DNA from: a virus
Taxonomy: Duplodnaviria; Heunggongvirae; Uroviricota; Caudoviricetes
Strand: one strand, 5' to 3'
Virus record (IMG/VR): IMGVR_UViG_2541047928_000009
Location: 1-37,215 of that record
DNA: 37,215 nucleotides
How positions within the stretch are numbered: position 1 is the first letter of the stretch; the number at the start of each line of letters is the position of its first letter. Below are positions 1 to 37,215 of the stretch, one piece after another. Made by a program: the position numbers and the translations under genes. Under the pieces are notes generated by a model. That model did not search any database. It was given only the letters and a program-made list of their open reading frames with translations, and was not told the origin of the DNA.

Positions 1-471
1 CTAATAAAACACCCAGTTTTCTGTTTCTTGGTTGTGTCCAAAGTTATATTCAATATCTGGTGTTGATGTATCAATATTCTTCATCCCATCAACAAGAGTT
101 GATACAACAGCCAAATCTTGTTTGATTCTCATTAAATGGTATTTCTTCCGGCGCAATAAACTCTCAATGGCAAGTTTCTTCGTTGGGAATGCAAAAGATC
201 TTTCTGCATTTTTTGCTACTTTCTTAATTGCATATCTATTTCTCCTTTGTTTCCATTCCTGTAACCACTGATTTGGTGCTGGTTTAAAATTAACAATCCA
301 ATGCGCAGGAACCAACCATGCATAATGCTCTGTCTGATGAAAAGCTATATATTGAAGTGCGAATATTTTTATCCCATCTTCTTCAACTGTCGCCTGGAAT
401 CTCCAGAAAACAGGCATTCCATCATGTTCAGTTTCTGATTCAGGAAAAGGTACGCTCCATGATTTTGTCAT
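1..471 (-). CDS. Hypothetical protein (156 aa) downstream of N in the leftward early operon; function unknown
   Basis: Complete ORF with ATG at 469-471 preceded by a GAGGTGA Shine-Dalgarno on the minus strand; stop at 1-3; AT-rich by eye; no family recognised. Confidence 0.55.
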   Translation of the reverse strand: MTKSWSVPFPESETEHDGMPVFWRFQATVEEDGIKIFALQYIAFHQTEHYAWLVPAHWIVNFKPAPNQWLQEWKQRRNRYAIKKVAKNAERSFAFPTKKLAIESLLRRKKYHLMRIKQDLAVVSTLVDGMKNIDTSTPDIEYNFGHNQETENWVFY

Positions 472-529
472 ATCTCACCTCAAATAAGTGGTTTGCTGCC
501 TAATTTCATTTTCTGGCGACCAACACAAG

Positions 530-802
530 TCATCTCGCCGTCAGTTGTTTTGATTTCCGGTATCCTGCTGCGTAAATGGCTACGTTTGGAAGACAAGTTG
601 AACCTTCATATTTTCTGGTCAACGTTGTCAGAGTTATAACTTCTGCTCTCATTGCTGGTTTGCGCTTGCATTGCAAGACCACTCGTGAAGGGGTTGGCCT
701 GTGTAGCTTGTCGGAGCTGATCGCCTCCTGACTTTGCAGATTTGCGCGACGAGCTCTACGGCGAGAAGCTGCGGTGCCTTTAAATTCTGTTTTTCTGGAC
801 AT
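530..802 (-). CDS. N: N-type transcription antiterminator (90 aa), phage 21 / P22 gene 24-like
   Basis: Arg-rich motif near the N-terminus (GTAASRRRARRANL) and C-terminus ...VAIYAAGYRKSKQLTAR resembling the P22 gene 24 protein end as I recall it; GGGAGGA RBS upstream of the internal ATG at 800-802; sits left of the nutL candidate. Confidence 0.7.
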   Translation of the reverse strand: MSRKTEFKGTAASRRRARRANLQSQEAISSDKLHRPTPSRVVLQCKRKPAMRAEVITLTTLTRKYEGSTCLPNVAIYAAGYRKSKQLTAR

Positions 803-900
803 GGATTCCTCCCGAATAAACTTTGGCGATGCAATCTCGAAGCTCCTCCTGAGACGGTTGCTTCGGCATTGCATCCCACAGCTTATGTGGTTGGGTGATC

Positions 901-946
901 TGGCTTTTCAGCCACGTAGTCGAGAGTCGACGTTGTTTAAAGAGCC
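901..946 (-). promoter_or_regulatory. Candidate nutL: boxA-like GCTCTTTAA (minus strand, plus 937-945) followed about 22 nt later by a boxB-like hairpin UGGCU-GAAA-AGCCA (plus 901-914)
   Basis: Read on the minus strand; same architecture and spacing as the nutR candidate at 3582-3627; located between the presumed pL and N. Confidence 0.5.
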
Positions 947-959
947 TGCCAGTCTGTTC

Positions 960-1200
960 CATTTGGCTTCCAGCGTCCTGCTGACGGTTAAATAGTACGA
1001 TATGTACTTTACAAGATCAATACAATTTGTTGTAAGTTGGCGTGGTTTTTTATAACGCTTTGTATTTAATAGTGTTGTTTTTTAGCGTGGATGTATTGCC
1101 TCGGCGATGTAAGGAGAGATCAGAATTGCGTGGTTTAGTGGGTTGCATCTATTTATTTTTCAATAAATATAATTGGTTATGTGTTTTTAGGTGGGCGAAC
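960..1200 (-). promoter_or_regulatory. Putative pL / OL operator-promoter region (AT-rich non-coding stretch upstream of nutL and N)
   Basis: Position relative to N and cI as in lambda; contains GTACTTT...AATACAA-type motifs that echo the OR region; exact operators not resolved. Confidence 0.3.
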
Positions 1201-1206
1201 GTGAGG

Positions 1207-1233
1207 CAAAGAAAACCCGGCGCTGAGGCCGGG
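1207..1233 (-). terminator. Rho-independent terminator closing the cI / orf185 / orf250 leftward transcript
   Basis: Hairpin CCCGGC-(6 nt loop)-GCCGGG at 1216-1233 followed on the minus strand by a TTTTCTTTG run; starts 5 nt past the stop of the 250 aa ORF. Confidence 0.6.
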
Positions 1234-1238
1234 TTGTA

Positions 1239-1991
1239 TTATGCTGCAAGTCTCTTAACCCAAGTCTCTCTTTTGGAGAATGGTAGAACTTGGCTTGATT
1301 CATGGAAGAGTAAGGAGAGTTGTTGCATTTGATCACCAATTGCTTCGCTGTCTATAACAACAAATCTGTTGTTATACTCCTCACTTGAAGCTTTAAGATC
1401 AATTAGTTTCCCAAGCAATGAGTAAGCACTATTCCAGCTTCCTCCGTGTTTCACGCTTGATGTAAAAACGTATTTAGGTATGTCGGTTTTTATTGTTACA
1501 GGGACGGTAATTTGATGTCCACTCAAGCCATATACGTTTTCACGAAGAGAAAGTGCGTCTCTAAGCTCTGTGTGATATAGATAATCAATAACCATACTTT
1601 CAAACTTTTCAGCTTGAACTGGCTGATACCAGTCTAACGACAAAGTTGATGCGAGTATACCAGCTCTAATTATGTTCGATGTAATCGCACCGACATCCTT
1701 TTCTGTTGCCCAAGCAATGATTTCTCCTCGAGCATTGAGTTCTGCGCCTTCTTTAAGCAGTAATTGTCGTATCTCATCAAGTCGTTTTTTGGTAAGCGAG
1801 ATCCCTCTTGCCTCCATATTCATTAAGGCATCGCATCTGTCACTAACTAAATACCTACCATTGACTTCACGGATAAAGGCACCGACATGCTCTCCATCAT
1901 CACAGTAAGTGAATGGACTGATAATTCTCAAGGTCTTGCCTATTGGATGGCATTCGAAACCTAGTTGTGAGATCACTGTTGAGCACATCAT
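1239..1991 (-). CDS. Hypothetical protein (250 aa), distal gene of a two-gene cassette in the rexAB-equivalent position; candidate superinfection-exclusion/defence component
   Basis: ATG at 1989-1991 overlaps the upstream stop (ATGA coupling); AT-rich by eye; ends just before the intrinsic terminator; no obvious transmembrane segment or recognised motif. Confidence 0.6.
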   Translation of the reverse strand: MMCSTVISQLGFECHPIGKTLRIISPFTYCDDGEHVGAFIREVNGRYLVSDRCDALMNMEARGISLTKKRLDEIRQLLLKEGAELNARGEIIAWATEKDVGAITSNIIRAGILASTLSLDWYQPVQAEKFESMVIDYLYHTELRDALSLRENVYGLSGHQITVPVTIKTDIPKYVFTSSVKHGGSWNSAYSLLGKLIDLKASSEEYNNRFVVIDSEAIGDQMQQLSLLFHESSQVLPFSKRETWVKRLAA

Positions 1992-2545
1992 ATTCCAAAC
2001 CCCATTTGCCCCGACTCATCTTCAAGCGGTAAAGGTATTCTCCCAGAGTAAGTTATGTTCAGATGTTTACAGAAGTAATTCCAATACCCTACCAGGTCAT
2101 CTGGGTTTATGTCATCTTCGATTGGAAACGCTATTCTATCACTATAGTATCCAGCTTCTTCATAGTATACATGGTAGTGAGCACCGTAAATGATATCTTG
2201 GTACTTCGGATGATCGACCTTGTAACTATTCGTGTGTTTGTCAAAGTGATAGGTATCTACCGCGAAAACCCTCTTGTTATGATAGAAAGCAATAATATTT
2301 ATTTTAGGGTAAGAAATCGGGTCATCAGGTTCTGAATCCTGATCTGGTTTCCATTTCAGTTCAAACTTTAGCCCTTGTATAGGTATACAATCCTCATCCA
2401 AGGGGATGATATGGGCTTGTAGCCACATATCAGAGCGACTTGGTTTCTGTTTCCATTTAACGCCAGAAAAGTTAACTATTTTTTTACAATAAAGTACTTT
2501 ATCAACTTCTACTTGGCTTGGCTGATAATCATCTATTTTTGCCAA
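1988..2545 (-). CDS. Hypothetical protein (185 aa, or about 146 aa from the internal ATG), proximal gene of the two-gene cassette downstream of cI
   Basis: ORF begins 40 bp after the cI stop; the first codon at 2543-2545 is TTG so the true start is uncertain; aromatic/acidic-rich, no obvious transmembrane segment; not RexA/RexB-like by length or composition. Confidence 0.5.
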   Translation of the reverse strand: MAKIDDYQPSQVEVDKVLYCKKIVNFSGVKWKQKPSRSDMWLQAHIIPLDEDCIPIQGLKFELKWKPDQDSEPDDPISYPKINIIAFYHNKRVFAVDTYHFDKHTNSYKVDHPKYQDIIYGAHYHVYYEEAGYYSDRIAFPIEDDINPDDLVGYWNYFCKHLNITYSGRIPLPLEDESGQMGFGI

Positions 2546-2584
2546 TGTTTACCGCCCTGTAAATTGTAGATAAAAGTGGTTTCA

Positions 2585-3244
2585 TCACCCAAACGTCTCT
2601 TCAGGCCATTGGCTGGCGATAACTTTCCCCACAACGGAACAACTCTCATTGCATGGGATCATTGGGTATTGTGGGTTTAGTGGCTGTAGAAACACCTGAC
2701 CGCTATCCCTGATCAGTTTCTTGAAGGTAAATTCATCACCACCAAGTCTGGCTATGCAGAAATCGCCGGGCTCAACAGCTTGCTCAGGGTCAACCAGAAT
2801 TAACATCCCGTCAGGAAAGCTGGGTTTGGAACCTGTTGGTGCGGTCATTGAGTTACCTTCAACCTCAAGCCAGAATGCAGAGTCACTGGCTTTTTTGGTT
2901 GTGCTTACCAATCTCTCCGCATCGCCTTTGGTAAAGGTTCTGAGTTCTGGAGAGAACATCCCAGCCTGAACATGAGAAAAAACAGGGTACTCATATTGTT
3001 TTTTAACTGGGGCCGATGAGTATTCGCCAACAGGTGAAAATGTCCCGTCGTGGTTGAATGATATGTTATCAATACCAAGGTATTTAAACACCACACCAAT
3101 ATCACTAAGAGATGGATGACGAGATCCGCGCAACCAGTGTCCAATCCCACCCTGCGTCATACCTAGCTCTTCGGCTAACTTCTCTTGAGTTATGCCGAGC
3201 TCTTTCATTCTGGATCTAGCCAGTTCATACCATTTCATTTTCAT
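2585..3244 (-). CDS. cI: CI prophage repressor (HTH plus LexA/S24-like autocleavage domain); the C-terminal domain reads as lambda cI, the N-terminal DNA-binding domain does not
   Basis: C-terminal ~140 aa ([26 protein letters not shown]...[12 protein letters not shown]) matches lambda cI as I recall it; N-terminus [11 protein letters not shown]...[14 protein letters not shown] is a different HTH; start taken at the ATG at 3242-3244, alternative ATG at 3236-3238. Confidence 0.85.
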
Positions 3245-3355
3245 GTCCTTATTATTACGCTCTGTACTGGAACCATCCATGCACAATGTGTATTTTTACT
3301 TGTATTCGCAAAGTACATATTGTATTTTTTTATTCGTGTTTACTATGGAGGGCAT
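3245..3355. promoter_or_regulatory. Divergent immunity control region (OR operators, pRM and pR) between cI and cro
   Basis: 111 bp AT-rich intergenic region between divergent repressor genes; contains near-palindromic TACTTGTATTCGCAAAGTAC and TGTATTTTT repeats; individual operators not resolved. Confidence 0.5.
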
Positions 3356-3571
3356 ATGAGCAACCTACGAAAATATCGAGAGTCACTGAATATCTCTCAA
3401 ACAACACTTGCTAAGGCAGTTGGATGCACACAGGGAGCTATCGGACATTGGGAATCTGGTCGTCGCTTCCCAGACCTTAAAACATGCCGTGCTCTTGTTG
3501 CGTGCCTAAACAAGTTAGGCGCAAAAGTCAGTCTTGATGACGTGTTCCCGCCGGAACACAAAGCCGCTTAA
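3356..3571 (+). CDS. cro: Cro-like HTH repressor (71 aa)
   Basis: ATG at 3356 with a GGAGGG RBS; HTH with recognition-helix motif TQGAIGHW closely resembling the cI motif TQGGIGHW; divergent from cI. Confidence 0.75.
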   Translation: MSNLRKYRESLNISQTTLAKAVGCTQGAIGHWESGRRFPDLKTCRALVACLNKLGAKVSLDDVFPPEHKAA

Positions 3572-3581
3572 TAAGCGGATC

Positions 3582-3627
3582 CGCTCTTTGTAACAACGGA
3601 CATTCGTCCTACGTCGCTGAAAAGCGA
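3582..3627 (+). promoter_or_regulatory. Candidate nutR: boxA-like CGCTCTTTG (3582-3590) and boxB-like hairpin UCGCU-GAAA-AGCGA (3614-3627)
   Basis: Immediately downstream of cro; boxA consensus-like; same hairpin form and spacing as the nutL candidate. Confidence 0.55.
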
Positions 3628-3712
3628 GTTCCAAGATATCTGACCAACTAAGGCCATATGCGTTTCCACGCATACCTTTCAACTAACTATTCACTATTGG
3701 AAATCTTAAGAA

Positions 3713-4012
3713 ATGGAAAGAACAAGTTACAGCAAACTATCACAGCGTGACGTTGATCGCGCAGAAACAGATTTACTTATCAATCTGTCAGCTATTACCC
3801 AGCGCGGTCTGGCAAAGATGATTGGCTGTCATGAATCGAAGATAAGCAGAACGGACTGGAGATTTATTGCTTCGGTCTTGTGTGCTTTCGGAATGGCATC
3901 AGACATCAGTCCGATTAGCAGGGCTTTTAAGTATGCGCTTGATGGACTCACCAATAAAAAACGCCCGGTGTGCAAGACCGAGCGTTCTGAACAAATCCAG
4001 ATGGAGTTCTGA
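3713..4012 (+). CDS. cII: CII transcriptional activator
   Basis: C-terminus [18 protein letters not shown] matches lambda cII as I recall it; the N-terminal part is divergent. Confidence 0.8.
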
Positions 4013-4034
4013 GGGAATTACTGGATCAATCCAC
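3954..4034 (-). ncRNA. Candidate oop-like antisense RNA overlapping the 3' end of cII
   Basis: Minus-strand hairpin CGCUCGG...CCGGGCG followed by UUUUUUAUU (plus 3954-3984), in the position of the lambda oop terminator; possible -10 CATAAT on the minus strand near plus 4042-4047; TSS not determined. Confidence 0.35.
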
Positions 4035-4044
4035 AGGAGTAATT

Positions 4045-4191
4045 ATGACAAAACAACTCAGTCCTTACCAGGACAAAATTCACAAACACATACTACGTGA
4101 TCGCTTCCTGTCCAGCTTCAAGCAGTCTGGTCGATTCCGGGCTGAGTTGGAAAAAGTGAAGCTGATGCAGAAGGAGAAAGGTCATGAGTAA
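4045..4191 (+). CDS. Small hypothetical ORF (48 aa) between cII and O
   Basis: ATG at 4045 with a CAGGAGT RBS; its stop overlaps the O start; too short for the supplied ORF track; may not be expressed. Confidence 0.3.
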
Positions 4192-5044
4192 TCTTGCAAC
4201 CGTAACACATTTAAGGCCTTCACAACGGCCTGTGGAGCGTCGTGTGGCAGAAGTTGAAGATGGTTATACCCGTCTTGCAAATGCCCTGTATGAAGAGCTT
4301 ATCGGCGCAGATTTAACAAAAAATCAGAGTAAGGTTGCCCACGCCATATGCCGTAAAACATACGGATACGGTAAAAAGATGGATCGCATCTCTGATAGTC
4401 AGTTAGCTCAAATTACCAGGCTGCCAAGACAGAAGGTAAACAAGGCCAAGAATGAGCTTATCGCGATGAAGGTAATCCTTCGCGAAGGCCAGCAAATCGG
4501 GCCTAACAAGAACATCGAGGAATGGCAAATCGAAGGGTGTCACTACTCTGGTGATAATGTCACTGCATTGGTGACAAAAAGTGTCACCAAAACGGTGACA
4601 GCGCTGTCACCAAAACAGGGACACACAAAAGAAACTATTACAAAAGAAAAAAGAAATAATAAAAACACTATGTCCGAAAGTGTTCGGACGGAGTGTGAAA
4701 AATCATCTGACCGTCACGAAGAAACCGACAAGGCATTCGAGGAAATATTCTGGTGTGCAGGCATGCGGAAAGCCGGGAAAAAAAACGCAGCTTCGGCATT
4801 CAGAACACAGTTCAGGGAATGGCGTAAAACTACCAGGGGTACGGCAAGCGAGTTTGCCACGATGCTGGCAGAAGACATCGCATGCAGGAATGGTAAGCAG
4901 TTCGGATTCGACAGGTTGTTACCATCGAGCTACCTGAACGGTCAGCGCTGGAACGACGAGAAGCCAGAAACTATTCAACCACAATCCAAACCATCATCCG
5001 CAATCACCGTATCGAAAACTGGCTACGTGTTTTTCGACAGGTGA
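4184..5044 (+). CDS. O: Replication initiation protein O (lambda O-like N-terminal iteron-binding domain)
   Basis: N-terminal region [14 protein letters not shown]...[33 protein letters not shown] resembles lambda O; ori iterons lie inside the gene. Confidence 0.8.
4536..4670. repeat. Origin of replication: three or four inverted-repeat iterons (GGTGACA...TGTCACC type) followed by an AT-rich segment, embedded in the O gene
   Basis: Directly visible: TGTCAC at 4538, GGTGATAATGTCAC at about 4550, GGTGACAAAAAGTGTCACC at about 4570-4588, GGTGACAGCGCTGTCACC at about 4594-4611, then an AT-rich stretch 4625-4670; same architecture as lambda ori. Confidence 0.7.
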
Positions 5045-5151
5045 ACCATGAAATCAAAAATCAAATCGCTACTGGTCGCTGGTTATAACCACGGCTGGTT
5101 AAGTATTTCGTTTGTCGATTTCTGGTTTAAAAATCTCAATCTGAGGGAATC

Positions 5152-7032
5152 ATGAGGCCAAGTGAACTTAGCGACCTGCTTTGGGCGCAGGTTGACAGTG
5201 TGGCTCCGCACCTGTTGCCAAATGGCAAGAAAGAGGGGCATGAGTGGGTTGCCGGTAACATCAACGGTGACAAGGGAAACAGCCTTAAGGTCAACCTTAG
5301 CGGCAAGAAAAAATGGGCTGATTTCGCTGAGGGAGACGGCGGTGACATGCTTGATTTGTGGATGGCATGTCGTGGAATTAACCTGCATCAGGCTATGCAG
5401 GAAGCGAAAGCATTTCTCGGTATCAAGGATGACGATCACCATTTCGATGCCAGACGTGAGAAGAAATTCTCCAGACCTGATCGCAAGAAAATCGCCCGCT
5501 ACGTTACCAGAACAGAATCCCATCTTGAGTACCTGCAATCGCGTGGCATATCGCCAGAAATCGTAAAGCGCTACGAGGTTGTCAGCGGCAAGGTGTGGAA
5601 TGGAGAGCGGGAACTGGATGCTCTGGTGATTCCGTACAAACGCGATGGTGAGTTGTTGCAGGTCAAGCGAATCAGCACTGAGCGCCCGGACGGGAAGAAA
5701 GTCATTATGGCAGAAGGTGATTGCGAACCTTGCCTGTTCGGATGGCAGGCTCTGGACGCTGGCGTGAGGGCGGTTGTGCTTTGCGAAGGCGAAATTGATT
5801 GTATGAGCTATGCGCAATACGGCATCTCGGCGTTATCCGTGCCGTTTGGTGGCGGGAAAGGCGCTAAGCAACAGTGGATTGAGTTTGAGTATCACAACCT
5901 CGACAGGTTTGAGGAAATATTCATCTCGATGGACGTTGATGATGTTGGTCGTGAAGCCGCAAGGGAAATCGCAAGCCGACTCGGTGAACATCGTTGCCGT
6001 CTTGTTACTCTGCCGTACAAAGACATCAACGAATGCCTGATGAACGGTGTTACCGAGGATGAAATCTGGCAGTACATCGGCACGGCATCCTACTTCGATC
6101 CTGAAGAACTCTACAGCGCGCGAGAGTTTTACCAGGACACTATCAACGCTTTCTACGGCAAGCAGCAGTATCTGTTTAATCCACCGTGGGAATCTCTGGC
6201 AGATAAATTCCAGTTCCGTGAGGCAGAGTTGACGCTGGTCAATGGGGTGAACGGTCACGGAAAAACGGAGGTTGTCGGGCATATGGCACTTGAGGCAATG
6301 CGTCAGGGTGTGAAGACGTGCATCGCGTCACTTGAGCTGAAGCCTGGTATTCTCCTTAAGCGCCTTACCCGTCAGGCGACGTGCTGCAAGATGCCGCCAG
6401 TGCTGGAAATTGACTCTGCATTTAAATTTTATGACGAAAGACTTTGGGTGTTTGGCCTGACCGGAACGGCGAAAGCCGACAGGCTGATCGAAATATTCGA
6501 CTACGCTCGCCGCCGATACGGGATCCAGTTATTCATCATCGACAGCCTGATGAAATGTGGCATAGGCGACGATGACTATAACGGGCAGAAGGCGTTTGTT
6601 GACTCGATTTGCGACTTCAAAAACAAAACAAACTCCCACGTCATTCTCGTTACTCACTCGCGAAAAGGAGACAGCGAAGAAAAACCAACCGGGAAAATGG
6701 ACGTAAAAGGCTCTGGAGCGATAACAGACCTGACAGACAACCTTTTCATCATCTGGCGTAACAAGGCTCGCGAGAGAGCGTTACAGAGAGTTCAGAGTGG
6801 TGAAAAGATGTCAGAGAAGGACGAACAGCTACTGGCGTCTCCTGCATCTGTTTTGATGCTTGAAAAACAACGTAACGGCGAAGGTTGGGAAGGTGGTGTC
6901 CCGTTGTTCCTTGACGAGCAATCGCACCAGTTCCTGCAACTTGAATCAGGATCGCCATATAGCTACATCGCCAATATGCCGAAATCGGAATATGACGAGG
7001 CGTGGCGACAGGAAAACGTGACGGAGTATTAA
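5152..7032 (+). CDS. Bifunctional DNA primase/helicase (Toprim primase domain plus RecA-fold DnaB/RepA-like ATPase)
   Basis: Toprim motifs VLCEGEIDCMS and ISMDVDDVG; Walker A GVNGHGKT and Walker B LFIIDSL; occupies the position of lambda P. Confidence 0.75.
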   Translation: MRPSELSDLLWAQVDSVAPHLLPNGKKEGHEWVAGNINGDKGNSLKVNLSGKKKWADFAEGDGGDMLDLWMACRGINLHQAMQEAKAFLGIKDDDHHFDARREKKFSRPDRKKIARYVTRTESHLEYLQSRGISPEIVKRYEVVSGKVWNGERELDALVIPYKRDGELLQVKRISTERPDGKKVIMAEGDCEPCLFGWQALDAGVRAVVLCEGEIDCMSYAQYGISALSVPFGGGKGAKQQWIEFEYHNLDRFEEIFISMDVDDVGREAAREIASRLGEHRCRLVTLPYKDINECLMNGVTEDEIWQYIGTASYFDPEELYSAREFYQDTINAFYGKQQYLFNPPWESLADKFQFREAELTLVNGVNGHGKTEVVGHMALEAMRQGVKTCIASLELKPGILLKRLTRQATCCKMPPVLEIDSAFKFYDERLWVFGLTGTAKADRLIEIFDYARRRYGIQLFIIDSLMKCGIGDDDYNGQKAFVDSICDFKNKTNSHVILVTHSRKGDSEEKPTGKMDVKGSGAITDLTDNLFIIWRNKARERALQRVQSGEKMSEKDEQLLASPASVLMLEKQRNGEGWEGGVPLFLDEQSHQFLQLESGSPYSYIANMPKSEYDEAWRQENVTEY

Positions 7033-7061
7033 ATGGCCATCTACATCACTGAGCTAATAAC

Positions 7062-7093
7062 AGGCCTGCTGGTAATCGCAGGCCTTTTTATTT
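7062..7093 (+). terminator. Rho-independent terminator after the replication genes (tR2-equivalent position)
   Basis: Hairpin AGGCCTGC-(8 nt)-GCAGGCCT followed by TTTTTATTT. Confidence 0.65.
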
Positions 7094-7121
7094 GGGGGAG
7101 AGTAATTGGAGGATTTAAGAA

Positions 7122-7337
7122 ATGAGTACGATAGCTGAGCTTGTCAGGGCTAATTTTCGTGAAGAGTTGGCGCGTTGGTATCGGTATCGTTCATCGTCCA
7201 GTTTGCCGCTTGATGAGTTGTATGAGCATTCACCTGCCGCACGACGCTATCCGCGTGACCGTGTTCTTCGGCGGTTGTTCAGACTCAACAATGAGTTTCA
7301 GCGCAACAGAATAATCCGGAGTCTGGATTTAAAGTGA
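7122..7337 (+). CDS. Hypothetical nin-region protein (71 aa)
   Basis: ORF with a GGAGG-like RBS; no family recognised. Confidence 0.45.
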   Translation: MSTIAELVRANFREELARWYRYRSSSSLPLDELYEHSPAARRYPRDRVLRRLFRLNNEFQRNRIIRSLDLK

Positions 7338-7347
7338 AGGAGTGAGC

Positions 7348-7530
7348 ATGAGCGAGCAAATATTCAGAGAGATTAAGCCACGGTTTTATCGCAAGGTAAG
7401 GGTAGTTTATCAGGACGAAAACAAGACCTGTGCATACGCCATTCATAATGGTCGGTGGTCAGTGTTCGACACCAAAAACTTCGAGAAGAACTTCGAGAGG
7501 ATTAAGGGTGATGAGGAAACTAACATTTGA
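7348..7530 (+). CDS. Hypothetical nin-region protein (60 aa)
   Basis: ATG at 7348 with an AAGGAG RBS; end overlaps the ninB start. Confidence 0.45.
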   Translation: MSEQIFREIKPRFYRKVRVVYQDENKTCAYAIHNGRWSVFDTKNFEKNFERIKGDEETNI

Positions 7531-7951
7531 ACTAAGAAGCCCCATCCATCAGCAGAACGCCATTCAAGCTATCCAGCAAATCCTTCCAGACCCAACCAAA
7601 CCAATCGTAGTAAGCATTCAGGAACGCAACCGCAGCTTAGACCAGAATCGAAAGCTTTGGGCTTGCCTTGGTGACGTCTCTCGTCAGGTTGAATGGCATG
7701 GGCGCTGGCTGGATGCAGAAAGCTGGAAGTGTGTGTTTACCGCAGCATTAAAGCAGCAGGACGTTGTTCCTAACCTTGCCGGGAATGGCTTTGTGGTAAT
7801 AGGCCAGTCAACCAGCAGGATGCGTGTAAGCGAATTTGCGGAGCTATTAGAGCTTATACAGGCATTCGGTACAGAGCGTGGCGTTAAGTGGTCAGACGAA
7901 GCGCGACTGGCTCTCGAATGGAAAGCGCGATGGGGAGACAGGGCGGCATGA
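7511..7951 (+). CDS. ninB: NinB (Orf) recombination mediator
   Basis: [68 protein letters not shown]... matches lambda NinB as I recall it. Confidence 0.85.
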
Positions 7952-8130
7952 GACGACAGCGACGAAGTTTCACCGACATAATCTGCGAAAACTGCAAATA
8001 CCTTCCAACGAAACGCTCCAGAAATAAACCCAAGCCAATCCCAAAAGAATCTGACGTAAAAACCTTCAATTACACGGCTCACCTGTGGGATATCCGGTGG
8101 CTAAGACATCGTGCGAGGAAAACAAGGTGA
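7948..8130 (+). CDS. NinD/NinE-family small zinc-ribbon-like protein (60 aa)
   Basis: [60 protein letters not shown] resembles a conserved lambdoid nin-region protein; start overlaps the ninB stop; I am unsure whether it is NinD or NinE. Confidence 0.65.
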
Positions 8131-8240
8131 TTGACGTGATGATTTATTCGGGGCTATATTCCTCACACGCCAGCAAAATCTGGCGTCGGGATTGGAACCC
8201 CGATAATCATCATGGCGCATACCGCGTTAGCGGTTTTTTT
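8131..8240 (+). ncRNA. Candidate small structured RNA or tRNA-sized cloverleaf-like element: sigma70-like promoter, nested hairpins, intrinsic terminator
   Basis: TTGACG-(17-18 bp)-TATATT at 8131-8160; hairpins CGCCAG/CTGGCG (8168-8185) and TCGGG/CCCGA (8186-8203); 8 bp long-range pairing TGATGATT (8137-8144) with AATCATCA (8205-8212); terminator ACCGC-GTTA-GCGGT-TTTTTTT at 8221-8240; the supplied ORF 8085..8324 runs through this terminator. Confidence 0.35.
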
Positions 8241-8405
8241 ATGCGTAAAGCACTGCTACACCCAAATTATGGTGGGGCGTGCGGGGGAGTCGTAAGACTC
8301 GCCGGATTCCATGGTGACCGGTAGTTCCAACCCTGTACGTCTCACCACCCAATGATTGGAACCAGACGGTGGTGAGTATCCTTAACCTTTAAGGGAACTA
8401 TCACC

Positions 8406-8597
8406 ATGACAAACTTACCCCATGACTATTACGTCAATCTCGTAAAGATCCTTCTCAAGAAAGCCTCATACGCCGATAAACTCCGCCTGGCTGAAATAAT
8501 CGAGCGCGAAGCTATGCGCATCGCCAGCAACGATAACGCTGTTTCTGACGCAAAAATCTCCCTCGTAACCAAAGTAGTTATGGGAGGTGCAAAATGA
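8406..8597 (+). CDS. Hypothetical nin-region protein (63 aa)
   Basis: ORF with ATG preceded by an AAGGGAA RBS-like sequence; stop overlaps the next gene start. Confidence 0.45.
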
Positions 8598-9280
8598 AAA
8601 CGCTTCCGACCGTTAACACCCTACAGCCTATCCTGCATAATCAGATTCCAGTAATCACAACTGAGCTACTCGCCCGCCTTTATGGAACAGAAGCAATCCG
8701 TATACAGCAAAATCACCATGAAAATAAAACTCGGTTCATTGAGGGGAAGCACTTCTTTAAAGCTGTTGGTGATGAACTCAAAAATTTGCGACTAGTTTTA
8801 AACGAGTCACAAAATGAGGTACAAATTTCCCCCAAAACTCGCTCTCTCATCCTCTGGACAGAACGCGGGGCTGCACGTCACGCTAAAATGCTTGAAACTA
8901 ACCAAGCGTGGGATGTGTTCGAACGGCTGGAAGACTGCTATTTCAGCCAGTGCGAGAAAAATACTGGCAAACAAGAGAAGAAGCCCAACGGGCTTTCCGC
9001 AAAAGAAACAGACAGCCTTGTATGGCTGTGGGATTATGCCAACCGCTCACAGGCATTGTTCCGTGAGTTGTATCCCGCATTAAAACTGATTCAGTCTGGC
9101 TATTCCGGCATATGCCACGACTACGGCTATGAGTTCTCGTATATCATCGGGAGGGCGAGGGGCGTTTTAATTAATCACACGCGGGATATAGATATTTATG
9201 AGCCTGACGGGCCGACGAACCTTCTGGCATGGGAAAGGCTTAAGAACAAAGAGTTGCCGCCTTCACTGCATCGCTACTGA
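8594..9280 (+). CDS. ORF6N/KilA-N-like domain protein (putative antirepressor-like regulator)
   Basis: N-terminal segment [46 protein letters not shown]...[30 protein letters not shown] resembles ORF6N-type domains; assignment from memory only. Confidence 0.5.
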
Positions 9281-9348
9281 CAATTGACAACTTAACAAAC
9301 CCAGCTTCGGCTGGGTTTTTTATTGCTGAATTTTCAATATGAGAGGAC

Positions 9349-10077
9349 ATGACAATGAATGAGCTGATAAATAGCAACGTCATCAAAATGACAAGCATTG
9401 AAATCGCTGAGTTGGTGGGAAGCCAACACGGTAATGTCAGAATATCAATAGAACGTCTGGCAAAGCGTGGGGTGATTCAACTTCCTCCAATGCAAAAAGT
9501 TGAAAATAAACAAACAATTAGCCCTAACAAATTCACAAGCGTGTATATATTCGAAGGCGAACAAGGTAAGCGAGACAGCATTATTGTCGTCGCTCAGTTG
9601 TCGCCGGAATTCACCGCTCGTCTTGTTGACCGTTGGCGAGAACTCGAAGGGGCAACCGCGAAAATACCACAAACCTTTTCTGAGGCATTGCGCCTTGCGG
9701 CCGACCTTGAAGACCAGAAGGCTGAACTGGAGAAACAGCTTGCTCTCGCAGCACCTAAAGTTGAGTTTGCCGATCGCGTTGGCGAGGCCAGCGGAATTTT
9801 GATTGGAAACTTTGCAAAGGTTGTTGGAATTGGTCCAAACAAACTGTTTGCGTGGATGCGCGATCACAAAATCCTTATTGCTTCAGGTTCCCGGCGCAAT
9901 GTGCCAATGCAGGAATATATGGATCGCGGCTATTTCACAGTGAAAGAAACAGCGGTCAACACAAATCACGGAATACAGATATCGTTCACCACAAAAATCA
10001 CCGGGCGTGGTCAACAGTGGCTGACCAGAAAGCTGCTCGATAACGGAATGCTGAAAGTAACAGGGGAGGCTGCTTAA
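9349..10077 (+). CDS. Phage antirepressor, Rha-like N-terminal domain plus KilAC/ANT-like C-terminal domain
   Basis: N-terminal SIEIAELVGSQHGNVRISIERLAKRGVI (Rha-like); C-terminal FADRVGEASGILIGNFAKVVGIGPNKLFAWMRDHKILIA (KilAC-like). Confidence 0.65.
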   Translation: MTMNELINSNVIKMTSIEIAELVGSQHGNVRISIERLAKRGVIQLPPMQKVENKQTISPNKFTSVYIFEGEQGKRDSIIVVAQLSPEFTARLVDRWRELEGATAKIPQTFSEALRLAADLEDQKAELEKQLALAAPKVEFADRVGEASGILIGNFAKVVGIGPNKLFAWMRDHKILIASGSRRNVPMQEYMDRGYFTVKETAVNTNHGIQISFTTKITGRGQQWLTRKLLDNGMLKVTGEAA

Positions 10078-10367
10078 TGGCTAACCTACGCAAAGAAGCG
10101 CGCGGCAGAGAATGTCAGGTACGTATTTACGGCGTATGCAATGGCAATCCTGAAACTACAGTTCTGGCACATTACCGGATGGCTGGAATTTGCGGAACGG
10201 GAATGAAACCTGACGACCTGATCGGCGCATGGGCTTGTAGTGACTGCCACGCGGAGATCGACCGACGCACAAGGATTCTCGACAACAAAGACGCCAGACT
10301 TTACCACCTCGAAGGCGTGATCAGGACGCAGGCGATACTGCTGAAGGAGGGGAAGATTAAGTCATGA
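10077..10367 (+). CDS. YbcO-like (DUF1364) Cys-rich nin-region protein, putative nuclease
   Basis: 96 aa with CQVRIYGVC...CSDCH cysteine motifs; same size and position, immediately upstream of rusA, as DLP12 ybcO. Confidence 0.6.
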   Translation: MANLRKEARGRECQVRIYGVCNGNPETTVLAHYRMAGICGTGMKPDDLIGAWACSDCHAEIDRRTRILDNKDARLYHLEGVIRTQAILLKEGKIKS

Positions 10368-10726
10368 ACGAATATCAGTTTGTGCTTCCATACCCGCCGT
10401 CGGTGAACACCTACTGGCGAAGACGGGGAAGCCAATACTACATCAGCGATAAAGGCCAGAAATACCGAAAAGACGTTCAGCAAATAATCCGCCAACTCAA
10501 GTTAGACATTTTCACCAAATCAAGACTCCGCATCAAAGTCATCGCAGACGTTCCAGACTCCCGCCGCCGCGACCTCGACAACATCCTGAAAGGTTTCCTC
10601 GACTCCCTTATCCACGCCGGATTTGCGGAAGACGACGAGCAATTCGATGACATTCGCGTAATTCGTGGTGTGAAAGTACCAGGCGGACGGCTTGGAATAA
10701 AAATCACCGAACTGGAGAACGTATGA
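10364..10726 (+). CDS. rusA: RusA Holliday junction resolvase
   Basis: PPSVNTYW...RRRDLDNILKGFLDSLIHAGFAEDDEQFDDIRV...GGRLGIKITE matches E. coli RusA motifs, including the RRRDLDN catalytic region. Confidence 0.85.
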   Translation: MNEYQFVLPYPPSVNTYWRRRGSQYYISDKGQKYRKDVQQIIRQLKLDIFTKSRLRIKVIADVPDSRRRDLDNILKGFLDSLIHAGFAEDDEQFDDIRVIRGVKVPGGRLGIKITELENV

Positions 10727-10863
10727 ACAAAGCATTCGAACGATATATGCGCCAGCGTTATGGCAATCGCTATGACCTGACGCGAGATGTTGAAGGTTTC
10801 TACTGTAGTGAAATTGTGAAACGAATGTTTGAAGTTTGGTGTCATTGCAAAGGATGGGAGGTC
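10723..10863 (+). CDS. YlcG-like small protein (46 aa)
   Basis: Short ORF between rusA and Q, start overlapping the rusA stop; the DLP12 order ybcO-rusA-ylcG-quuD is mirrored here. Confidence 0.4.
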
Positions 10864-10865
10864 TG

Positions 10866-11480
10866 ATGCGGCTAACTCCAGTATTCAGCATGGTTAACTT
10901 CATTAATGACGCGCACTTTCGCCGCGTATGGAGACACCCGAAGAAAACCATCAACTCTAGCCAGAAAGCATGGGTTCATTACATGTTACAGGTATGGGGC
11001 AAGGTTAATACCGGAGATTGCTCTCCAGGTGGTGCAATTAACGTTATCGGTCGTCTGATGATTCGCAGTCAGTGGAGCGATGACAAGGCTAAGCAGATAG
11101 AGTCTGTCGTCATGCGCCTGTACGAAGAAGATGGGCTGCGCGGAGATGAGCTATACAAGAAAGCTCGCGAACTGGTCATTCCTCAATCATCGTTTAGCCA
11201 CATCATCACTCTCGCCAAAGAATCAGATGATGCGGCTTTCGTTGAACGTGTGATGGTTAAAACGTTTCACCGTGAAAGCCCTGTCCGCGATGTAGCTATT
11301 AAGCGATATTGCAATCGCAATTGCACGCAAGATATAGCCAGGATTATTTCTTATATAACAGGTGCTGATATTCAGTATTGTCGTAAGCGAGTGGTGTGGT
11401 GTGAGAAAGTGCTGGAGTCAGAAATGTTTTATGCAATGAAACGAGAATTGGAGAAAGAATTTCCATTAATAGCGGCCTGA
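10866..11480 (+). CDS. Q: Late gene antiterminator Q (phage 82 / QuuD-like type, not lambda Q type)
   Basis: Position immediately upstream of a pR'/tR' unit and the lysis genes; about 204 aa, Cys-containing; start chosen at the ATG at 10866 after GGAGG. Confidence 0.65.
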   Translation: MRLTPVFSMVNFINDAHFRRVWRHPKKTINSSQKAWVHYMLQVWGKVNTGDCSPGGAINVIGRLMIRSQWSDDKAKQIESVVMRLYEEDGLRGDELYKKARELVIPQSSFSHIITLAKESDDAAFVERVMVKTFHRESPVRDVAIKRYCNRNCTQDIARIISYITGADIQYCRKRVVWCEKVLESEMFYAMKRELEKEFPLIAA

Positions 11481-11640
11481 ACTGAAATAATTTTGTAAAT
11501 GCGTTGCTTCCGAGAAATGAAAGTGGTATTTTTTGTATATGCTCGGAGCAAAAGCGAACTGAGCAGTGAAATTGAAATCCTGATTTCCCCGGTCGTCGAT
11601 AATATTTAGGGTCGACATACTGGCTAGATTAGGTAAGAGC
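11481..11640 (+). promoter_or_regulatory. Putative late promoter pR' and Q-utilisation (qut) region
   Basis: Immediately downstream of Q; TTGCTT-(17 nt)-TATTTT-like promoter elements near 11503-11531; the terminator lies about 190 nt past the Q stop, matching the lambda 6S RNA unit length. Confidence 0.4.
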
Positions 11641-11668
11641 CTCGGCAGAAACGTCGGGGCTTTTTTGT
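11641..11668 (+). terminator. Rho-independent terminator tR' (late terminator overridden by Q)
   Basis: Hairpin CCUCGGC-agaaac-GUCGGGG followed by CUUUUUUG. Confidence 0.65.
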
Positions 11669-11996
11669 TTGCATAACAGGTAAGAGCATTGAACCCGCAG
11701 ACCTCGCGGAATTGGTGAAAGGTGCCGCGCAGTGCTCTTATCGTTGTGGTGAATGCGCAGGCTGATGCGCGAAAGACATTGCAGCTATTGCGGAAAAGAG
11801 CTGTTCGGCGGGGCAATTAAACGCCCGTGAGAGTCTGAAATAACCGCAAGCCGGAGATCAGCACCGGTCGCCACAATCCAAACTGAGCCGTAGCCACTGG
11901 CTGTCCTGAATTCATCAGTGATAGTTACGCTGCGGCCTTCTTTTTTCCCTTCCCAATATAAGAACTACGCAATCCGTTACTGGCGGAGGCGTTGCT

Positions 11997-12212
11997 ATGA
12001 AATCAATGGACAAAATCTCAACTGGCATTGCCTACGGCACCTCCGCAGGCAGTGCTGGCTACTGGTTTTTACAGTGGCTTGATCAGGTCAGTCCGTCACA
12101 GTGGGCTGCGATTGGTGTACTGGGGAGTCTGGTTCTGGGCTTCCTGACTTATCTGACAAATCTGTACTTCAAAATCAGAGAAGACAAGCGTAAGGCTGCA
12201 CGGGGAGAGTAA
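11997..12212 (+). CDS. S: Class II holin / pinholin, phage 21 S21-like, with dual-start motif (Met1 and Met4)
   Basis: [71 protein letters not shown] matches S21 as I recall it; 71 aa. Confidence 0.85.
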
Positions 12213-12216
12213 TTCA

Positions 12217-12567
12217 ATGACTCAAAACTATGAACTGATTGTGAAAGGGATCCGCAATTTTGAGAATAAAGTTACGGTAACTTTAGCGTTACGGGACAAA
12301 AAACGCTTTGACGGCGAAATTTTTGACCTGGACATCTCGCTGGACCGTGTTGAAGGTGCCGCGCTGGAGTTTTATGAGGCAGCAGCCAGAAGGAGCATCA
12401 GACAGGTCTTCCTGGATGGCGCTGCCGGGTTATGTGAAGGGGATGAGCAGTCGCCGGAAAAGCGCCCCATAATTTTAGAGGCGCAGAATGTGTGGATAAC
12501 CTACAAAGGAAAGCTACCAGGAAGAATTACTGGTTCTCTGAAGACTCCTCCGGAATCACAACCTTAA
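12217..12567 (+). CDS. Hypothetical protein (116 aa) inserted between holin and endolysin
   Basis: ATG at 12217 with a strong GGGGAGAG RBS, 4 nt after the holin stop; no family recognised; unusual position inside a lysis cassette. Confidence 0.55.
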   Translation: MTQNYELIVKGIRNFENKVTVTLALRDKKRFDGEIFDLDISLDRVEGAALEFYEAAARRSIRQVFLDGAAGLCEGDEQSPEKRPIILEAQNVWITYKGKLPGRITGSLKTPPESQP

Positions 12568-12630
12568 GTCACTGACCGGAACAGATAAACCTGTCCGTGG
12601 GCAGAAACCGATAAATCCTGATAAATATCC

Positions 12631-13164
12631 ATGAACGCAAAAATCAGATACGGCCTGTCGGCTGCCGTTCTGGCGCTGATTGCTGCAGGCTCGTCTGCTC
12701 CTCAAATACTTGACCAGTTTCTGGATGAAAAAGAGGGTAACCACACTACGGCATACCGCGATGGTTCCGGTATATGGACCATCTGTCGTGGTGCCACAAT
12801 GGTGGATGGTAAGCCCGTCATACCGGGAATGAAGCTGTCGAAGGAAAAATGCGACCAGGTTAACGCTATTGAACGTGATAAGGCGCTGGCATGGGTGGAG
12901 CGCAATATTAAAGTACCACTGACCGAACCACAGAAAGCGGGTATAGCGTCATTTTGTCCCTATAACATTGGCCCCGGTAAGTGTTTCCCGTCGACGTTTT
13001 ATAAGCGGCTGAATGCCGGTGATCGTAAGAGTGCATGTGAGGCGATTCGCTGGTGGATAAAAGATGGTGGGCGCGATTGCCGCATACGTTCAAATAACTG
13101 CTATGGACAGGTTATTCGTCGTGACCAGGAAAGCGCATTAGCCTGTTGGGGGATAGATCAGTGA
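12631..13164 (+). CDS. R: SAR endolysin (T4-lysozyme-like muramidase with N-terminal signal-anchor-release domain)
   Basis: N-terminal Gly/Ala-rich weakly hydrophobic segment [21 protein letters not shown]; catalytic E-x8-D-x5-T spacing in [16 protein letters not shown]; pairs with the pinholin. Confidence 0.75.
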
Positions 13165-13628
13165 GCAGAGTCGCCGCGATTATTTATGCTCTGGTTATCT
13201 GCATCATCGTCTGCCTGTCGTGGGCGGTCAATCATTACCGTGATAACGCCATCGCCTACAAAGAACAGCGTGATAAAAAAGTCAGTGAGCTGAAGCAGGC
13301 GACCGCCACCATTACTGACATGCAGCAACGCCAGCGTGCTGCTGATGTACTCGATGCTAAATACACGAAGGAGTTGGCTGATGCGAAAGCTGAAAATGAT
13401 GCTCTTCGGCGCAAGCTTGATAATGGTGGTCGGGTGCTCGTCAAAGGAAAATGCTCTGTGCCATCCTCAGCCGAAACCTCCAGCGCCTCCGGCATGGGCA
13501 ATGATGCCACCGTCGAACTCTCTCCAGTTGCTGGACGAAACGTTCTCGGTATCCGGGACGGAATCATCAGAGACCAGACAGCACTGAGAACGCTTCAGGA
13601 ATATATCAGGACGCAATGCCTTCGATGA
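13161..13628 (+). CDS. Rz: Rz i-spanin
   Basis: GTG start overlapping the endolysin stop; N-terminal TM segment ([28 protein letters not shown]) and coiled-coil region resembling lambda Rz. Confidence 0.8.
13381..13587 (+). CDS. Rz1: Rz1 o-spanin lipoprotein, embedded in the +1 frame of Rz
   Basis: [22 protein letters not shown] lipobox-like signal followed by a Pro-rich segment [11 protein letters not shown], like lambda Rz1. Confidence 0.75.
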
Positions 13629-13803
13629 TAGAGATAATTTTACTCATCATCCTTCACATCTGGCTCTGTAGACAGGGTGGTGATCACTTCTGGAGTGAAT
13701 CCAGATTAAACATCTCATTGCTGATGCTTAAAGTTGAGCATTTGGCGCGCGGTAAGGGGCTGCGTTTAGATAAGAGCCAGTCATCACAAACACTAGGATT
13801 TAG

Positions 13804-13828
13804 CCTCGCATTCGCGGGGCTTTTTATT
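13804..13828 (+). terminator. Intrinsic terminator-like hairpin plus T-run downstream of Rz
   Basis: CCUCGC-AUUC-GCGGGG (one G-U pair) followed by CTTTTTATT; it lies inside the supplied ORF 13616..14134, arguing that the ORF's N-terminal part is not coding. Confidence 0.5.
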
Positions 13829-13846
13829 GCAACAAAGGTAAAGACG

Positions 13847-14134
13847 ATGGATGAAGAATATCGTAAAGACCTGCAACTGTGGTTTGGTCTTACGCATGCG
13901 TCGTTCTGCGTGATGCCGCGAGTATTCATGGAGGCTATGCCTCCAGAATGGCAAGAGAAGATGGCTCAGTTGCTTTTTGAGTATAGCGACACGATCAAAA
14001 CGGATGTCTGCGGAGTTCACAGCTGTTTTGTTACTGCCAAAGACGGCAACAACCGCTTTATGAGGATGCCAGAAGATATTCTGAACTATCGTCATCCTCG
14101 ACGTGAATTCATCGAATCATTTCTGAAGAAGTAG
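13847..14134 (+). CDS. Hypothetical protein (95 aa) downstream of the lysis genes
   Basis: ATG at 13847 preceded by AAAGGTAAAG; Cys/His-containing; no family recognised; the longer form from 13616 was rejected because of the internal terminator. Confidence 0.45.
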   Translation: MDEEYRKDLQLWFGLTHASFCVMPRVFMEAMPPEWQEKMAQLLFEYSDTIKTDVCGVHSCFVTAKDGNNRFMRMPEDILNYRHPRREFIESFLKK

Positions 14135-14485
14135 CCATTACAAAGCCTATCTACGGGTGGGTTTGATAATGGCTTATACCCTGCACGGGATAACTTAACT
14201 GATATCCCTTTTAACGGATAAACGGAGCCAACAATGGCAGAGAATGTCGGCATTATGGCAGTGAAATTTGGATAAATCGGGGATTAGAAAGATAGAGGCG
14301 AGCCGGTCAGGTAGAAATGAATCAGGCTCAAAGTGAAGCGGAAAAGGTCTGTGGCACAAACTGATGCTGCCATAATTACAGCCTGATGACTTGTGGAATG
14401 AAACATGTTGAACCTCCTTAATTGATGTGATTCGAGTGAGGAAGGCATTCTGTCCTTCTATAGTGTCCAGTAAATCAAACAGGAA

Positions 14486-14509
14486 GCTTGTCTCACGTGT
14501 GAGACAAGC
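14486..14509. promoter_or_regulatory. Perfect 24 bp palindrome GCTTGTCTCACGTGTGAGACAAGC (CACGTG core), candidate protein-binding site or structure
   Basis: Directly visible; 11 bp arms around a GT centre; flanked by further inverted repeats at 14520-14552 (GAGTTGTA/TACAACTC and AACTCTT/AAGAGTT). Confidence 0.5.
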
Positions 14510-14628
14510 CTCTCCATTAGCGAGTTGTATTGATTACAACTCTTCAAAGAGTTCATTACTGGGTAGATGAAAATAGTTTCACGACGAATGGAGGAGACTA
14601 TGTCGGTGGCTTCTTCATTGGAGTACAT

Positions 14629-15000
14629 ATGCCCCCACGAACCCCAAAAACCTGCCGTGTTCGCGGCTACCGCAATACCACCACAGATCCGTCAGGCTAT
14701 TGCAAAAGCCACAAAAGCGAAGGCTGGAAGCAATACAAGCCGGGCCAGTCCTGTCATCAGCGCGGTTATGGTTCGCGAGGTTGTCCCTCATGCTCGCCAG
14801 TCCTGTGCGGGGGTGGAAGAAACAGGACACTCACACAGATTCTTGTGGGTCGATGCTATTCCTTTCTGGATTATCCCGATGCCATTCATGCAAGGGCTGT
14901 ATAAGACGTTCGTCATGGCTGTCAGGCTGACGGGTCCTCCCGGTGGGGTGGCCTGCCACGGGGCGGGAGCGTCGCGGAAAAAGGCTAGTTTTTGCATTTT
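14629..15000 (+). pseudogene. Decayed HNH endonuclease-like remnant upstream of the terminase genes
   Basis: Frame 1 encodes MPPRTPKTCRVRGYRNTTTDPSGYCKSHKSEGWKQYKPGQS.HQRGYGSRG, resembling the N-terminus of small terminase-associated HNH proteins; downstream HNH-like fragments (VDAIPF for VDHIIP; SRCHSCKG) appear in other frames and zinc/catalytic positions look substituted; from memory, not searched. Confidence 0.4.
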
Positions 15001-15146
15001 TATCGGCCACCATCATCTTTGCACCTTATTGATTATTAATGGTTATTTGTTTTTTGCATGTCGAATTGAGTGTTTTTTGTTCGACATCGAACGCGTTTTC
15101 TTAAAGTTGTTCGCACGATGCATGTTTAAAGCTCTCCGGAGGAAAT

Positions 15147-15638
15147 ATGGATCATGAGTTGAAAAACCTGGTGCTGAATATTAATCAACTGGCGGCTTTA
15201 TCTGGTCTGCACCGCCAGACTGTCGTGGCAAGACTGAAAAACATTCGTCCCGCTGGTGGACATGACAAACTCAAGCTATACCGGTTGACCGATATTCTGA
15301 CTGAATTTATGGGGTTACCACCGCCGGTTGCTGAGGGCGAAATGGATCCACATGAACGCAAAGCCTGGTATCAGTCTGAACGTGAGCGTCTTAAGTTCGA
15401 ACAGGAAACGGCACAACTCATTCCGGCCAGTGATGTCAGACGGGAGTTTGCCATCTGGGCAAAAGCGGTCGTGCAGGTGCTGGAGACATTACCGGATATT
15501 CTGGAACGTGACTGCGGTCTGCAGCCTGCCGCTGTGAGCCGTGTTCAGTCCATTATTGATGATCTGCGCGATCAGATAGCCCTGCGGGTGACCGAAGCAG
15601 GTGCGGATGATGAGGAGGAATTACAGCAGGAGGAGTAA
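15147..15638 (+). CDS. Terminase small subunit (Nu1-like, N-terminal HTH)
   Basis: N-terminal LNINQLAALSGLHRQTVVARLKN resembles the Nu1 HTH; immediately upstream of the gpA-like large subunit, with ATG/TAA overlap. Confidence 0.75.
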   Translation: MDHELKNLVLNINQLAALSGLHRQTVVARLKNIRPAGGHDKLKLYRLTDILTEFMGLPPPVAEGEMDPHERKAWYQSERERLKFEQETAQLIPASDVRREFAIWAKAVVQVLETLPDILERDCGLQPAAVSRVQSIIDDLRDQIALRVTEAGADDEEELQQEE

Positions 15639-17740
15639 TGCTGAATCAGGAAACCGCAAAGGCAGCACGAACCGATTCAGGTTATATCCTTCGCGCACCG
15701 AGACGAATGCGGGTTGCTGATGCCGTTGCTCAGTATATGCGGGTGCCCATGGGGGCAGGGAACTCAGTCCCGTGGGATCCGCTGGTGGCACCGTATGTTA
15801 TTGAGCCGATGAACTGCCTGGCCTCGCGTGAATACGACGCAGTGATATTTGTTGGCCCGGCACGAACCGGCAAGACTATCGGCCTGATTGACGGCTGGGT
15901 GATTTACAACGTGATTTGCGATCCTGCTGATATGCTGATCATTCAGATGACGGAGGAAAAAGCCCGCGAACACTCCAAAAAACGACTCGCCAGAACGTTT
16001 CGCGTCAGCCCGGAAGTGGTCAGTCGCCTGAGTCCGAACAAAAATGACAACAACGTTTATGACAGAACATTCCTTGCTGGTAACTACCTGAAAATCGGCT
16101 GGCCGTCAGTCAATATCATGTCCTCATCAGATTATAAATGCGTCGCGCTGACGGATTATGACCGTTTTCCGGAAGATATTGATGGCGAGGGGGATGCTTT
16201 CTCTCTTGCCTCAAAACGTACCACCACATTTATGTCCAGTGGTATGACGCTGGTGGAGAGTTCCCCCGGCAGGGATGTGAAGGATGTGAAATGGCGACGG
16301 ACTTCACCGCATGAGGCTCCACCAACCACGGGGATCCTGTCGCTCTATAACCGTGGTGATCGCCGTCGCTGGTACTGGCCCTGTCCACACTGTGGTGAGT
16401 ATTTTCAGCCCTGCGGCGATGTGGTTGCTGGTTTCCGTGATATTGCCGATCCCGTGCTGGCAAGTGAGGCGGCTTATATTCAGTGTCCTTCCTGTTCAGG
16501 ACGGATTATGCCTGAACAAAAACGTGAGCTGAACGGACGTGGGGTCTGGTTGCGGGATGGTGAATCCATCAATGCGGATGGCAGTCGTTATGGTGATCCC
16601 CGACGCTCACGTATTGCGTCATTCTGGATGGAGGGTCCGGCAGCTGCTTACCAGACACTCTCGCAACTCGTTTACAAACTGCTTACTGCAGAACAGGAAT
16701 ACGAGACAACCGGAAGTGAAGAAACACTCAAGACGGTTATCAATACCGACTGGGGATTACCTTATCTTCCCCGCGCCAGCATGGAGCAACGAAAAAGTGA
16801 ACTGCTTGAGCAGCGGGCAGAGCCAGTTCCTTCCCGCAGTGTGCCGGATGGCGTTAATTTCCTTGTGGCGACAGTGGATGTGCAGGCGGGACGTCATCGC
16901 CGTTTTGTGGTTCAGGTAACGGGCTATGGCAGCCGTGGCGAACGCTGGATTATTGATCGTTACAACATCACGCAGTCATTGCGCGGTGACAGTGACGGGG
17001 AGAGCCAGCGAATTGATCCGGCCAGCTATCCGGAAGACTGGGATGTCCTGCTGACGGATGTTTTTCATAAAAGCTGGCCGCTGGCCTCCGATCCTTCTCA
17101 ACAAATGCGACTGATGGCAATGGCGGTGGACTCCGGCGGTGAAGACGGGGTCACTGATAATGCCTATAAATTCTGGCGTCGTTGCCGTCGTGATGGCCTT
17201 GGTAAACGTATTTACCTGTTTAAGGGCGACAGCATCCGGCGCGCAAAACTGATCACCCGTACATTCCCTGATAACACCGGACGAACGGGCCGACGGGCGC
17301 AGGCCGCAGGTGATGTGCCGCTCTGGCTTCTTCAGACGGATGCACTGAAAGACCGGGTGAATAACGCGTTATGGCGTGACTCGCCAGGTCCCGGCTATGT
17401 GCATTTCCCTGACTGGCTGGGGAGCTGGTTTTACGACGAACTGACGTATGAAGAGCGGAGCAGTGACGGGAAATGGAGTAAGCCGGGTCGCGGTGCCAAC
17501 GAAGCTTTTGACCTGATGGTGTATGCCGATGCTCTGGTCATTCTGCATGGATACGAAAAGATCCGCTGGCCGGATGCACCGGAGTGGGCGAGCCGGGAAA
17601 CCTGGCTGGAGTGTGTCCAGGACAGTACCGAACCGTCATCCTCACCGGAACCGGTATCCACGCCTGTTAAAAAACAAAAACGGAAGAAAACAGTAACTGA
17701 CGATGTTAACCCCTGGCTGACTTCCGGAGGATGGTTATGA
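15638..17740 (+). CDS. Terminase large subunit (lambda gpA-like ATPase/endonuclease)
   Basis: 700 aa; Walker A-like VGPARTGKT; CPHCGEYFQPCGD zinc-ribbon-like motif comparable to the lambda gpA ACPHCGEEQYLKFGD. Confidence 0.85.
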   Translation: MLNQETAKAARTDSGYILRAPRRMRVADAVAQYMRVPMGAGNSVPWDPLVAPYVIEPMNCLASREYDAVIFVGPARTGKTIGLIDGWVIYNVICDPADMLIIQMTEEKAREHSKKRLARTFRVSPEVVSRLSPNKNDNNVYDRTFLAGNYLKIGWPSVNIMSSSDYKCVALTDYDRFPEDIDGEGDAFSLASKRTTTFMSSGMTLVESSPGRDVKDVKWRRTSPHEAPPTTGILSLYNRGDRRRWYWPCPHCGEYFQPCGDVVAGFRDIADPVLASEAAYIQCPSCSGRIMPEQKRELNGRGVWLRDGESINADGSRYGDPRRSRIASFWMEGPAAAYQTLSQLVYKLLTAEQEYETTGSEETLKTVINTDWGLPYLPRASMEQRKSELLEQRAEPVPSRSVPDGVNFLVATVDVQAGRHRRFVVQVTGYGSRGERWIIDRYNITQSLRGDSDGESQRIDPASYPEDWDVLLTDVFHKSWPLASDPSQQMRLMAMAVDSGGEDGVTDNAYKFWRRCRRDGLGKRIYLFKGDSIRRAKLITRTFPDNTGRTGRRAQAAGDVPLWLLQTDALKDRVNNALWRDSPGPGYVHFPDWLGSWFYDELTYEERSSDGKWSKPGRGANEAFDLMVYADALVILHGYEKIRWPDAPEWASRETWLECVQDSTEPSSSPEPVSTPVKKQKRKKTVTDDVNPWLTSGGWL

Positions 17741-17949
17741 ACCAGAATGATATCGAAGCCATGATTCAGCGTTATATGGAAGCTGAAATGGCGGTGCTGG
17801 ACGGAAAATCCGTCACCTTTAATGGTCAGCAGATGACCATGGAAAACTTATCTGAGATCCGGCAGGGACGGCAGGAGTGGGAGCGCCGCCTTGCGGCTCT
17901 GATTACACGACGACGGGGGCATCCCGGGTACCGGCTGGCGAGGTTCTGA
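17737..17949 (+). CDS. Head-tail connector protein gpW-like
   Basis: About 70 aa; C-terminal ITRRRGHPGY resembles lambda gpW ...TQRRRGPAGF; ATGA overlap with the terminase stop. Confidence 0.6.
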   Translation: MNQNDIEAMIQRYMEAEMAVLDGKSVTFNGQQMTMENLSEIRQGRQEWERRLAALITRRRGHPGYRLARF

Positions 17950-19457
17950 TGGCAATTCTTGATGATGTGATTGGCGTTTTTTCACCTGGATGGAAAGCGG
18001 CAAGGCTGCGTTCCCGTGCGGTGATCCAGGCTTATGAAGCCGTAAAAACGACGCGGACACACAAAGCCCGACGGGAGAACCGAACTGCCGACCAGCTAAG
18101 CCAGTACGGGGCCGTGTCGTTACGTGAGCAGGCCCGTTACCTTGATAACAACCACGATCTGGTTATTGGTGTATTTGACAAGCTGGAAGAACGGGTGGTG
18201 GGGAAAAACGGGATTATTGTCGAGCCACATCCGGTATTACGCAATGGGGCCATTGCCCGTGATCTGGCAGCGGAGATTCGCACCCGATGGAGTGAATGGT
18301 CTGTCAGCCCGGAAGTCACCGGGCAGTTTACCCGTCCGATGCTGGAACGTCTGATGCTGCGTACCTGGCTGCGCGATGGTGAGGTGTTTGCCCAGATGGT
18401 TTCCGGGCGCATAAACAGCCTGACGCCTTCTGCCGGTGTTCATTTCTGGCTGGAGGCGCTCGAGCCGGACTTTATTCCCATGACCAGTGATGAGAGCAAC
18501 AGGCTGAATCAGGGCGTGTTTGTTGATGACTGGGGGCGTCCCGAAAAATATCTGGTGTATAAAAGCCGTCCCGTATCCGGACGGCAGATGGAAACCAAAG
18601 AAGTGGATGCAGAGCGAATGCTGCATCTTAAATTTGTTCGCCGTCTGCACCAGATACGCGGGACGTCTTTGTTGTCCGGTGTGCTGATCCGCCTCAGTGC
18701 CCTGAAAGATTATGAAGATTATGAGCTGACTGCAGCAAGGATCGCCGCTGCTCTGGGGATGTACATCCGCAAAGGCGACGGGCAGAGCTATGAACCGGAT
18801 GGTAATGGCAGCAAGGATAAGGAACGCGAGCTTACCATTCAGCCAGGCATTATTTACGACGATCTGAAACCCGGCGAAGAAATCGGAATGGTGAAGTCGG
18901 ATCGCCCCAATCCTAACCTTGAAACTTTTCGTAATGGTCAGTTGCGTGCCGTGGCGGCGGGCAGTCGTCTGAGTTTTTCCAGTACAGCGCGCAACTATAA
19001 CGGCACTTACAGCGCCCAGCGCCAGGAGCTGGTTGAATCTACTGATGGCTACCTGATCCTGCAGGACTGGTTTATTGGTGCCGTCACCCGCCCGATGTAT
19101 CGTGCCTGGCTGAAACAGGCTGTGGCATCCGGTGTTATCAGGCTACCCCGCGATCTTGACCGTTCTTCACTGTATACCGCGGTGTATTCCGGACCAGTGA
19201 TGCCGTGGATTGACCCTGTTAAGGAGGCTGAGGCCTGGAAAATCCAGATTCGTGGTGGAGCGGCGACAGAATCAGACTGGGTACGTGCTGGTGGTCGTAA
19301 TCCGGATGATGTCAAACGTCGGCGCAAGGCCGAAATTGATGAAAACCGCAAGCTGGATCTGGTATTTGATACCGATCCGGCCAGTGATAAAGGAGGCAGC
19401 AGTGCCGCAACGAAACGACAGGAGCCGCAGCACACCGACGACCAGTCCGAAGAATAA
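17949..19457 (+). CDS. Portal protein (lambda gpB-like family)
   Basis: About 500 aa, immediately after terminase and W; start at the ATG at 17949 (TGATG overlap); size and position typical. Confidence 0.8.
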   Translation: MAILDDVIGVFSPGWKAARLRSRAVIQAYEAVKTTRTHKARRENRTADQLSQYGAVSLREQARYLDNNHDLVIGVFDKLEERVVGKNGIIVEPHPVLRNGAIARDLAAEIRTRWSEWSVSPEVTGQFTRPMLERLMLRTWLRDGEVFAQMVSGRINSLTPSAGVHFWLEALEPDFIPMTSDESNRLNQGVFVDDWGRPEKYLVYKSRPVSGRQMETKEVDAERMLHLKFVRRLHQIRGTSLLSGVLIRLSALKDYEDYELTAARIAAALGMYIRKGDGQSYEPDGNGSKDKERELTIQPGIIYDDLKPGEEIGMVKSDRPNPNLETFRNGQLRAVAAGSRLSFSSTARNYNGTYSAQRQELVESTDGYLILQDWFIGAVTRPMYRAWLKQAVASGVIRLPRDLDRSSLYTAVYSGPVMPWIDPVKEAEAWKIQIRGGAATESDWVRAGGRNPDDVKRRRKAEIDENRKLDLVFDTDPASDKGGSSAATKRQEPQHTDDQSEE

Positions 19458-19470
19458 TTCCTGGTTCAGG

Positions 19471-21429
19471 ATGCAGGCTGGTCACCAGAGTGACGCGGAT
19501 ATTTATATTTATGACGAGATTGGTTTCTGGGGTGTTACAGCGAAGCAGTTTATCAGTGATCTGAATGCACTGGGCGATATCACCCACATTAATCTCCATA
19601 TCAATTCACCGGGTGGCGATGTCTTTGAAGGCATCGCCATTTTTAATGCGCTGAAAACACATGGTGCGTCCATTACCGTTTATGTCGACGGTGTGGCGGC
19701 GTCAATGGCGTCGGTCATTGCGATGGTGGGAAACCCGGTCATTATGCCGGAAAACACCTTCATGATGATTCATAAACCATTTGGCTTTACGGGCGGTGAT
19801 GCGGAGGACATGCGCACCTATGCCGACCTGCTCGATAATGTTGAGGCGGTTCTGTTACCCGCTTATGCACAGAAAACCGGGAAAACCACCGATGAAATTG
19901 CTGCCATGCTGGCGGATGAGACCTGGATGTCCGGTGCCGAATGTCTGGCACATGGATTTGCTGATCAGGTGACGCCAGCCGTTAAGGCAATGGCATGTAT
20001 TCAGTCAAAACGTACAGAGGAATTTAAAAAGATGCCGGAATCCATTCGAAACATGATTACTCCGCCACGCAACAGTGCTCCACGCGTACAGGATGATGAA
20101 CCTGCAGCCTCCCGGACGCCAGTGCAGGCAGCAGCACCCGTGGTGGATGAAAACAGTATCCGTGCGCAGGTACTGGCAGAGCAAAAAGCGCGTGTAAACG
20201 GTATTAATGATCTGTTTGCCATGTTTGGCGGGCGTTATCAGACGCTGCAGGCTCAGTGTCTTGCCGATCCTGAATGTTCGCTGGAGCAGGCCCGCGAAAA
20301 GCTGTTGAACGAGATGGGGCGCGAGTCCACGCCATCCAATAAAAATACACCGGCTCATATTTATGCCGGTAACGGTAATTTTGTGGGGGACGGGATCCGC
20401 CAGGCGCTGATGGCGCGTGCCGGATTTGAAAAAACCGAACGTGATAATGTCTACAACGGGATGACCCTGCGTGAATATGCCCGTATGTCACTGACTGAAC
20501 GGGGTATTGGGGTTTCCAGTTATAACCCGATGCAGATGGTCGGTGCGGCGTTCACACACAGTACGTCTGACTTCGGTAATATTCTGCTGGATGTTGCGAA
20601 CAAAGCCATTCTGCAGGGCTGGGAAGATGCTCCTGAAACCTATGAACAGTGGACGCGGAAAGGTCAGTTGTCTGATTTTAAAATTGCCCATCGTGTGGGT
20701 ATGGGGGGCTTCAGTGCTCTGCGTCAGGTGCGTGAAGGGGCGGAATATAAATACGTCACCACCGGAGATAAACAGGCCACTATTGCACTGGCGACCTATG
20801 GCGAGCTGTTCAGTATCACCCGTCAGGCCATTATCAATGATGATCTGAATATGCTGACCGATGTCCCGATGAAACTGGGCCGTGCGGCGAAATCCACTAT
20901 TGCCGATCTGGTTTATGCCATTCTGACGTCTAACCCGAAAATCTCCACAGATAATGTAAGTCTGTTCGATAAAGCGAAACATGCAAACGTACTGGAGAGC
21001 GCTGCAATGGACGTGGCATCGCTGGATAAAGCCCGCCAGTTGATGCGCGTTCAGAAAGAGGGGGAGCGTCATCTGAATATTCGTCCTGCGTTCGTACTGG
21101 TACCGACGGCGATGGAGTCTGTTGCTAACCAGGTCATTCGCTCCTCAAGTGTCAAGGGGGCTGACATTAACGCCGGTATTATTAACCCGGTGAAAGATTT
21201 TGCGACCGTTATTGCAGAGCCTCGTCTTGATGATAACAGCCAGACCACCTTCTACCTGGCTGCGTCAAAAGGCTCCGATACGATTGAAGTGGCTTATCTC
21301 AACGGTGTGGATACGCCATATATTGATCAGATGGAGGGCTTCAGTGTGGATGGCGTGACAACGAAAGTGCGTATTGACGCCGGTGTCGCGCCAGTTGATC
21401 ACCGCGGTCTGGTGAAATGTACGGCGTAA
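19471..21429 (+). CDS. Fused prohead protease (ClpP/S49-like), scaffold and major capsid protein in a single ORF
   Basis: N-terminal ClpP-like region (INSPGGDVFEGIAIFNALKTHGASITVYVDGVAASMASVIAM...); a central Ala/Gln-rich linker; a C-terminal about 300 aa region with HK97-fold capsid-like character; single uninterrupted frame of 652 aa. Confidence 0.75.
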   Translation: MQAGHQSDADIYIYDEIGFWGVTAKQFISDLNALGDITHINLHINSPGGDVFEGIAIFNALKTHGASITVYVDGVAASMASVIAMVGNPVIMPENTFMMIHKPFGFTGGDAEDMRTYADLLDNVEAVLLPAYAQKTGKTTDEIAAMLADETWMSGAECLAHGFADQVTPAVKAMACIQSKRTEEFKKMPESIRNMITPPRNSAPRVQDDEPAASRTPVQAAAPVVDENSIRAQVLAEQKARVNGINDLFAMFGGRYQTLQAQCLADPECSLEQAREKLLNEMGRESTPSNKNTPAHIYAGNGNFVGDGIRQALMARAGFEKTERDNVYNGMTLREYARMSLTERGIGVSSYNPMQMVGAAFTHSTSDFGNILLDVANKAILQGWEDAPETYEQWTRKGQLSDFKIAHRVGMGGFSALRQVREGAEYKYVTTGDKQATIALATYGELFSITRQAIINDDLNMLTDVPMKLGRAAKSTIADLVYAILTSNPKISTDNVSLFDKAKHANVLESAAMDVASLDKARQLMRVQKEGERHLNIRPAFVLVPTAMESVANQVIRSSSVKGADINAGIINPVKDFATVIAEPRLDDNSQTTFYLAASKGSDTIEVAYLNGVDTPYIDQMEGFSVDGVTTKVRIDAGVAPVDHRGLVKCTA

Positions 21430-21452
21430 ACGTCGCAGACAACAACTCTGAT

Positions 21453-21472
21453 GGCCCGTAAGGGCTTTTTTT
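21453..21472 (+). terminator. Terminator-like hairpin plus T7 run after the capsid gene
   Basis: GCCC-GTAA-GGGC followed by TTTTTTT; a second strong hairpin CAGCCCC-tgaa-CGGGGCTG lies at 21482-21500. Confidence 0.45.
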
Positions 21473-21515
21473 GTACCTGAAATCAGCCCCTGAACGGGGC
21501 TGTGCGGAGACAGTT

Positions 21516-21839
21516 ATGGCAAAGAATTTTGTAGAAGAAGGAAAAACGGTGGCGATTGTTGCCAGTGCAGCCATCAGCAGCGGAGATCTGGTGCAGGTGG
21601 GTGATGTTTTTGCGGTGGCGCTGACCGATATTCCACAGGGTGAAACAGGCGACGGCATGACCGAAGGTGTGTTTATGCTGCCTAAGCTGAAAACGGATGA
21701 TATGAAAACGGGTAAGAAGGTTTATCTGAAGTCCGGAAAAGTTCAGCTGACTAACAGCGGCTCTGATCCGCTGGTCGGGGTTGTCTGGGCAGATGCCGGA
21801 ACCAGTGCAGAAGAAGTGCCGGTAAAACTCAATGTCTGA
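21516..21839 (+). CDS. Head decoration / capsid cement-like protein (107 aa)
   Basis: ATG at 21516 with a GGAGA RBS; small Gly/Val-rich protein immediately after the capsid gene. Confidence 0.5.
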   Translation: MAKNFVEEGKTVAIVASAAISSGDLVQVGDVFAVALTDIPQGETGDGMTEGVFMLPKLKTDDMKTGKKVYLKSGKVQLTNSGSDPLVGVVWADAGTSAEEVPVKLNV

Positions 21840-22107
21840 TCCCTTTTCCCGGCTGGCAGCGCGTATGGATGCGATCACGGTCAGAAAGATGGGAAAGACA
21901 GCCTCGATTAATGATGTCGATATGACTGTGATCCCGGGAGAAACACTGGCAGAGCTGAATGCTCTGTCCGGACCTGCGGTCTCTCTGGTGGTGTTTTCTT
22001 CGGGATACCGCCCACGGCGCGGGGATCGCGTTGTTTATGACGGACAACAATGGACGGTCACACGGCATGAACGCTTTAACGGTAAACCAATGATCTTTAT
22101 TGAGTAA
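21832..22107 (+). CDS. Head-tail joining protein (gpFII-like)
   Basis: C-terminal region RRGDRVVYDGQQWTVTRHERFNG resembles lambda FII RRGDTLTIGEENFWVDRVSPDDGG. Confidence 0.55.
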   Translation: MSDPFSRLAARMDAITVRKMGKTASINDVDMTVIPGETLAELNALSGPAVSLVVFSSGYRPRRGDRVVYDGQQWTVTRHERFNGKPMIFIE

Positions 22108-22118
22108 AGAGGTGTGGG

Positions 22119-22709
22119 ATGAAGGGGCTTGAGAATGCCATCCGCAATCTGAACAGCCTTGATACCCGTATGGTGCCACAGGCCAGCGCATGGGCGATAA
22201 ACCGTGTGGCACAGAAAGCGGTCTCGGTTGCCACCCGGCAGGTTGCCGGGAATACCGTTGCGGGAGATAACCAAGTGAAAGGGATCCCCCTGAAACTGGT
22301 ACGTCAGCGTGTCCGGGTGTTTAAAGCCAGTCCGTCAGGAAAAATGACGGCCAGGATCCGCGTTAACCGGGGCAATCTGCCCGCCATCAAACTGAACACA
22401 ACACGGCGGCGTGCTGGTGAAGGACTGAGAGTGGGAAAATACTTTTTCCGGGGGGCATTTGTTCAGCAACTGGCGAATGGCCGCTGGCATGTTCTGAGGC
22501 GTCTTCCTGAAGCGCGTTTTGCAACAGGGCATGACCATCAGGGCAGGCCAAGAAAAAATCGTCTTCCTGTGGAGGTAGTGAAAATCCCGCTGTCCGGACC
22601 GCTGACACAGGCATTTGAAGATGCCCGCGACCGCATCATTGCTGCGGAAATGCCGAAACAGCTGGGGTATGCACTGAAACAACAACTGAGATTATGGCTG
22701 ACCCGATGA
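22119..22709 (+). CDS. Z: Minor tail protein Z-like
   Basis: 196 aa beginning MKGLENAIRNLNSL..., located upstream of U; Z-family by position and N-terminal similarity as recalled. Confidence 0.6.
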   Translation: MKGLENAIRNLNSLDTRMVPQASAWAINRVAQKAVSVATRQVAGNTVAGDNQVKGIPLKLVRQRVRVFKASPSGKMTARIRVNRGNLPAIKLNTTRRRAGEGLRVGKYFFRGAFVQQLANGRWHVLRRLPEARFATGHDHQGRPRKNRLPVEVVKIPLSGPLTQAFEDARDRIIAAEMPKQLGYALKQQLRLWLTR

Positions 22710-23107
22710 ACCGACATACACAAATCCGCCAGGTCGTACTGGCACGCCTTCGGGAACAGTGTGGAGACAGCGCCACGTTTTTTGACGGGCTTCCGGCATT
22801 TATTGATGCGCAGGAACTGCCTGCCGTGGCGGTGTGGCTGAGTGATGCTCAGTACACCGGAAAAATGACGGATGAAGATGACTGGCAGGCTGTTCTGCAT
22901 ATTGCTGTCTTCATCCGGGCACAGGCACCGGATTCAGAGCTGGATATGTGGATGGAGAGCACCATTTTCCCGGCCCTGAATGATGTACCGGCACTTTCCG
23001 GACTCATCGACACCCTGATCCCACTCGGTTTTAACTATCAACGTGATAATGAGATGGCCACCTGGGCGATGGCGGAAATCACGTACCAGATCACGTACAC
23101 GAATTAA
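22706..23107 (+). CDS. U: Tail terminator protein U
   Basis: GDSATFFDGLPAFIDAQELPAVAVWLSDAQYTG...AVLHIAVFIRAQAPDSELDMWMESTIFPALNDVPALSGLI matches lambda gpU as I recall it; start at the ATG at 22706 (ATGA overlap) or at 22694. Confidence 0.85.
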   Translation: MNRHTQIRQVVLARLREQCGDSATFFDGLPAFIDAQELPAVAVWLSDAQYTGKMTDEDDWQAVLHIAVFIRAQAPDSELDMWMESTIFPALNDVPALSGLIDTLIPLGFNYQRDNEMATWAMAEITYQITYTN

Positions 23108-23117
23108 GGAGGTGGCA

Positions 23118-23861
23118 ATGACCACACCAAATCCACTGGCAAAGACGAAAGGTGCGGGGACGACGTTCTGGATGTATACCGGCAACGGCGACGCATTTGC
23201 GAACCCTTTGTCGGACACTGACTGGCTGCGTCTTGCGATGGTGAAGGATCTGCAACCTGGCGAAATGACCGCTGATGCAGAAGATGATACTTATCTCGAT
23301 GATGAAGATGCAGACTGGAAAACGACAACCCAGGGGCAGAAATCAGTCGGTGATACTTCGGCGACGCTGGCCTGGCGTCCGGGTGACAGCGGGCAGAAAA
23401 AACTGGTTCAGTTGTTCGACTCCGGTGAAGTCTGCGCGTTTCGTATCAAATATCCCAACGGTACTGTTGATGTTTTCCGTGGCTGGCTGAGTTCACTGGG
23501 TAAAACCATTGCCTCAAAAGACGTGATGACCCGCACTGTGAAAATCAGCGGTGTGGGGCGTCCGTATCTGGCAGAGGAAGGCACTGAAACAGTGAGCGTT
23601 ACCGGGCTGACGGTGGCACCGGCATCTGCCAGTGTAAAAGTGGGAGCAACCACCACGCTGACCTTTACAGTAAAACCTGACGGAGCCAGTGACAAAGCGA
23701 TCAGTGTGCATTCGTCAGATCCACAGACTGCCACGGTGACCCTGAACGGGCTTGTAGCCACGGTGAAAGGCGTGAAGCAGGGCAGTGTCAGCATTGTGGG
23801 CATGACCGCTGACGGGAATTTTGTGGCTGTGGCTGCGGTGACTGTCAGCGCCGCAGGTTAA
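23118..23861 (+). CDS. V: Major tail protein V with C-terminal Ig-like domain
   Basis: MTTPNPLAKTKGAGTTFWMYTGNGDAFANPLSDTDWLRLAMVKDLQPGEMTA... closely matches lambda gpV. Confidence 0.9.
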   Translation: MTTPNPLAKTKGAGTTFWMYTGNGDAFANPLSDTDWLRLAMVKDLQPGEMTADAEDDTYLDDEDADWKTTTQGQKSVGDTSATLAWRPGDSGQKKLVQLFDSGEVCAFRIKYPNGTVDVFRGWLSSLGKTIASKDVMTRTVKISGVGRPYLAEEGTETVSVTGLTVAPASASVKVGATTTLTFTVKPDGASDKAISVHSSDPQTATVTLNGLVATVKGVKQGSVSIVGMTADGNFVAVAAVTVSAAG

Positions 23862-23918
23862 CAGGACGATACTTATCATTTGCCCCGGTTATCCGGGGCT
23901 TTTTTGCAGGTGGAGAAC

Positions 23919-24308
23919 ATGATGTTTCTGAAACAGGGCACGTTTAATTATGAAAAACAGTCCGTGGTGCTCAGTGAGCTGTCCGGGCTGCAGAGAATTG
24001 AATATCTGGCGTTTGTTCAGCAGCGAACGGCAAAGTTTGATGCCGGTGAGGGAGAACTGCCGGAGGCTGAACGACAGATTGCTTTTCTGCGGATGGGGAT
24101 GGATATCAATGCCTGGCTGGTTTCCCGCTCACTGTGGAATGCGGATCAGTCTAAGGATGTAGAGACGCTTTGCGCATCCGTTATTACAACATGGTCGTAT
24201 GATGCCCTGGGTGCGGGGGCGGAGATGGTTCTGTCGCTGAGCGGTATGGGGGCCATTGATAATGCCGGGGATGATGAGCATGAGGCGCTGACGCCGGAAA
24301 AGTCATGA
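23919..24308 (+). CDS. G: Tail assembly chaperone G
   Basis: MMFLKQGTFNYEKQSVVLSELSGLQRIEYLAF... resembles lambda gpG (MFLKTESFEHNGVTVTLSELSALQRIEHLAL...). Confidence 0.8.
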   Translation: MMFLKQGTFNYEKQSVVLSELSGLQRIEYLAFVQQRTAKFDAGEGELPEAERQIAFLRMGMDINAWLVSRSLWNADQSKDVETLCASVITTWSYDALGAGAEMVLSLSGMGAIDNAGDDEHEALTPEKS

Positions 24309-24646
24309 CGCGGGAAATGCAGTTTGTCATGCGGCTTGCCCGGGAGTTCCGGCGGGCAGACTGGCGGCGGATGCTGTCGGAAATGTCGGCCACTGAGCTT
24401 GGTGAGTGGGGCGATTATTTCCGGATGCAGAGCTTCAGTGATGTGTGGATGGATGCGCAGTTTGCCTCGCTGAAGGCATTGATCGTGAGAATGGTGTCCG
24501 GCAGCAGTGATGCTGCGGTGGCTGATTTCAGCCTTTTACCGGAAGAGAACGGGATACCGGAGCGAACGGACGAAGAACTGATGCATCTTGGGGAAGGTAT
24601 TTCCGGAGGTGTGCGTTATGGACCAGATAGCCAACCTGGTCATTGA
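24305..24646 (+). CDS. T: T-frame extension of the tail assembly chaperone (expected to be expressed as a G-T fusion by -1 programmed frameshift)
   Basis: ORF in the -1 frame relative to G, overlapping the G stop; candidate slip region CCGGAAAAG at 24294-24302, which is not a canonical X-XXY-YYZ heptamer. Confidence 0.6.
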   Translation: MTREMQFVMRLAREFRRADWRRMLSEMSATELGEWGDYFRMQSFSDVWMDAQFASLKALIVRMVSGSSDAAVADFSLLPEENGIPERTDEELMHLGEGISGGVRYGPDSQPGH

Positions 24647-27600
24647 TTTGGGGATTGATGCGGCAGAGTTTAAAAATGAAATCCCCCGTATCAAAAACCT
24701 TCTGAATGGTGCAGCCAGCGATGCAGAACGGTCTTCTGCCCGTATGCAGCGTTTTATGGAGCGTCAGACTCAGGCCGCCCGGCAGACAACGCAGGCGGCG
24801 TCTTCGGCTGCAACAGCCGCATCCGTTCATGCGCAGACGGTGGAGAAGAACGCACAGGCTCATGAACGCATGGCCCGCGAGGTGGAGAAAACCCGCCAGC
24901 GTATGGAGGCGCTGAGCCAGAAAATGCGCGAGGAACAGGCGCAGGCCATGGCTCTGGCGGAGGCTCAGGATAAAGCTGCTGCTGCGTTTTATCGTCAGAT
25001 TGACAGTGTGAAACAGGCCAGTGCGGGTCTGCAGGAATTACAGCGTATTCAGCAGCAGATCCGACAGGCCAGAAACAGTGGCGGGATTGGTCAGCAGGAT
25101 TATCTGGCGCTGATTTCTGAGGTTACGGCGAAAACCCGTGTTCTTACACAGGCTGAGGAAGAGGCTACCCGACAGAAAGTGGCGTTTATCCGTCAGCTTA
25201 AAGAGCAGGCAACCCGCCAGAATCTTTCTTCTTCTGAGTTGCTTCGTGCTAAGGCTGCCCAGCTGGGGGTAAGCAGTGCTGCAGAAGTGTATATCCGCAA
25301 AATGGAGCAGGCAGGAAAAGCCACGCATTCGCTGGGGCTGAAAAGTGCAGCGGCCCGTCAGGAGATAGGCGTTCTGATAGGTGAACTGGCCCGCGGAAAT
25401 TTAGGTGCGCTGAGGGGATCCGGAATAACGCTGGCTAACCGTGCTGGGTGGATAGACACATTGATGTCACCGAAAGGCATGATGCTTGGCGGGGTTATTG
25501 GCGGTATTGCCGCGGCTGTCTATGGCCTGGGTAAAGCCTGGTATGACGGTCAGAAGGAGGGGGAAGAATTTAACCGCCAGCTGTCGCTGACGGGGCATTA
25601 TGCCGGAGTCACTGCCGGGCAGCTGTGGACGCTCAGTCGTGCTATTTCCGGGAATGGTATCACGCAACATGCTGCAGCCGGTGCGCTGGCTCAGGTGGTG
25701 GGGAGTGGTGCATTTCGTGGAAACGATATCGGTATGGTGGCGAGAGCTGCCGCACAGATGGAGCGATCGGTTGGCCAGTCGGTCAGCGATACCATAAATC
25801 AGTTTAAGCGGCTGAAGGATGATCCTGTAAATGCCGCGAAGTCTCTGGACAATGAGCTGCATTTTCTTATTGCCACTCAGCTTGAGCAGATACGCGTCCT
25901 TGGAGAGCAGGGGCGGTCCAGTGATGCGGCACGGATAGCCATGTCTGCACTGGCAGAGGAAACCGGTCGGCGTACTGCGGATATTGATAATAACCTCAAT
26001 GCGCTGGGCAGTACGCTGCAAACTTTATCTGACTGGTGGAAGCAGTTCTGGGATGCGGCCATGAATATTGGTCGTGAAGATTCGCTGGATGCGCAGATTG
26101 CCACTTTGCAGGAGAAAGTGTCGCGGGCGAAAAGACTCCCCTGGACGGCATCATCTTCTCAGGTTGAATACGATCAGCAGCGTCTTAACGATCTTCAGGA
26201 GAAAAAACGCCAGAAGGATTTGCAGGATGCAAAAGAGCAGGCAGAGCGGAATTATCAGGAGCAACAGAAACGCCGTAATGCTGAAAATGCTGCACTGAAC
26301 CGGATGAATGAAACGGAAGCTGCACGACATCAGCGTGAAATTGCGCGTATTAATGCCATGCAGTACGCCGATCAGGCTGTCAGGGATGCGGCGATACAAC
26401 GTGAAAATGAACGTTACGAGAAAGCCCTGGCATCCGGTAAGAAAAAAACACGCGAAACCCGTAATGATGAGGCCACCCGGTTATTGCTGCAGTACAGTCA
26501 GCAACAGGCACAGGTGGAAGGACAGATTGCTGCTGCAAGACAGTCAGCAGGCATTGCCACTGAAAAGATGACAGAAGCGCATAAACAGCTTCTGGCTCTG
26601 CAGCAGCGCATCAGCGATCTGGACGGGAAAAAACTGACGGCAGATGAAAAGAGTGTGCTGGCCCGTAAAGATGAACTGATTCAGGCACTGACGCTGCTGG
26701 ATGTAAAACAGCAGGAGCTTCAGAAACAGACGGCACTCAACGATCTGAAGAAAAAAACAATTCAGCTGACCAGTCAACTGGCTGAAGAAGAGCGCGCTCA
26801 GCGTCAGCAACATGACCTGGATATCGCCACGGTTGGTATGGGTGATCAGCAGCGGCAGCGATATCAGGTACAACTGAGTCTTCGCCAGAAATACCAGCAA
26901 CAGCTGGAGCAGTTGAGGCGGGATAGTGAGCAGAAAGGGACATATAACACGGATGACTACAGAAAGGCCGAGCAGGCGCTGACGGAGAGTCTGAACCGAC
27001 AACTGAATGAGAATCGCCGTTACTGGCAACAGCTTGAAATTGCTCAGGGTAACTGGAAAAACGGAGTCCTGCGTGCACTCCAGAATGTCACTGAGAATGC
27101 GGATAACACAGCCGGGACAGTGGAACAGTTGTTCACGTCTGCGTTCAGTAGCATGAGTGATTGGCTGGCGACATTCTGTACTACAGGCAAACTCAATTTC
27201 AAATCTTTTACTTCTTCTGTGCTGTCAGATATGTCCAGAATCATGGCTCAGATAGCTTTAATGAAAGCGGTAAAAGGCATTGCTTCCGCGCTGCCTTTTG
27301 ATTTTGTAGCCAATGCTGATGGCGGTGTTTATCAGTCGGCTGATTTGAGTCGCTACAGTGGCACGGTGGTTAACCGTCCGACGTTTTTTGCTTTTGCAAA
27401 AGGCGCGGGTGTGATGGGGGAAGCTGGACCTGAAGCCATTCTGCCACTGCGTCGTGGTGCTGACGGTAAGCTGGGGGTTGTGGCGGATATTGGTGGTTCA
27501 GGTATGGCGATGTTTGCCCCGCAGTACAACATCGAGATCAATAACGATGGCACGAACGGGCAGATAGGTCCGGCTGCCCTGAAGGTGGTTTATGATCTCG

Positions 27601-27674
27601 GGAAAAAAGCGGCAGCGGACTTTATGCAACAGCAGGCCCGTGATGGTGGTCGGTTAAGTGGAGCATATCGGTAA
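24618..27674 (+). CDS. H: Tail tape measure protein (gpH-like)
   Basis: About 1018 aa, coiled-coil-rich, between G/T and M; C-terminal region resembles lambda H. Confidence 0.9.
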   Translation: MDQIANLVIDLGIDAAEFKNEIPRIKNLLNGAASDAERSSARMQRFMERQTQAARQTTQAASSAATAASVHAQTVEKNAQAHERMAREVEKTRQRMEALSQKMREEQAQAMALAEAQDKAAAAFYRQIDSVKQASAGLQELQRIQQQIRQARNSGGIGQQDYLALISEVTAKTRVLTQAEEEATRQKVAFIRQLKEQATRQNLSSSELLRAKAAQLGVSSAAEVYIRKMEQAGKATHSLGLKSAAARQEIGVLIGELARGNLGALRGSGITLANRAGWIDTLMSPKGMMLGGVIGGIAAAVYGLGKAWYDGQKEGEEFNRQLSLTGHYAGVTAGQLWTLSRAISGNGITQHAAAGALAQVVGSGAFRGNDIGMVARAAAQMERSVGQSVSDTINQFKRLKDDPVNAAKSLDNELHFLIATQLEQIRVLGEQGRSSDAARIAMSALAEETGRRTADIDNNLNALGSTLQTLSDWWKQFWDAAMNIGREDSLDAQIATLQEKVSRAKRLPWTASSSQVEYDQQRLNDLQEKKRQKDLQDAKEQAERNYQEQQKRRNAENAALNRMNETEAARHQREIARINAMQYADQAVRDAAIQRENERYEKALASGKKKTRETRNDEATRLLLQYSQQQAQVEGQIAAARQSAGIATEKMTEAHKQLLALQQRISDLDGKKLTADEKSVLARKDELIQALTLLDVKQQELQKQTALNDLKKKTIQLTSQLAEEERAQRQQHDLDIATVGMGDQQRQRYQVQLSLRQKYQQQLEQLRRDSEQKGTYNTDDYRKAEQALTESLNRQLNENRRYWQQLEIAQGNWKNGVLRALQNVTENADNTAGTVEQLFTSAFSSMSDWLATFCTTGKLNFKSFTSSVLSDMSRIMAQIALMKAVKGIASALPFDFVANADGGVYQSADLSRYSGTVVNRPTFFAFAKGAGVMGEAGPEAILPLRRGADGKLGVVADIGGSGMAMFAPQYNIEINNDGTNGQIGPAALKVVYDLGKKAAADFMQQQARDGGRLSGAYR

Positions 27675-28003
27675 TGGAGACGTTTCACTGGAAAGTGCGC
27701 CCGGATATGAATGTGGTATCAGAGCCGAAAGTGGTGACAGTGAAGCTGGGCGATGGTTATGAACAGCGTCGTGCGGCGGGACTGAATAACCAGTTGTCGA
27801 CTTACAGCGTGACGATACGTGTTCGTAAATGTGAACACCCATCTTTAAAAGCCTTTCTGGAACGGCACGGTGGCGTCCGCGCATTTCAGTGGACGCCACC
27901 TTATGACTGGAAGCCGATCAGGGTGGTTTGTCGTAAATGGTCGGCAAGCGTGGGGGCGCTGTGGGTAACCATAACGGCAGATTTTGAACAGGTCGTGGCA
28001 TAG
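27674..28003 (+). CDS. M: Minor tail protein M
   Basis: METFHWKVRPDMNVVSEPKVVTVKLGDGYEQR...HGGVRAFQWTPPYDWKPIRVVCRKWS matches lambda gpM. Confidence 0.9.
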   Translation: METFHWKVRPDMNVVSEPKVVTVKLGDGYEQRRAAGLNNQLSTYSVTIRVRKCEHPSLKAFLERHGGVRAFQWTPPYDWKPIRVVCRKWSASVGALWVTITADFEQVVA

Positions 28004-28012
28004 GAGGCCCTG

Positions 28013-28711
28013 ATGCAGGATATTCCACAGGAAACACATCATGAGACGACACGCCTCACTCAGTCAGCCCAGGTGGTGCTCTGGGAAATCGATCTGACAG
28101 AGGTCGGTGGTGAACGTTATTTTTTCTGTAATGAGCAGAACGAAAAAGGTGAGCCGGTCACCTGGCAGGGGCGGCAGTATCAGGCATACCCCATTCAGGG
28201 GACAGGATTTGAACTGAACGGCAAGGGCAGTGCTGCCCGTCCGACACTGACGGTTTCTAACCTGCACGGTATGGTCACCGGTATGGCGGAAGATCTGCAG
28301 AGTCTGGTCGGCGGAACGGTGGTCCGGCGTAAGGTTTACGCCCGTTTTCTGGATGCGGTGAACTTCGTCAACGGAAACAGTGATGCCGACCCGGAGCAGG
28401 AGGTGATCAGCAGCTGGCGCATCGAGCAGTGCAGTGAACTGAGTGCGGTCAGTGCTTCTTTTGTACTGTCCACGCCGACGGAAACGGATGGCGCTGTTTT
28501 TCCGGGGCGTATCATGCTGGCCAACACCTGCACCTGGACCTATCGCGGTGATGAGTGCGGTTATAACGGTCCGGCTGTCGCGGATGAATATGACCAGCCG
28601 ACGTCCGATATCACGAAGGATAAATGCAGCAAATGCCTGAGCGGCTGTAAGTTTCGCAATAACGTCGGCAACTTTGGCGGTTACCTTTCCATTAACAAAC
28701 TTTCGCAGTAA
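28013..28711 (+). CDS. L: Minor tail protein L
   Basis: Almost identical over its length to lambda gpL as I recall it (MQDI.QET...VVLWEIDLTEVGGERYFFCNEQNEKGEPVTWQGRQYQ...). Confidence 0.95.
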   Translation: MQDIPQETHHETTRLTQSAQVVLWEIDLTEVGGERYFFCNEQNEKGEPVTWQGRQYQAYPIQGTGFELNGKGSAARPTLTVSNLHGMVTGMAEDLQSLVGGTVVRRKVYARFLDAVNFVNGNSDADPEQEVISSWRIEQCSELSAVSASFVLSTPTETDGAVFPGRIMLANTCTWTYRGDECGYNGPAVADEYDQPTSDITKDKCSKCLSGCKFRNNVGNFGGYLSINKLSQ

Positions 28712-28716
28712 ATCCC

Positions 28717-29460
28717 ATGACAGAGACAGAATCAGCGATTCTGGCGCACGCCCGGCGATGTGCGCCAGCGGAGTCGTGCGGCTTCGTGGTGAGAACGCCG
28801 GAGGGAAAAAGATATTTTCCCTGCGTGAATATCTCCGGTGAGCCGGAGGCGTATTTCCGGATGGCTCCGGAGGACTGGCTGCGGGCAGAAATGCAGGGTG
28901 AGATTGTGGCGCTGGTCCACAGTCACCCCGGTGGTCTGCCCTGGCTGAGTGAGGCCGATCGGCGGCTGCAGGTGCAGAGTGATTTGCCGTGGTGGCTGGT
29001 CTGCCGCGGGGCGATTCACAAGTTCCGCTGTGTGCCACATCTTACCGGGCGGCGCTTTGAGCACGGGGTGACGGACTGTTACACGCTGTTCCGGGATGCA
29101 TACCATCTGGCGGGGATTGAGATGCCGGATTTTCATCGTGAGGATGACTGGTGGCGTCACGGTCAGAATCTCTATCTGGATAATCTGGAGGCAACGGGGC
29201 TGTATCAGGTGCCGTTGTCAGCGGCGCAGCCGGGCGATGTGCTGCTGTGCTGTTTTGGTTCATCGGTGCCGAATCACGCCGCCATTTACTGTGGTGACGG
29301 CGAGCTGCTGCACCATATTCCTGAACAACTGAGCAAACGAGAGAGGTATACCGACAAATGGCAGCGACGCACACACTCCCTCTGGCGTCACCGGGCATGG
29401 CGCGCATCTGCCTTTACGGGGATTTACAACGATTTGGCCGCCGTATCGACCTTCGTGTGA
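28717..29460 (+). CDS. K: Tail assembly protein K (MPN/JAB plus NlpC/P60-like)
   Basis: Near-identical to lambda gpK (MTETESAILAHARRCAPAESCGFVV...HSHPGG...). Confidence 0.95.
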   Translation: MTETESAILAHARRCAPAESCGFVVRTPEGKRYFPCVNISGEPEAYFRMAPEDWLRAEMQGEIVALVHSHPGGLPWLSEADRRLQVQSDLPWWLVCRGAIHKFRCVPHLTGRRFEHGVTDCYTLFRDAYHLAGIEMPDFHREDDWWRHGQNLYLDNLEATGLYQVPLSAAQPGDVLLCCFGSSVPNHAAIYCGDGELLHHIPEQLSKRERYTDKWQRRTHSLWRHRAWRASAFTGIYNDLAAVSTFV

Positions 29461-30005
29461 AAACGGGGGCTGAAGCCATCCGGGCACTGGCCACACAGCT
29501 CCCGGCGTTTCGTCAGAAACTGAGCGACGGCTGGTATCAGGTGCGTATTGCCGGGCGTGATGCAGGCGAAAACGAATTATCTGCCCGTCTTAATGAGCCG
29601 CTGGCAAATGGTGCCGTGATCCACATCGTACCGCGCCTGGCGGGGGCTAAAAGTGGCGGCGTATTTCAGGCTGTGCTGGGGGCGGCGCTGATTGCGGTGG
29701 CATGGTGGAACCCTGCAGGCTGGCTGGGTGCTGCGGCTTTATCGGGCATGTATGCGGCAGGAGCCAGTATGATCCTGGGCGGTGTGGCCCAGATGCTGGC
29801 ACCGAAAGCCCGGACGCCCACAGCGACCAGCACGGATAACGGTAAGCAGAACACCTATTTCTCGTCACTGGATAACATGGTTGCTCAGGGCAATGTTTTG
29901 CCTGTTCTGTACGGTGAAATGCGTGTGGGGTCGCGGGTGGTATCTCAGGAGATCAGCACGGCAGACGAAGGTGACGGTGGTCAGGTTGTGGTGATTGGTC
30001 GCTGA
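29358..30005 (+). CDS. I: Tail assembly protein I
   Basis: MAATHTLPLASPGMARICLYGDLQRFGRRIDLRVKTGAEAIRALATQLPAFRQKLSDGWYQVRIAGRD... matches lambda gpI; overlaps the K 3' end. Confidence 0.9.
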   Translation: MAATHTLPLASPGMARICLYGDLQRFGRRIDLRVKTGAEAIRALATQLPAFRQKLSDGWYQVRIAGRDAGENELSARLNEPLANGAVIHIVPRLAGAKSGGVFQAVLGAALIAVAWWNPAGWLGAAALSGMYAAGASMILGGVAQMLAPKARTPTATSTDNGKQNTYFSSLDNMVAQGNVLPVLYGEMRVGSRVVSQEISTADEGDGGQVVVIGR

Positions 30006-30065
30006 TGCAAAATGTTTTATGTGAAACCGCCTGCTGGCGGTTTTGTCGTTTATGGAGCGTGAGGA

Positions 30066-33000
30066 ATGGGTAAAGGAAGCAGTAAGGGGCATACCCCGCG
30101 CGAAGCGAAGGACAACCTGAAGTCCACGCAGTTGCTGAGTGTGATCGATGCCATCAGCGAAGGGCCGGTTGAAGGTCCGGTGGATGGATTAAAAAGCGTG
30201 CTGCTGAACAGTACGCCGGTGCTGGACACTGAGGGGAATACCAACATCTCCGGTGTCACGGTGGTGTTCCGTGCCGGTGAGCAGGAGCAGACACCGCCGG
30301 AGGGGTTTGAATCCTCCGGCTCCGAGACGGTGCTGGGTACGGAAGTGAAATATGACACGCCGATCACCCGCACCATTACGTCTGCAAACATCGACCGTCT
30401 GCGCTTTACCTTCGGTGTACAGGCACTGGTGGAAACCACCTCAAAGGGTGACAGGAATCCGTCGGAAGTCCGTCTGCTGGTTCAGATACAACGTAACGGT
30501 GGCTGGGTGACGGAAAAAGACATCACCATTAAGGGCAAAACCACCTCGCAGTATCTGGCCTCGGTGGTGGTGGGGAGCCTGCCGCCGCGCCCGTTTAATA
30601 TCCGGATGCGCAGGATGACGCCGGACAGCACCACAGACCAGCTGCAGAACAAAACGCTCTGGTCGTCATACACCGAAATCATCGATGTGAAACAGTGCTA
30701 CCCGAACACGGCACTGGTCGGCGTTCAGGTGGACTCGGAGCAGTTCGGCAGTCAGCAGGTGAGCCGTAATTATCATCTTCGCGGGCGTATTCTGCAGGTG
30801 CCGTCGAATTATAACCCGCAGACGCGGCAATACAGCGGTATCTGGGACGGAACGTTTAAGCCAGCATACAGCAACAACATGGCCTGGTGTCTGTGGGATA
30901 TGCTGACCCATCCGCGCTACGGCATGGGGAAACGTCTTGGTGCGGCGGATGTGGATAAATGGGCGCTGTATGTCATCGGCCAGTACTGCGACCAGTCGGT
31001 GCCGGATGGCTTTGGTGGCACGGAGCCGCGCATCACCTGTAATGCGTACATGACCACGCAGCGCAAGGCGTGGGATGTTCTCAGTGATTTCTGCTCGGCG
31101 ATGCGCTGTATGCCGGTATGGAACGGGCAGACGCTGACGTTCGTGCAGGACCGACCGTCGGATAAGGTGTGGACCTATAACCGCAGTAATGTGGTGATGC
31201 CGGATGATGGCGCGCCGTTCCGCTACAGCTTCAGCGCCCTGAAGGACCGCCATAATGCCGTTGAGGTGAACTGGATTGACCCGGATAACGGCTGGGAGAC
31301 GGCGACAGAGCTTGTGGAGGACACGCAGGCCATTGCCCGTTACGGTCGTAACGTCACGAAGATGGATGCCTTTGGCTGTACCAGCCGGGGGCAGGCACAC
31401 CGCGCCGGGCTGTGGCTGATTAAAACGGAACTGCTGGAAACGCAGACCGTGGATTTCAGCGTGGGTGCTGAAGGGCTTCGCCATGTACCGGGCGATGTCA
31501 TTGAAATCTGTGATGATGACTATGCCGGTATCAGCATCGGCGGGCGCGTGCTGGCGGTGAACAGCCAGACGCGGACACTGACGCTCGACCGTGAAATCAC
31601 GCTGCCATCCTCCGGCACCACGCTGATAAGCCTGGTTGACGGACAGGGGAATCCGGTCAGCGTGGAGGTCCAGTCCGTCACCGACGGCGTGAAGGTGAAA
31701 GTGAGCCGGGTTCCTGACGGCGTTGCCGAGTACAGCGTGTGGGGGCTGAAGCTGCCGACGCTGCGCCAGCGCCTGTTCCGCTGTGTGAGTATCCGGGAGA
31801 ACGATGACGGTGCGTATGCCATCACCGCCGTGCAGCATGTACCGGAAAAAGAGGCCATCGTGGATAACGGAGCGCACTTTGACGGCGACCAGAGCGGCAC
31901 GGTGAATGGTGTCACGCCGCCAGCGGTGCAGCACCTGACCGCCGAAGTCACCGCAGACAGCGGGGAATATCAGGTGCTGGCGCGCTGGGACACGCCGAAG
32001 GTGGTGAAGGGCGTGAGCTTCCTGCTCCGTCTGACCGTAACAGCGGATGACGGCAGTGAGCGGCTGGTCAGCACGGCCCGGACGGCGGAAACCACTTACC
32101 GCTTCAGGCAGCTGGCGCTGGGGCGTTACACGCTGACGGTCCGGGCGGTAAATGCCCGGGGACAGCAGGGCGATCCGGCGTCGGTATCGTTCCGGATTGC
32201 CGCACCGGCAGCGCCGTCGCGGATTGAGCTGACGCCGGGGTATTTTCAGATAACGGCGGTCCCGCGTCTTGCGGTGTATGACCCGACGGTACAGTTTGAA
32301 TTCTGGTTCTCAGAAAAACGCATCACGAACACAGCACAGGTGGAAAAATCTGCCCGTTATCTGGGGACCGGCAGTCAGTGGACTGTCCAGGGGAGCCGGA
32401 TTAAGCCGGGGACGGATTTCTGGTTTTACGTGCGAAGCGTCAACCTGGTGGGAAAATCTGCTTTTGTGGAAGCCAGCGGGCAGCCCAGCAATGATGGTGA
32501 AGGGTATCTGGAAATTTTCCGGGGGCTGATAGATGAGACGCTTCTGGGCCAGGCACTGAAAGAGCGCATTGATGCTTCAGCGCTGCGTACGGAGGTCACG
32601 CAACTGGAAGAAGATATCCGTCAGCGGATGGACACGGATATCGCAGAAGTGACCCGGAAAATCGGGAAGGCGGAAAACAGCCTCACGCAGCTGGTTGCGA
32701 AAAAGAATGAGGACCAGACACTGGCCATCGCGCAGGTGAGCCAGAAAGTGGACCGGGTGAGCAGTGAAATCTCACAGACTGTCAGCCAGGGGCAGTCAGA
32801 AAACGCCCGACAGATAGCACAGGTCCGCCAGTACGTGGATAAAAAAGGGAGTGAAATTACCTCGACCACGGATAAAAAGCTGGGTGACCAGGCCGTGACC
32901 ATACAGCAAATCCAGCGGGTTCAGTCAGACACGCGCAATGAGCTGAATGCCATGTATATGCTGAAGGTGCAGAAAACAAAAAACGGTATTCCCTATGTGG

Positions 33001-33764
33001 CCGGGATTGGCGCGGGGATTGAGGATGTTGATGGTCAGACCCTGAGTAACATTCTGCTGCAGGCCGATCGCATTGCGATGATTACCCCGGAGAACGGCAA
33101 CACCACGCCGCTGTTTGTGGCGCAGGGGAATCAGCTGTTCATGAACGACGTGTTCCTGAAGCGACTGTTTGCGGTGAGCATCACGTCATCCGGCAATCCT
33201 CCGACGTTTTCCCTGACGCCGGATGGCAGGCTGACAGCCCGCAATGCGGATATCAGTGGAGCCATCACGGCGAATACCGGCACGCTCAATAATGTCACCA
33301 TTAACGAGAACTGTGTCATCAGAGGGAAACTGTCTGCAAACCAGATTGAAGGCGATCTCGTTAAAACAGTGGGTAAGGCTTTCCCCCGTGACTCCCGTGC
33401 ACCGAAGCGTTGGCCATCAGGAACCATTACCGTCAGGGTTTATGACGATCAGCCGTTTAACCGGCAGATTGTTATTCCGGCGGTGGCTTTCAGCGGTGCC
33501 AGACATGAGCGGGAGAACAGCGATACTTATTCGTCATGCCGCCTGATAGTGAAGAAAAACGGTGCTGAAATTTATAACCGTACCGCGATGGATAATACGC
33601 TGGTTTACAGTGGTGTTATTGATATGCCTGCTGGTCGCGGCGACATGACGCTGGAGTTTTCTGTATCAGCATGGTGGGTAAATGGCTGGTATCCCACAGC
33701 AAGTATCAGCGATTTGCTGGTTGTTGTGATGAAGAAAGCCACTGCAGGCATCACGATTAGCTGA
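30066..33764 (+). CDS. J: Tail tip / host specificity protein J (central fibre), lambda-like N-terminal two-thirds with a divergent C-terminal region
   Basis: N-terminal about 800 aa closely match lambda J as recalled; 1232 aa versus about 1132 aa in lambda; the C-terminal third includes a coiled-coil-like insertion and a receptor-binding end that differs from lambda. Confidence 0.9.
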
Positions 33765-33782
33765 ATTTTATAACCCCAATAC

Positions 33783-33807
33783 GGGCGCCAGAAATGGCGC
33801 CTTTTTT
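33783..33807 (+). terminator. Rho-independent terminator after J
   Basis: Self-complementary GGCGCC-agaaat-GGCGCC hairpin followed by TTTTTTATT. Confidence 0.65.
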
Positions 33808-33831
33808 ATTGCAGAAAAGCGAGAGGTAATT

Positions 33832-34431
33832 ATGCGTAAATTATGTGCAGCCATTTTGTCCGCAGCCATCTGTCTGTCCGTATCCGGTGCGCCTGCATGG
33901 GCGTCTGAACATCAGTCCACACTGAGCGCGGGGTATCTTCATGCCCGTACGAACGCTCCCGGCAGCGATAATCTGAACGGGATTAACGTGAAATACCGTT
34001 ATGAATTTACGGACACGCTGGGGCTGATTACGTCCTTCAGTTATGCCGACGCAGAAGATGAACAAAAAACGCATTACAGCGATACCCGCTGGCATGAAGA
34101 TTCCGTGCGTAACCGCTGGTTCAGCGTAATGGCGGGGCCGTCTGTGCGCGTGAATGAATGGTTCAGCGCGTATGCGATGGCGGGTGTGGCTTACAGCCGT
34201 GTGTCGACTTTCTCCGGGGATTATCTCCGCGTAACTGACAACAAGGGGAAAACGCACGACGTGCTGACCGGAAGTGATGACGGTCGCCACAGCAATACCT
34301 CTCTGGCGTGGGGGGCTGGCGTGCAGTTTAACCCGACCGAATCCGTGGCCATTGACCTTGCTTATGAAGGCTCCGGCAGTGGCGACTGGCGAACGGATGC
34401 ATTTATTGTTGGTATCGGATACCGTTTCTGA
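33832..34431 (+). CDS. lom: Lom-like outer membrane protein (Ail/Lom/PagC family beta-barrel), a lysogenic-conversion moron
   Basis: Signal peptide MRKLCAAILSAAICLSVSGAPAWA; C-terminal AYEGSGSGDWRTDAFIVGIGYRF matches lambda Lom ...AYEGSGSGDWRTDGFIVGVGYKF; flanked by terminators. Confidence 0.85.
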   Translation: MRKLCAAILSAAICLSVSGAPAWASEHQSTLSAGYLHARTNAPGSDNLNGINVKYRYEFTDTLGLITSFSYADAEDEQKTHYSDTRWHEDSVRNRWFSVMAGPSVRVNEWFSAYAMAGVAYSRVSTFSGDYLRVTDNKGKTHDVLTGSDDGRHSNTSLAWGAGVQFNPTESVAIDLAYEGSGSGDWRTDAFIVGIGYRF

Positions 34432-34536
34432 CAACAGACGCCGATTTATCTTCTGTAAATATTGTTATGATACGCAGGTTCATCCGCCTTATGGAGTGAA
34501 CTGCGTTTGAGGAAACGTAAAGTTACACTGTCCTGA

Positions 34537-34568
34537 AGCCCGTGGCGTCACTGCTGCGGGCTTTTTTT
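34537..34568 (+). terminator. Rho-independent terminator after lom
   Basis: AAGCCCG...CGGGCTT stem followed by TTTTTTTATT. Confidence 0.55.
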
Positions 34569-34582
34569 ATTGGTGGAAAAGT

Positions 34583-36643
34583 ATGACAGTAAAAATTTCT
34601 GGCGTGCTTAAAGATGGCACAGGAAAACCAGTACAGAACTGCACCATTGTGCTGAAGGCCAGACGGACCAGCAGCACGGTGGTGGTGAACACGGTGGCCT
34701 CTGAAAATCCGGATGAAGCCGGGCGTTACAGCATGGATGTTGAGCATGGTCAGTACAGCGTCACCCTGCTGGTTGAAGGTTTTCCACCTTCACATGCCGG
34801 GACCATTACCGTCTATGAAGGTTCCAGACCAGGTACGCTGAATGATTTTCTCGGTGCCATGACGGAGGATGATGCCCGTCCGGAGGCACTGCGCCGTTTT
34901 GAGCTGATGGTGAATGAAGTGGCACGTCATGCCGGAGCGTCATCACAGAGTGCAGCGGCGGCAAAGAAATCCGAAACGGCAGCAGCCTCATCGAAGAATG
35001 CGGCGAAAACCTCAGAAACGAATGCAGCTAACAGCGCACAGGCGGCAGCGGCCTCGCAGACTGCATCGGCAAACTCCGCGACAGCAGCCAAAAAATCAGA
35101 AACCAGCGCGAAAAATAGCGAGACAGCCACAAAGGCCAGCGAAAAAAACGCAAAATCCAGCCAGACGGCAGCGAAAACCAGTGAGACGAATGCCAAAGAC
35201 AGTGAAGCCAACGCAAAGGTGAGCGAAACAGCGGCGGCGAACTCGGCGAAAGCATCGGCAGCAAGCCAGACGGCAGCAAAAGCAAGTGAAGATGCTGCCA
35301 GAGAATACGCAAACCAGACAGCAGAGCCGTACAGATATGTTTTACAGCCGCTGCCGGATGTGTGGATACCCTTTAATGATTCGCTGGATATGATTACGGG
35401 CTATTCTCCGGGTTATAAAAAAGTGAAGATTGGTGATAATGTGGTTCAGGTTGCCAGTGATAAACAGGTTAATTTCAGTCGCGCATCAACGGCAACATAT
35501 ATCAACAAATCTGGCGAACTGAAAACGGCGGAAATTAATGAGCCACGATTTGAAAAAGAAGGTTTATTGATTGAAGGTCAGCGAACCAACTACATGTTGA
35601 ATTCAGCAACTCCAGCTTCTTGGGGTAAATCTGCAAATATGAATGTCGCTGAGGTTGGAACTGATAGTTTTGGTTTTACTTATGGAAAGTTTGTTTGTAA
35701 TGAATCATTAATTGGGCAAAGTACAACCCTTAATATGGCAGTAGTTTCAACCTCGGGGGCTGTCGATGTATCAGGCGATAATAAGTGTGTGACGACATCG
35801 TGCAGATTTAAAACGGATTTGGAACTCCTGTTAAGGATCAGGTTTGAAGCCTTCGATGGCAGCGCTTCATCTAATCTTGGATATGCCATTGTTAATACGC
35901 GGTCTTTATTGGTTGAAATCACCGGTGTAGCTGCCGACAGGCTCACCGCACGAGTTAACAAAGATGAAGCTACGGGCTGGATTTTTGTAGAGGCAACGAT
36001 TCAAGCAAGTAAAGAAACTTACATAACCTCTGCAATACAATACGCACCAAAATCTGGTGGCGTCGTTGAATCTGGTGACTATATTTATCTGGCCACTCCT
36101 CAGGTTGAGGATGGTTCGTGTGTATCATCTTTTATTATATCAGGAACGACGGCGGCGACGCGCGCAAGCGATATGGTTACAGTTCCGATTAAGAATAATC
36201 TTTATAATCTTCCTTTTACGGTTCTTTGTGAGGTACATAAGAACTGGTATAAAACGCCAAATGCAGCGCCACGTGTTTTTGATACCGGCGGTCATCAAAC
36301 CGGAGCGGCTATTATTCTTGGCTTCGGATCTTCGGCAGATGGGCCAGACGGATTTCCTTATTGCGATATTGGTGGATCAAATAGGCGTGTTAACGAAAAC
36401 GCATCGTTGAAAAAAATGGTTATGGGGATGCGTGTAAAGTCAGATCAGTCTACATGTGCAGTAAGTAACGGGCGTATATCCAGCGAAACAAAAACCACAT
36501 GGGAATATATCCGGAGTACAGCAACCATTCGCATTGGTGGACAAACTACAGCAGGATTACGCCATTTATTTGGGCATGTGAGGAATTTTCGTCTCTGGCA
36601 TAAAGAGCTAACAGATGCGCAGCTTGGGGAGGTTGTGGAGTGA
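34583..36643 (+). CDS. stf: Side tail fibre protein (Stf-like N-terminus, Ala/Ser/Thr-rich repeat region, non-lambda C-terminal distal domain)
   Basis: N-terminus MTVKISGVLKDGTGKPVQNCTIVLKARR...GFPPSHAGTITVYEGSRPGTLNDFLGAMTEDDARPEALRRFELMVNEVAR closely matches lambda Stf; the C-terminal about 430 aa are unrelated to lambda Stf as recalled and look AT-richer. Confidence 0.85.
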   Translation: MTVKISGVLKDGTGKPVQNCTIVLKARRTSSTVVVNTVASENPDEAGRYSMDVEHGQYSVTLLVEGFPPSHAGTITVYEGSRPGTLNDFLGAMTEDDARPEALRRFELMVNEVARHAGASSQSAAAAKKSETAAASSKNAAKTSETNAANSAQAAAASQTASANSATAAKKSETSAKNSETATKASEKNAKSSQTAAKTSETNAKDSEANAKVSETAAANSAKASAASQTAAKASEDAAREYANQTAEPYRYVLQPLPDVWIPFNDSLDMITGYSPGYKKVKIGDNVVQVASDKQVNFSRASTATYINKSGELKTAEINEPRFEKEGLLIEGQRTNYMLNSATPASWGKSANMNVAEVGTDSFGFTYGKFVCNESLIGQSTTLNMAVVSTSGAVDVSGDNKCVTTSCRFKTDLELLLRIRFEAFDGSASSNLGYAIVNTRSLLVEITGVAADRLTARVNKDEATGWIFVEATIQASKETYITSAIQYAPKSGGVVESGDYIYLATPQVEDGSCVSSFIISGTTAATRASDMVTVPIKNNLYNLPFTVLCEVHKNWYKTPNAAPRVFDTGGHQTGAAIILGFGSSADGPDGFPYCDIGGSNRRVNENASLKKMVMGMRVKSDQSTCAVSNGRISSETKTTWEYIRSTATIRIGGQTTAGLRHLFGHVRNFRLWHKELTDAQLGEVVE
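34943..35302 (+). repeat. Tandem in-frame repeats (about 14-aa / 42-bp period, AAK-SET-like) inside the tail fibre gene
   Basis: Roughly eight degenerate repeats of the type AAKKSETAAASSKN / AAKTSETNAANSAQ; generates spurious Arg-rich and Ala-rich ORFs in other frames (34914..35222 +, 34927..35211 -). Confidence 0.7.
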
Positions 36644-36918
36644 GAGATTTCACGTTGCGTTTCAGTGATAAAGCAGATTTCAGGGCATTTCTCAGGAAAC
36701 TTAACTGGGAAGAGGACGAAGAGCTGCAGAATGCCATTCTGGTTGATGAGATTGGTTTTACGTTCAGTGAGTCAGGTGTTTCTGCTGACGGGGAGCCTGA
36801 ATACACGCGAGACGAAGGGTACTTTGTTAATATTCGTCTTCTTGACGATGGATTTGATGATTCCGTGTTCCGTGAGTGGGTGGTTACACCAGAGCGCCCG
36901 CTCAGGGAGTGGTTTTAA
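36640..36918 (+). CDS. Hypothetical acidic protein (92 aa) immediately downstream of the tail fibre; possibly a fibre accessory/chaperone, but not a recognisable Tfa
   Basis: GTG start overlapping the stf stop, preceded by GGGGAGG; acidic; no family recognised. Confidence 0.4.
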   Translation: MRDFTLRFSDKADFRAFLRKLNWEEDEELQNAILVDEIGFTFSESGVSADGEPEYTRDEGYFVNIRLLDDGFDDSVFREWVVTPERPLREWF

Positions 36919-36927
36919 GGATAGCAG

Positions 36928-37215
36928 ATGGATATCACGTCGATACTTCATGCGCTTTGTGCCGTAGCGGTGCAGGTACTGGCTGGTCTTTTTACCGGAA
37001 ACTGGGCTTACGGGGCGATAGCCGGTTGTACGTTCTTCATTGCGCGTGAACACACCCAGGCAGAATATCGCTGGATTGAAATGTTCGTGCATGGCAAGCG
37101 TATGAATATGCCGTGGTGGGGCGGTTTTGATCCACGCGTGTGGGATGTGGGAAGTTTGTTGGATTTTTCTTTCCCAATTATCGGATGCTTATTGGTATGG
37201 ATTCTTGCATCGTAG
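36928..37215 (+). CDS. Hypothetical small membrane protein (95 aa, two predicted hydrophobic segments)
   Basis: ATG with an AAGGA RBS; hydrophobic stretches LHALCAVAVQVLAGLFTGNWAYGAIAGCTFFIA and LLDFSFPIIGCLLVWILAS; stop is the last codon of the window. Confidence 0.45.
   Translation: MDITSILHALCAVAVQVLAGLFTGNWAYGAIAGCTFFIAREHTQAEYRWIEMFVHGKRMNMPWWGGFDPRVWDVGSLLDFSFPIIGCLLVWILAS

What the first reader, a model, noticed from the sequence alone, without database searches (positions are those of the whole stretch)
34583..37215. Mosaic side tail fibre (lambda-like N-terminus, repeat linker, foreign AT-richer distal domain) followed by two small unknown ORFs instead of a canonical Tfa
Seen in sequence: stf begins like lambda Stf, then has about eight Ala/Ser/Thr/Lys-rich 14-aa repeats (34943-35302), then about 430 aa that I cannot relate to lambda Stf and that look lower in GC. 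Downstream are a 92 aa acidic ORF with a GTG start overlapping the stf stop (36640..36918) and a 95 aa two-segment membrane ORF (36928..37215). A lambda-type tail fibre assembly gene (about 190 aa) is not visible inside the window. Inference: a horizontally exchanged receptor-binding module with its own accessory genes; the membrane protein might instead be a superinfection-exclusion or cargo gene.
Basis: partly seen in the sequence, partly recalled or inferred. Interest (0 to 1): 0.5.

Follow-up and report, generated by a model that had tools for sequence, protein, structure and literature searches.

The report
Mosaic side tail fibre, non-Tfa partners
This is a real but common prophage side tail fibre: a lambda-type anchor and coiled-coil shaft carry a horizontally exchanged, probably sugar-binding tip, followed by two conserved uncharacterised small genes instead of the usual Tfa fibre-assembly gene.

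Summary
**Observation:** confirmed.
- Stf (34583-36643, 686 aa) is 86% identical to lambda Stf over residues 1-116 only.
- The ~430-aa distal module has low GC (43.5% vs 53-56%) and includes an NCBIfam GTA_spike_fiber domain.
- There is no Tfa in the window. In a chromosome identical over the compared region, the host gene torT follows about 360 bp downstream.

**Not unique:**
- The cassette occurs in phage 21 and PhiR40_1 (99%), and in some form in about 1,900 of 5,426 complete E. coli genomes.
- The distal module occurs in 221 phage records across lambdoid, T1-like, Dhillonvirus, Queuovirinae, T5-like and rV5-like phages.

**o92:**
- In every locus inspected it lies directly after this module.
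- It is a confident α/β fold unrelated to Tfa, under purifying selection.
- It is probably a dedicated fibre partner (assembly factor or adaptor).

**o95:**
- It belongs to a strongly conserved membrane-protein family. That family is chromosomal in sphingomonads and Aeromonas.
- In phages it repeatedly sits after fibre or tailspike genes.
- The module, an o92-like gene and o95 recur together in Pantoea, Comamonas and Chelativorans.
- Its function is unknown.

**Verdict:** Interest is moderate.

The parts
34535..34564 (+). Terminator-like GC-rich hairpin plus T-run between lom and stf
   Evidence: (L004 5236-5265; L004 coordinate + 29299 = window coordinate): 13-pair stem with 7 GC pairs, followed by TTTTATTGGT. 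Phage 21 has an annotated terminator at the equivalent place after J. No + strand promoter-like site lies downstream of it.
34583..36643 (+). stf, side tail fibre gene (686 aa), mosaic of three parts
   Evidence: ORF. PHROG tail-fibre families. 99.9% identical to Stf of PhiR40_1 and of E. coli EC9682.
34583..34975 (+). Lambda-type N-terminal attachment domain (residues 1-131)
   Evidence: Pfam PF08400 phage_tail_N, E = 8e-68. Residues 1-116 are 86% identical to lambda orf-401.
34934..35311 (+). Heptad-repeat Ala/Ser/Thr/Lys-rich shaft (residues ~118-243, about 17-18 heptads of type xAAKxSE)
   Evidence: Protein autocorrelation z = 7.4-8.6 at lags 7, 14, 21 and 28. AT skew reaches 0.70. No DNA tandem repeat by TRF. 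A trimeric coiled-coil shaft is an inference.
35351..36640 (+). Horizontally exchanged distal module (residues ~257-686), low GC
   Evidence: GC 43.5%, GC3 36%. Homologous modules occur in 221 phage records on unrelated shafts. PHROG 1419.
35567..36166 (+). GTA head-spike-fibre-like domain (residues 329-528)
   Evidence: NCBIfam NF048003 GTA_spike_fiber, 50.3 bits against a cutoff of 36. RcGTA Rcc01080 (PDB 6tb9 chain sequence), E = 5e-6.
36167..36640 (+). C-terminal sub-domain (residues ~529-686), probably a ConA/galectin-like lectin. Residues 571-660 are the swappable, most variable part.
   Evidence: Sliding identity. The IrisVonRoten Gp22 homologue (73-83% identical over residues 511-686) was modelled with a C-terminal galectin-like domain (PMC11990801). 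A Chelativorans homologue has Pfam Laminin_G_3 at the equivalent position. The fold was not predicted here.
36640..36918 (+). o92: 92-aa acidic α/β protein, conserved partner of the distal module (PHROG 1361)
   Evidence: GTGA start/stop overlap. Present in 189 phage records, and directly after the fibre gene in every locus inspected. AlphaFold pLDDT 92. dN/dS 0.13-0.45. Only 55 representatives among 1.84 billion proteins.
36928..37215 (+). o95: 95-aa integral membrane protein of a widely conserved family (PHROG 1443), last gene of the prophage arm
   Evidence: 572 homologues. 21 invariant positions, including the core REHTQAEYRWI (E41-H42 and E46) and MPWWGGFD. AlphaFold pLDDT 87.5, three helices. 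dN/dS 0.20-0.27. Contexts.

Best explanation
**The fibre (steps marked shown or inferred)**
- The region encodes the side tail fibre cassette of a lambdoid prophage.
- Shown: a lambda-type N-terminal domain, which in lambda anchors the fibre to the tail.
- Shown: about 18 heptads. Inferred: they form a trimeric coiled-coil shaft.
- Shown: the distal ~430 residues are a horizontally acquired module that circulates among temperate and virulent coliphages. It consists of a GTA-head-spike-fibre-like domain followed by a variable terminal domain.
- Inferred: the terminal domain is ConA/galectin-like. The module acts as a non-enzymatic binder of a surface polysaccharide (O-antigen, LPS or capsule) and mediates reversible first contact.

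**o92**
- The module needs neither a lambda-type Tfa nor an S74 intramolecular chaperone.
- Instead it is always co-inherited with o92, whose start overlaps the fibre's stop.
- o92 is most likely (inferred) a dedicated fibre partner. It could be an assembly or capping factor for the distal module. In phages that also encode a second RBP, it could be part of the junction to which that RBP docks.

**o95**
- o95 is a small integral membrane protein of cellular origin that phages repeatedly place at the 3' end of RBP cassettes with glycan-type domains.
- It appears to be co-expressed late with the RBP.
- It most likely acts on the envelope (inferred, weakly). Examples are interfering with display of surface glycan receptors or with entry of competing phages. 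It is unlikely to fold the fibre.
For: **Anchor, shaft and module boundaries:**

**Distal domain family**
- NCBIfam and PDB-sequence hits.
- RcGTA head fibres bind capsular polysaccharide (PMC7296036).
- The IrisVonRoten Gp22 homologue was modelled with a galectin-like end.
- Laminin_G_3 lies in the equivalent position of a Chelativorans homologue.

**No Tfa and no S74 domain:**

**o92 linkage across phage groups:**
- Confident fold with no Tfa-like match.
- Profile against lambda Tfa, E = 1.7.
- Purifying selection.
- Start/stop overlap and a Shine-Dalgarno sequence.
- No internal promoter-like site.

**o95**
- Invariant polar and aromatic core.
- Follows a P22-type tailspike, P2/HP1-type fibres, a pectate-lyase spike, S74 fibres and a Tail_spike_N spike, often with start/stop overlap.
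- The trio of module, o92-like gene and o95 recurs in Pantoea, three Comamonas species and Chelativorans.
Against: **General**
- No experiment or complex prediction links o92 or o95 to the fibre. Linkage could reflect co-transfer rather than function.
- No structure of the distal module was predicted here. The solved RcGTA entry resolves only residues 2-10 of Rcc01080, so the lectin-like fold and glycan binding rest on a homologue model and on HMM hits.

**o92**
- Its identity does not track the variable terminal sub-domain: 64% to phage 21 but 44% to VogelGryff. It therefore does not co-evolve with the presumed receptor-binding part.

**o95**
- It is a stand-alone chromosomal gene next to pirin, ligA and DAHP synthase in Aeromonas and sphingomonads. 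Its core activity is therefore not fibre-specific.
- Its topology is unresolved: the conserved loop has 5.5 K+R, which argues for a cytoplasmic location, while many C-termini are basic.
- No fold or family match was found.
Confidence: 0.6

Rival explanations
1. o92 is a structural connector, a 'knee' or adaptor of a branched fibre, rather than an assembly factor. It sits on the end of the primary fibre and provides the docking site for a second, separately encoded RBP. In this prophage the second RBP has been lost, or is supplied in trans.
For: - In IrisVonRoten, Lindwurm (both T5-like), VogelGryff (Seuratvirus), HannyBb (lambdoid), E. ruysiae and Escherichia sp. E1V33 the order is primary fibre, then o92, then a second fibre.
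- Second fibres examined in four phages (IrisVonRoten, Lindwurm, VogelGryff, HannyBb) share an N-terminal [ST]-[IV]-P-x-D-I-x-x-L-K motif; HannyBb's fibre body shows no BLAST similarity to the other two it was compared with.
- Humolli et al. model IrisVonRoten Gp24 as attached to proximal fibre Gp22.
- RefSeq labels the IrisVonRoten o92 homologue 'tail fiber protein'.
Against: - The window, phage 21 and PhiR40_1 have no second fibre gene, and no docking-motif ORF in any of the six frames of the 37-kb window. Even so, o92 is intact and under purifying selection.
Confidence: 0.3
2. Both small ORFs are cargo (morons) unrelated to the fibre. o92 would be an acidic anti-defence or DNA-mimic-like protein. 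o95 would be a prophage-expressed superinfection-exclusion or conversion protein, sitting at the usual moron site between the late operon and att.
For: - o92 has pI 4.2.
- The pair lies at the prophage end next to att and torT or the integrase. In phage 21 cargo genes (sitABCD) follow directly.
- In P22-like JEP4, o95 occupies the site between tailspike and integrase. From general knowledge, P22-like phages carry O-antigen conversion genes there.
- o95 has chromosomal homologues.
Against: - o92 is embedded inside fibre operons of strictly virulent phages (T5-like, rV5-like, Seuratvirus, T1-like), which have no lysogenic state.
- Starts overlap the upstream gene's stop, and there is no promoter-like site.
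- In P2/HP1-like prophages o95 lies in the middle of the tail operon.
- PADLOC gives no hits for either protein.
Confidence: 0.12
3. o95 is a holin-like or lysis-timing membrane protein.
For: It is a small protein with 2-3 transmembrane helices that appears to be expressed late. One of 51 family members gave a weak Phage_holin_8 hit, E = 0.042.
Against: - No consistent holin family match in 51 members.
- In every locus read it lies in or next to tail/RBP genes or housekeeping genes, not in an annotated lysis cassette.
- It has housekeeping-context chromosomal homologues.
- The invariant polar motif looks like a specific binding or catalytic site, not a pore former.
Confidence: 0.04

Closest known systems
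Phage lambda Stf/Tfa (Ur-lambda side tail fibre with its assembly protein)
   Same: Same genomic slot (J, lom, stf). The N-terminal attachment domain is 86% identical over 116 aa, with Pfam PF08400. A Lom homologue lies upstream.
   Different: Beyond residue 116 there is no similarity to lambda Stf (orf-401/orf-314). No Tfa is present in the window or beyond it. The downstream genes are unrelated to Tfa.
Phage 21 cassette CPT_21_22/23/24 (side tail fiber, hypothetical protein, putative membrane protein) and PhiR40_1
   Same: Identical three-gene architecture. Identities to phage 21 are 64% (Stf), 64% (o92) and 81% (o95). PhiR40_1 is 99% identical in DNA.
   Different: Residues 571-660 of Stf are a different allele from phage 21 (20-33% identity). 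The last 48 nt of o95 diverge from PhiR40_1.
IrisVonRoten (Bas32, T5-like) Gp22-Gp23-Gp24 lateral fibre (Humolli et al. 2025, PMC11990801)
   Same: Gp22's distal ~430 aa are 56-63% identical to this module, and Gp23 is an o92 homologue at 46%. Gp22 was modelled as a fibre ending in a galectin-like domain.
   Different: Gp22 has a T5-type N-terminus and carries a separate T-shaped RBP, Gp24. The window has no second RBP and has o95 instead.
RcGTA head spike fibre Rcc01080 (GhsB), NCBIfam NF048003
   Same: Residues 329-528 match the family domain above its cutoff. The family is implicated in binding capsular polysaccharide.
   Different: Rcc01080 is a single 325-aa subunit attached to capsid pentons by an N-terminal Leu-Gly repeat. 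Here the domain sits at the end of a tail fibre. Identity is low.
T5-like DT57C LtfA/LtfB branched fibres and S74 intramolecular-chaperone fibres
   Same: The concept is shared: lateral fibres with exchangeable distal parts and, in relatives of this cassette, a second RBP attached to the first.
   Different: LtfA and LtfB carry autocleaving Peptidase_S74 chaperone domains and, as far as the text searched shows, have no small ORF between them. This Stf has no S74 domain and is followed by o92.

Membership tests
Lambda-type side tail fibre (Stf) | N-terminal prophage tail-fibre attachment domain (Pfam PF08400) | tested here: met
   E = 8e-68 over residues 1-131. 86% identity to lambda orf-401 over residues 1-116.
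Lambda-type side tail fibre (Stf) | Lambda-like distal part (orf-314 region, related to T4 gp37) | tested here: not met
   tblastn of lambda orf-314 against the window gives nothing within stf; the best hit anywhere is E = 0.056 at 23409-23540.
Tfa-type tail fibre assembly chaperone (lambda Tfa) | A homologous ~190-aa gene directly downstream of the fibre gene | tested here: not met
   - No lambda Tfa similarity in the window or in 6 kb beyond it.
- torT follows in the chromosome that is 100% identical over window 35300-37215.
- o92 and o95 have no Pfam, NCBIfam or PADLOC family.
- o92 profile against lambda Tfa, E = 1.7.
Intramolecular-chaperone fibres (Peptidase_S74) | C-terminal PF13884 domain | tested here: not met
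   No PF13884 hit in Stf at E <= 0.1. The same scan detects it in second fibres of related loci.
GTA head spike fibre domain proteins (NCBIfam NF048003) | HMM score above the curated cutoff | tested here: met
   50.3 bits against a cutoff of 36, residues 329-528, profile positions 1-181 of 182. Rcc01080, E = 5e-6.
GTA head spike fibre domain proteins (NCBIfam NF048003) | Binding of capsular or surface polysaccharide | not testable with these tools
   Known only for RcGTA head spikes (PMC7296036).
ConA-like / galectin-like lectin domain (C-terminal ~150 aa of Stf) | β-sandwich lectin fold | not tested
   - No Pfam Laminin_G hit in Stf itself.
- Support is indirect: the IrisVonRoten Gp22 model in PMC11990801, and Laminin_G_3 at the equivalent position of a Chelativorans homologue.
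o92 family (PHROG 1361) | Profile match, and position directly after a fibre gene that carries the distal module | tested here: met
   PHROG 1361, E = 3e-39. Position confirmed in 8 phage loci and 4 Escherichia genome loci.
o95 family (PHROG 1443) | Profile match and the invariant motifs REHTQAEYRWI and MPWWGGF | tested here: met
   PHROG 1443, E = 2e-53. Invariant columns in a 51-sequence alignment.
Known superinfection-exclusion or defence proteins (PADLOC-DB) | Homology to a described exclusion or defence protein | tested here: not met
   PADLOC gives no hits for o92 or o95. No PDB or BFVD structural match for o95. The exclusion phenotype itself cannot be tested here.
Holins | Match to a holin family, and location in a lysis cassette | tested here: not met
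   Only 1 of 51 family members has a weak Phage_holin_8 hit, E = 0.042. The gene lies in or beside tail and RBP genes.

The most novel reading that the evidence does not exclude
o92 and o95 together form a previously unrecognised accessory system for lectin-type (GTA-spike-like) tail fibres, conserved from alpha- to gamma-proteobacterial phages.
- o92 would be a new class of fibre partner, neither Tfa nor an intramolecular chaperone. It would cap or assemble the distal module and nucleate branched fibres.
- o95 would be a host-derived membrane protein with an enzyme-like invariant site. Phages would deploy it alongside their glycan-targeting RBPs to act on a conserved envelope step, for example display of polysaccharide receptors or entry of rival phages.
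- That would make o95 an RBP-linked exclusion or receptor-management function that is generic rather than receptor-specific.
Probability: 0.25. Interest if true: 0.65.

Novelty: new variant of a known kind. Interest (0 to 1): 0.4.

Why it matters
- Side and lateral fibres set the first step of host recognition, and they are prime targets for engineering phage host range.
- This distal module is among the most widely shared fibre tips in coliphages: 221 phage records, and some form of the cassette in about a third of complete E. coli genomes. Yet its obligate-looking 92-aa partner has no assigned function and is ignored in published fibre models.
- If o92 is required for assembly, or for docking a second RBP, chimeric fibres built with this module will fail without it.
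- o95 is a strongly conserved membrane-protein family with no annotation. Phages have repeatedly captured it next to fibre and tailspike genes, so finding its target could reveal a general envelope function relevant to exclusion or receptor display.
- The sequence itself is ordinary: it is identical to known E. coli prophages.

Tried and rejected
**Searches that found nothing useful**
- TRF on the DNA found no tandem repeat. The repeat is visible only at the protein level.
- Pfam, NCBIfam and PADLOC gave nothing for o92 or o95.
- Pfam at E <= 10 on 51 o95 family members gave only scattered noise; PhoR, in 9 members with best E = 0.047, was judged spurious.
- o95 model: Foldseek against PDB gave 0 hits. 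BFVD gave only a 42-aa fragment homologue.
- The afdb50 library was unavailable.
- Profile searches of PDB sequences gave nothing for o95. For o92 the only hit was Tetrahymena p19 at E = 0.017, judged to be chance.

**Constraints on structure prediction**
The representatives search was then used to obtain allowed diversity for o92.
- The distal-module homologues listed were all at least 97% identical, too shallow for a prediction. No model of the distal domain was made.

**Literature**
- Nothing on either small protein, even by motif search.
- The Eligo lambda-STF paper and the E. coli HS phage paper concern other fibre tips.
- Brenes & Laub 2025, the source of the PhiR phages, is not held.

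**Ideas rejected or revised**
- Rejected: o95 as a receptor-specific blocker of the Cor or Llp type. It stays 53-62% identical (86% in the E. coli phage JEP4) next to unrelated RBPs.
- Rejected: DT57C LtfA/LtfB as the model for this cassette. Those fibres use S74 chaperones and have no small ORF.
- Revised: my first impression that o95 always follows a large RBP. Only 19 of 57 genome loci have an upstream ORF of 300 aa or more, and several upstream genes are housekeeping genes.


Full report
**1. What is there**

The window's last 7 kb is the end of a lambdoid late operon:
- a J-like gene, 30066-33764, 1232 aa;
- a Lom homologue, 33832-34431, Pfam Ail_Lom E = 7e-127;
- stf, 34583-36643, 686 aa;
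- o92, 36640-36918, whose GTG start overlaps the stf TGA;
- o95, 36928-37215, which ends exactly at the window end.

Both small ORFs have good Shine-Dalgarno sequences. A strong terminator-like hairpin lies between lom and stf. No + strand promoter-like site occurs within stf, o92 or o95. That pattern fits read-through late transcription better than an autonomous moron, although a consensus scan is weak evidence.

**2. Checking the observation**

- **Lambda-like start.** Stf residues 1-116 are 86% identical to lambda orf-401, and nothing beyond that is significantly similar to lambda Stf. Pfam PF08400 covers residues 1-131.
- **Repeats.** The Ala/Ser/Thr/Lys-rich region is periodic, with z = 7.4-8.6 at lags 7, 14, 21 and 28. 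The true unit is therefore a heptad, with about 17-18 copies over residues 118-243. TRF sees nothing at the DNA level.
- **GC.** The distal part has 43.5% GC (GC3 36%), against 53-56% for the fibre's own N-terminus and shaft and 57% for J.
- **No Tfa.** Lambda Tfa and orf-314 have no counterpart in the window. In E. coli EC9682, which is 100% identical over window 35300-37215, the prophage ends after o95 and the host gene torT starts about 360 bp later. In PhiR40_1 (99% identical) a reverse-strand gene and the integrase follow. In phage 21 the sitABCD cargo follows.

**3. How common it is**

The three-gene cassette is not unusual.
- It is in phage 21 (CPT_21_22/23/24), mEp460, ev243, ev207, 2G7b, HannyBb, Tritos and several PhiR phages.
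- DNA similar to window 35300-37215 is found in 1,908 of 5,426 complete E. coli genomes, and 413 of them cover at least 80% of it.
- PGAP labels these genes 'prophage tail fiber N-terminal domain-containing protein' plus two 'hypothetical proteins'.

**4. The distal module**

*Family.* Residues 329-528 score 50.3 bits (cutoff 36) against NCBIfam NF048003, 'GTA_spike_fiber'. They also match the RcGTA head spike fibre Rcc01080, E = 5e-6. In RcGTA that protein is a single flexible subunit implicated in binding the capsule. Only its residues 2-10 are resolved, so the fold of the matching part has not been determined experimentally (PMC7296036).

*Distribution.* The whole ~430-aa module occurs in 221 phage records (203 at >= 80% coverage). 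It sits at the end of lateral or side fibres with unrelated N-termini, in lambdoid, T1-like, Dhillonvirus, Queuovirinae, T5-like and rV5-like phages.

*Exchange.* Window 35345-36605 is 84% identical in DNA to the virulent Seuratvirus VogelGryff. Residue-level identity over 300-660 is 73-100%, while the N-terminus is only 10-37% identical.

*Finer mosaic.* Residues 571-660 are 20-33% identical to phage 21 but 77-93% identical to VogelGryff, HannyBb and IrisVonRoten. This swappable piece is the best candidate for the receptor-contacting part.

*Terminal domain.*
- Humolli et al. (PMC11990801) modelled IrisVonRoten Gp22, which is 56-63% identical over the distal module. They describe it as a proximal fibre that ends in a protruding galectin-like domain and carries a separate T-shaped RBP, Gp24.
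- A Chelativorans homologue of the module (profile E = 2e-17) has a Pfam Laminin_G_3 domain in the position equivalent to the last ~130 residues.
- I did not predict the module's structure. The listed homologues were too similar to one another, and both prediction jobs went to the small proteins.
- 'Lectin-like glycan binder' is therefore inference from homologues.

**5. o92**

- It is acidic (pI 4.2) and matches PHROG 1361, of unknown function.
- tblastn finds it in 189 phage records. In all eight phage loci inspected it starts at or within a few bases of the stop of a fibre gene carrying the distal module. Those loci are PhiR40_1, phage 21, HannyBb, VogelGryff, IrisVonRoten, Lindwurm, EmilHeitz and the IS-disrupted D2. 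The same holds in four Escherichia genome loci.
- An exhaustive search of 1.84 billion representatives finds only 55 relatives, nearly all 85-100 aa.
- AlphaFold with a 27-sequence alignment gives a confident compact α/β domain: pLDDT 92, pTM 0.78, order β-α-α-β-β-β-β-α.
- The family profile does not match lambda Tfa, E = 1.7.
- dN/dS is 0.13-0.45.
- In several phages a second fibre gene follows o92. The four second fibres examined share an N-terminal [ST]-[IV]-P-x-D-I-x-x-L-K motif; HannyBb's fibre body shows no BLAST similarity to the IrisVonRoten and VogelGryff fibres, which do resemble each other. No such motif is encoded anywhere in this window.
- o92 identity does not follow the variable sub-domain.

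My reading is that o92 is a dedicated partner of the conserved part of the distal module. An assembly or capping role is more likely, because o92 is retained where there is no second fibre. The connector role is a serious rival.

**6. o95**

*Family properties.*
- It matches PHROG 1443, of unknown function.
- It has 572 homologues, still 53-62% identical in Comamonas, Aeromonas, Leclercia and Citrobacter.
- A 51-sequence alignment has 21 invariant positions: D2, H8, Q16, G29, the core REHTQAEYRWI, R58, MPWWGGF, W72 and D79.
- AlphaFold gives three helices with pLDDT 87.5.
- Hydropathy shows two strong hydrophobic segments and one weaker one. The charge distribution does not settle the orientation.
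- No fold, family or defence-system match was found.

*Context in phages.* It sits directly after the RBP gene whatever the RBP type, often with its start overlapping the RBP's stop:
- a P22-type tailspike (JEP4, and a metagenome contig);
- P2/HP1-type fibres in Leclercia and Aeromonas salmonicida, in mid-operon;
- a pectate-lyase spike in Citrobacter;
- S74-chaperone fibres and a Tail_spike_N/β-helix spike in other genomes;
- a giant gpJ plus a 72-aa ORF in Comamonas.

*Context in chromosomes.* A scan of species-representative genomes found 70 loci. In Aeromonas and sphingomonads the gene is chromosomal, next to pirin, ligA, DAHP synthase or cytidine deaminase. The family is therefore cellular and has been captured by phages.

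*The recurring trio.* The distal module, an o92-like gene and o95 recur together outside Escherichia.
- Pantoea and two Comamonas species have the same order as the window. A third Comamonas locus (L031) has the module and o95, with a 188-aa ORF between them that did not reach the o92 threshold.
- Chelativorans has the order fibre, o95, then o92-like gene.
- The o92-like hits keep the D-x-I-G and G-[YF]-x-[VI]-N motifs, and two of the four (L029, L041) also keep P-x-R.

*Reading.* This argues against pure coincidence, but co-transfer of a block cannot be excluded. Because o95 stays conserved next to unrelated RBPs, it cannot be a receptor-specific blocker. Nearly all the neighbouring RBPs carry glycan-type domains. 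I therefore favour, with low confidence, an envelope-acting role tied to surface-glycan receptors or to exclusion.

**7. Comparison and verdict**

- The cassette belongs to the lambda Stf family only by its N-terminal domain. It fails the Tfa and S74-chaperone tests and meets the GTA_spike_fiber domain test.
- It is the same cassette as in phage 21 and PhiR40_1, so the sequence is not new.
- As far as I could find, three points are not described in the literature searched:
  - the near-universal o92 partnership;
  - the recurring placement of o95 after RBP genes, together with its cellular origin;
  - the conservation of the trio across proteobacterial classes.
Two descriptive details need correcting: the repeat period, and the number of hydrophobic segments in o95.
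- Interest is moderate. The fibre itself is ordinary, but it has two widespread, uncharacterised and experimentally tractable partners.

Noticed in passing
window 35345-36605: This 1.26-kb stretch of a temperate prophage fibre gene is 84% identical in DNA to the strictly virulent Seuratvirus VogelGryff (Bas25). That points to fairly recent exchange between temperate and virulent phages (hit H13).
   Followed up: partly
window 32550-33000 (J residues ~830-980): Strongly A-rich stretch (AT skew 0.38-0.41) inside the J-like gene. It encodes a Gln/Glu/Lys/Ser-rich, helix-like segment. This J is 1232 aa against about 1132 aa for lambda J (size from the record coordinates).
   Followed up: no
window 34535-34564: Strong terminator-like hairpin (13-pair stem plus T-run) between lom and stf. 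Expression of stf, o92 and o95 would therefore require read-through of this site, presumably by antitermination.
   Followed up: partly
window 37168-37215: The last 48 nt of o95 do not align with PhiR40_1 by megablast, although the rest is 99% identical. They are identical in EC9682 and a few other chromosomes. This may be a recombination breakpoint inside the 3' end of o95, close to the prophage end.
   Followed up: no
window end; L004 7916-8277: The window stops exactly at the o95 stop codon. In E. coli EC9682 the prophage abuts torT about 360 bp downstream, so the attachment site lies next to torT.
   Followed up: partly
window ~950-2700: The lowest-GC part of the window (about 0.40 in 1.3-kb windows) is at the opposite end from the finding. 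It was not examined.
   Followed up: no
phage records MG065692 (Campylobacter phage C13), MG065654, MG065635, OR848352 (Listeria phage LM 4-14-1): Records labelled as Campylobacter or Listeria phages carry this coliphage-type fibre module and o92 at 26-44% amino-acid identity to o92 (73.6% DNA identity for the module in C13). Their sizes resemble those of T5-like, rV5-like or Seuratvirus coliphages. They may be mislabelled or contaminant records.
   Followed up: no
L017 (Escherichia phage D2, OM475427) 4243-6365: An insertion element (three 'mobile element protein' genes) sits between the stf gene and the o92/o95 pair in this lambdoid phage. It separates the fibre from its partners by 2.6 kb.
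   Followed up: no
L022-L024, L026, L006 (Aeromonas); L050, L059, L071, L081, L082 (sphingomonads and other Alphaproteobacteria): o95 homologues are stand-alone chromosomal genes in housekeeping neighbourhoods (pirin, ligA, DAHP synthase, an FAD flavoprotein, cytidine deaminase). This suggests an unannotated cellular membrane-protein family with a strongly conserved polar motif.
   Followed up: partly
L009 5289-, L016 4081-, L003 4556-, L008 3927-: The second fibre proteins encoded after o92 in IrisVonRoten, Lindwurm, VogelGryff and HannyBb share a short N-terminal motif, [ST]-[IV]-P-x-D-I-x-x-L-K; HannyBb's fibre body shows no BLAST similarity to the IrisVonRoten and VogelGryff fibres. It is a candidate docking peptide for branched fibres.
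   Followed up: partly
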